Source: Iphione sp. A-MEVVRFRX5 (Eukaryota). Taken from it: 64,000 bases of DNA. The notes beneath the pieces are model-generated. The model was not told where the DNA came from. It saw nothing but the letters and a program-made list of their open reading frames with translations, and did not search any database. Shown piece by piece: positions 1 to 64,000 of the stretch. The stretch covers positions 33,170,001 to 33,234,000 of the forward strand of contig OZ320319.1 in the NCBI GenBank assembly GCA_976226885.1, read 5' to 3'. The translations under genes were made by a program, and so were the position numbers. Position 1 is the first letter of the stretch. Every line of letters starts with the position of its first letter.

Positions 1-3000
1 TTTAAGCAGACTTCTATCTGACAAGGATACATACGTGGCCTATATCACCGTGTGAAGTGATCTGTTCCCGTCACCAACCTCATAATTGGTAATTAATTAA
101 AAGGACCTCTTTCTTTGTTATTTGTTTCAATGAACACGCGAAAAAAACCTAATCCTATCGCTGTGGGACAGCATGAGGCATTGCAATTGGATTACAAAGC
201 GGTCGAAGAAAAACACATGTGGCCATGCGGTATTCGAATTATGGACAATGCTTTCAGAATTAACACAAAATATCTCCCTCGTCCTTATAAACATGACCAG
301 TAGGCTTTGTATGTTGTAGCTGCTTTCTTTCGGCAACGTATTCTGATACAAAGTCATCACAAATGTATACATTGTGTGAAATTGTTTTCAATTATTTGGA
401 CGTAGACACCTGAAGAACAAAACAGAAGCTGTCCCTTTCATACATGAGAAGTGATGAGAGTAATGAAGTCCGGTAGAGATCGCTGAAATTTTCTGACCGG
501 CTTTTCCTTAAAATGACCGCCTACTTTTCTATCCAGGCAGCAGAGACTGGTGTTTTAGAGCAACTTTTAATGGTCGTCATGAGGCCAATTAGGAAGACGC
601 TCGGGCAGAGAACGTCAAATAAATTGCTCATAAAAAGAATTGGGGCAAAGGGTTATCGGAAGTTGTCCGCTTAATTTCTTTCACTATAAGACATCCATTA
701 TCCTCCCGAATGGATATATGAAATAATGTTTTGTACAGTAGTCCCGTTTGGTAACAATTTCATGTACATGTATATTACCTTCCTGAAAGACGCTATTCCT
801 TTTTTTAATGTGGACAACAACAACTACACATGCATAAGTTGTGGCTTCGTAATAGGAATGCATTTTAGATAGACAAGTCTTCCCGATGCTGCGTTCCGCA
901 GATTGAATGGTCTTATCTATCCGATCATCTGTAGGTCGATATCTTGAGATGGTATAAACCTCGATGAATCATCATCGCACGACGTACAACGTGTCAAGAG
1001 ACAGAGACCAGCTAAAACCGTTGGGCGCAGTCCTGAGGTGTTTCGTGTGAAGGTGTCTTTAGGCGGCGTCCAAGCGCTGGGCTTGCAGGGCATATCATGC
1101 TTGGACAGCCGAGCATTATAGGCGCCAGTGCTGCCAGGCGCTGGGAGAGCGATCAGACTCCGGTGGTCTGGCCATTTACCAGTGTACACTGTAGGCCATT
1201 TCGCGTCTATCACAATGGCAGACATAAAAGAAACACTAGTCACGGACGTCAGTAGTTCTAGCAGATGGATCATTCACATCACCTGGTGTTGAAGATGTCT
1301 TCCGTCCGTTCTCAACACTCGGCATTGCATATTGTGTTTCTTCTACAGGACGTGAGATGTATTTTGTAAATATAATATTTTACTGGCATGCATTAATTAT
1401 TCCCGCCCCTTACAATTGCAGATAAAATCTATTCTTTAGTGGAGCAGTTACCAGGCCGATCCTGGATTCCAAAGTTCGTCTGTTCGTAGGAGACAGATTA
1501 ATCTGACGTTTTTTTTGATAATAGAGGTTCGTCCCAGTTGCGAAGAGCGATGCTTGCTTGAATCACAACCCGTAGATCTAGAAGTGATAAAACAAAATTC
1601 TACGTTTATAGGTACACGTCTATTCTTGTTATACAATGAATGGTACTACGGTGAAAGATATTATGATCCTTATTTTACAAGGACATTATATCAAAGTCTT
1701 CACTATAAGTTTACTAGAGTTTCAGTGTGATATTTTGTAAATCATGAGTACTTAATACCGTGGTCTTTCTTAGGTGGGTAGCCATAAGGACTTTGTATTT
1801 TAAACGTCACCGTTCATGTCTGAAGCTCTACATTCCACATCGTCCATATACATGACCCTGCAAGCAGAAATCAGCTCTCATTAAACATTAGCAGTGTAAA
1901 TTGTGGGTCGTTTTAAGCTTTACATGGTCGGAGGGTGTTTTCACATTGACGCATTCAGACACGGGTGGTCGATTTCTGTACTACCGTCTATACGTATCTG
2001 CTACGGTGGTATCGCTGTATATGCATTCATCAAACTCTCTCGCAGTGATCCAAACATGTTCTACCTATTGGCATCGCACATAGAGTGTGACATGGATTAA
2101 AATAATTATTCAGCAGCAAATACACAACAGTTTCTTTGAGATACATCAATTTTTATGTAAGAACAATATATTTCAGTATTCAGAGACAAGGGAACATCAC
2201 CACACAGCTAAAAATCATTTTCTTGTTATGAGAAAAAAAATATAAATTTAAGAAAAAAAGTAAGAAAAAAAGTTTTAAGTGAGACAAGATATTTTTTACA
2301 ACAGATTTGAGAAATCTTATAAAAGAATCTTCTCAAAACGAGATCGTTTTTCTAAAAATTAATCTCAAAACAAGAAAGCAAAATTAGCTGAAGATAAGAT
2401 TTTATTTCTTGATTTGGGAACTATTACAAGATTTTTATTCTAATAAAAAAATAACCATATAAGATTTTGTATCTAAATACTCTCATCTTTGACTGAGATA
2501 TTTTTTCTCACTGATTAGGAAAAATGTTCTCATCCCAGTTTCTTATAATAAGAAAGTTGTCCATCAGGCAAGAACATTTTCACCAAAAAATCTAGAATTC
2601 TCACTTTAAGAAAGACCTTCTAGATATATTTTCTAGAACTTATATCTTTTCACTTAGATAATATAAGATAATTCTCCTCGTCCAACACCTAAAACTATAG
2701 AACACTTTTCTTGTTTAGAAGAACAAAACTTACAATTCACTGAACAATGTTTTCATAAATCAATCCCCTAGCTTAATTCAGATCCTGTAGCCTTATACAG
2801 TTGTGCTTTTAAAATGAGAATCAACATTTTTACAATGAATGTTGTCAACATTGGTCTTCATTGCTTCCTATGAAAGGTACAAAAATGCACCTGTCAAGCT
2901 TCACTGCTATGGATATTGAGAGAAACAACAATAACTGCATGAAAAATTGTCAGTTTTGCCATGTTGCTACTGTATTCTTGTATAAATAATTTCTGAGAAA

Positions 3001-3802
3001 ATATTGAAGCTGAGGTATGCAGCAGTGTTTCTATCTATACTTGAGTGTTTGGCTGTGTGATCTTCTGTCGAAATAACCTTGCAGAATCTACCTTGAGAAT
3101 TTATATTGACATGAGTGCAAAAATTGAGATCAAGCCAACAGACATGCTATTAACTCATTTTATTAAAAAAGATATAAAAAGTAACACTTGTGGTGTTATT
3201 ATTTTAGATGTTTTGAAATAAAAAATAAAATGCAGATGGTGTGAGGTTTTCCCACACAAAAGAAATAGTATAATTAAGATACAAGTTGAATAAAGGCAGA
3301 TGTAGGAGGGTTAATCAAACTGACACAAACACTGACACTAAAACAAGACTGGGTCATTAGTTTTGTATGAGAAAATAATTTGTATATCACAGTTATATGA
3401 GAATATGAATGCTGAAATGTCATCAAATATACCTGCCAGAGGATATATTTCTATTTCATACATTTAAGTTTATGCCCAGGTCTACAATATGGTCAAAATC
3501 CTTGCCTGACAGTACTAGTAAAAGTTCTATACATACACACAAACATGGCCCATATGATCAATAAATTCTTTTTCCAATAATGCTCCAGATCTGTATTCCC
3601 TACACATCAATGTATGTTTCTACAAATTTTCAAATAAATCTCACAATATTGATGAAATGGCAGCAAGAAACTGAAGGGGCACTCTCCCATTGCTAAAGCA
3701 CTCTCTGCCAGCACACAATGTTCTTAAAACATTTTATAGCGTTTTTATTTGGTTATAACGTTTGCAACTATTTTAGAACATTTTTAAAATGTTTTCTCCT
3801 AA

Positions 3803-3982
3803 CCTGGAGAGATGTAGGGACTTCTGAGAGTTACAGGAGGATGGCCCAATGTGCTGGTAGCGCCTGGAGAGATGTGGGGACATCTGAGAGCAACAGGAGG
3901 ATGACCCAGGGTGAGGGTAGCATCTGGAGAGCTATAGGGACTTATCAAGGCGACAGGAGGATGGGTGTGTGTACAGGTAGCC
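3803..3982 (+). repeat. Three diverged 60-bp tandem units
   Basis: (c/t)ctggagag...caggaggatg...ggtagc at 3803, 3863 and 3923. Confidence 0.85.
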
Positions 3983-4056
3983 CCTGTGGTCCAGTGTGTA
4001 AGAGTGTGGCCTTCAATAGGGGAACATGGGGATAACCAGGTTCAAACCCTGCACTG
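3983..4056 (+). other. Degenerate tRNA-like (Pol III box) head
   Basis: tggtccagtg A-box-like motif and CAGG-TTCAAAC-CCTG T-arm/B-box at 4037-4051. Confidence 0.35.
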
Positions 4057-7000
4057 GTCTAGTGTATATTTTTTCCCAAAATGTTCCAAAAAGGTTCTTA
4101 GAAAATGTTCTAAAACATTTCCAAATAAGGTTAAGAAAATGTTATGCAAACTTTCATCTTAAACATTTTAAGAACATTTTAACCAACATTTTTAGCACGT
4201 TTCTGTGTTGACTGGGCTGTCAGTCTGAGCACATGGCATGCAAATTTACGTCAATGATCCGATTTCGTAAGTTTAAATGGTTGCTGCTCTGTCATTTCTT
4301 AGCATAGAACAATGACACTTACATTTCTGAACTCCTTGGACCCTCAGCTTTCAGCAGAACTGTATTGCATTCAAATCCAACCATTATTGTTTGACTTCTG
4401 ACTTCATAACATTGAACCATGTGGTAGGTAACATAGCCACATGAAGACAGGCATGAACCAGGAAATAGATTTACTTCCCTTCTTTCAAGAGAGTTCCACG
4501 TCATCATAAAATCTTAAGAATTATTTTCTTGAGTTGAGAAATATTTTCTATTTTGAACAACCAATTCAAAAGTATAACATTTATCTTTTTAAGAAGAGAA
4601 CTGACATTACCTAGTGGCAATTCTCATCAACTTCCTGAAGATCTCATTTTATCTTCCTAGTTTCCCTTGCTGTCTTGCTTCCCTTGCTGTCTTTCCTTGG
4701 CTTATCATGCAGATGAAAGTGTTTCCATGGTGTTCAATCCTGTATCTACATGCAGTATCCCCTTAGTGTGTGACCACCTGTCTGATGAGACCACCTCCAC
4801 ACTATGACCATTTTGGTAGAGAACACAATTAATGCCTATATATTTCAATGTAATAAGCCCTCTCAAAGGAAACATTTTGAGTAGCTAGAGAAGTGCTCTC
4901 TCACCATGTGACCACCTCTTTCCCAACACCTCACATCACATCCTTTCCCTTGCACCACTGTGAGTGTCTCTTTGATGGTCACCCAGGTCTCATCATCTCA
5001 CTGACAACTCAATCTAACTCTCATGATGTACTCTGTAACCCTCTTCATTAAGACCATTCTCTATTGTGACCAGTTGATCTCAGCAGATGGAGTGGCATAT
5101 TAGCAAGATTCAACTGTATATATATATGCACATACATACATTCAGTATAATCTCAGAAATATGGCCATCTTGCAGGCTGATAATAGTTATATACATACAT
5201 TATATACAGGCAGGCAGATATATAGGCATACCAGAAAATATCTATCTATATGTTATGTGATTAGAGTTTTGTATGAAGTTGTCTATTTAAAATGTATGCC
5301 ATATCATATGTTATGATGCATAGACAAGTATCTGTGTATGATGTTATCATTCAGTTATGTTTTACTCATATTAACAAAACATATTTATTTAGTTTTCTTG
5401 CTAGAAAACCAAGAAAACATTTCTCTTTGCATAAGAAAATATATTCTTATAATCTTGAATTCAGAAATTAAATGGTCATTATCTAGATTTTTTCTTTTTT
5501 TAAGTAAAACTAACTTGAAATATCTTAATGGACACACTATTTCATAAAACATAAGATAGACAAATTAGATAACTTCTTGTTTTATGATAAGAAATCTTAA
5601 AATAAGAAACTTTCTTACACCAAGAAAGTGATTTTTGGCTGTGCAGTCACGGGAAGACCGATGATTTGGGATGTTCTAAAGGACTTCTGTTCTCAACCAA
5701 TTTTGTTTCATGACGGGGTAGTTATAGATGTGATTGCTATAACATCTCGCCTGACATGGCGTTTGGGATTATACGAAGATGCTAACTGGCAAGTACCTGG
5801 CTGTCAGAGGAACTTGCAGTAAATCGGAAGCAGAGACTAGTGACAAGCTCCAGTAAGGAGGGCCACAGTCTGTGGAGAACTACCTTTAACATGCATACAT
5901 AAACTTGCACCACGTGGTCCTGGAATGGTGCAGGATAACAGGTCCAGAGCCATAATTGCAGCCTCAGTCAAAGAAATATGCATTCCCCTCATGAGGATAC
6001 GAAGCCTGGTATAGGTCTCATCACCATCAGCAATTATTCCCTCGGGACACGCCTCAGGACGTATGCTGGATCGGGAACGGCACTCGTAAGGACAAAAGAG
6101 ATCGTCTGGAAATCCAACGCTTTGCAGTGTACCTGTGTATCCTCTCTGGTTACCACTTTCCTTGGTTGTACAATGGACAATGGGCACTTACTTATTATTG
6201 AATGAGATTATATTGCATGCGTGGCTATGTGGAGCGTGTAATCTTACCCCGAGCCAGGCCGTATCTTTCTTATATTGGTTCACCAGCACACCGAGGGTCA
6301 AGGGTAGATTTGGACATGCCATGCTTCCTGATGCATGTAATCTTGAATCGGGAATGACATCCATTGGGACCTGTTTATCAGGAAGAGCGTAGATGACTCT
6401 GTGTGAGGCATTGACTTCCCTCTTCCAGATGTAAACAAGGCTATCTGCTAATGTTTCTCAGACGCGAGACCAGTTTACTTTTTTCCATCATGCATTACCA
6501 GCTATAGACCTGCGGTGTCTGGCTAGCTGTTGATACAGCACCAGAGAAGGCTGCTAAATATTGTTCGTTTGAAGTGAAGTAATCGTGGTGCGACGAGGAA
6601 CTAGGTGCGTGCCGATAGAATACTAAGGAAGGTGGGTCACTAACTTAGGGATCACAAGGTACACAGTATATATGGTCGGACAGTGTGGGGAATGTTCATC
6701 CTCCTGAGAGGCCTGAAGAAAAGTAGATAACTGTATAACATGTCTCTTCACCTCTGCCGTTCCTCCTGTAGCGTCCTCTGCCGTGTCTGCTCCTTGCTGA
6801 CATCCCTGTATGGCATTGGTCGGAGAGTGGCCATCAATGAGCCCCACTGGTATTGGTCTTTGATGGGCTTTTGGTGCCTGTCTGGAGAACGAGTGCCGTC
6901 AGACCGGTCTGGTCAGGCTGATCCAATTGCCCTGCTACACTTGTCCGATGGCTCAGTGGTTCCTTGTGTGATCTACCTGGATGTTGCCAGACCTATAAAT

Positions 7001-8617
7001 ATGATAACAAGTATATGTATATGTAGAGGATTTTAAAAAAATGATGCTGGTAAATTACTTTTACGTCTAGAATATATAGTACTGTGATGATGGCCATGCA
7101 TGGGTACGTCCTCCATTGCTGTCGGGGCCAGCCCATACGCTCAATGGCCCTGTTGTCTATTGCCTCCTACGGCAAGAAATAACGTTTAATGGATAAATTT
7201 TAAGTTGATCCTGTGGTGTAGTCCTTTGCAATCGGCCTGTCTTCTTTTGCAATTATGTTTTACCCATGGGATGTCCAGCAAATGAAGGATTTTGTTTGAT
7301 TCCCGGATCCGTCCGTTGAGACCCTGCTCATTTCGAGGTGTTTGTGGTGAGGATAATCTTCTGTCTGACAAAAAAACAATAGATGAAGTGCAAGAAACTA
7401 AGGAACGTGGTCGCCTGACTAAAATCATGCAACCGTGTTTCTTTCCATTGGTAGAAAGAAACAAAAATGTGTTTGTCGTTCTTGGGTCCAATCTCACACG
7501 TAATGCCACTGAATGCTTCTGAATCCTTTGCTTTTCATGAAGGCTTTTAACTCGATGTCTCTGAATGCTTGCCTGCTGCCAACATTGGCAGAAAAGGCAC
7601 CATCGGGGAAAAAAAGTTGAGTACTGGAACGATAGAATGAGTCTCTTTAGATCCGTCGTCTGTAGCCATAAATGGCGCTGGGGCTAAAATGTGCGTTCAC
7701 AAGGTTACAGAGGACGGCCGCCTAAATGCAGCCCTCAGTCTCTGGCTGCGCTTTCTACAGAGCACAGTTTTTATGACCTCTGAGATTTAGCGTTGCTTTC
7801 GGCATATCTGTGGCATGAGGCAGCGCTCATATTTCTGGCACGAGAATTCTCCGTATGAACATATAGTCGCGCTTATGTTGTCTCCATGTAAAAAGAGGGA
7901 CGACGAAATAGCCTTCTACATTGTCGAATCTGACGCTGAAGTTACTTTTGCACTGTTACTGTAATGGGTTTACTGCTTGAAAATGTTTTTCGGTGACGTT
8001 ATTTGAATATAATACATACACAATGCATAACTGATTCGTGTGAATCGAACATACTACAGTTTTATGCTCTTATCGAGGTAAAGGAACTACACATTTATTT
8101 GTTAAAACCAACATGCAACTTGTCTTAAGAAATGCCAAAGCTACCAACAAGATCCGATACATTTATGTTTTAGGCTTTCTGCTGTGGCTGGGAGAGAACA
8201 CTGTATTTCTGACGAATAGCCCTAGTCTGGTTCCTTGAGTGTTCCCTGTGTGCACTGTCGACGATAAGTTGATAGGACAATCCGTTCTGGCTGCTATCTA
8301 TCACACGATATCACAATTAGGCCCACGGTCCCTGACATGTATTCGTCTTAATCCATTTCCTTAATTACATCCTTCTTACAGAAGCAATGCACAGCCAGCA
8401 AGCTAGGCCTCTTCCGTATGTCCAATATCTATGTCGAAGTATGTATCTGTCTCTGTTAATCAAGTTGTGACATTCATCCAATTAACTTTTACTGAAAAAT
8501 GAGAAGTCTAAGGTCGTTTTTGAAAAAAAAGTGAATGCTCTAGATTTTTGCGATAGTTAGGTTCTTTCTAAAAAAAGACAACTATTACCAATGATACTTC
8601 CGGTTTATGGGAAATAA

Positions 8618-8950
8618 CTATTTCCATGCTACACCTTTCTCTGTTACCATGCAATGTAGGTAATGTATTTGTAATAGGTGTTCAGGGGTGATTTCGTTTA
8701 GGTGTACTTCTTGTAGGCATAGTTTTATGATCATCTGTACCACTAGTGCATCTTCTTTCTCATTAGGAAAGGACCGATGCACATTAAAAGCAGAAGTATC
8801 TACGTTACCGACATAAACATGGAAGGAGCATTCTTGGGTCTGTATTAGCAATTCCCCGCACGTGCGTTCGTTATGTACAAATGCCTTGGATGCAATGATC
8901 ACTGCAGTCGCCATCAAGACTAGCTCCAGCCAGTAGATCGTGTTCTTCAT
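8618..8950 (-). CDS. Hypothetical 110-aa ORF with a signal-peptide-like N-terminus
   Basis: ATG start, K at position 2, hydrophobic WLELVLMATAVIIA then an AxA-type site. No domain recognised. Confidence 0.25.
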   Translation of the reverse strand: MKNTIYWLELVLMATAVIIASKAFVHNERTCGELLIQTQECSFHVYVGNVDTSAFNVHRSFPNEKEDALVVQMIIKLCLQEVHLNEITPEHLLQIHYLHCMVTEKGVAWK

Positions 8951-11900
8951 TAAAGATTTAATATCGAAGCTGGCCGCGCCATTTCGACTGAGTGATGCTT
9001 TCAGCTATCTTGCTTTTACAATCAGGCCTTCCAACAGGTATGCCTATCAACTACCACACGACTTGTTTCGCATACTACGAGAAGATGAACAGTAAAACCT
9101 TCGCGAAAACTGATGTAGTGAGAGGTTCACTTTATAGCCCGTCTAGACGAGTTCACGTTTGTTTTCTCCGTATCTCTAGGCTCTTCACCACAAAGCAATT
9201 ATCAGTCTCAGGAAGTTGGTCGCCTTGTAATTACCAGATGACTTATTCAAAGCATGGTCCTACTCCTAGATTAGTGACCTCACGCAGTAATCTCTATACA
9301 CGTGTGTACTTCTCGTAAAAGAGCATAAGACGTCCAACGCAGAAATCCTCCGTATAATTACTCGCTTCCTGCCAATGTAATAACAGTAATAAATTAGTTT
9401 TAAACGTTGTTAGAAATATGTTTTCCTGCTTTGGCAGGGAAGGGAAGTCCATGTTTGATTAAATTGTTCATTTGCTGAATACAGTGGAATCTCTTAATCC
9501 GGACACTTTCTAATCAGGATTCATATTATTTAAGGTCAAGAACCAGAACCAAGGTCTATATATCCATGTTTACATACTCCTGTTATTCCGGACAACTTTT
9601 CAAGAAGGCATTAAAATGTGGATATCTGTATACATGTATTCACATGTAGACATGCATATTTATAGCCCGAACTGTTATCTTTATAATGTCAAGCCTTTCC
9701 CTTTTAGACACTTCCCCTGCAGACACGAGGGTTTTCTTTTTTTCTAATCATTACACATATAATTCTCTTAAGGTAAGAGAGGAACGATTGTGAACGACAC
9801 GAAGATGGCCCGGCTTTTACCCATCTTTCCAGAATGAGACGTTATCAGGAGAGTGGCTCCATGTGCTACTTTAGCACTTATTAGTATGTGCGTAACAGAA
9901 AACAATGAGAGCAAATATTTGAGATAAGAACTGTTTTTGTGCCTGATGACTCTTTAAGTAAGCAGTTTGCATGTACATTTCTTACCATGCGGTACACTGT
10001 AAGTTTCCACTTTGGATGAGCCCCTTCACGAAAGGCTTCAAATAGATGGCACAGCATTGGGTGTTGCTAGCTGCCGAGCCGAAAACCAGCATTGACCTTG
10101 CAGGATGCAAGTCGCTGGGGAGGCTGGGGGGGTATGCAAACACCCCCTGTCAGGACCCGGTAGGCGGCAGCACTGTGTACCTCAAGGGATAATGACTGGC
10201 CATCCACCCTCTATACACCCCCCACCCCCAATCTCCTGACCCTTGCCCTAGTTATCACCAGACAACTTCGCCTCTCCTCTCATTCGCCATTCGCGCTCGG
10301 GTACGCCACATGTCTGTTCAACGAGCCAGCAAACAGCAGTGAGCAAAACAAGCGGCGCTGCTGCACAGCGCAACCCATTCTACGATGGAAAAGGGAGTCA
10401 ATTCGCCGCGCAGATCGCCCCCTCTTGGATCCAAATGTGCGCATTTAGCCTCCAAGTGAGTGTGAGCTTACCAGACCTACGGATCCAACTCTCATTTTCC
10501 TGTCACAGACAGAAGCACGTAGGGTGCTTGGGAACTGGCGATGAGTATAGCCCGTCACAGAGATGCTTACCGATGTACGACGAGCCATTTAGTCATGACA
10601 CGCTGTCACCTGCCCAGAGATGGTCTTCCTAAGGCCAATAAAGGAAAAATTGAGATAAACTGAGGGTAACAATTTGTATTATAAGTTTGTTAATAACAAA
10701 GCAAATAGTTAAGGAAGACGGCATTGCTTCTTGCTACGAAATAACGTAATTTTGCGTACGACAGGGAATCATAATGGGAGCTATCAGTGTATATCGGCAG
10801 TGTATATAACAATTACAAGATGCATTTGATACTAAAAATATATCTTCGAGACAAAATGATTCAGATATATGTCAGAAGCTTATGCGACAGTATCTGCATA
10901 AACTAGTAAGAGTTAATATATTGAGAAAGTAACTTTATTGCTCATGGCAAGTGATAACAGAATGGTTTCTTCATACTACAGAAAATCAAGTCGTAGAGCG
11001 AATCTATAGAGCTGGCTACAAATTAGAATTATCATGGTAGTATGATGAACATGATTTTACCTGGTATGTGTAGTATGGAATTACCATATGGCGGCTATGT
11101 TTTGAATACCATAAATGTGATGAATAAAATGCTAGATATAAAGGCGGTAGTGATATCTCCTTCGCTTCAGTGAGGTCTTTGATAAAACATCCGTCAGATA
11201 TGGGACCATTTTCCTATTAAATGACAATAGGCTGGCCATTTAAGACAAATTAAACTGTGTTGTAGAGATCACAAAATCTGTATCTATCAAGACTTTAATG
11301 AAATATTTCTTCAGGGATGAATCAATTTCCATTTAAACTATCTAGGATAAAGCAAATAGTGTTGAAGACCAACAAAGGTGTTCCAATAGTAATAAGGATA
11401 CTGCTATACTAGGGAAGTATTCGCCACTGCTTTCAAGCGGCAGAAACAACCGTGCGATTATAATCATGATCAAGAAACTCCACCCATTTGCCACAATTTC
11501 CTTTTTCAAATATCACGATCGTCTCCGGACAGTGTACCTCATGAAGTGTTTACTAGTGGTGATAGCTCCAGCTGTGGTTTATTATTTATGAATTACAATA
11601 CGTCTTCCATCTATGCATATTGTTATCGATAATGAGTGACATAGTGACACCATTCCCTTTCTTTGTGGTGTATCGTATAATCACCCCGTCATGAGGACAT
11701 ACAGAATATACCGAACGAGCAAAGGTATCGAATGTTGTAGGTTACATTTGTATTTCTGCATATCCTCTCATTAACGGCTCTAACGTATCGAGCAGGTGAG
11801 ATCCAGGGACCTGGTGGTGAACCGTGCCCTGCATAACTTCTCAGAACAAGATCAGTAATAAGCTGTTGGCACATCGCACACCAACCTTATGTCATCGATG

Positions 11901-13453
11901 TATTCAATCCCGACATTCTGACGAGTAAATGGCCTGAACACAAGACCTAGAGCCCAGGTCGGGCTGTAAAAACATACAAAATATGGCGAAATGTCCCCCA
12001 TACTCCTGTTCCAGTGAACGGCATTTATCATCAAGTCTCAGAAACTATAACAAATGGATTTCACACACTGCAATGTCCGCTGGAACAACTCTTATTCTGG
12101 TAGGAGGAATGGGCTCAGAAGGAATGGGTCAAACGTACAGAGATACACGCAATTTCTTTGTCGATACTTTTGAATTTAAGTCTATTCCCGTTTCAATGCT
12201 GCTTGGCTGTCCCCGTACTGCACAGAGTTTCATCTGCACGACTGCCTTTGACCAATGGGATGGCATATACCACTTGTATTGGGGTACTAATGAGGTCCTG
12301 TGCCCACTCCAGCAATCAGGCCAACAATGCTAGCCCTTACCGTCCGCCCGGTTTGGCTAAGTCGATGCGAACGTGGCCTGAGTGAAAGTGAACAAGCGAG
12401 CGATGTGGCTGCCTTGCTGCACCGCGATCAATTTGGCCGGCGTATTTCCCAATTACACATACATATAATGGTGGTTGTCCTACAAAGCCAATATTTCGTG
12501 GTGGCGTTCAGACATTATTCCAGTGCTACGGAACAGAATGCCATCTGTCCATGGTATGCCGATTGATCAGGGGTAATAGCACAAATAAATGCAGTCTTCA
12601 TCGTAAACCGTCATTGTCCTTAAATAGCCTAGTACATATGCATTGTTCTGTCTTTAAATCCCACCTTATTTTGTTTGATTTAAATGTTTGTTGTGGAGTG
12701 ATTTTTGAAAGTATGTATATGAACCATTCTGTCCCGGAAATATCTTTATGCATACAAAGATATGATATATCTTGACACCGGATATATAAAATTATATTAA
12801 AATTGAATAATTTCTTTTTCAATCATGCGGCTACAACGAAAATGAAATTGAAGGAGTATACCCCTATAAGGTAATCAAAGGCAAAAGGAAGGATTTGGGT
12901 CCAAGAATAATCAGACACATTCATGTCTCATCCGAGTAAAGAGAAAATCCAGATCTGAGCCTTCGGATGACGAAGTTTGGTCCCGTGTATATTTTCCATC
13001 TAATGGTACTGTTATAAGAGATTATTATATCAAATTTTACAAGCTGCCATGGGTTGTTTATTGAGGAAGCAGGAAGGTCAACTTAAGTACAGTGTCACTC
13101 AGGAATCCTTCATTCAAAGAATATAATCTGGTTTTTATACTTAAAGGCATTACCTTGTAACATGGACCAGTGAGATAAATAAATAGATAGATAGATAGAT
13201 AGAGAGATATTCAACGATCTAACACAATTCAGCCATCTCCCATTATTGCACAATGCCACCGAGCTAGAAAAACCTAACATACTCAAATTCTATTCACTTT
13301 TTCATACATATTTAAAATGTGTATCTTAGGACAAATAAGCCCATCATCAGCAAATACGACTGCTGTGAGAAAGAATCATTTCTGGGTTAGTACTGTATTG
13401 GGGATTTTAACGAAAACAATGGATGAAAAGAGTCACGTGAGAAGTTGGTTAAT

Positions 13454-13970
13454 CTAGATACTGTAAATTTGTAGTTCATAAGCATCCGCATAGGTTGCTG
13501 TCGATAGTTGAGCTTCAGTAGCAGGTTGTCGAGTAAGATACAGTAAATACCAGTACACTTCAGCAGGGACGTGGCTAGAAATCAGAGGCGGCAGAGTCTT
13601 TTTAATGTGCAGCAGGTGATCCACAGTATCATCGTTTAGGTTGACACCCCGGGCCAATGGTGACTTCAATAGCAGATGCTCCACTGAATAATACTCAACA
13701 AAAGCTGCATGCATAATCCCGTCATTGACAAGGTGACACATTCGTCTGCTATCGTCTTGATTTCCCCAGTGTCCCACAGGGTCGAAGTGTATATGTGCGG
13801 ATCCATTGTTATCCCTAGTACATATGAACCACAAAGGGTTAAAGAATATCCTTTGAAAACTGTCTATATGATATGATAAGTAAACTGCACAAACGCTCCC
13901 TCCTCATTTCCAATACACGAAAATGGCCTTCACTTTATCCCAGAATTCTATCACCAATTTATTAGGTGTG
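13454..13970 (-). pseudogene. Decayed exon-like coding segment of an unidentified protein
   Basis: Acceptor ctgactacag| at 13971, then about 172 codons with one internal TGA (TPNKLVIEFWDKVKAIFVYWK*...DPVGHWGNQDD...EVYWYLL). A phase-compatible donor AG|GTATGT lies at 14075/14074. Family not recognised. Confidence 0.35.
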
Positions 13971-14428
13971 CTGTAGTCAGAGATAGCTCGCATTCGGAAT
14001 GAACAGAAGAGAAAACATCCTAGGTATGAGAAAAAGCACCCGGTTCCTTCCTATTATTGTCCTTTAAAACATACCTAGGCAGCAAATGGGAGACAATTGC
14101 AATCTCCCAATCTCATTTCTTCAAAGGGACACACCATATAATTCGAGGCTGTTTCCATCGATGGCACTATCGTTCTTCCAGTGAAGCCCTTGGGTACTAT
14201 CTTATGACAGGATTTCTGTCGGCAACTTTGTGTTTTGCTTCCGTCGTGAAACCTTCATGAGCTGTCGGTCTGGTCGTAACAAACGCCAGCCGTCTTCGTC
14301 TTTGTAACTTGGCCATTATCTCCACCGCTGCACCTTCCGTCTGTGTGTCTCTCTCGAAAAAGACCATCATCCGTCAGAGTTTGTTCTGTGACAGCTGCAT
14401 TATCGGCGTATTTAAATTATACACGACA

Positions 14429-14602
14429 TATTGCCCTAGCCTTGGCGCCCCCTCAACACAAATAATAATACAGAGCTTGGAGGAACATGATATTTATTCA
14501 ATAGACACAATCCTTTAGTCTCTTGAGACTGATTCACAGATAAATTGAATAAATGCACACAACATAGGCAACATAGATGCAATTTCTTTGAAAGTAACAC
14601 CA
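14429..14602 (-). repeat. Split direct repeat B2 (174 bp), element 3' terminus
   Basis: Identical to B1, with element-strand AATAAA at 14498-14493. Confidence 0.95.
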
Positions 14603-14877
14603 TATTCATTCAATAGACACAATCTTTTAGTCTCTTGAGACTGATTCACAGATAAATTGAATAATTGCACATAACATAGGGAACATACATGTAATTTTTC
14701 AAGGTAACACCGTAAACCTCGTCAATCAGCAATCACATTGTTTAGTCTCTTGAGACTGAGCCATACCATTCATTCCATATTTCGTGAGACAACCGGAGGC
14801 TAATAGGCCTACCTTCTACCCTACAAGATCTGACAAACGATGTACATATCATCCACAATCGCGGTGGGAAGGGTGGG
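14603..14877 (-). repeat. A2-B2 spacer containing diverged partial copies of B
   Basis: 14603-14711 is a diverged copy of about 110 bp of B. A further tttagtctcttgagactga copy is at 14741-14759. Confidence 0.85.
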
Positions 14878-14999
14878 TAACATTCAAACGGCAACTGCCA
14901 CTGGCGCTCCACAGCCTCGCGCCTATGGCAGGCCAACACACCAGGGGGCGCCACCGTAAAGCAATACCTTGCAACCGCAGTGCCCTTCAGTGGCTGTAC
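14878..14999 (-). repeat. Split direct repeat A2 (122 bp)
   Basis: Identical to A1 and directly abuts B1 at 14999/15000, the presumed circle-junction sequence gctgtac|tattgccc. Confidence 0.95.
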
Positions 15000-15173
15000 T
15001 ATTGCCCTAGCCTTGGCGCCCCCTCAACACAAATAATAATACAGAGCTTGGAGGAACATGATATTTATTCAATAGACACAATCCTTTAGTCTCTTGAGAC
15101 TGATTCACAGATAAATTGAATAAATGCACACAACATAGGCAACATAGATGCAATTTCTTTGAAAGTAACACCA
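15000..15173 (-). repeat. Split direct repeat B1 (174 bp)
   Basis: Identical to 14429-14602. It begins 14 bp after the YR stop and has AATAAA on the element strand at 15069-15064. Confidence 0.95.
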
Positions 15174-15187
15174 AACCCATAGGGATA

Positions 15188-16141
15188 TTACGCCAAGTCG
15201 GGGTGCTTGGACATAAGCGTAGCGGCTTGAGCGGATGCTATTCTACGACTGGTGTACTGAGCCGAACCTGGCAAAGTCTTCCATGTCCCCTGTGCTAAAA
15301 TCTGAGAGTCAGACGCCCCCATGGCCTGCAGGGCCTGGGCACCGCCCCTTCTGAAGCTGTGCAGAGAGAAGTCATTAGGAGTGTACCCCAGGCTGGCCAA
15401 TGATTTTCTCAAAATCAAGGCGAGCTTATTCACTGGGAATGCTTGATGATAGACTGGATCCACAAACAAGGGCTGTGATGGGGAACGAGTTGGTGATATG
15501 TGTAGCATGGTTAGTAGGGCCCTTCTCGGGCATAGGGGTGAATCAATGGCAGGGAGAGTAATCACCTCCGGAGAGGATACCGAAATTGTCTTGGACCATT
15601 TAATTGTTACTGTGACTGAGTCCCTACCAATTATAACGTCCGACCTAGTCAGCTGAGTGCGTGGATTGAATCTCTGGGGAACCCGTGGGGCAACATTGCT
15701 CTGACGGACGAGACTGAAGAAAAGGAATATATACAGGGCATTTAATGTAATGCCAAGAGGGCCTAGGGGAGCTAGGTAGCTAACTAACTGAGATAGAATC
15801 TGGACTGTGATAGGGTGCTTCTGGGCTGGGACATGGCGGCATGCGAGCTTCAGGGCCTTGAGGGCAGTAGTAGCTCTATGGGTGTTAAACGCTTCTAGGG
15901 AATAGTCCTTCTGCTGGAGAACGTACTTAAGCGATGAAACATATTGGGCGACGACTTCAGGAGTATAGTCCAAAGATGCTAAATATTCTATATACAGGAG
16001 GACCTGATAATCCTGTAGAGACTCTATAGGAAACTCGAAGTGTAGGCAAAAGGCTATGCCTAGCTCGGACTGCTGGATACGACGAGTGTGTGTCGCAGGG
16101 GTGACGGACTGGGTCTGTCTGAGGATAGCCCGTTGTGCCAA
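15188..16141 (-). CDS. Tyrosine recombinase (phage-integrase fold) of the Ngaro element; the frame is open from 16165
   Basis: Catalytic set R (LVRQSN), K (KWSKT), HxxR (HSFRRGGA), W (GTW) and Y (AQY). The ORF-track start is a TTG; the first real ATG (LLTMLH) lies downstream of the catalytic R and K. Confidence 0.93.
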   Translation of the reverse strand: MAQRAILRQTQSVTPATHTRRIQQSELGIAFCLHFEFPIESLQDYQVLLYIEYLASLDYTPEVVAQYVSSLKYVLQQKDYSLEAFNTHRATTALKALKLACRHVPAQKHPITVQILSQLVSYLAPLGPLGITLNALYIFLFFSLVRQSNVAPRVPQRFNPRTQLTRSDVIIGRDSVTVTIKWSKTISVSSPEVITLPAIDSPLCPRRALLTMLHISPTRSPSQPLFVDPVYHQAFPVNKLALILRKSLASLGYTPNDFSLHSFRRGGAQALQAMGASDSQILAQGTWKTLPGSAQYTSRRIASAQAATLMSKHPDLA

Positions 16142-16155
16142 TTCAGTCAGAGGGG

Positions 16156-16192
16156 GACCTGTAAATTAGAATGATAATATACGTGAGGCTAT
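16156..16192 (-). promoter_or_regulatory. Candidate splice acceptor at the start of the YR frame (exon starts 16158)
   Basis: cctcacgtatattatcattctaatttacag|GT CCC: branch-like CTCAC/CTAAT, no intervening AG, and a CAG|G junction that is phase 1 in the YR frame. Confidence 0.6.
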
Positions 16193-18136
16193 TGCCTTAG
16201 TGGGGTATACCCTTTCAATTGTGGGATTCTGCCTAATGAATCTTGAGTGGATAGCCTTGTACTTGCTCGACACAGTGAGCCTGGACAAGGCGTCAGCGTA
16301 TATCATATCTGAACCAGGCTTGTGAGTAAATAGTAGATGAGTGCAATTGTTTGCTGCCCTCATCCAGACTGCCCTTGCAATTTTTGAAAGGAAGGGATCG
16401 CGAGTCTTCCCTGTTGACAAGACTGAGACTGTGGCGGAGTTATCACAAAAAACCTCTACTCTCATATTAGTGTGACGATCAGTTAGTAGTGTGTATATAG
16501 CCAGGGCTGTGTTAAAGGCTTCTAGCTGTGATATCGGGTAGGCGGACAATTCGAGCGGTACGGTGACAGAGTAATACATGGTACTGGAGTACGCCCCTAA
16601 GCCTGTAAATGAAGCATCACAATAGATCTCGTCAACCGTGGCAGGGGGAGGAATCAGAGTAACACCATTATAATTTGGCAGAAAATCAGTGAACCATTTC
16701 AGATCAAGCATAGATTGCTGGGACAATTGCACATAATTTTGCTTAGCGAAGACGGCATGCCTGTATTGATCAAGGAGTGTATTAATGAAAATCCTAACCG
16801 GGGGGGAGCATTTACCTACAAAATTAATAAGACCAAGTAGAGATTGCAAACTCTTGATATTTAATGTGCGCTTACTCATAACATCCTTTGCTGTGGTGGT
16901 CAGTTGAGAGATTTTTTCAACAGGTATGGACATCTTTCTTTCATCAGTTTGGAATCTGACCCCCAGCCATGTGATATCAGTGGTAGGGGGTACACATTTA
17001 TCGTGGGCCAGTTGCAGACCAAGTGATGACATTAATACCTTGGCATAATTATGTACTTGTGACAAATACTCGTGGTCGTGGTGTATGAAGATGTAGTCAT
17101 CTAAGTAAGCGTACGCTTGCACACGTGCAAATTTAGTCGTTATTTTGGCTAATATTGTTTCTGATATGGATTGAAGCAGGAGGGATGAAAACCTGGTGCC
17201 AAACGGGAGTGATAAGTCAGTGAAGTACATGTCATTTGAAATAAATGTTAATAGCGGCCAATCTAACGGGTCGACAGGAAAGTGCCTGTAGGCTCTTTTT
17301 AAGTCTAGTGAGGAAACATAAAGGGTTTGGTTTGACGACATTATGTAGTCTGAGAGGTTACATGTGGTTGGCAGCTGTACACGTGCGGGAACTGTGAAAT
17401 AATTGTGGTGGGGAATGTACATGTTTACCCCACTTCGACACAAATCCACTATTATTCTCCTGTCAGGAGACATCTTTTTTGGGCGAGTCATTATGGGACT
17501 AACACAGGAGTGTGGGTTGAATGGGTCCGAGTCGAATGGACCTGCTATGGCTCTGAAACCCATTTCAGTACATATATACTTATCTACATGCTTCTGCTCA
17601 GAATCCATGAGTGGGTACATATGAGTATCGGAGACCGGGATCGTACTGCCGGTGAATCCTAAAGGGAAACCGTATGTGATAAATTGGAGGATAATGAACT
17701 GGGCTGGGTCGTGAGGATCGAGGAGCTGCTGCCACTGTGGGATATTTAGGGGTGAGTGAAGCGGAATCATTGCTTCGAGGTGATTTGGGAGACCCGTTTG
17801 TCTTACCCTAGTATACGTGGTAGCCAAATGCTCCGGGAAACATTCAGTAGGTGTCGGCCAATTCATAATACGGTCAGCGAGGAGATTAAGGTGATTACGA
17901 CATACGACACCTCTTGGGGCATTGTAGAGGGGATTACATTGTTCAAACATACAAACATGACAATCGAGATAATCGTAACATAATGGGTGTGTGCAAGCAA
18001 ATAGTGCATGGTCTTTTGACGTCTGTGTGTTGGTGTTCACCACTCGGGGTCCTGCCTCGGTCGTCGGTATTCTTGTTGTGGTGTCTGTCTCCCTCCTGTC
18101 TGCGGCTGGGGTTGGGTGCGGCATCTCGTCCTGCAC
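16166..18136 (-). CDS. pol: Reverse transcriptase-RNase H (pol) of the Ngaro element; the frame is open from 18160
   Basis: RT motifs LDLKRAYRH, LPFG, YAYLDDY and WLGV. RNase H motifs IYCDAS, ISQLEAFN, VFCDNSATV and ADALSR. The pre-RT segment TGLPN...IP...W...YGFPLG is characteristic of Ngaro-like RTs. The ORF-track start is a GTG; the first ATG is at 18124. Confidence 0.95.
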   Translation of the reverse strand: MQDEMPHPTPAADRRETDTTTRIPTTEAGPRVVNTNTQTSKDHALFACTHPLCYDYLDCHVCMFEQCNPLYNAPRGVVCRNHLNLLADRIMNWPTPTECFPEHLATTYTRVRQTGLPNHLEAMIPLHSPLNIPQWQQLLDPHDPAQFIILQFITYGFPLGFTGSTIPVSDTHMYPLMDSEQKHVDKYICTEMGFRAIAGPFDSDPFNPHSCVSPIMTRPKKMSPDRRIIVDLCRSGVNMYIPHHNYFTVPARVQLPTTCNLSDYIMSSNQTLYVSSLDLKRAYRHFPVDPLDWPLLTFISNDMYFTDLSLPFGTRFSSLLLQSISETILAKITTKFARVQAYAYLDDYIFIHHDHEYLSQVHNYAKVLMSSLGLQLAHDKCVPPTTDITWLGVRFQTDERKMSIPVEKISQLTTTAKDVMSKRTLNIKSLQSLLGLINFVGKCSPPVRIFINTLLDQYRHAVFAKQNYVQLSQQSMLDLKWFTDFLPNYNGVTLIPPPATVDEIYCDASFTGLGAYSSTMYYSVTVPLELSAYPISQLEAFNTALAIYTLLTDRHTNMRVEVFCDNSATVSVLSTGKTRDPFLSKIARAVWMRAANNCTHLLFTHKPGSDMIYADALSRLTVSSKYKAIHSRFIRQNPTIERVYPTKAIASRILSF

Positions 18137-19008
18137 TGATCCACCTTGTGATCCATCTGCTTATTAAATAAGAGAAAACAGTATGGGCATATGTGGTAGA
18201 AATACACATCGTTAACAATATGTGGGGATTGTTCTGAGCACTTTGAATAGTTCCATTTAGGGCAGGGAACCATATTGTCCTTGGATGGGGGAGTGTACTT
18301 TGGTCGGTTGTTGCTGTTGTATGCTGATATGGACCTCTGCTTCAGGGTCTGTATCCTCTGGTGGTCATCCCACTTAAGTCTGTCGTTTGTGGTAGTAACC
18401 CACAGCTCATGGACCCAGTCCTTGATTGAGTCCCATCCTGTAGATTGAGTCTCCTCCGCCGCGTCTCTGACGTGGTCCAGCAGTAAGTTATACTCAGCTG
18501 GATATTCAATAGTGGGATCGAGGAGCAACGACATGGTGGCAGCTACATATTGTGGAAAGGTTGCTTTACGGACGTCAGTGCTGGTTGAATCCTTTAGGAT
18601 AAGGTAATTAGAAGGGCTTGGCTTGGCCAGTTGCTTACCGACGGCTTCCAGCGCTTTGGGGTACATTGTGGAGAATATTTCTTGAATCCTCCCAGCTTCT
18701 TGTGCTTTGATGGCTGTTGGTGCCGGGATGTTATCGCCTGGTGTTGGAGACGGTTCCTTTGTTGTGTCCCCTCCTTCAGCTGTTGTCGGTGACGGTTGGG
18801 CGTCTTGGCGGGAAGTAGACGCCTTGGCGGCTGCGGATCTTGTAACGACCGTTGGATTTGATTGTTTGGATTTTTCCTTTGTCTTCTGTTCAGGCTCCTT
18901 GGAGAATTGGTCAAATCGTTTCTCCAGGTCTTGGATCTTCTCCAGTAGTTTTTGGAGTATTCCCTCAGCGGAGGGGTCCTGATCAGTGCCTTCTTTAGTA
19001 TCGGGCAT
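18037..19008 (-). CDS. gag: Gag-like ORF1 (323 aa) of the Ngaro element
   Basis: ATG start. N-terminal coiled-coil-like ILQKLLEKIQDLEKRFDQF, then a low-complexity linker, then a C-terminal Cys/His cluster CPKWNYSKC...HICPYC...H...C typical of DIRS/Ngaro ORF1. It lies directly upstream of RT. Confidence 0.85.
   Translation of the reverse strand: MPDTKEGTDQDPSAEGILQKLLEKIQDLEKRFDQFSKEPEQKTKEKSKQSNPTVVTRSAAAKASTSRQDAQPSPTTAEGGDTTKEPSPTPGDNIPAPTAIKAQEAGRIQEIFSTMYPKALEAVGKQLAKPSPSNYLILKDSTSTDVRKATFPQYVAATMSLLLDPTIEYPAEYNLLLDHVRDAAEETQSTGWDSIKDWVHELWVTTTNDRLKWDDHQRIQTLKQRSISAYNSNNRPKYTPPSKDNMVPCPKWNYSKCSEQSPHIVNDVYFYHICPYCFLLFNKQMDHKVDQCRTRCRTQPQPQTGGRQTPQQEYRRPRQDPEW
18154..18185 (-). promoter_or_regulatory. 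Candidate splice acceptor at the start of the pol frame (exon starts 18156)
   Basis: catactgttttctcttatttaataagcag|AT GGA: a polypyrimidine tract, about 70 nt free of AG upstream, and a NAGNAG end. Both AG choices are phase 1 in the pol frame. Confidence 0.5.
18633..18641 (-). promoter_or_regulatory. Candidate 5' splice donor inside gag (TCG|GTAAGC, phase 1, intron starts 18638)
   Basis: Near-consensus donor at gag codon 124 (GTC G|GT AAG). Confidence 0.6.
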
Positions 19009-19085
19009 TGTTCGGTCTCCCGGTCAGCCTCGGTCAGTCGGTCAGCCTCGGACAACAGCAGGCAGGTGTAGACGTCTGCACTCGA

Positions 19086-19207
19086 TAACATTCAAACGGC
19101 AACTGCCACTGGCGCTCCACAGCCTCGCGCCTATGGCAGGCCAACACACCAGGGGGCGCCACCGTAAAGCAATACCTTGCAACCGCAGTGCCCTTCAGTG
19201 GCTGTAC
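19086..19207 (-). repeat. Split direct repeat A1 (122 bp)
   Basis: Identical to 14878-14999 (taacattcaaacgg...cagtggctgtac on the + strand). Confidence 0.95.
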
Positions 19208-21249
19208 CATTGTCGGACTCTCCCCGCTCTAACTGGCACTTTGCTAAACATTACAACAGTCCTACTTGCCATTTCTTTGTGGTTCCCTTTAGGGGTCTGT
19301 AGGGGCTCACGGATGCCGCCAGACGTTGCCTTGAAATCGAAGGGTAGCATGCCTTTACCAATAATCTCTCCAGTCAACCCTATGTGGCTTCTGACAATCA
19401 CTCCCACCATGCGGAACTCCTAATAAATTGATGAATGGGAGGCGAGGTGCTTCTGATGTTACTCCGGCGACTACTACAGGACCACATAGTAGCAAATAGT
19501 TCGCCCCGTATCCCCAAAGCCATGGGTAGACATCACAGGTTAAGGCTAGCTTTCATTTTCTGATCCCATCCCAAGCACACAGTCAAAGAGAATCGGATAT
19601 ATATGTATACTTCGGTATCCTCGAATAGCTTTGACTAGGGTGGATCTGTTCCGTACGTGCTCCGCCGCAAGGGAAAAATGTTCGCATGGTCGCACACATA
19701 CAGATCAAATGCATGCTTATTTCCTTTACATTTGCCATCAAAGCTGCTGCTTGCCATATGAAAAATAGAACCCGCAACGGACGAAGAACTGATATCACGA
19801 AGAACTCATATCTTTCTTGTCTTGTGAGTTTTTCGGAATGTATTAAAATAGAGACTTATACTATCTAACTTTTCCCCTTAGGTCCCCACCTTTCATATAT
19901 ATGATGTAAGTTTTCTCAAAGTCCAAATAGGAGAAGTGGTATTGTCTGGTTTGGAAACACGTGTTGTTTCCAGGATCCATTAACAATAGGGAAAATATAC
20001 GATCCTACCCACAACCCCTATTTTTTCAATTTGTTACCAGAAGCACAGATATTATTTTTAGGCCTAAGATGTAATTTCTGTCAGGCTACTGCTACCTTTA
20101 CTGCAAAGGCCATTACAATCAACTTGTGGCATTGCGTATGAATCATACAGTTGGACTCTCTCAACTGGTGAAGGCCAAATGCTTATTTTTTGGAGCACGG
20201 AGTTCTCTCTTCATACGCAAGACGATAAAAACGCCCCTCATTAAGAGGGGATGACCAAATCCAAACAGGCCGCACCTTCAAATAAAAGTGTACGAATTGA
20301 TTGTCAGTTGTACTTAAACAAGACATGTGAAACAGGATTGATTGGCAGGAGCAAGAATAAGAATGAAGGCAAAAAGAGGAACAACCATAAATTGAGGAAT
20401 TTAAATGGGAAGTCATGACTAGCCAATCATACAGGAAATAAAGTTTAAACATCACTGACTATTTTAAAAAAACACAAGCGCCTTTGGCCGCCGACTTGGG
20501 GGTTGACTCAAGGGGTCAAAGTACAGACTGCTAACTGTCCAAACGTCACCTTCTTTGATGGCATGGCTGGTACTACTTTTTACAACCCTCAGCCATGCTT
20601 GATTGCACATAGGTGTAGTAATACTATTCCAAGATGTCTGCCACCATGGCTGGACTACTTTCAGGCAACGTTTTATATAGGTAGTGTAATAACTTATAAA
20701 TTGTCATTTGTCCATCAGAATTTGAATATCCATTTCGCAAAACATAAAAGCTCATCTAAAACAATTAGGATCAAAACGATTCACTTTGGAACATTCCATA
20801 TGGAAACAATAATTACATGTACTAGAAATGATATTCATGTCCTTCTGTAAAAGGTGAATGACATTTACCGACGGTGCAGAATAACGGGACCTTGATGTAT
20901 CTTGACCCTTAGTAACCCATAGTGGACGGAAGACTAAGAAGTGTGGGGAATGTCACGCATGACACTGAGTGAATGGTGCCCATTTAGATGAAGCATGCAG
21001 CCGATGAGGAATGGGGAACAGACGCCATAACATTATTTATGTATATATATATGTGTATGTGTGTATATAAGAGTGCTTCGGTGAAGACTTTCGTCCCATG
21101 GAGCGTTCGCCCTACATGATACCTTCGAGCCTCCACCGTGGTCCCACACCGCTTTCTACCGCGGAGAGCACCGTGAGACCCACGAGAGAGGTGCAGGTGG
21201 GAAGAGTGGGGGTGGTAGAGATCAGAGGGGGACACTGGAGAGACTGCAG

Positions 21250-21640
21250 GGACAACTTGGAGCTCATACATTCCCTACTTCAGGTTACACATATGGCACA
21301 CGCGTTTCTTCCCTCAAGGACAATACTGTTGTTTGGAATAAGAAAAGTTTACCAATCAGGCGGCATACAAAACGATATACATGTAAATGTCTGTGAGCTG
21401 ATCTCTGAGAGGGCACTAATCGCAGTGGATAAGCAGGTGAGGCTGGGCCTGCTGCCCTGGGAAAGAGTTGACAGGATGAGGAGTGGGACAGCAGGGAGAG
21501 TTGTGACCTGTAAGCCCAAGAGTTCCCACTTCGCAAACTCTCTTAGACACGCTGAAGTTAGGACTTGGAACAGCCTTCCAAACAGCGTGAAAGATGGGAC
21601 AGTTAAAGTCTCAGCTTGGCTGAAGAGAAGGCAGTGATAC
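21250..21640 (+). mobile_element. 3' fragment of a LINE ORF2
   Basis: Ends in FANSLRHAEVRTWNSLPNSVK, the WNxLP motif that closes CR1/L2/RTE-type ORF2 proteins. No RT core is retained. Confidence 0.6.
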
Positions 21641-22602
21641 CGAGCTGGACATGGCTATGGGTGGTGACCTAATCAAGGCAATGGTGTCATTGCCTTTTCG
21701 ATGTCACACCTGTAGGTATCTAACTCGCTGGTCGTGAAGTACTTGAACCCAACTAACCTTGGTCCCATAGTGTGTTAGTTTTCTGCAGATATTTAATTGT
21801 ACTCCTTACTGGTAAATACAGCCACAAGTCAGATGCATACTAGGTTAGGATTTGTATGAGAACAGACACATCAATTATTTGCCATTACATTTAGTACACG
21901 GTGGAATATGTTAGCATAACCCCAAGATAGGTATGGTGTCTCCTTTCTAAGAACTGAGACCAATTTGCATCTCATGATGTTGAACTCAATGACAAATAGC
22001 TCCTCATGACTACGGATTCAATGATGTGTATGTACTGTTCCCTGTCCACTTGGCATGAGTCTCTACTAAAGGACATGGTCATATGTTCTCCTCACACTGC
22101 CTGATCTAGGAACTAATTTTTCCTACCATTGTAACCACGTTTGCGTGAACTATGTTTCTCATCGACTTAATTAGCCCCCCACTTATAGTAGCTTCTGACA
22201 GTATGCTCCGTATGAGTCTGGGGATGTATGAACCGTACACTGAGTTACGTGAGAACACATTTAATGTGATACACTGTACTGTGGTGTTTACTAGTGTCTT
22301 CATATCAGGACTGTTGTCATGAGACTAAGAATGTTAGCGTGTACATCTGCCCTCATCGTCTGGGCCCCTGATTCTAGAACTATGATAGACATGATCATTG
22401 TGACAAGCGATGGTTTGACTTTCTCCACCCGATGAACAGTAGTTCCTTGTATGACGTTGCTTGTTGGCAGATGATGTTTTGGCAATACAAGCCGCTTGAG
22501 TGTAGTACCACATGGGAATATGTTCAGCGGAGTATGCTATGTATATACGTTTCTTCTACATATTCGACGCTGATACCTCTGATTGTAACTGCAGAGATGT
22601 TG

Positions 22603-22634
22603 AATAAAAACATTCAAACATTCAAACATTCAAA
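22603..22634 (+). repeat. LINE-type 3' tail: AATAAA followed by (CATTCAAA)3
   Basis: A poly(A) signal directly followed by an 8-nt tandem tail, as in CR1/L2/RTE 3' ends. Confidence 0.5.
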
Positions 22635-25600
22635 TGTCACAAGAATATTACTAACATCAAATCAGGTATGTGCTACACGCATATCGCATATTAAAAACTC
22701 AGCATCATGAATTTTGTCCCACCAAACAATGCAACTCTGAGATACTTTTGAAAAATCAAATGTAAGCACCAATTCATCAGTACAAATTCTAGTGTGATCA
22801 TGAATGTGATATTAGGTGAAAATATTTAGACAATTAGCTTATATAATATTCTTATGTTCATTATCTTAGGTTGATTGTATTACCTTTTCGAGCCTGGTAT
22901 TATCTGTTTTACATGGGTCCATAAATGGCAATGCGTACATCATTTGCCAGAACCAACAACAGCTGTGAACAGCTCGTGCTATGGCTAGCATGCATCTTTC
23001 TACTTGAAAATGTTATCTTTATCGAATAATGCGTAGCATTCTCCATCGTTTTTACTTCAGTTTGGAGTGAATACAGCAGTCACTTTGTAGATTATGGCCT
23101 TAGATACAGACTGGGAACAGCACAAGTAGACAATGGCGTTAGTTGGCAGTGACGGGGGCTGGTTAAGGACAGCGCTGATTAAGGCAAATATCGGTAATAG
23201 TGCCTATCATCCTGTTCCTGTTTGTGCACAGAAACATCGGCATCTGATACTGGATCAAAGATGATCTGGAGTGTGAATCGAATAAGGCTGATGGTAGTAC
23301 TGATATTCGCCCAATGTTTCACTGATTAATCCATGATCGTAGTGATTGTTCGCTCAGTAACCGATGGGATATTGTTGCAGTTGGTTTTTGATAGTTATAC
23401 GAGAACTATCAGATAGTTAAACGACTCCACACAACAGGCATTACTTCTTTACAAACATGTGTAGCATGGTAATATGACAATTTTATAGGATGATTAAATG
23501 TATCAATCGCATGTACATGATAAGTGTCGATTTAAAGGTGGGCAGTATATTTTGGATTTGGATATATTAATAAACAGACTCTGACATTAGAATACGTGTG
23601 TTTCATATGTGCACATGTATCAAAGAATGACAGCTGTCGATTCCCGCTGAAAATAGATCTGCAAGGGATTTCTCTAAAAAGCTATAAAAGAGGACTGTAC
23701 CTCCTTACTGAAACATACTCATGCCTTATTTTCTTCGACTCCATACCGCTAACTTAAAATGCCCATGTGCATGTTGGGTACATTCATTTCAACATAAGTA
23801 ATGGTTTGCTTGAAAAAAGGCGAATTAACTATCACTCCGCCCTATACATATACAATACTTTCTACTCAGCTGAATGTACTTTGAAACGGGAAGCACGATA
23901 TCGGCACAAAGGCCAAGAGAAACTGCCACGTCCCAATATAGAAAGACAGGATATCACATACAGCTAGACCTTTGCAGATGTGAAATACTGTCCCGGAAGT
24001 GTAAGGTCAGGAGGGGAAAAAGGTCCCATTGATGTGGCTTCAATAATGTGTACCTATTGAAACAGTGAAATCTATTGCGTTGATTAGTAAAGAGATTCTG
24101 CATAACTGCCAACAACAAACAACTATGACACTGCATGCATTATTAATAATGGAGATATAATGCTCGTCCTAGAACATGCAAGGTAAAGCTAGTCCTTTAT
24201 TTAAAATGCATATAAATATACATACAAAAGATGCAGTATATAATATAGACATGAACACCGTCTGGCTTTTACCGGGCCATTATATTTTTTTAACACGATG
24301 AGTTTGCTACGCACAGCATGGTCATGCTTTCAATATGCTATGTTTGTCAGGTAGATGGCACGGTGCAGACCGTTTAACTGATGACACACCCGCAAAGGAA
24401 ACAATCGAGTATTTCAAGGAAGCGACGTTGGTTTCACGTATCAAAGAGGGACAAACGGATAGTCGTTATATATTAATTAAATATCTAGTATGTTTTCAAA
24501 TTTCCCTCTAATCCACATGGAAAGAAAGGAAAGTGAGACAGTATAGCCAATTTCATCACGGGCTTATCAAACTGTTGATCTTCTTCGTTTCCAAAAAGAT
24601 TGCTTATAAATAGTTGACTTTCAAGTCACATTGACTTGAATAATTTAGAATCAGTGGCACTATGGTGGGTGAACCTGTATCATGAATGGTAAAATATTGG
24701 AACTTAACGAAGAATGGACATTAGTTCTAGTCAGTTTTTTTTATTATCTGGAGTTCTCCGTGATTTCTATATCACTTTTTTAACTGACGATGGTGCATTT
24801 TTCCTCTGTAACATGGCTAATATCGTGATGACGAGTAAATCTATTTACGATACAATGAAGTATGGCCTTTATCTCAAGGTAAACAAAGAAAAGTCCGAAG
24901 GAAGAAAACACAAAATGGGACGAGTTCAGTTTAATATAAAAATATCTACCTATCTTCCGCTATCAGGTTAGTGTATTTTGCTGAACGGAAACAGTCTGTT
25001 CCTGTTGACTGCACATGACATAACTATTCAAAGCTTGCATTTCCAACGCCTGAGGTGTGTGCAAGCGGTTTCCTTACTGTAGCTGGAAATCATACGGTCG
25101 CAGTCTTCCTCGTTTTCTGCCGCGTCATGAACACATTCCTGCAAACTGTAACACTCAATGATGCGTAGATAATTGTGTCTTTTACAGCGCCATATTACAT
25201 AACTGCAAAACCGATTAGAAGGTACGTGCTGTGAAGGCCCTAATACTCAGTGAACAATTATACAAACATGTACGTGTACACCGTTTCTCCCCACTGGATG
25301 GGAATGCTGTCCGCTAGTCATCCTTATTCAGGCATCATATATCATCCTTATCACTCTCTGACCATTTATTATGTAAATACATTGTGCCGAAGCCGGAAGT
25401 ACGTTGCACCGCTTTTATGTCTGGGACGGGGCTAAAAACGGATTCATTTAATAAATCTTAAACGCAAGACAGGCGTTTCAAGATATACGATTATCCTTAT
25501 CCATTCCTGTCGAATAATGCACAATCCTTGATACCTATCACTTGTGCAAATAACATCTTTTCCCATGCCTCTCTTTGTTAAGGACGCTGCTTCAGCATGA

Positions 25601-28600
25601 GAAGAGATGCATATTGATTGGTACTGAGTAGCCGATCCCCACTCAATATTGGATTAGTTCAGTGAATAGTACTGAACAGTAGCAGGCGAAAGCACTGGTA
25701 AGTGAGAAGGTAAAATTTGGGGAGGATCTTGAGCCGGGGGCGGGGGAAAGTGGGGGTGAGCTGGATATCTTTGTCCGTGCACGCTGGAGGAGGAGGAGGA
25801 CATGGCGACCATGAGCTGGAGTACGTCTTCACTGGGCCCTCGTAGTGCTTCAAGCAAAACCGTGGAGGAATCGTTACTTCCGCCCGCCTGTGAAATGAAT
25901 CCTAAAGGGGAGTAAAGGCAAAGCCAAGGGCTCTTCACTGTCTAGTCTGTGGAGGCGCACTCTGTACATGGACTGAACATCTCATTGACTCTAACACAGG
26001 GGTGACAGCTGATCGATATAATTTCCCCCCCCCACATATTTTTAACCTGCGCCGTTACGACATTACTTTACATAAGCACATGTCAACTCACCAGAAAAGG
26101 TGCCTGTCAGTACCAGTGTTAAGAAACCGGTTACCAGATCGTATATTAACGCCCTTCTCTGCCCATTTAAATAATTATTTATTTGCCAAGCTTTGATTAA
26201 GGGCCACATTGTATTTTTTTAATTTGGAGGAAGTGTCTATAGAGAAAGAACCAATATACTACAGACCCGTCAGGAACTTCGGTGATTTAATCAACGAAAC
26301 TGCCATGTTTCCCAAAATTCGTTTAACTCGGGGCAACCTATCTCTCCAGAAATCAGGACGTAATGAGGAAGTATTGAATTCGCCAGGGAACAACTGTGCA
26401 CTGCGGCAGCATATGTTCGTCATTCCCAAATTCCGATTCTGAGCACTGGGTTCCACCTCGACGAATAGCCCTATCATTAACCGACCAGTCTGAAGCCAAT
26501 GTGGAAGCCACCGAGTCATTGTAAAGCTTCACAAGCAGTGATTAGACCGACAGGACCCACTTACCGTAGAGGTGCGTTTACACGGAAAATGTATCGGTAG
26601 ACTATGAAGAGACCGCCCATCCCTTCCGACGGGCGGCATGGCCGTCCACAACGCCGTTACGCAGAATTGAGTTGGAGAAAAAACTGTCGTCCAGCGGTCG
26701 AAGACTACCGATCCTACAGCGAGACCATATTTGCCGCCAGCTTGCGTTAATAAGCTTCAAGGTCGCCCTACTAGATTTTTGTCAGCACCGATTCCACATC
26801 CCATCCAGTAGGTTGGGAGAGGCTCCTTCAACGACCAATAAAGCTGAAGAACCACTTTTCATGATTTAATTTCTGGGTTTGTCAACGATTTCGGAGAGCA
26901 GGGTCAGCACGATCTCCCTTTTCATGCTTGGAGTGCCAAAAATGCCCTATAGAAAAGAAAGCAGCGGAACGTAATGATTTTTTGTTTTGGTACTTCGGTA
27001 AAATTTGAAAATCACATCATGAAGTCACGCAATCACGATGCAAGATAATTTGGATGTTAATCATATTATCCTCCTTAGAAAGCAACTGTTGTTTTATAAA
27101 GAAAAGGCGTCAATACTTCTTCTATAAAATTAATGCATAGGGATATGCATGATAACTTTTCAAATATTGGCAGGTTTAACTTCGAATCATTCATCAAATA
27201 GAAAGTAGATCTGTATTTCTTCATCTGTTTACAATGGAATCTCTCTAATACGTACGGCAAGGAAAGTGTCAAAAACTGTCCATTGACAGGGTTGTATGGA
27301 TAGCAGGAATATTTTAGCATGGGTTTACTGACGTGGTTCTGTCTATCATTTGTCAATAATGTGCGACGTCCTCATTAGAAGGGTTCCGGATTGAAGGATT
27401 CCACTCTAGATTATCCTAAAATAATGCCTATGTCAGATTGACAGTTTGTGAAACTTAGCTATGAAACGTTTGGTGAAGCTCTTGTTTTAACCTGTACTAA
27501 TAGATACACAATGTAGCATTCATAATATTAGTTTGGCCCATGTATCTATGAGAGCATTTTTAAGCATTCATCATCTGCTCAGTCATTTTATAACATCTAT
27601 ATGTGAGGCCATAATGTATTCTTGAAGTGCAAGTATTTGCCATGAAAAAGTTCCGCATACAACTGCCAAAGTGTCTAGCCCCAGTTCTCTTAGGAGGAAA
27701 ACAACGTCGATGCTATCGACATATCTTGTTTGGTATGAAGGCAATTTCATGAAGCTCTATCTTTTAATGCCAGACGAAATTATGACCGCAAAAACTCATA
27801 AGAGTCCCAACCAGCAACAACTTTGAAGCTGTCTTCACTGCACGACCGAATGGTTTACGTCATAATCTCTCCTCGGGGACTGACCAATATCACCACTGAG
27901 AAATTCACGAAATGAAAGAGCCATTAAAAAAACGCTGATTTTGGCATCTCAATATAGTGGAAAAATTGTTAGGAATTACGGATGCCCGCATTCTAGAGGA
28001 TTCACTACATTTAATCCTGTAAAATAAAGTTTGGCTAGAGGAAATAAGGTGTATTGCATGCGCACATGGAGATCATTATGTACTACTTTAATAATGTGGC
28101 TCACCTATCTTCTCATGCAAGTATCCACTCGTTTTATAATAAATTAAAAGAACCATACGCGTTCTTTTCATGTTTATGGTGTGACCTGAACACACGAGGC
28201 ACCAATCATTCTGTACCGGACCAGCTGTGAATGAAGGAACCGAGATTGTCGAATTCTTCATACCGCGACGGTCGCTATCTTTTGAAACACATCAGAAGCA
28301 CTCGAGGCAAGATATCACACATTCCCTATCAAAGGCACAAAGCCCTGGCGTTGATGGATCGTTTGTCCTTAACAGCAGACCTAGCCACACGAGAAGAGCC
28401 GTTCGGGTCTATCCCCAGCAGATTAGGCGGCGGGAGACACCATCTCCCCAATGGTTTCGTGCTGTTGTTGATGTTTTAATACATTTTAATGAATATCAAG
28501 TACGTCGAGTCAGCGAGACGGTCTGGGAATTGTCACCGCGATCCCACTGGTGTCTAGCTCGCTCATTAGGTTGTCGCACCACCCCACCTCATCGTAGACA

Positions 28601-31600
28601 GCGTCCATACAGGTGATTAGTTGTTTGTCGATTTTTTGTGGTATTATTTCCCCTTGAACGTACATGCAGGGGTCGCGCCACGTAGTTTGTGATAGATTAG
28701 AATCCTTAAAGAACACTTTGTATAGCTATGCCGTTGGGAATATGTGTTCGATATACCTCGGCGTGAGATATATTGACGTAGATTTTACATTTTTCTAAAT
28801 GGAAGCTCTTCTATCCGGCTTATGGAATAAAAGGCTCTTCTATTGAGACATTTTGCATCAGATACTAAAATATCATACAGATTTTCTATGCTAGAGCACT
28901 GAATGAGAGAAGAGATATCAAAATTTTGACGATAATGAATACTCCATATTACAGAGGTGAACTGATTACATCTATGAATGCAAAAAAAATCACTAGGGTG
29001 GACCGTGAGCTAAACTATATTTCATGGACCGAAGCTTGCATTATTCAAGAGTTACGCTAACACCAATGGGCTATACCTTTGTGGGAAAACAGTCTCATGT
29101 TTGTTACAGTGTATATAAAACCAATTCACATAATATACACAATTGACTATACTGTATACTCCTTGTAGGCGTCGAGCCAGATCTGCGAACCGACTTTCGA
29201 TCTTTCAATATAGTTTGTACGATGAATGACAATTGACTCCATCTACTGTCAAAAGACTATTGCTAAGGGAATCATTATACTACGAAGGATTCCTTGTCAG
29301 CATCTCATATAGGAACAAACAATTGAAAAAGATAACATACATATGTACTTTGCAATCTGATCGAGCATTATTTTTTCCTCAACGGATATAACATTTATTG
29401 TTTTACACATGGCTAGTCTAGTGCATAACCCTGCGTGTGATTACTCAGAATCACTCATTGGACCTTCCTGCCCATTTCAACAAATTCAGATAGCGTCTAG
29501 AATTGCCACACGTGAAAACCAACTCACGTAATTGTATTGCCGGGTGACAAGTACTTCGTGCATAAAAAAATTAACGAATAATTAAGTCGTGTAAAGATTG
29601 CCTTTTCAAGCAATTATATCAACTCTCAGTTCTATTAATGGTGTTGTTATCCTCGTGAAATACAAGAACGGAAGATTATTTTCTCGTCACTTTTATTGTA
29701 ATTGTTACCTAGTTCTCTCGATAGTCTTCTGGATGATTAGTTATTCGCATTATTAGAACGCTAATTCAGTTCAATTCAATTCAACACGTTTATTGAGCAA
29801 ATAGTGACACCACCACGGGTGTTTTTTACAACCATCACTCAGCCCATTCAACAAAAACATTATTTATTTTGGCTGATACTACATTGTCCATGAATTTGTG
29901 GATAGATATTGTGCTTTTGTTCTTGTATTATCTCCTGGTCGACCTTTAAATATATATTCCAAGTCTACCCAGTGTTTGCATATTACTTGCCGTCTCTGTA
30001 ATATACAGTTCTCAGTAAAAGCCTCCCTCCAATATCCGGCTTGATGACCGTTACAAGGAAACGTGACATTCGGACTACATTCAATGTTCATGTTCCCATC
30101 TAATTAACGGACAGTTTGCTTGCTCTAAATCAAATATAGGCAGGTAGTGTTTGTCAAATATGTGACTCGTCGGACCTCATGAGAAGTTAATCTGTTTTCT
30201 ATTTTTTTTTAAAAAATGCATGCTCGAAATGTATGCACCTATACATGTACAGACCAATTAATTCAAACCGCAGGCCTTTCAGTGGAACGATCAGCAGGTT
30301 CAATCATGATCGAGCAACTCAGTGGTGTGTACGGAGAGGTTCTGTGTAAATTCCATTTAACATGAGTCGTTTCACATACAGACACTCTATTATCTATTAC
30401 CGACAGGCAATCCTTCGTATGAAACGACTCGAGGTGATATAAACTCCAAAATGAAGGTGAAGAAATCTCCTACGATTGACCCCTAATACCCCGCCGGATA
30501 TAATCGTCTTAACACAGTCTCTATTACACAAACTCCCTTTATGAGCTTTTGGACAAAAGCTGGATAATCGACCCATAGTAAATAAGACAGAAATTAAAAA
30601 GTGGGGTAAACTTGGATGCCTCAAATAGGATCAACCTTATTGATAAGGGTTTGCGTACTAGTTAAAAAGAACGTTTCATATGACGTTAACAGAATATGGT
30701 CGCTGTTAAGTTTTGAAGAGAGTTGGGCAACAATTGCCCACCTGGCTCTCATAACTATTAAATATCTGCCAACAGGTTTCATCTTCCTGGACGATGTTGT
30801 ATGTAATTCACGTCGGAATTACACGTATTTACACTCTCTTAAAGATCTATCTTGTCTATTGACACTGTCTCCTACATACACATCTTTTGCTTGGTCTGGT
30901 TATTTGCAATGTCCAAAATAAATCCCCGTATTTCCTGTTTCCTGGATCACGGTGTGTCTTTTTTATGCTTAGACGGTCTCACGTTTTGGCCATATGCTCT
31001 CAAAGTACAATTTTATGCACCAGTGATTTCAGATCAAACATGACAGTCGTTCCAACATTCTATTATAAATAAAGTATTAAAAAGTCTTCTCTCCTGGAAG
31101 GAGAGCTTCCTCTTTGTACTGCGGCATTCGACTAAGTTTGCTATTTGTTCTCACCAATGGAGTTCATATATTTGTATAACTTACAATCAATATCCCATCG
31201 CAATAAGGTATGGTTTCATACCTAAAGAGACATTAAATATACTTACATCTCGTTGTTTATTCCCATTTATATCATAAATATTGTTAATTTCCCATTTGCA
31301 GTTATCCTATTCCCAAAGAGTCTCTCTCTCTGAATCTAAATCTGTTCATATTGCATTGTCTAATCTCTTTTCTCTATATGCCTATTGTATGAATGTTTGT
31401 TTTATCCCCCCCTTACTCAATGACAGAATAATACATGGTTGTGGTATGAGCTGCGTCTACTTTTTAACTTTTCTAGTATTTTCCAATCGCTGCGAAGCTT
31501 CACGCTTAGGTGCCGGAATCAGCTTGTCATTCATTCGAGGTCTCCTTTTTATGTCAATATCATTTACCATTCCTTAAATCTCTTCTCTGAGACTTATCAG

Positions 31601-34600
31601 TAATTTGGAGAATTTATATTCGAATGAAGTCATTTTCTGTTTGCTGTTGCCCCAGACGAAGCCACACGCTCTGGTATTTATTTTCCAGTAGTTATTTGTT
31701 GCCATCACGTGGATTATGCACGACAGGCAGCAGACGAAGCAATCATATTCAATCTAGAGAAGACCTGATCCAGTGAGGCTTGCCTAGTTTCCTTCGGATA
31801 CTACGGTCAGCCTACCTGGTGAGCCTGCCGCGGGCAATCAGTGGCAGATCGTCCCCCATGAGATCCGAGCACGTCCACTCGTATTGTCCAATGAATGACG
31901 CCCAGACAGCCATTGCCCCGAATCCGTAGCCATTGGGTCGTTTCATTGGCCGCAGACTATATCCTAGTTGGTTAATGACATGGCTTGCTACAGCTGTTTC
32001 AGTCTATTACACTACATTTAATTAAGGAGGGTATAATTTGCAGTTCGCTCTTTTAATAGAAGCAGGTGATAGACGTATGGACCCTGCACGGACTTATCCG
32101 TCATTGTACTAGGTTTTTTTTCAATTGTATTAAATGTTTATGATGAATTCGGTGGGGGGAGGGGTGACAGTCACTTTGGATGGTAGTAAAATCCTTCTTT
32201 TCGAATCTATCATACATTTGTATCTGCCATGCAGACAACCATTCAAGAAGGGGCAGTTATTCTGTTAAAACACTACCTTACCTATATTATATATAGGTAA
32301 TATGTCAAGTATCAGTTAAGAAAATGTTAACAAAGCTTCAATCATCTATCCCCTTGATGAAACCGACCTCGATGGACACCGAATCTGTTTGAAACTGGAT
32401 CCGTAGGCCTCCTCTCAACAAGCTGCATGCTCCCGGAGGGACCAAAAACCACCCAGTCCAATAGGAATAAATTCATAACTCCCGCGCAATAAGCGTAGGC
32501 TTGCACCCGGGTTTCCCGTAAGTTATTTTATTGATGGTGGTATTATAGTTGATAAGGTCGCAACATACCAGTGACCAATATATTACGACATGCTAAGGTT
32601 GGCCTGAACTGACATGTGTCTTCGATGTGTCAAATGTGCATTAAGCATGGCTGGAGTGATCAGGCGTAACTTGGAATATAAGGGCTGGCCACGTCTACCT
32701 TTGACCATGCTCCTCTTGCGACCTGTTCCGTCCTGTACGGTTTGCTCCTGAGTTGCTCCCAGCATCACTTTAGAACAAGAAGTGGACCGCATAGATTCAC
32801 ACGTCCCAACTGCACAGATGACAATTTCAGAGGTGTGAACACTTTTTAAGTCCAAATCAACTTGTGGACAGCCAGTATTGGAAAGCTAGGAGTTTACTGT
32901 GTGAATTTCAAGATGGTAACCATGGTAGCAGGATGGATTATTGGGAACTTCTACCGACGCAGAGGGAAAGGTACGTTTTTTTTACAGTATTTATGTAAAG
33001 ACGAAAGGGATTTTCCCCCCATCGAAGGTTGAAAAAGATCCCGATAACTTATTAAAACTGACTGTACGCGAAAGTGTTCAATCATAAATGAGAATTTTTT
33101 TCATGTACGCCTGGGAACTTTTTTTGGCTTAGGAACGAGAACTAGTTTTTATTTATTTCACCAAACCAGGAAGGAACAGATTTAACATCCTGTTTTAAAA
33201 TGTTAGACAGGCTGCTTTCCTGGCTGCAGGCGCAGGGGAGCTGTATGCGATTCCCAGTTGTCACATGCTGAATAACTCACCCATACCGCTTGGCGGTTAC
33301 TTCCCGCCGTAGCCACATGTTTGCCCAAGCTATCCCACGAAAAAATATCACCACCGTCCTTCAGAGTGTTACCCCAACAGCTGGAGCATCTGGTGGTAAG
33401 GGGAATACGATGTCGCATGAGCATAGTGGATACCAACCTGATCATATTGATTTTTTCTTTATTTTGAAAAATTACATCCGAGTTTTTTTTCAAACGATTT
33501 CCAGGACGGTCCCATAGAGATTATCGCAATTTCTTTCAAATCGTAAAACTTTCGAGACGGAAGGAATATTGTATTAAACGTTTCCGGAAAGCAACTTTCT
33601 TTTTCCACAAAATGTAATGGAAACTTAATTACGCTGCTGTTGTATGTACTCTTAACGGCTTGTGATTTGGGGGGGGGGAGAGTGTTGAATGAATTTTCTG
33701 CGTCTTTGTCCGACTATTCCTGGTCGCTGTCAAAAAGGGCGGGGTAGCAGCAAACGTCTGGACATTTATTGTTTCACCTTATGACCTTTTTTCCTCTTGC
33801 TTACCCGAATGTCAAGCTTGTAGCAATGCATCTAGCAGGAGTCACCCTTACACTCAGCATGTAGCGACACAACTCCATGTATTTACTACACGACAGAATA
33901 CGTATGGCAACAATTTCTCGTCGGATACATTCGATTTGAGGTTGAAGAAAAACGATCATTTTTCCTTTGTAATTTATGCTAAGTGTAGAAAACCGCTATG
34001 CCTTCAAGTACTTGCAGATCTGTGCACTCACATACATCCCAAGATGCCACGGCAGATACACAATGTATGTATTGCTGTAACTTCTAGGAAACCTCGTTTT
34101 TTTTCCCAGAGCAGTTTTATGCAGTTCAGTTGCCAAATACATATACCGTCTATTCAAAGGTATAGAACACTGGATAGATGATATGCGAAGATGTTGATCA
34201 TCTGTCACTCATATCCTTGTATTATAAATGAATAAAGTAAAATTGCTGCCACTTAGTTTACAGTGCCACGCATGGAGTCCGTTTCATTTCAAACCAAATA
34301 AGGATTATAATGATAATAAAAACATTAGACATCAACGCAGAAACATTTGTTCTTTGTCCAACAATGACCTATGAAGGTGTATAGTGTTGGAGTACAGAAG
34401 AGAAAATTGTCGTCTGAGAGATGTGGAAAGTTCTATCGTGTGTAATAAGTCCTTGTCTAACTGCTAATGACTCTTTTGCATTGTCTCTTGGTTGTTCTTA
34501 CTGAATCTACAGTTGTTTGCTGTCGGTTGTTTGGGAGCAGCTGAGCTACTCACAACGACCACACCCGAACCTTTGTAGATGATAAGAATGTAACGCTTGG

Positions 34601-37600
34601 ATCTCGGCTCTGTTGGCTCAGCACACACAACGACACAGGTGCTCAAGTTTCATATTTTAAGAATCGGTTTGCTTGGCAACAGGGTGATTGACATACCAGT
34701 GAACATATAACATGGCGGCGACACTGTGCTACAAGACGTTACATTCGAACCTCAGATGTGATTCCATCAATTGGGCAAATATGATGAGGTTAAAATATCC
34801 GGAGTGATGAATAGAGGCCTTCTCATATTGACGCTAGCCTCTGGCAATAAGCGAGATTTGAAATATGAAAGACTTTCTCACAGCAGATTTATTTCCCCTA
34901 GATATGGAATATTTACCACCAGTATAGTTGGCGCATTGTTAATTGTACTGTGCCCTAGTTTATATTATTCTTTCCATGTTACTTGAATATTTCCAAAACA
35001 ATCGATTGTTCGCACCAGTTGCCACTAGCAGGCAGGTGATGCCTTTATGATATATACACGGTCATGTAAATTAATAGTGAAAATGATACTGATTTACTAG
35101 CTAGAATGAATACTCCACTATAAGCTAGTATGAAGAAGCCCGAAAAAATCAAAATTTCATTGCACATTGACATAGATCGGGGTATCCGCCGAAGGGCACC
35201 GTGAATAAACTCCATTACACATTGCGATCGGACTCATCTTGCACGCAGGATATACAAAAGCTAGCTTTGTGCGGAGGTGAGCGGGTCTATTTTTTAACCA
35301 GCAGCTGTTTCTGGTGTTGGGCAGGAGCTCGACGTGACGTCACAATAGTTTAATAGGCGGCGTTGACGAGAAACGGGTCGCTCAGCGCTGTGTCCCACCC
35401 GACTAGCGTGGATTATCACTGTACAAAGATACCAAACCCTCCTAATACTGCAACCACCCGTGCCACTGTGCCGGCTGTCCCGGTTTGAATGCGGAGTCAT
35501 GTAAGGAGCTAGTGGCTTCAATTTTCAGCCTATTGCTTCTGGGTATACGTTGTGCTCTTTACGTGTGGTGTCATCGTGACACCGGTAATTCCGCATGTAT
35601 TCTATGAACCTGTTTTATTAGTTGTCTGTTTAACTTTAGAGAAGGGTTCAACAGGTGTGCTTTTCGAAAGCAGTTAATATTTTCGTTGTGTGTATTTGCA
35701 ATAGTTAACTAGTGATAGGTTGCTTCCGGAAGTGTTTTAGTACTTTATAGGAAATGTTGTGGTACTCTAAATATGTAATCTGATATGATGTTGTGCTTTC
35801 ATATAATTTCTCTATCTATCGCGCTAATGCTAGAAAGAAATGATCTGAACTAGCTTTAGCCTCATTTATCTAAATATTTTCCACTATAGCCACATGTACA
35901 TCTATTGTATTTATAAGGCATATTGGTTAAGACATGTAATAATTCAATTGACGTTGTAACAGATACACTTGTTAAAAAAAAATTGCATCATACCAACTGA
36001 TCTAATATATTTATCCTTCTTTCTTCCTCATAACTGGATTTCCATAACAGGAGGTAGGTGAAACTATTATGTCGTTGTCTTGTCTAACGTCTGTCCTACA
36101 TGTGCTGGCATATTTTACTAAACAATTTAGGAAACAATAACATCAATGAGATCATTCGAAAAAAGACACATTACTCTATGATCACCCAAAACATGTTAAT
36201 TTAACATACATAAGAACAAGATTAACCTAATAACTTCCAAAAGTTGCTAAAACTAATATATTCAGGAAGAATTACCATTAACAATTGAAAGCGTTTTGAT
36301 GTCATATTTAGATTTAAATAAACAAACATAGACAATAACTGTAATGTAACCAAATATAGTAAGATCACAGTTCCTTTCCACGTTCCTCTTGATGCATGTA
36401 TACATACATTTTTAGAAGCATCTATGATATGGTAAGTCCAAAATATCACGTGAAATATTGTTTGTAAAAATTATCGATCGATTGGTATCTGTTAGAACTA
36501 ATAATGTGATATTTGTAGAATTAACAAGGGTTTTAAGAAGATGACGCCAGTAAATACTGTTGTGTGGGACGGGAATTCCAAATAATGCGAATACATACAT
36601 GTAGTACGTGGACATCACTGAACGGGAATTTAAGCGTCAAATAAACATGCCCTTGTAGAGCATGAAGTAAGACTGTATGTGGTATTGTAGAAATCAATGA
36701 TTACATTCGATGGATTAATATAGTAACTAAGAGACTAATGAAATAGATACATTAGAATTGAAGGAGGCATTATCACCCCTACTAAATACGGTTATACGAT
36801 TCTTGTTTTCAACGTTAAGGAGCTTGACACAGTCACATGTTCCTTGCTTGACAATCACCAACACGTTGCTTGCAAAGGGAAACGCAGTTCGATTTCTTGT
36901 TTCTTACATTTCACATAAAGAAAGGTCCAATAGATATATTTTCTCAGTGATATCAGATTTCATTATTAAAGAATTCAAGATCATCTACCCCTGCTGTTGT
37001 GATTATGTAATTCGTCGTCAGGTGGTGTTGTGTGTGAGATCTGGGGGGTAGAGGGCCGTAAGTACAGAAATAACTTATCAATTAGGATGAGTCATACATC
37101 GACTGACCTGCTACCCGAAAGGACTTTTACACTGCTATCAACCAGTTTCAACATATTCCTGAGGAATGTGATCTTTGAAGAATCTGAATAATTGAATAAT
37201 ACTCTCTTCGGTCTAATTTATCAGGAAACTAGGATTTCATTTTAGATATTTACCCAACAATCATTAGTCACCTTAAAAAGGTTTCCCTCAGGAAATTATT
37301 TCCTCCACTTATCTATGAATGATCAACTACCCCACTGAGAATGGTCTGGGCAAGATGGAATGCATGATGATAGGTAAAAACGCTGTAGACATGCTACATC
37401 ATAAGTATTTTTGAAAAAAAGACTGTTTACGACGGTTTAGCACTAAATCGGCCAAACTAGTAGTGAAATGAGCATCAGGATAAAATATAACAATATATAT
37501 ATATCCATACGAACAGCATTATTTTGATTATTACCTGTTCCGCGGCAAAAGGGCACTCAAAGGGCCAATATAGTTGGGTAAAACCGCCACTGTATAGGAA

Positions 37601-39541
37601 AAACTGACGTGCGCGCGGAATTTCCTTTTGTATAGAATATTTTACAGGTATGATAAGGTAAGTATAATAGGGATAGGGAATTGGGCGTAAGCTTGGATAG
37701 TAAGAGTGCTGGCTATCAATTGTCCGCTTCACCAGAGATACATGTATTAGGTCATGTATGTTCAACTCTGGACCTGTAGATCATCGTATGTGTGTATGCA
37801 TACAGGTTCAGGGGGCTCAGTTCAGTATCGCAGCGACCTAAATACTAAAACAGGTATTTGTCCACAGGTGTCTCATTTATTTTTAGAAAATACGCATAAT
37901 GTATCAGACTCAAGTGCCCAAAGTCATTGGCGAAAAGTAATGGGAAAAGGCTAATATCATTACAGACATACAAAAGAGCTTTTGAAATTAGATCAAGTAC
38001 GAGGTAATCCGGCAAGTAATCAATCAGCCGGGTCTTCTTGGTGAAATTAATTACCTACTGGATTATTTCTTGTAATCTTTCATGTCTCTTCATATGCTGA
38101 AAAATAGGATTAACACTTTTTTCTGCCAAGCACTCATTTATATCGAAATGAATTGAGACTATATGGCTTCCATGCAGCTGAAGTTCATCAACTGCTACGT
38201 AGTATGAATAATTTGGGCAAGAACCTGTCGTTAGAATTTCATCCGCGCTTCTCCTCAAGATCCTTGCACTTAAATGGCACGGTAAATATGTTCAGAGTTT
38301 ACGTATAACGTGTGTCTTGTAGCTTCATATCTAGGATGTCTCTTAGACAATCATCCTCGGCTGTGTCTGTGTACTGTTTAAATTCAAATGATTTACACAG
38401 TAGACTCCCCATTTCTAACATGATCTGCTGCTGCAAACCATCAGTCATGACAAATGATATATAATCATATAGTCGACCCAGACTAGGTGAATAGTTCTCA
38501 ACATTCTCCATTAATATTCGTGTATCAGAAAGGAAGAGCCACTCAGATTAACGAACTTTATTCATTATATTTATATCCAGTCTCCATTCTTGAAGTTCTT
38601 TGTTTTAATCTTTCTTATTTTACAGCAACTTAGAACACAATAAGATTAATGACCATTATGGTTATTTCATAGGGACATAATATATCATCCAGAACAATGG
38701 GGATTATTAATCTAACTGTGAATGGGCGGCCTGGCCTACCCTCCTTTGTATTTTAACAAAGATGGTCACAGTAAAATCCCATGCATCACAAATCGTGGCT
38801 ATTTTTTCAGTCCCAGAAGTGCACTAAGCATATTATACTTCAACTCGGCACGTGTATATCTCCTCTGAAACTCAGCACAAACCGAAACAGAAGGTCCCTT
38901 TTTATTGTCTTCAGAAAGTGTGGTGGATACAATTTCATTGTCCAAATTAATACTTGAGTTATTCCCACTGCCAGTATGGGTGGTTGGTAAGGGTTTCACG
39001 TCAATAATATATAGAAGTTGACCTATTTCACGATCCTTCCAGTCCTGCATAGTGGTAACATTTGTTTACACTTTGAGGACAGATATTTCCAGTAGTGAAT
39101 GCCTTGCTAACTGCCCATTCTATGTTTCAACTGACACATCGGACGGCGAAGACGAGCACTAGGCGTCTCTCAATGAGGCCATGATCTTTAGACCCAGAGA
39201 TGACTATTTATCGTTTAGCACGGCATGCCTGCCAAGCCATGCTTACAACTTCGTACTGACGAAAAGACACTGAAAGAAATGAAGAAACAAAAATCTTAAA
39301 ATCATTTTTTCCCTCCAGGCAGATCGATCAGAGATCTTCTTATCGAGGCACGGCGTTGCTGCTCCAAGGAAGGCTGGCAACGGGATGCAGGGGTTGGAGC
39401 ACTTTCACTCATTAATGAAATATTCATCAATCATTGCAGCAATTACCTGGTGCGTGTGGCTCAGAAGGGACGGCCTGTATAAGCTGTCCCAGGGGGCTAA
39501 GGATAAATCTGGGATCGATCTAAAACACTAACTTCAACACG

Positions 39542-39568
39542 GACACACACACACACACACACGCACAC
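39542..39568. repeat. (CA)n microsatellite
   Basis: Directly visible. Confidence 0.9.
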
Positions 39569-40218
39569 CAGGGTGCCAAAGAACATGGGGTCTAAAACAG
39601 GTTATTAGTGTAAATCGCCACATCCATTTCTCAGTTATAACCAATAAGCTTCACCTGGGCAGGCGAGGTCCCGTGTATCTAATCTTGGTTCTTTATTGAA
39701 AATCGAACATACAAATTACATTAGCGAATCACACTCGACCCATATCACACTTGTTTTTTCGCGCTACACATTATAAAGTTTCGGTAGAAACGCCCCCTGA
39801 GTGGCAAAAGCATAATGTTGAGACAAAAAAAACAGGACATTATGAAATACAGAAAGTATGTGCTCTCTCCGCAGAAAAAAAGTAAAGATAAAATTATATC
39901 GTTGGGCTTTCCTTAATGCAGTGAAATAGTGTGGATGATATTGATATGAAAATAAAGTATACCATGTATTTGAAGGTTAAAATTACTTTAGCTTCCACAC
40001 ACTCTAAATCCTCAGTCTATTTATTTGTACTTGTGTTGTTTTGAATTTATGATGTCCTCAGGTTTGTTAAGCCATATTGTTTTCTTGTTCCTTCTGTCCA
40101 TCTTGCTGGTACTCCTCCTGTAGGTTTATTCCTCGCTCTTGGTTAATGGTAAGCTCTTAATCCCTTCTTGGTGATATGCAAATTGATGCTGACTGGTAAG
40201 GATGAAGTATATACTTAC

Positions 40219-41133
40219 CCAAACGGCACATTGTTTCTATCTTGTACAAATGAGTAATTAAGAGGGGAACAAGTATAAGATGTATCCCTGTCAAACTCTA
40301 AACGTTGATGTACAACAACTGCAGCACCAGAACCGCTCACTGTCTTTGTGATGAAGACGTTGTAGACGTCCTTAGGGAAACACCGTGCAGAGCCGGAGAG
40401 GCTTCAACTGGGCACTAGGTGTGAGTGTTTCGTGACCCTGTCCAGGGCTTCCCCAGACAGCATCTGTAGCCAGGATAATGAGAACTGTCGACCCATGCCC
40501 TAAAACATACGGTAGGAGCAGCGAGTGCACGCTTGTTGCTCTTCATCTTGTGGCCTTCCTTTCTATCAACGATCATTTGTCTTTGGTACGGATGGTCAGT
40601 TGACTGACTTACCTTCGACTAATTGCTAATTGCTGCAGTCTCTGTGATCTGATTCGAGGACAATACGGCCCAACCAGGTTAACAATGGTAAATTGTAGTT
40701 TTAAGCCTAGCAGGCGAGGGATTCGACGGTAATTGATGTAGATTGACATCATCTCCATTAGCCTGAGATGAAGGTAGACAGCGGTAGGGGTAAGATCCAT
40801 GACCCTACCGGGGGAGCATCCTGCGGCCATACGCTCATGTTGCATTCTTCTTTTTCCCCAGGGTTAAAACGACCCAGTGGTCTCAGCAAAATCCTCGTGT
40901 TTCATAGCCTGTTGTCAGGGGGAAATACCACCAAGCAAATACCCGTGTTGCCCCTGTCGATACTAGCCGTCGGTTAGTGGGGCCTGCCAGTCAACGATCC
41001 AATCTAGCGCTTGTTACCGGTCTGGGGCTCATCAGTGGGATGATCGCTGGCGGTGGCCGTGTCGGCGGTCTGTCTATCAACAGAAAGAACGTGGAGCGGT
41101 AGGGGGTACAGTTCAAGGGCAGCCGCTATATAG
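40219..41133 (-). other. Candidate spliced transcription unit (TATA-like element and three exon candidates)
   Basis: CTATATAG at 41126-41133 and donor CCG|GTAACA at 41018. Exon 40762-40613 (ctcag|...GAAG|gtaagt, 150 nt, one open frame) and exon 40463-40219 (ctacag|...TGG|gtaagt). No recognisable protein. Confidence 0.3.
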
Positions 41134-41882
41134 GCGTCGAGTTTGGAAAATAACGAGCGAACTTCCCAGGGTGTTCGCCTCCATACGCACACGTGAGACA
41201 CCCCGTTCATCCTCTCTTTCTATTTAATCATTGAACATACTCCACTGGTGATCCTTCGGTGCCCAAGGAACGACGCGGGATCATGTAACAGGCATTGGAA
41301 TGGAATTTTCCTCAGATAAATTAGCAAAACTAGTGCACTGAGAATAGGCCTTCTCTTATTCGGCGTGGGTTGTCCTTTCCGTAGGAAACACCTGCGTTGT
41401 GTTGACCCGACTTCAGCTAATGGCGCAACTACGCCAATTTCGTCAATTGCGAATCCAGAGAGCTGATGCCCTACTCAACTTAAAACGTATGTGTGAAAAG
41501 GGTGAGGCAACGCTGTCTAGAAGCTGGTTATTTTTTCTATCATACACGGATGCTGACTACTCGGAAAAGACGTTAGATGCTCATCCTAACGGCCCGTGGA
41601 TTCAGGAACTGACATACGCTAACATGAGAAACCAAAACTCAGTCGGAATCTTGGTTTAGCGTTGGTAGGTTTGGGCGTCAATTGCAACTGGGAATCAAAC
41701 TCAACTGCAGCCAGGTGTTTGCCTTAGTTTCTCTAAAAACAATTAGCATGCTTTCTCCAGTGTAGCTCTGTATAATTAAACAGTACAAGACGTTGATTTC
41801 TCACAGCCTACTTTGTTGTGACGATTTTGATTACGTCTAGTGATCAATCCCCGTGAGCCAATTCATCGCGATTACTGCGTTA

Positions 41883-42879
41883 GGCCCGGTTTCCTTACCT
41901 GCGGGGCCGTCCGTTGGTATGCGTGTGCGTTTCAGTGCGGGAAACGCATCAGCAGGTGTTTCCGCACTGCAACACAGAGGGGTGTCCTCAAGCGATGCGT
42001 GCGTTTGTGTGCGTATATGACAGGAAAATACGAAAACCGGCAAAAAACCGGCGAAAACCGGCAAATTCCATGCAAATTGTCCCAAAAAAAGCTTATTTCA
42101 TGCAAATTTGGCCGAAAAACAGCTTATTTCATGCAAATTTGGCCGAAAACCGGCAACATGTGCGGAAAAATTTGGGAAAAAAACGATTTTGTGCGGAAAT
42201 GTGCAGATATGTGCGGTATCATCAGTCAAAAGTCAGCCAAATTCAGTCAAAGTCAGTCAAAATGATGGAAATACAGGTGCGTGGGTGTGCATTGCTGTGC
42301 GTGTGCGTGGAATTTACGGGAAGGGACCGAAAACGGGCTCCGCACGGCTCCGCATGGCTCTGCACCTGGATAGCAACGCACATAAGGAACATCCCTTATT
42401 AAAATGAACGGGACAGTAAAATTGGTGCGTTTTCCGCACAGCAACGCACACATGGCTATGCACATAAGGAAACCGGGCCTTTGACTGAATTTGGCTGACT
42501 TTTGACTGATGATACCGCACATATCTGCACATTTCCGCACAAAATCGTTTTTTTCCCCAATTTTTCCGCACATGTTGCCGGTTTTCGGCCAAATTTGCAT
42601 GAAATAAGCTGTTTTTCGGCCGATTTTGCATGAAATTTGCCGGTTTTCAGCCAAATTTGCATGAAATAAGCTTTTTTCGGGACAATTTGCATGGAATTTG
42701 CCGGTTTTCGCCAGTTTTTTGCCGGTTTTCGTATTTTCCTGTCATATACGCACACAAACGCACGCATCGCTTGAGGACACCCCTCTGCGTTGCAGTGCGG
42801 AAACACCTGCTGATGCGTTTCCCGCACTGAAACGCACACGCATACCAACGGACGGCCCCGCAGGTAAGGAAACCGGGCC
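41883..42879. mobile_element. PIF/Harbinger-like non-autonomous fold-back element (997 bp)
   Basis: Termini GGCCCGGTTTCCTTA...TAAGGAAACCGGGCC with TTA on both sides (41880-41882 and 42880-42882). Inverted arms 41883-42252 and 42479-42879 are nearly identical and there is no coding capacity. Confidence 0.85.
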
Positions 42880-43329
42880 TTATTCGGCACCCCACGTTGC
42901 TACAGCTCAAGCTACTTAAACGCAAATGCTAGCGAAACTAAAAACGAATTGTAATTCTATTTGATTGCTAACTAGTATACATGCACGTACACTCGGATTG
43001 AAAAAGGATATTCGCCAAAGAATATATATACCATATATGCATGTAATTGGAGGCTGAGGTGAGACAAGAAAAAAGAGAAGACTGGTTAAAAGCTGTCCAC
43101 CCAACACGTGAAATCCAATTAAAAGGCACTGAGGGCATTTATCCTCGGCCGTGGAGAGCAGGCCATCTGCCACACTTATCTGTTAAAACCACACTGAGAA
43201 CCGGCTTGCCCGCCTTACATTCATCCCCATTAGAGGCACGGTCAGCAGAGGGCTGCTGGGAAGGCGGGACCTGTTCTAGCTGTCACTGGAGGACAAGTCA
43301 CCAGTCAGTCCGGAGAGCGGATCCGGAAC

Positions 43330-43830
43330 TTTACCTTTCGGACATGGGGGGAAAGGTTGTTTAAGCTAAATTCTGAGGGGAAAACGTAGTCAAATGAGAC
43401 ACGTCTGCCGTAAGCAGTATCTTACAAATAGAGAAAGCAAAAATGAGCTAGCTGAGCTTTCTGTTTGCCAGCAACCGGGTCTTGAGAGGTTACGTGACCT
43501 TGACCTGACGCCCATCATTCCAGGAACAGAGCAGACCTTTCCAGCAATTTCTGGTTGATTCATTCTTTTGCCTGCTCCAATATTGAATGACAATCAGCCC
43601 CTTTTGCTCACCTCATCAGAAATCCAGAGAGAAGGCCATCATGAAAATGGAAGACTCTTGCATAATTGCCAGGGAATCGCAAACAATGTCGCAGCGACGA
43701 TGCAAGACCGCCCATGCAAAACCAAAGGGAAAAAGATTGCCTTCATTCTGGTCATTACGATGTCAAATGTTGCTTAAGTCTCGAAGGGTAAATGCTGCCT
43801 TAAGGTATTCCCAAGCAAAAGGCTAATGAT
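43330..43830 (+). mobile_element. Decayed non-LTR retrotransposon fragment, possibly CRE-like (RLE clade)
   Basis: Frameshifted peptides WGERLFKLNSEGK..E.RL, PLLL/PHQKSREK and RVNAALRY resemble from memory the region upstream of RT in CRE-type elements. No RT core is visible. Confidence 0.3.
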
Positions 43831-46800
43831 CCGTTAAGGCACTCCTCTCTAAAGGGCAAATGGTGCCTGAAGGCATTCCTTTGTATACGGCCAATGATGG
43901 TTGAAGGCATCATATATTAAAGAAAGATTTAGGGGATTTTTTATTATTAGCTGTGAGCTAGTATTTCCTACACGAACTTACAAAATAACTTTTACAGTCC
44001 TTTTTACATTTTCATCAAAGCATTTTATGAAAGGTAGTTTTTTTTCAAAAGTGTGTCTGAAAACAGCATACATGTAATTACTGAAACACTTACCCTTAAG
44101 GAGGACGTCCCTTATGATACAGCGTTGGACTGTAGGTAGTGTGAAAATGGTTTAGAACCCTCATAGGTTTACCATCCGAAGAAATGAACGGCTTGCATAC
44201 GTGGGGAATCTTCCTCACACCGCAGCGTTTCAGGCTATTGGATGCGCTGATTTTGATCATTTGTACGGCTTTCCTACATGTTTGTTTGTTAGAACGAGAC
44301 TAGGTAACTGCCACAGTTCTGGAGATCAGAAGCACCACCAGAACACGGATATTGCTATGCACAATTATAATTATCTACATTCAAGCACCAGCAGAGTAGA
44401 AGCAATTGTTTATGACATGCCCTAGCATAGGTCAGGATTGGCTTCCGGTGTTAATGAGGCGGCTTTGGCGTCTCCCGGTATTGAATGTGATACATTTCTG
44501 AATCAAAGGAGACGATAGTCGTAATTGTCATGCAAATTGAGATGCAAGACTCTTTTCAGACCAGGATCATAGACGATACTGATAATAAACCGAGACTTGG
44601 AATTTTATCATATAAACGATCAACGGAGAAACCTTACAGAGGCTGACACATTACGTGTCGGGGCTGTATAACTGGAGATGAACAATGTTTCAGATTGCCG
44701 ACCCTGTGATTTATTTAAATTTTCCTCATAGAGTTCAGAAGTCTAAATGTTGTCATAGCATCGAATCATCGTTGAAAGGAAGGTCGCTTCCAAAGGTATC
44801 CGTCTAATTTCTACAAAGGCTTACCAATGGAGTCGCACACCTAGCCCTTTTTTATAGAGTGTTCAATTTGAAATGGATTAAAAGTGATGTTTTGGGGGGG
44901 ACCCGGAAATAGAACATAATGAGCATTAATCTTTGCTGCCATTGTTAGCCTTTCAGTGGAGAACCAATACGTTCGCATGATTGAACGCAGGCCCGTAAAT
45001 ACCCCATCCGTGATTCCGAACGGAGAGATCAAGGAACACAAAACAAAAGTGAAAGCAAAGCAGATCAGACGGCCGTCACTTGCAGCGTGTCTGCATCACT
45101 GGCTGCGACTCTGAAATGAAAGGCCCAACGTGGGCAGAGGTGCGTGTGACTTGCGCACTTGTGTCCATCTAAGCAGACGTGACGTCACACTCACAGTCAG
45201 AAAGAGTGTCATTGGCACTGGCCGACGGTGTCAATGATGAATAATGACAGGTGGGTCTTCTGCGGTGGAGATCAGTGCAGACAACCTACCTAGTACCTCA
45301 GTACTTGAAGTTTTCTGCTGACTCATGCTGTTTTAATACAGAACACGTAGTGTACGTATATCAGAACGCGTAGTGTACGTATATACAATGGTTCTGAGAT
45401 TATAGACAGAGGTAGTCTTGGAATTTTTGGAATCGAATTGACCATCCATTCTTCAATTGCATTTAGAATGGTTAAGATCTGCGGTTGAAATGTAACCTGC
45501 AGGTTATATCCTCGGATGAACGAAGAAATCGGCGAAAATACAGAGGATATAGAAACTGACACATTGCAAAAGAAAGTCTTTTAGAAAAAATAAATGTTTT
45601 CTTCTACCAAGATACGTGTATTTTCAATGGTACACCAGCGGGATCAAATCATTCCGGTTTTTTTTGTACAGAACTCACTTTCGCTTGGGCCCGCCAGTAC
45701 AATGCATCCCATTATGTGTGCTTCGGTTGTCTACATGCATTATAAACGATAAGACATGGTCATTTTGCATGCTATATATTGTATCATTTAACTTATACTG
45801 ACCGATAATATAGATTGATGGTATCAAGTCCGTTAGCTAAATTATATAACACTTATTTCCAAATGTGACATATTTAGTATACCAGGACATGTTAAGACAA
45901 GCGAATTCGCCTCTTCTTAGGAAATACATACGCACCTTCCCTTTTGTTTAAAATAGGTATAACGAAAGCTAAGGCGCTGCATTTGCAGGAGCATCAGTGT
46001 CGTTTGGTTTTAGAAATAGTCGGCGATCTGGGACGCTATGTTTATGAAATATTGGGGACAGACAAGACAGATAAGCTTGATATAGGTCTGATTGATCATT
46101 GTGCTAATCCTTAGCGCTAAGGGTAAAAATATACACGTACTATAAATTGGTAAGGATTTGGAGCAGTATTCTTTGATGATCTCCAGAATGATATGAATTG
46201 TGCAGAAAGTAGTAGAAGCGAACGTGGCAATGAGTTACTTTAGCGGGAGTGCCCCTATTACCGAGGCAATAAGCATACTGAGTGCCGGCCAATAACTGCA
46301 CCTACTTTAACCAGGGCCGGATCAAGTATTATTAATGCATTACATATCAGTCGTAGATTGGCGCCCTGTCTCGACAAGAGCGTCTACTATGCTAATAGCC
46401 ATACGCCACAGAGAAGCATACACACACAAAGACAGCATATATTTCAAAAAATCACGAAGTGCAGTGTTCTTATGTAAAATATATCCTTACGTAAGAGAAG
46501 ACTTTCACGTGAATCATGCAAATATGAGCATGTTAGTTGATTCGCATCTTTGAACAGGTCATTAGTGAAGCCCCTAGTAAAACAAGTCCACGTTGCCGGA
46601 GGCAACACATCAAAACCTGTAAGCTTGGAGGAGATTTGGAGGGCTTTGCAATATGGCAGCGGTTATCTCACTCACTGACGGCTGGAGTGGCGTCCTCGAT
46701 GACGGATGTCCCAGGCACACTGTTATATCATCTGCCTAGCAAAACGAAGCTTTGTTATCGTTCCCTACGGGATCGGAGTCAAGCTGGCACCTCCGTCGTG

Positions 46801-49433
46801 CGATTGAGGAGCTGTCGAGAAACATATACTGTCTTCTGTAAATGATGGGAAGTCTCCTCCATTAGTAGAGCGCCTGTATGTGTCAGGGAATATTCTGCGG
46901 GGTCCATTAAACACAGCAGCGCATTATGTTCTCTCTTGTGGAGACGTCAGGCAAAGACTATGATTGAGAACGGCATTTGAGTGGATGGTGCCTGATGCAT
47001 GGGCAAAGGCCGACCACAAGCGAATCGTTCACTCAGTTTGTGTGAGTCATAAAGGCGATGATACGTTGTATGCAGGAAGGTGTGCGAAACCTCTATGAGC
47101 CTATGATGGTCAGTAACATAGCCGACACGATTGATAGCTGTAATCATTCGGCAAGGTATTGTAATAAATAACGGGAATATGGGCTGTATAAGGCATCGGG
47201 ATGTGTTGTACTTCACTTTAGAAACTTTATGCCGCGGGGTAGATAATATCGGTGATATGAGCACTGGATATATGAGCAGCAAAAATGAATGATGTCCCTA
47301 TTCAACCGAAATCGAAAAAGTCAAATATTCATTTCATCTCCATGTGGGCTGCAATTCAAAAAAACTAGCTTAGGTAGGTACTGCTCCATGACACTCTGCT
47401 TGCACCAGCCATACATGCTACATGTTTATAAGGTTATTCTGCGTGTTAATTCTGAAGTGTTCACGGCATTCACTTTCAGCTTAACACTCTACATCTTCAG
47501 CATAGAAGTTGAATCTTGTATCTCTAGTAAACTTTATTTCTATAGCATGAATTACAAACATATGGTGACAACGAAATTGTTTTGCACTTACCAGAATATA
47601 ATGCGGCTCTGTACCAAAAGGTTAAAATTTTTGTAGTAAAGTGATGCCAGGAAGAGAGAGAAAGGGGAAGGGAACTAATAGCAAAGGCAGAGGCAGGATG
47701 CGAAAGAGAGTTAAGGAGTGAACGGAATTACTGTGAAGTGTAAGGAGTGAGCGGAGGTTACTGAAACAAGCAGAGAAAGAGTGCAGAGGGAGAATGAATC
47801 AAAAATAGAGCTAAGAAAGAGGATATGCAAAAGATGAGAGGTCAGCCTGAGGAGAGAGTAAGGTGACACAGATGGCAGTGAAAAAATATCTTATAGGTAG
47901 AGAAACAAGAATGATTTAATAGAAATACTAAATACATTTGAGAAGAAAAGTCATTCAATGCAAAGGAAAATAGAATGTGAAGAAAGACAATCACGAATCC
48001 CTAAAATAGCAAAGAAGGAGAGAGAGGGTAGATTAGCAGCTCCTATAGTATTGGCATCGAACAAGCCAAAGAGAATAAATCGTAAGAATGGGTAGGCGGT
48101 ACAGATGAAAACACAGAAAAGCTACTGAAATACAGAGCGGGAGGTACAGCAATCAGGAACTAATTTGAAAGCTAGCAGATGAGAAGAGGTAGACCTCAAC
48201 GTAGAGTAGAGAACATGGAATGCTTACGCCCAGTGGCACATTTATACTATCTCCATCATGTGCCTTACATAATGAATTTCATTTGATGGTCATGTACTCT
48301 GTACATAGTGTCAGTGTCCCCAGTGTGTTGTGCGATTAATTAAGGTTATCCATCTAAGTACATATATCTGGTTAGAGAATGTCTTTTCTCATAGAAGACA
48401 GAGGATGTGATCGTATTTATGTGGAATTAGGTTGATTACCCGCCAGTCAATAAGCAAAGGTCTATCGATAGATAGGCAGACCCCTTGTTGCCCATCTGAG
48501 TTGTACATAGCCAAGAAACCTTGTGCTTAATGATCAAGCTTGGAAATCGACTTTCCATATATGTTAGGAAGCACATAAGTAGACTGAGGTATGCTTGCGA
48601 GTGGCCATACAGCACTCCAGGCCTCACGTTTACTTTCAGCTTTCCATCGGCCAAGCTAGACGATGTCTTAATATAGATATCTATTCTACTGCTATTTCAA
48701 AAGAAATGTTTGATAATCACGCTTTCCTATTTACGGAGAATTCTTAGGTCAGATTTTGTTTCGAAGACTGAATAAAGTCACTGAAGATTTCTATTTCCTC
48801 ATGTCTGATAATTTATCACCCTCGCTGACAATCTGAAGAACCAAAATGACTATTGAATTCATTTAAACCCCTTACTTTGAATGCTCAAAACTTGTTCAAC
48901 AATTTGAACATATCAGCCAACAAAAGGTTTATTATTCACATTACTTTATGATTTTATACTCGCGATGGTTTCTTAGTTCATTCCCAATGTTTGCAATCAT
49001 CCAAGAATCGAAGTAATGAGGTCTGACTTTAAAGTGCGTACATAAAATCATTAAATTGCAAGGCAGTCCCCTTAACACCATTTTAACTTATTCATAATAT
49101 CCAGTTCATAGTATTCAATCAACGCCTTCGTTATGATCACATCATGGTATATACATATACATGTACAAATGCACATGTTTACATATACATGTATTATACA
49201 ACAGTTTAACCACTCTATATTTCATTCTGCATTGTCACCAGTGTGCTCCAGGCAAAAATATTTCAATATTCCTCTCGAAGCAGGGTTCACATGCAACACC
49301 TTTGAGATATACAGCGCACACAAAACCGATCCACATACTTACTTTGCTGCTGTAGGGGACATAGGTGGTGTAGTGGCAACACCGCCAGGGTCCCTGTGTT
49401 GCATTGTACTTGATAGATTCCAGTGCACTTGGT

Positions 49434-49737
49434 GTTGGTGGTGCCACCGACTAAGCAGAGTAGGAATGTTCTTTCAGAGCAGCAGGAGTTGCGGCACTGC
49501 CAAGGTTTATACACTGTGATGTATTTGGTGAACCTTGAGTGTGCTATTTATAGCCTGTTAGTAAGACAAGCATGCTATATATAGCTGATAGGTAGGGATC
49601 GTTGGTGGTGCCACCAGCCATTTAGTATAGAAATGCACCTCTGGGACTGGAAGAGTGGCAGTACTGCCAAGGATGATGTACTGTAGTGTACTTGGTGAAC
49701 CTTGAACGTGCTATTTATAGTAAGTAAGTAGGACAAG
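49434..49737. repeat. Diverged direct duplication, 167-bp period
   Basis: gttggtggtgccacc...actgccaagg...ttggtgaaccttga..gtgctatttatag...gacaag at 49434-49570 and 49601-49737. Confidence 0.8.
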
Positions 49738-52700
49738 TGTAGCAATATCATTCAAAAAAGACACTGTGTTGCTCACTGTATGAAGTCATGTGACTGCTTG
49801 CTACCTATAAATAAGGGCCCCGTGTGGCAAATAAAGTCGGTCTGCACTTGGATTACATTGTGGCTCTTGTCTCTTCAGGGAATGCTAGGAGCACATACCC
49901 ACTTGGATCTACCTTAGGGTTAGCTTGTGGGAGAAGCGTATTGGATTATCAAATGAGAATTACTAAGCCAGGGAATTAAATACAATAGGAGGATTTACCA
50001 AGTGGGAATAACAACACACATACAACACTTGGGGTTGTAACTTTATTCCAAGGAGTAACTCAAAGGAGATATGAATACATAAATTACACTACTTTATCTG
50101 TCTCTTTATTGATCTATCTGTCTATCTGCCTGTCTATCTAGCTATCTAACTATTCATCTATCTACTGTGACTGAGGTCTTCGCTTCCTTCTCGATTTCTA
50201 CCAAACGCCATGCATTTCCTTCCTAATAGTCTAGGTCTCCCATAAGTTTCTCTTGGATGTTGAGTGTTTGCTCCTTTCCTAACTACTATGTTATGATCAA
50301 CGTAACTCCAGACTTTTCAGTACTTCAATATTTTATCCATGTAATAAATCAAGTATTTTCAGGTATACAGCAAAACCGCCAAAGGGAGCTTGGACTCTAG
50401 GGGTTCTCCGTGCATGACTCGAGAGTGATCAGTCATCCATTAGATTCATTATACACAAGACGTTCCGTGGTGGCCAACCAGACATGCTGCTTGTTTCTAC
50501 CAAAAAAGCATCACCACCCGTTGCAGCTAGTATGCGGAGCTGCATCGCTAATCCCCTCCTGGGTGGTCCCAGTGCTCAGTTTGCTACTCCATAAAAATGA
50601 CAGTCAGGGCATCTTTTATTCTGGTCGGTCAGAACATGCAGCCTCCCGTCCGCAGAGGCGGTCTCCCTGCCAAGGTCTGGCCGTGGGCGGTCTCTCTTAA
50701 TCCACTCTTCTCTGTAACGACAGACAGATGTCCCACCGGGAGAGCATTTTCATGGGTCACATGGGCATACTGAGTATTCGGATGCCCCAAGGACAATAGG
50801 GACCTTTCCGCGATACATACTCAAGGGCGTCACTGGCATGCCCTGCATATTGGGGCGTCAAACCCCTTTACAGCGGATAGATATCCCTGTTACCTTTGTG
50901 TGTCTACACATAAACGTCAGAGGCTTCTTAGAATTTCTTTAATGTCGGATCTAACACGTACGTGTGCCTTTGATTCAGCCATATTACGTCTAGACAACAG
51001 TAATCGTTGATAGAATTGATCAGAAAGCAGGTTCATAAATATCGAGGTCCTTTGTATTTTCATACAGAACCGATTAGCAACTGAGTCATACGTGCCACAA
51101 AAAAGGCTCACTTGCTGAAGTCCCAGCGCATCTGGCGCGGGAATTCAACAATGCAGAATACGAAAAAGGTCTCTACTCTTTGACATGCACTATGTAGGCT
51201 GTTGTAAAACGTCACCAACATATATTACTTTCAGTGCCTGTGCTCTTGTGCATAAGCGAATTAAATTTCAAGTCATTTGTCGTATTCAACTAACCTGGGG
51301 TCGACTAGCCGCCACCTTCTTGGTTTGTCTGGCAGACGTTAGGATATACATCTTGACAAAAATTAGATGCGCACATACAAATCTACATTTCCTACGTGGC
51401 TCTTGCTGGTGGACTCATACATGTATTTTATATCTGATTTTGCATTTGTACGGATTACACCGGGTAGACATCTTATGTTTTCACTAAATCACTTCCACAA
51501 ACATTTCAAGCATTCTCTTCTTTTCCAGCAATCAAATTTGAACATATCATATGTCCATCGTTCAACCTTGATAGAACGTAAGTTTAGATGCTAAATAAGA
51601 GCTTTTGATGTTGGGTTTTTAGAAAGTTTTATTTTTTTAATAGACCGGGCATAAGTATAAGAACTGTTTCTAAAACAGGCGTTCATATGCGTATATTCCT
51701 GAATATTAATAGTTTCGGCACATGTTAGGTCAACAATTAGTCTAAATTCATGGGGGTAATTCAATTTACATAACCTAACGTTATTGACACAGAATTGGGG
51801 AAAGACAAGCGGACAATTAGGTGAAGAGGTGCCTGGAGACGAAATACGGAAGAAAAGGGGTGATAAATCATTTGAACGGAGCTTGAGAACTGGAAAAACG
51901 CCAGTGTCTTTCCCTGGAGCGCCATTTAACATGTACGTGTTTATGCACACGTGAATGATTAATATATGCATGCACATACATACATGCATGTATACATGTG
52001 ATGTATTCTATGAATAGATACTTATCTTTCCATATGAATACAGGGGGACACCTTGGCATGTCCAGTTACATAGCATTAAAATATACAAAAACGCATCCTT
52101 GACATATCTACTGCGCGGGAATGCCATTGTCACCGGGTACGCGAGTAAAGGAAGCGGATAACAATCAGGTCCAATATGATTGAGTTTCTGTGTCTCGCGC
52201 TGACAACCGCGGGGGGGTATGATGCTATCAACAGGCTGAAAGGCTGGTCAATAAAGGCCAGGTTGGGTGCAGCACGGAGATGAGCAGAGTGGGATTACCA
52301 GTCCCGTCAAAGGTAGTGTCATCCTCAATGCCCTTTATGGGTCAGATAAGCAGGGTTTCTGCGGTATCACCGGCGACAGACATATTCAGTGGATCATAAC
52401 CTTAAGCATCCGCATAGGGCTCAATATGTAACGGGGTTCCAGGGGTAATGCCGCAACTGAAAATACTGATAGGTCCCGTTGAAATATTGCACACACACTG
52501 GGCAAACCACAACGGCGCCCAACAAAGAGAATTAAATAACAGGTCTCCTGCATTGAATATCCTCCCCGGCCTGAGTAGTGATGACGTTTAAAAAATCCCT
52601 AAATGTATCATACCATAAATAAAAGCCTCTTTTATTGAATTACACTGATTGTAAACGAAAGCTGTGGATGACAGGAAACCGCGGTTAATGCATACCTTGG

Positions 52701-55700
52701 AACTTTATTTAGTCAGGCCGTCAAAATACCATCACATTTCTGTGCAGTGAAGTCTTGTAACGCAGACTAAACATGGCAGTCTTATAAAGTGGCGTGTATA
52801 GCAGACCATGCCCCCGGGATGAGGACGTTAAGTGACAGGAAAGGGGCAGCGCTCAGCCTGATATAATAACCAAGTGCGGAGACCCCCTAACCTTGAACGC
52901 CACTCTCCACATACTACTCTGCCAGCCACTGTTATATCCCAAACCATCTGTGTATCTTCAGAAGTGGTTACAAGGGCCAGAACTGTCCTAAACATGTATC
53001 CGATCATTGACCTTTTGACGTAAAATATATATAAATATGACCTTATCTCAACTTTGCTTGAGGTGACCCGCGACGGTGAGGCCGAGCGGGCTGCAGTGAA
53101 ACCATTTCCTAACCGTTTTAAGATCCAGTGACGTCCTTTTAAATTTCGTTACAAATCAGTATCAGAGGAGAGCATATTGAATAGAATATAATGTTATTTG
53201 TGTTAAAACAACGTGTTAAGAGGAACGGTCGACATTTTACCAGAATGTTCTCCGGGAGAACGCTTGAGTATAGAGGGTTCCTTTCTACCGAATTCGCTCC
53301 TCCCCAAACTAAATGGCGTCTTCTGTGAATATTTGATAGGTTTCCTTAACATACTGGTTGGCCTTGAAAAGTACATGACCTTGAACATTATTATTCTCAC
53401 ACTAACGGCTCTTGCACTGGTGTATTGATGGTCGTGTTGTCCCTGGCGTCCAGGATGCTGGTCTAATCCGCACATCAGATCTGTCATAGTCCTGTCAGTG
53501 GGGTTGGAAGGCTCGCCAGGGTCTTACTAACCTGCTCACTGAAAGGCTCATCAATGGAGGGTCTGGGTGAGCGGCTCTGGTCCTGCTAGAAACCAGGTGG
53601 CGGCGGCTCTTCTGGAACTTACGCAGACAGGTTGCCCAATACACTTGGGCGGTAGTGCAGTTGCGGAATTATCCGAAATGGTTTATACAATGTTCTCATC
53701 AACATGGGCTCACACATAAATGCACTAAATATCCAAGATCAGGTATTAGGCGAGGCTGTAGTCAATCGTCTGGGGTTACATGGTTAGGAACCGCCTACAC
53801 GGTCTAATAAGTCACTTGTCTGTCCAGAAGGGAAGTTTGATAGAGAATAATTTCTACCCGGGTTCCATGGTTTAATGGTACGCAATATAGCAACCGAAAT
53901 TATAACCAACGAATGATTGATTTTAAAATTTACCCCATATTTTGTTGACAGTTAGTACGTATACAGCAACTGTCGTATACAACACTGTGAAAAGACATAA
54001 CCGTAGTATTTTTCGCGTCTTTATTTCTGTCTCTATCTCTCGATATAGCTGGTTTTCCTTCTCCACCTATCTCTTCGCCTTTAAACCTCGATCCCCGCTG
54101 TATGTTTGTCCCCATGTCTTTCTCTTCCTATCTACTTCTCCCTCGCTTACTCCTCCATTTCTCTAGTTTAGTGGGTCTTTCTTCCACCAGGGAGGATCAA
54201 CGTCAGCTAAGCAGCGATGCATGGCGTCCTGGACCCACCTATGATAGGGCAGGATTTGTCTCCTGCGCCATTCGGTTAAAGCACTGCTCTTTGCTTGGCG
54301 ACCAAGATTGTAGTGAAAGGCCCTTTGCTCCGGCTGGTGATACAGGCCCCTCGCCGTGGAGTTAGTTTGCTGAATCTACCGAGCAAAGAGGTCGGCACTT
54401 GAGTACCGATGACAGCTCCGTTTTACCCTTCAGCAGTTGCGCTGCGTTCACTCTGGGCGGGTCGGTGCACCAATGGGCAATGTTTGGCATGCAGTTGGGT
54501 ACGTTGTGTGTACTTAAACCCCTTACCCGTGACGGTCAGAGGAACAAATCGAACATCAGTATCTCCTTTGCGGTTGTACCGTAAACGACATATCTACGGC
54601 CAACAGGGACAAACTGTAACACGTACGTTTACTTTATGTTGGGACATGTTTAATTTTATGAATCGTAAAATTTGGTCTGCATCTTTTAGGAGAACTGATA
54701 AAATTTGTCGGACATTCTTAGTTTGACAAAACTCGAGAGGGATACAGTCAGCGACGACTTGTTCCCGAACACCCATTGTAAATGAATAAACCAGAGCGCG
54801 TAAGTGAGGTATCCAACGGCGTGGGAGCTGTACCTACTTGTGATGTATAAATTGCCGGAGATGCCTAATCCAATCATTTAGGATTCCACGCAGACAGGCC
54901 GGGTGTCAAGCTCGCCATCTTTTCAAGGCCACTTCCTGCTGCCCTACCACCTGATTGGTCGCCCTGAAAGCCGGACACTTTTCTGGCGTGAATTTGTACA
55001 CCTCAAACACAGAGGTGCCATCACGTACTGGGCGCGTGGTGTCTAACCAGGCGGCCTGTCAAACCGAATGGCCCCCGACGTTTCTGCTAGAAAGAGTAGT
55101 CAAATGGTGTTAGCTACGGTCCGTGGCCCCTGGAAGCAGCTCATGCTGAAGGGGGCTGATCTAGACACTGACCCCGTAGCGCCCTCTATCACGACGCGTT
55201 CTGCTGCATAATAAATCTCCGATCACGGGGATGTGCGTTCCTATATTCCTCTTTGGTTTCTTTCCATTAGGTCTAGCCCTTAGTGTTTGGGTTACGTGAT
55301 GTGGACCGTGAATGGATTTCGGTCGCATCGTGCGGAAGAATGTGTTTGGAAGAGGATTTTATAATGAAAAGTTGTATTAGGTTTACATACTTATCTTTCC
55401 GCTGTAAAAAAGGTGTCTTGTCAGTTTTGTTTTCTTTTTCTACCATCATGTAGTCTTTGTAATGTAGTTTTATCTAGATTTTCTTCTGGTTCCTCAATTG
55501 CTACAATTTATCACTGATTTTCATATTTGGAAACATCTAATGAATACGGGCCAGTATTCGTTTTCTTACAACTGCTAATATGATGCCCATATTTTACCAA
55601 CTGTTTACAAAGTCTACTGACTGAGGGCTAATTAATAACTCAGAAATTATATTTAGCATCAAATGCCACATTGAATTACAAAAGCATGGCATCGGGCATT

Positions 55701-56983
55701 GCTTTGCTATACCAACATTTAGTGTTTGACATCTGCAAATGTTTTGCAAAAAGTTATCAATAGGGTAGTAAGCGTATGTTCATTTTAAGTGATTACTTCT
55801 CTAGATCCCCGAGTACCTGTGATCAATAAAAGTGACAGAATATTACTCCTATTTCTTAGAGTTCCACACGAAGAAAATATATTGGAAATTCATAGGACTT
55901 TGGTTTTAATAGTGTTTATTGTGAGAGAATTATCGACAGCAGTCATGCTGTGAAGAGACCATTCGTCCTTGTTTGAAGTAAAGAAAGCAGGCTTTCAGAA
56001 TGTACACAAAGCAAATGTATAGAAAAGGCATATAAAGAATACAACACCTCAAATTAACTTCCCTTGAAAGTGATATCTGAACTGAGTTTAAAATTCAAAT
56101 TTGGTGGCATTAGTTCTTTGACGTGAAGTAAACTTGTTGGCACAACCAATATTCAGTGACAGTCTTGCGGTGTGAGAAAAAGGGGTCCGAAACCGAAATC
56201 TAATAGAACCAGACCTTTAATTTCAGAACTCTTTAATTTCAGTCAATTTTGTCCTGTAATCTTATTATACCATTCAATCAAAAGGTTCACAGTACTGATA
56301 CCGACCTTTTTCATGGAAATTCAGGGACAAACAGCTAGCTTTATAAAATGTACGACATAAAAAGCAGATACAGATCATATAGAGGAGCCTGTACCATATA
56401 TCTACAGTGAAAGGCTTTGTGGAGCAACGAGAAGAGGGCGGGACCTTATATAGGAAACAGCAGGTGAGGCAGGGAAGGCTGGCAGCTGGAGCTTGCATCT
56501 CAGACTGGGAATAACACGTCAATGAGGTGTACGGGGTGAATGAGGTATCATAAACAATATTACCTTCCAATCAACAATGAGGATAGGATGGTGACTGGGA
56601 ATATCGTCCTTTAGGGCCACATTGGAGGAAAGAGGAAAGTATGCTTGCAGGAGTGGTTAAATATACATGTATATACAAATACGGTTTTCTATACATGTAT
56701 GTCTGTTATAGTTACGAATAACAGGAAAGGGCTGTTTTTGACATTGTTTTCTCCCTCCAGTGACTGAATGCTTTTATCAGTAACCTATTTGTAAGATTAA
56801 CACTGATATGTGCAGTGAAAGAAATCTTATGCAGATGTAATATGCTGACATAAACCTAGTATTAAAAATACAAACCCAGCATAACCCAAAGTTATCTTGT
56901 CACCCATGGGAGAATACTTTTAGGTATTAAAAGTGTATTTATGTATAGGAGCCATTTCAGAAGGAAAAGTACCAAACAATATG

Positions 56984-57133
56984 CAGTCGGAACCCTATTT
57001 TCGACAACCAGTCTGTTTCAAGCTCAAATGTTCGCATTGGTGAATTTGGTCACAAATAGGATATCAAGTGTATACAAATTAAGGTTTTGAGAATGGTCAC
57101 AAATAGATGTGATCGCAAATAGGATTTCGACTG
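56984..57133. mobile_element. Tc1/mariner-pogo-like MITE (150 bp)
   Basis: Termini cagtcggaaccctattt / aaataggatttcgactg, followed by TA. Internal (g)tcacaaatag repeats. Confidence 0.6.
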
Positions 57134-58135
57134 TATATGTCCTCAGTAGCGACTCTGTGGGCAACCCATCTAGGAGGGCAACTCAGACTTGGGCGTAGTT
57201 TTTTCTTGATGGCAGTATACTCTAAAAAATACTAAGATAAACACTGAAATTGGGGCAACCCTTTATTAAGAAGGGTTCTTACTATAAATATTTGCGATTT
57301 GAAGTGAAAAGTCGAGAACAGTTTCAAATTTCATCTGATAGAGGGAAAGAGCAACAATATATAAGGTACAGGCAAAGTAATAACCTGTCAAAAATGTGCA
57401 CAATACAAATATCAACAATATCAAAAGTTTGTCAAGAAACCTGTATTGTTACTGATACATGTATATCCACCTCGTTATGCAGCAATGACAAAGCAAAATG
57501 TTTCATCTTTGTGCTGTGATATTCAATGTCATCAATGGTTTGAAGTACGCGCTTTACTGAATGATATCATCTTAAATGTTTTAGATCCAGTGGAAAGGCT
57601 ATGTTTAGTAATTCCGCGAATTCAGTTTTCTTGAAGGTCGTCACCTTCCCCAAATTAGCCAACGTGTCTAACACAAACACAGTATGTTTGTAAGCGAAGT
57701 TTGAATTTTGTACTCGATGTCATTATGCAGACCGCACCTCGTTTGACTTTGATATCCGTTACCAACACGGATACGTCCGAGAAAGCCCGGACGCGTATAA
57801 GGCCGCCGTTCATCGAACAATCATGGACCCTATCAATCATAAAGCATGACATAAATCTGAGAGGCAGGGAGGATACCCTATGTCAAAAGGTCGCTATGTA
57901 AGAGCACCATCTCCACTGGCCATGCCTAAGTGCTGCTCCCAAACGACAGGGCATGTCAACGGCGCTTCTGCACCGAGGGGCGGGGTTATGTCTCAATAGG
58001 GCACCTTGAACGATACCCTAGGGTTGTTGACCTACTTATATCATAATCAATCTGGCGCGGGCTATTCTCGTGTTTGGTGTAGGGATATATATTTCCTCTT
58101 ACGCTCTGTTAGGTGGGTATCGAGTGCCGATAGTG

Positions 58136-58202
58136 CCCCCCCCCCCACGCACACACATACAGAAAGAGTGGTGGTGGTGGTGGTGGGGGGGGGGGGGGGG
58201 GG
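58136..58202. repeat. C-run / (CA)n / (GGT)n / G-run simple repeat
   Basis: Directly visible low-complexity tract. Confidence 0.9.
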
Positions 58203-59625
58203 TCGGCGGCTTAAATAGACAAGATAATTACCGTTGAAGTCTGAGTATGATGTTAATTAACGTACGCCGTTGAGAACAGGCATTCTTATCACTAGTGTAA
58301 GGTTACTTTAGAGTTATGTTATGAAATGTATTTTCCTGGGAATCCTCTAACAGTGTTGTATTAATTACCTGGAGGAATTAAAATGTCACCACAGAATACA
58401 CTTTCGGGTACTCAAACCACTAATGAGGAAAATCAGGAGACTGATTGGGGGGGGGGGGCGGTTATAAAAACAGTAGTTCCAAAACAGGCAAATGTAGACA
58501 GTATGTACATGATTTTCTCGCTCCACTGGTACATATGTCCAGAACTGTTCTGGATATGGTAGGTTGTAATATATACTGGTTCTTTCTGAGACTAACCGGG
58601 AAAACGGAGGAATAAACCTGAATGTGCTGCCTTCATGACTGGCACATGAATGACTTCGCCCTGAAGAAACCTTGGAAAGTTGACTCCAAGCAGTGAATCT
58701 ATATTTAGGGAGCCTTAAAGGCGCTTACTGCGGAAAATCGGGATAATACGCCTCCTAGAGTAAAGGCTGAAATATTTTTCCCATCTCGTCTTTCGAAGGT
58801 AAGTGCTCATACCTAATAAGATCAGAAAGGTGCTACCGGCGTGCTACGCACGGAAAACAAGGGGGCCTTTTGAATGTTGGCTGGCAAGAAAGGAAGCATT
58901 GTTATCAGTGAAAAATAACATTGTTTAAAATCATATAAATGGAAGGCGGAGTCTTTTGTACACGGCGAAACAGTCCGACATATTTGTCAGGTTCTCTTGT
59001 CAAGGTGTCTATACATAGATACAGCAGTGATGCATCGCGAGCAGGTTATACAGCAGTTACATTTCCATTCACCAGACGGCGACTCTGGGCTGGCGACTGA
59101 AAGCCGCACCTGTGCAGCTTAGCCATACCAACAGAGGGGGCAGCCATGTATCACTCTCAACACAGCGCACAATCTTGCCAAAGTATATTCATTAGTTTTT
59201 GCCCCTTGCAGATTTTTTTTGGAAACAAGATCAATAGCGTTCGATATAATGCATGGCTCAGAGAATTCAACGCTCAGAACTTACTGCACAAAGCTCGGTC
59301 CGGGCGGTCTTTGTCTACATCCTATTAAATAAAGCATTGTGAGGTGACACAGATCAGTTGGGAACTCTAGTTATCAGAAAAGCAAGAAACTTTGGTTTGT
59401 TAATGCTGGGAAGGATTCATTCTTACGTCATTGCACCACATGAGTTTAACCTCACATTGACGGAACAAGTACGGCGATATTATTACTAGGTTACCAGTTC
59501 GATTATATGTGTAACCAATGTCTTTCGTGGTAGGATTTGTAAAGGTTTTAATTAAGCAGTAATGACAACAGAGTTTTCATCACAAGATCCACAGGCTTTC
59601 CCTGTAAATGAATTAGATCTCACAT

Positions 59626-59702
59626 AAGGAGTTGGCTCAGTTGGTAGAGCAATGGTCCAATGATTGAGAGGTCACAGGTTCAATCCTGGGCCTGGGACTC
59701 TT
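59626..59702 (+). pseudogene. tRNA pseudogene or tRNA-derived SINE head
   Basis: A-box TGGCTCAGTTGG, D-arm GCTC...GAGC and B-box GGTTCAATCC (59677-59686). The anticodon stem does not pair and a cctggg duplication displaces the acceptor 3' strand. The resemblance to tRNA-Ile(AAT) is by eye only. Confidence 0.65.
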
Positions 59703-61964
59703 GATCATGAACAGAGAGATTTATTGTAGGCAGAACCCAGAGTGGTCCACAACTCATAAAAAAGCTGTGGATGTATAGGATTTTGTCCCCTTTGCACACA
59801 AAAGACCCAGAAACCTTTTCGAAATAAGAGCAAGGGGCAATCCTGGATATTCTATTCTCTCAATTCTCAATAAAAGATGGTAGTATGCTATCCCAGGAGG
59901 ATATGGAAGAGGCCTGTCATGATGACAGGTGAATATATTTCTGGTAAAAGACACAATGAAATGAAAAATGAAATCAGCTTATAGTAGGATTCCTTGTTGA
60001 GTCCAGTTGTTTTATTTATATTGCTTCCTGTGAAGGGCACATATGTCTGAGTGGAATGGAAAGAGATCCCTCTGCATTGTACCCAATCATCTGCATGAGC
60101 ACTAATGTCATAGCGTACTTTACAACACCACTTTCAGGAAAGGGTTGGGTTTTCTTTACTTTTCTTGTGTTTACTTAAAAATCACACTGGATTTTTCGAA
60201 GCAAATATTTTTCTAATACGATTTGCCTGACATTCACAACATGTGGATAGTCATGTATACAGAGTGATACAGTGTCATTTGTATCACAGGTGATTACACA
60301 ATACATGTTGCGAGGTCTCCGCCTATGATCCCTTTTCCTATTTGTGTCGTAGAAAAATTGTTTTTTTTTTATTTTCACAGTCCTTTAACAATCCCCCATG
60401 CTTTTTCCACACGCCGAACGACATCATCTCCTCTGCTTCAAACTGTGAGAAGGAGTTTTTAGGCTACTTTGTAAAGCCTGTCATCAGACCTCTTACTGCA
60501 GCTACGTTTTTAACTGTTTTCTTTCCCATTAAAAAGCCTATGAGAGAACCCGCTAATGGTATATAGGGAGCTAGCTGTTAGTCTGAGAGTTTTGCATGGA
60601 TGGCTACAGAGCCATTCAGCTATTGCACCTGTGTACATGACCTCTATCAATACTGCCTACTACATATATACATCTCGGAAAGAAATTTGATCGTTTAATA
60701 TGCACGTTTTACCTATGTTTTACATAATGTCTTATTTTTCAACAGAGCAAAATCACTCTGTAGAAAGTCGCTTCACCAGCTGCCCATCTTCCTCTATCCT
60801 TGTTCAAAGAATGATTAACTAATATGTGACAGACCTTTGTGCAGGAATGTGTTTAGTGTTGTCAATGTTGTTTCCGGGCTCTATGTTTACTTTTATTCTA
60901 ACAGGTGATTATATAGGCTGATTAATCATAGATTTTGTAGTAATAATCATAACAGATACTATCGTAAACCATCTTCCCCCTCTCCTCGACCACACTGTCC
61001 CACATTTTGTGGTTAAAAGCCCGTTAATGAGGGATAACTGTAGGCTGAGCTCCTGTTTCGAGGCCAAACACCCTCTTCATAGTAGCATCCTAAATAATAT
61101 CCTCGATGCTTTGGACATTACTCTTAATCATTACTTAAATTGTCATGGTCGCTTAAAGGTACTATTTCATATTTATTGGAGGAGGTCTTAGAACTTGGTG
61201 TGTTTTCTTAATGTTTCAGAAAGATATCACGAGGAAAGACTTGGTTGAAAGAAAGCCATATGATATTATTTATTTAATCAATTTTCATGTCTGCTGTAAT
61301 GTTTAGTAGACAATGTACACGGATTCATTCTTGTAAGAACTGAACATAATAAGTAGAAATTCATTAAGGCTCATCTTTATACCATAAAGATAGCGCCAAT
61401 TACTTATGCATGTGTTGAGGTCCTAGGTAAGATGGAATTAGTAGAATATTAGCACTGTGTCATCCGCCCAAACAGAATTTGGACATACTCATGCTACTGT
61501 TGACCTAATGAACCAATAGTCTGGGGCCACTACTATAGATTTCGTCGAAGTTATGTTGATGAGCCATTATTCAGCACCTTTCGTACGCAAGTTACTTCAT
61601 TCAGGAATTAAGCCACCCATTGATCATTATTGCCTGCATCAAAGGTTTAGTTACTTGGCTACAAGCAGATTCATATCCAAGCAGAAGTTATACTGGTATC
61701 AAATTTTAAAGTTAGTGACCGGGCACTGCTTAGGCTATGAGATGGGTTTCACATGCATCCTATATCTTTTCAAGATATGTTGTCCAATGTGCATACCCCC
61801 CCCCTCATAGAGCAGCATGATGATATAATAACACCTAGTTCCGAGATGGTTCCTAAAGTGGTTCTCTAAGGCTTCATAAGCCATTGTGCAAGATAACCCA
61901 ATCCAGATGGCTATGAAGAAATTCCAACAGATGTGTTAAGCATAGGTTGATCAGCAACCACCAA

Positions 61965-63241
61965 TTGACTCTGTGGACCACTCAATTCTATTAAGAAAGT
62001 TACCAAAATTTGGAGTAATGGGAAGGAATCTAGCTTGGGTTAAAAACTACTTAACAGACAGAAGGCAATTTGTTGCATGTAATGGTTTGTCATCAGCCAT
62101 GCTATCGGTTACCTGTGGGGTACCACAGGGATTGATACTCGGGCCATTGTTCTTCCTTCTTTTTATTAACGACCTTCCAGCTAAACTTAAGGATTACAAG
62201 ATATATATGTATGCTGATGATGTGGTGGTTTTGGTGGATGGTAAGAATGTGAATGAGCTTGAATGCAAAATTTTGAATGTTGGATATAGATTATTGAGGT
62301 ATATGCAAGAATCGAAAATTCTTATAAACTTCAACAAAACCAAGTGTCTGCATTTCAAATATATGAGATGTAATCCAACAAATACTCTTGGCCCCAAGGT
62401 CAAGTTAGGTAATGTAGACATAGATGTAGTTGAAGAAATAAAGTACTTAGGAGTTCTGTTAGACTCAAAATTGTCAATGTCACGTTCTAACAATTACACA
62501 ATAAGGAAGGTAATGAGTCGGACAACTTATTTTAGGAAAATTAGAAAATACCTGGACACCCAAAGTGCTATACAAATAGCTAGAACAACCATATTACCAG
62601 TCACGGAGTATGCTAGTGTAGTAAACACTAATATTCGATCAAGAGCCTTCATCAAGTTGATGAGGATTCGTTGTGCAATTGTTAATGTTGCCTATGGTTA
62701 TAATCGTCACACTCTGAATGAGATAATTGATGACTATGTACAATTCAGGAATAGGAGGTTGTTGTCGATTAGTTACGACTGGGCCCGTGAACTTGGTCTA
62801 AATAGGCTAACAAGACTAACAGGTAGATGAGGTATAGTCATACCAAAGCCAAAAAGGGAGTCATATAAGCACTCTATTGAATTTTTATGTAGTTCACTAT
62901 GGGCTGAAATGCCAGCAAGGATAACCAAGCTTTCGAAGAAAGAATACCTTTTGTATGTGGCAAAACTAGGTAGGGAATTCAGCCTTTCTTACGAAGTAAC
63001 ATGAGGAGATGTCATTGACTATTGTGTATTGTTTTAGGTATGTGAACAATGTAGTTACCACAACATCCGTGTGATTTATACCTGGTGCAGTGAGATAACG
63101 TCTCTCTATTATAGAGATATTGAGTTGCTTTTTGACACATGGGGTATATCCGCTGTGTACATTTCGACTGATTAGAAGCTGTCAACTAAATAATAGTAAG
63201 AAAGTGGACAAGGCATGGGGCATAGCCGCTGTCCTTGTCAC
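61965..63241 (+). mobile_element. 5'-truncated non-LTR retrotransposon (L2/CR1/Crack group): RT, C-terminus and 3' UTR
   Basis: ORF 61973-62830 has DSVDHSILL, W..NYL.DRRQFV, GVPQGLILGP, FINDLP, YADD and KYLGVLLD. After one TGA (62828-62830) the frame continues IPK...S....LW..MP to 63004. A 3' stem-loop GACAAGG...CCTTGTC lies at 63204-63241. Confidence 0.9.
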
Positions 63242-64000
63242 TTTTATCTATTTAATTGTTTTCTGAATAATTACATGACTCTACATAATAGTAAGTTTCA
63301 CATTCATGATCAGAACCATGCAATTATTTTCTAATTCCATAATCTAAATTCTCAATCAGTTCTATATCAGAATACTAGTATATATCCTTTTCCTTTTTCG
63401 ACTATCACATCATTGTATTATTGACTAATGTTTACTGGATTTACATACAATAATGTATATCACTCCAGCGGAAATAAAGATTAAAAAAAAAAAAGCTATC
63501 ATGGAGACACTATCAGAAACATCCAAAAGCTCTGTTGAGTATCAGCAAACTAATAGAAATGCAAACAGAAACTTGAAGCTATCATGGGTACATGTGAGAC
63601 CTGCCTTACAAGTTGTCCTGTGAGTGAGCTGTTGTGGAAGCTGCGTTGACAGCTCCAACTGTCCCCGGCTGCCCTGGGCGTACTTAGAAATCGATTTTGA
63701 ACAAAATAGCAAATTATCATTGGAATGATTATTTACATGTTGCAGGGAGACAAACAACTGAACTTCTGATTTTTGTGCTTGTTTTATCAATGTTGAAGAG
63801 TATTAGTTTGCTTGTCAAAGCACCACTGTAAGGCGGGGATACTAGAGACAGTTTTAAATCTTTTTCTTTATTACTAATGATTTTTTACTTAAAGTCTAAT
63901 AAGCGGATAAAATACAATAGATACGTTTATGACAGATGTTAAATTGGTTCAACATTTGTAAATTCAGAATATTCTGGTTATTATGTATGTCTTATGTAAG

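Follow-up and report, generated by a model that had tools for sequence, protein, structure and literature searches.

Probable expression of Gag, Gag-Pol and Gag-recombinase from one Ngaro retrotransposon transcript by alternative splicing

The env mRNA of avian sarcoma/leukosis viruses is made by splicing the first six gag codons, the AUG among them, in frame to env. Foamy viruses make Pol from a spliced subgenomic mRNA that has its own AUG, encodes no Gag fusion and uses a donor in the 5' leader. Ngaro elements, which fall within the order DIRS among tyrosine-recombinase (YR) retrotransposons, were reportedly described by Goodwin and Poulter in 2004. They have been surveyed in fungi (Muszewska et al. 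2013, PMC3783388). No expression mechanism is given for pol or YR in the accessible papers on Ngaro elements, whereas in the element reported here a variable YR frame would be explained by a conserved splice acceptor. We found no mention of splicing, or of any other mechanism of pol or YR expression, for Ngaro in the accessible literature, and no description of a spliced Gag-Pol/Gag-YR scheme in the literature that could be searched.

The window analyzed here is a stretch of 64,000 nt from Iphione sp. A-MEVVRFRX5 (contig OZ320319.1, positions 33,170,001 to 33,234,000). Its minus strand carries a Ngaro-type YR retrotransposon (window 19212-14429) with intact gag, RT and YR frames. Like described Ngaro elements, it has a gag-like ORF, an RT/RNase H ORF, a YR ORF and split direct repeats in the order A1...B1A2B2; the gap between A2 and B2 is ~270 nt, including a partial duplication of 112 nt. 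The central ORF encodes an RT domain (Pfam RVT_1, E 1.2e-14, window 16166-18160), and a tyrosine recombinase with the residues R...K...HxxR...Y takes the place of a DDE integrase. The methyltransferase domain that separates DIRS1 and PAT from Ngaro was not found in the 664-aa pol frame, where Pfam gave RVT_1 only, although absence by Pfam is weak evidence. The element is a Ngaro, with the following features.

19086-19212, minus strand: A1 terminal repeat at the 5' end of the element, a 127-nt direct repeat with 99% identity to A2
18037-19008, minus strand: gag ORF, 323 aa, predicted product of the unspliced RNA
18639-19008, minus strand: predicted coding exon 1, the shared leader, comprising Gag codons 1-123 and the first base of Gly codon 124
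18741-18752, minus strand: motif CGTCTNCAACAC within exon 1
18632-18639, minus strand: putative 5' splice donor G/GTAAGCA, phase 1, with GT at 18638-18637 and the exon end at 18639
18163-18180, minus strand: T-rich tract upstream of acceptor 1
18157-18159, minus strand: putative acceptor 1, CAG, with the exon from 18156
16166-18156, minus strand: predicted pol exon, RT/RNase H frame, 663 codons plus TAA, overlapping the 3' end of gag in the -1 frame
16159-16168, minus strand: putative acceptor 2, the pol stop TAA followed by TTTACAG, with AG at 16160-16159 and the exon from 16158
15188-16158, minus strand: predicted YR exon, tyrosine recombinase, 323 codons from the junction, with TAA at 15190-15188
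15000-15180, minus strand: B1 repeat, 181 nt, 98% identity to B2
14878-15004, minus strand: A2 repeat, 99% identity to A1
14429-14609, minus strand: B2 repeat at the 3' end of the element, 98% identity to B1, adjoined by the partial 112-nt tandem duplication

We propose that the three proteins of this element are probably made from one primary transcript by alternative splicing. The unspliced RNA would serve as both genomic RNA and the message for Gag (323 aa), and a single phase-1 donor in a Gly-Lys codon pair would be joined to either of two acceptors. Use of acceptor 1 would remove an intron of 482 nt and lead into the -1 frame to give Gag1-123-RT/RNase H (786 aa), and use of acceptor 2 would remove 2480 nt to give Gag1-123-recombinase (446 aa). 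A preliminary description of this stretch had predicted fusions of these lengths, and both were recovered when the junctions were translated. We infer splicing in vivo from the comparative sequence evidence. The Gag:Pol:YR ratio would then be set by splice-site choice, and the 123-residue leader may have a role beyond supplying the AUG, such as bringing the two enzymes into Gag particles, as the preliminary description suggested.

In its layout, the avian retrovirus env message is a closer analogue of this scheme than foamy virus. In both the avian message and the proposed one, a coding gag leader is spliced to a gene that has no usable start, and the unspliced RNA is genome and Gag message at once. 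The window element differs in that its leader has 123 residues with predicted helices rather than six codons, its downstream exons encode enzymes rather than an envelope protein, and one donor would serve two enzyme exons. The foamy virus comparison drawn in the preliminary description holds loosely: in both cases Pol would come from a spliced message and not from Gag-Pol frameshifting or readthrough. It fails in that the Pol of the window element would lack an AUG of its own, would be fused to a Gag leader and would depend on a donor inside the gag coding sequence rather than in the 5' leader.

Gag has a helix at its N-terminus, then a disordered linker, a helical domain and a C-X2-C-X9-H-X4-C knuckle, with its stop at 18039-18037, and the ORF is intact in 17 of the related copies studied. 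The near-consensus donor TCG/GTAAGC reported earlier after the first base of codon 124 was found there, and a GTAAG donor is able to form six contiguous base pairs with U1. Conservation was examined in copy sets that differ by test: 29 copies for site invariance, 24 for the gag alignment, 23 for the pol frame and intron, 18 for codons and 16 for the T-rich tract. The donor GGTAAGCA was unchanged in 28 of 29 copies, and the Val codon just before it uses all four synonymous forms. In the alignment of 24 copies from the same genome, the longest invariant nucleotide runs of gag were the donor G/GTAAGCA and acceptor 1 CAG/ATGGA (CAGATGGA), tied at 8 nt each. Only 5 of 112 conserved degenerate codon columns were invariant, and these include the splice-site codons GGT124 and AAG125 (18/18 copies each) and CAG284. 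We estimate the probability of this overlap, three of five invariant codons among 112 columns, at ~4e-5 (hypergeometric). Another invariant codon, CAC287, is accounted for by dual coding with pol.

A donor-context pattern allowing up to two mismatches (<=2) had 164 matches in the genome, compared with 0 for the reversed control. Perfect exon-1 ends (n=77) were followed by an intact donor in 75 cases and by a decayed donor in 2. A search with junction patterns, which gave 0 true matches, likewise revealed no processed, intron-less copy in the genome, a point against splicing. As judged from these alignments, purifying selection acts at the nucleotide level on the donor, the acceptors, their phase and the surrounding 3' splice-site features among families of this genome that share ~50-70% protein identity. 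The comparison of Ngaro copies that the preliminary description had called for thus bears out its expectation that site positions and phase are conserved beyond the needs of the codons.

Behind a TAA at 18163-18161, the pol frame is open from 18160 on, and its overlap with gag is 117 nt. As described earlier, pol lies in the -1 frame of gag and the overlap has no X_XXY_YYZ slippery heptamer; this holds for the window copy and 22 related copies. Acceptor 1 itself is the only conserved 7-nt motif in the overlap. No conserved ATG marks the head of pol, the first ATG ranging from codon 7 to codon 306 among 23 copies. In 22 of 23 copies the frame opens 3-6 nt ahead of the AG, the exception being L044 with 51 nt; it is open from acceptor 1 in intact copies, and the intron between donor and acceptor 1 is 482 nt in 22/23 copies. 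The CAG of acceptor 1 is invariant in 29/29 copies, and the exon from 18156 completes a GAT codon (G+AT) in the pol frame, as had been proposed. The accompanying NAGNAG tandem is present, but its AAG at 18162-18160 is confined to the window subfamily, most relatives having AAA CAG.

The T-rich tract upstream of this site falls within the stretch that encodes the zinc knuckle; the residues there vary and the codons remain T-rich. In T content it ranks at or close to the 99th percentile (median 0.992; 18-nt windows, 16 copies), and six purine-rich nucleotides separate it from the CAG. The AG-free zone before acceptor 1 spans 53-120 nt in copies that lack the tandem AAG, compared with a background median of 10 nt. 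Synonymous codon use at acceptor 1 is by itself modest evidence, as CAG is also the more frequent of the Gln codons in the rest of gag, and support is less secure for the pol acceptor than for the YR acceptor.

At acceptor 2, all copies keep a stop and a short stretch that ends in CAG, in the form T(A/G)A with (t)tt[acg]cag behind it. The exon from 16158 completes a GGT codon (G+GT) in the YR frame, in agreement with the preliminary description. Every intact copy has a YR frame of exactly 323 codons that matches the phase-1 donor in phase. No copy has a YR-frame ATG upstream of acceptor 2, and the first YR-frame Met ranges from codon 6 to codon 218. In the window copy it is residue 220 of the frame, with no Met ahead of residue 218-220, and lies past both the Arg (about 152-154) and the Lys (about 189-190) of the catalytic set, as the preliminary description had stated. 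The YR single sequence gave no direct Pfam or PDB match. A profile built from the window YR and 18 relatives matched Cre (E 2.6e-11) and also XerH/XerA; the match starts at profile position 13, placing the beginning of the Cre-like fold 13 residues past the junction. Of the catalytic residues, R152, K190, H267 and R270 never vary and Y301 almost never does.

Related arrangements occur in other Ngaro lineages. A Gly-Lys G/GTAAR phase-1 donor and a phase-compatible YAG acceptor ahead of YR were recognized in L053, L054, L055, L057, L058 (weak donor) and L059, and L054 has the A1...B1A2B2 repeats. In L052, a compatible YR acceptor is present and no donor-like site was found in gag. The lineages without acceptor 1 have other signals at the end of gag: A_AAA_AAC lies 10-25 nt before the gag stop in L052, L053 and L057-L059, and an in-frame UGA-CUA is found in the amphioxus lineages L054 and L055. 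Thus, -1-frame lineages outside the window clade keep A_AAA_AAC in 5 of 5 cases, compared with 0 of 23 copies in the window clade. These lineages share with the window element the architecture, the Gly-codon phase-1 donor (except L052) and the phase-matched YR acceptor; however, they retain a recoding signal and, where pol begins, lack the CAG acceptor with its T-rich tract, the reverse of what the window clade shows. The other lineages appear to rely on A_AAA_AAC frameshifting or UGA-CUA readthrough for pol, and therefore the pol acceptor is specific to the window clade, where it may have taken over from frameshifting or readthrough.

Gene models in other species have the same form. Two RefSeq models, XP_019639177.1 (Branchiostoma belcheri LOC109481127) and XP_078660129.1 (B. 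floridae x B. belcheri), and a Mytilus galloprovincialis model named 'integrase/recombinase xerD homolog' each consist of two exons. Exon 1 is the N-terminus of gag and ends at G/GTAAG or G/GTATA in a Gly codon, in phase 1; the intron holds the remaining gag and RT; and exon 2 is YR and starts directly after TTTTACAG, CTCACAG or TATATAG. Their YR proteins are only about 25-30% identical to that of the window element. These models, known here as annotations alone, carry the label of uncharacterized host genes rather than of transposon messages. We conclude that Ngaro lineages in other phyla carry a homologous donor and YR acceptor and that annotated gene models in those phyla make use of them.

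In the window copy, pol and YR share a frame with a single TAA between them, a point absent from the preliminary description, and readthrough is therefore an obvious rival. If there were no splicing, YR would arise from pol by readthrough of the stop, pol by an unrecognized frameshift, and the GT and AG sites would be conserved for some other reason. The same arrangement, with TAA or TGA as the single stop, is found in L002-L004. In other families of the clade, however, the spacing from stop to AG is 6 nt instead of the 7 nt of the window subfamily, and this difference of 1 nt places YR in the -1 frame of pol with no slippery site. Lying between the stop of pol and acceptor 2, the indel moves YR relative to pol and leaves its phase with the donor intact, which excludes readthrough and frameshifting as a general route to YR. 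A downstream ORF held in frame among relatives and a conserved leaky context were not found, the stop being TAA or TGA and the next base variable. The YR exon of L052, L053 and L062 begins about 90 to 200 nt or more past the end of pol coding, and conservation of the donor at synonymous sites extends across phyla. We consider expression without any splicing highly improbable. We give equally little credence to a different role of the conserved motifs in the RNA (packaging, dimerization or recognition by a small RNA) or to hitch-hiking, with the downstream ORFs expressed in another way. The motif CGTCTNCAACAC in exon 1 is also invariant at synonymous sites and has no obvious splice role, and therefore nucleotide-level constraints besides the splice sites act on the element RNA; it is possibly conserved as a splicing enhancer. 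The splice-site motifs nevertheless fit the splice consensus, with a GTAAG donor and YAG acceptors that follow a T-rich tract with an AG-free zone, they lie at the exact positions and phases that open both start-less frames, and homologous sites are used by annotated models in other species.

A narrower alternative accepts the Gag-YR splice and derives pol from a non-canonical -1 frameshift in the 117-nt overlap, from non-AUG initiation or from reinitiation, with CAG/ATGGA kept by protein or dual-coding constraint. Acceptor 1 does lie within a conserved zinc-knuckle motif (NKQMDHK), and CAG is the preferred Gln codon elsewhere in gag (10-17 of 18 copies), which makes 18/18 only mildly unusual. 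Moreover, pol appears to be translationally recoded in all other Ngaro lineages examined, and no Gag-Pol-spliced model was seen among the annotated models. Against this, the overlap holds no conserved 7-nt motif besides the acceptor, the slippery sequence of the other -1-frame lineages is missing from every copy, and pol has no conserved ATG. Coding also leaves the T-rich tract, the AG-free zone and the fixed 482-nt spacing unexplained, because the residues encoded in the tract vary. We regard this alternative as unlikely. For splicing to both acceptors, consensus sites are found at the positions and in the phases at which the frames open, conserved beyond coding, and no conserved ATG for independent initiation lies near the head of either pol or YR. 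An ATG at the head of YR in relatives and a frameshift signal in the overlap had been named beforehand as observations that would speak against the scheme. Neither turned up, the latter in 23 copies, and no test that could be run refuted three-way splicing within the clade of the element.

Taking the lineages together, we lean towards the view that across animal phyla the Ngaro recombinase is made only from a spliced message with an in-frame Gag leader, an ancient arrangement with a phase-1 donor in a Gly codon, and that one clade swapped recoding for a second 3' splice site. If so, alternative splicing, in place of translational recoding, would fix the whole Gag:Pol:YR ratio of the window clade, and three interchangeable gag-pol strategies would form a natural series inside one transposon group.

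A complete Ngaro-type element spans window positions 19212-14429 on the minus strand, and its parts are arranged as follows.

19212-19086, minus strand: A1 terminal repeat, 99% identical to A2
19008-18037, minus strand: gag, coding for 323 aa
18160 to the TAA at 16168-16166, minus strand: RT/RNase H (pol) frame, with the RT confirmed by Pfam
Directly after the pol TAA (16168-16166) to 15188, minus strand: tyrosine recombinase (YR) frame
15180-15000, minus strand: B1 terminal repeat, 98% identical to B2
15004-14878, minus strand: A2 terminal repeat, 99% identical to A1
14609-14429, minus strand: B2 terminal repeat, 98% identical to B1

The A2 and B2 repeats are about 270 nt apart rather than adjacent because a 112-nt unit is duplicated at B2; this tandem duplication (2.0-2.3 copies) occupies window 14490-14759, in and beside the B2 repeat. 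The 5' leader carries an 18-nt unit repeated 2.2 times (19012-19051), directly upstream of the gag ATG. Upstream of the RT, the N-terminal region of pol is Cys/His-rich (C-x4-C-x6-C-x2-C-x4-C, residues ~55-75, window 17950-18010, minus strand). The Gag C-terminus, R-x-R-Q-D-P-E/D-W followed by the stop, is almost invariant in 18 copies and lies inside the gag/pol overlap (window 18040-18060, minus strand). An AlphaFold2 model of Gag, built from an 18-sequence alignment, had a mean pLDDT of 52 with low-confidence helices at 14-36 and 97-115, and the predicted complex of two copies of Gag 1-123 scored 0.02, which counts neither for nor against a dimer. The 123-residue leader might, as the preliminary description suggested, help to load the enzymes into Gag particles. 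Elsewhere in the window, positions 61973-62830 (plus strand) hold a 285-aa ORF with an RT domain (Pfam RVT_1, E 3.7e-18), which is a fragment of a separate retroelement.

The preliminary description proposed that a single donor within gag is joined alternatively to acceptors at the heads of the pol and YR frames. The candidate donor TCG|GTAAGC was confirmed in place, where the first base of Gly codon 124 (position 18639) closes exon 1, and so was acceptor 2, TTTACAG|GT, from which the exon starting at 16158 reads GGT CCC in the YR frame; the predicted intron between the two is 2480 nt long. Acceptor 1 stood as CAG|ATG, with an exon from 18156 that reads GAT GGA in the pol frame, but the tandem NAGNAG arrangement proposed for it proved to be specific to the subfamily. 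The predicted products of 323, 786 and 446 codons were also reproduced.

We searched the DNA of the host genome (1.18 Gb) and retrieved 20 further full-length regions. Three loci are close relatives, at 96% (L002), 83% (L003) and 77% (L004) identity, and each is decayed: pol carries a frameshift in L002, gag is broken and most of YR is missing in L003, and L004 is broken in the 5' part of gag. Sister families, about 70% identical in gag, are present in many copies, and many of these keep intact gag, pol and YR frames.

The strongest single result of the analysis is the phase of YR relative to acceptor 2. In the window copy, YR and pol share one frame and are split by a single TAA, and readthrough of that stop therefore had to be weighed as a source of YR. 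The spacing between the pol stop and the acceptor AG excludes both readthrough and frameshifting as a general source of YR. Throughout the window subfamily, 7 nt (tttacag or attacag) lie between the stop and the YR exon, which places YR in the pol frame, whereas all other families have 6 nt there (ttacag, ttccag or ttgcag) and YR lies in the -1 frame of pol. A 1-nt indel after the stop would break readthrough in one group of families and frameshifting in the other. Under splicing the same indel would be harmless, because it falls within the modelled intron, and joining a phase-1 donor at the acceptor 2 AG brings YR exactly into phase in every intact copy.

Other features of the YR frame are consistent with expression through the predicted splice. 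Upstream of the acceptor 2 AG, the YR frame is free of ATG codons in all copies. In agreement with the preliminary description, no ATG precedes the catalytic Arg and Lys of the window copy, in which the first Met in the frame is residue 220; nor is an ATG conserved at the head of YR among the copies, in which the first Met varies from codon 6 to codon 218. The YR of each intact copy is 323 codons long from the junction, with the catalytic Arg at codon 152. A single-sequence search with YR gave no direct match in Pfam or the PDB, and a profile of YR with 18 relatives matched Cre (E 2.6e-11). Among these profile relatives the Arg, Lys and His-x-x-Arg residues are invariant and the Tyr nearly so, and the Cre-like fold starts just 13 residues past the proposed junction. 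Within each element, the 18 nt before the acceptor 2 AG rank at about the 99th percentile for T content, and the AG-free zone there is 21-50 nt long.

The donor is conserved beyond what Gag coding demands. The GGTAAGCA donor is identical in 28 of 29 copies, and the sole exception carries a 15-nt deletion, while all four synonymous forms of the Val codon directly upstream occur. An unbiased scan of a 24-copy gag alignment returned GGTAAGCA (18639-18632) and CAGATGGA (18159-18152) as the longest near-invariant runs, at 8 nt each; the third-ranking runs are 5 nt. We also applied a codon-level test to 18 intact gag genes, using the 112 columns with a conserved, degenerate amino acid. Codons were invariant in only five of these columns (Ser87 TCT, Gly124 GGT, Lys125 AAG, Gln284 CAG and His287 CAC), three of which are the predicted splice-site codons (hypergeometric estimate for the overlap, ~4e-5). 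The invariance of His287 CAC is attributable to dual coding, because its third base is the first position of a codon in the pol frame. A pattern of the exon-1 end plus donor matched 164 genomic copies, versus none for the reversed control. Together with the phase of YR relative to the donor, the two gag tests bear out the expectation that the positions and phase of the sites are conserved more than the codons require. Separately, 24 copies share the motif CGTCTNCAACAC (gag codons 86-89; window 18741-18752 on the minus strand) within an otherwise highly variable, disordered part of Gag, and its six-fold degenerate Ser is encoded by TCT in 18/18 genes. Lying ~110 nt upstream of the donor, CGTCTNCAACAC may act as an exonic splicing enhancer or as some other RNA signal.

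By itself, the invariant CAG of acceptor 1 is weak evidence, since Gln is preferentially encoded by CAG, and the case for this predicted site depends on combined features. The distance from donor to acceptor 1 is 482 nt in 22/23 copies despite the variable length of N-terminal gag. Again in 22/23 copies, a stop codon 3-6 nt ahead of the AG closes the pol frame, which in intact copies is open from that stop into the RT. The first ATG in this frame falls anywhere between codons 7 and 306. The tract that precedes the AG belongs to the region coding for the Gag zinc knuckle (C-X2-C-X9-H-X4-C), where the residues at the four positions following the second Cys differ between copies (FLLF, FHVS, FLSI, VVVF and others) but their codons are always T-rich. 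Copies that lack the tandem AAG have an AG-free zone of 53-120 nt upstream of acceptor 1, compared with a background median of 10 nt in which only 1.2% of intervals reach 72 nt. The reported lack of an X_XXY_YYZ slippery heptamer in the gag/pol overlap of the window copy was upheld, and the heptamer occurs in 0/23 copies, which leaves no conserved frameshift signal there.

An exhaustive search with YR returned thousands of relatives, a few of which have long N-terminal extensions, and a word-indexed protein search gave only six distant matches. Such extensions are carried by two amphioxus proteins in RefSeq, XP_019639177.1 (482 aa) and XP_078660129.1 (540 aa); the amphioxus genes concerned are LOC109481127, from Branchiostoma belcheri, and LOC144904857. 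The amphioxus models, at loci L054 and L055, are two-exon genes whose first exon comprises the beginning of a gag-like ORF and stops at AAG|GTAAGG or CAG|GTAAGA, at a Gly-Lys codon pair in phase 1. Introns of 2.8-2.9 kb enclose the remaining gag and RT/RNase H, and exon 2 begins past TTTTACAG| or CTCACAG|, at the head of YR. The Ngaro repeats (A1...B1A2B2) are present in L054. The same build is found in a Mytilus galloprovincialis model that is annotated as "integrase/recombinase xerD homolog"; its donor, TTTAG|GTATAA, likewise follows the first base of a Gly codon (GGT). These "uncharacterized" and "xerD homolog" two-exon gene models of amphioxus and mussel would be transposon messages. A Gigantopelta aegis model (P0291, locus L061) was rejected as support for splicing, since it is a patchwork of RT fragments and YR from a decayed copy; its annotation as a four-exon, 533-aa "uncharacterized protein" illustrates how the remnants of a YR retroelement can be listed as a host gene.

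In five further Ngaro lineages on metagenome and assembly contigs (L052, L053 and L057-L059), a YR without a start codon is preceded by a YAG acceptor of compatible phase. All except L052, whose gag has no donor-like site, carry a G|GTAAR donor at a Gly-Lys pair in phase 1, that of L058 being weak (GTAAAC). The signals for pol differ. In 5/5 of these -1-frame lineages, the canonical slippery heptamer A_AAA_AAC is read in the gag frame and precedes the gag stop by 10-25 nt. In the two amphioxus elements, pol continues the gag frame beyond UGA-CUA (L054:8997-9005 and L055:9252-9260), a stop context known to be leaky; pol of L055 needs either readthrough or splicing, because its first Met is codon 187. 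The T-rich tract and CAG of acceptor 1 are absent from the homologous place in all seven other lineages (L052-L055 and L057-L059). Because the donor and YR acceptor are shared across lineages whereas the pol signals differ, the Gag-YR splice looks ancient and general, and the Gag-Pol splice seems to have replaced translational recoding in the clade of the window element.

A degenerate junction pattern for processed Gag-Pol copies had no match in the host genome at 0 or 2 mismatches. The Gag-YR junction pattern covered the window subfamily, with retrocopies of the larger families checked indirectly, and its single match (L051) proved unrelated. A search of the host genome for the exon-1 end followed by a non-donor found only two decayed donors (L063 and L064). 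No processed copy is expected if spliced RNAs escape reverse transcription, as with retroviral subgenomic messages. No account of natural splicing in Ngaro or DIRS elements emerged from the searchable literature, and the founding reviews may contain an earlier mention; a DIRS-1 paper was rejected as precedent because it concerns an artificial intron marker. Published surveys describe the YR ORF as overlapping, frameshifted or start-less and say nothing more (PMC3783388). A conserved gag donor with phase-matched acceptors would explain these three conditions at once.

Together, the comparative evidence supports the alternative-splicing interpretation. We regard a Gag-YR splice in this element as very probable, and the full three-way scheme, with Gag from unspliced RNA and Gag-Pol and Gag-YR from alternatively spliced messages, as likely, though with less assurance. 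Expressing retroelement genes from spliced subgenomic messages with a gag leader is a known strategy, of which the element would be a variant. These findings bear on the expression of downstream genes in YR retrotransposons, a question previously left open, and they imply that Ngaro recombinases will be wrongly labelled start-less or truncated when transposons are annotated from ORFs. One group of transposons would be able to switch among frameshifting, readthrough and splicing for Pol, and such switching informs the evolution of retroelement expression.
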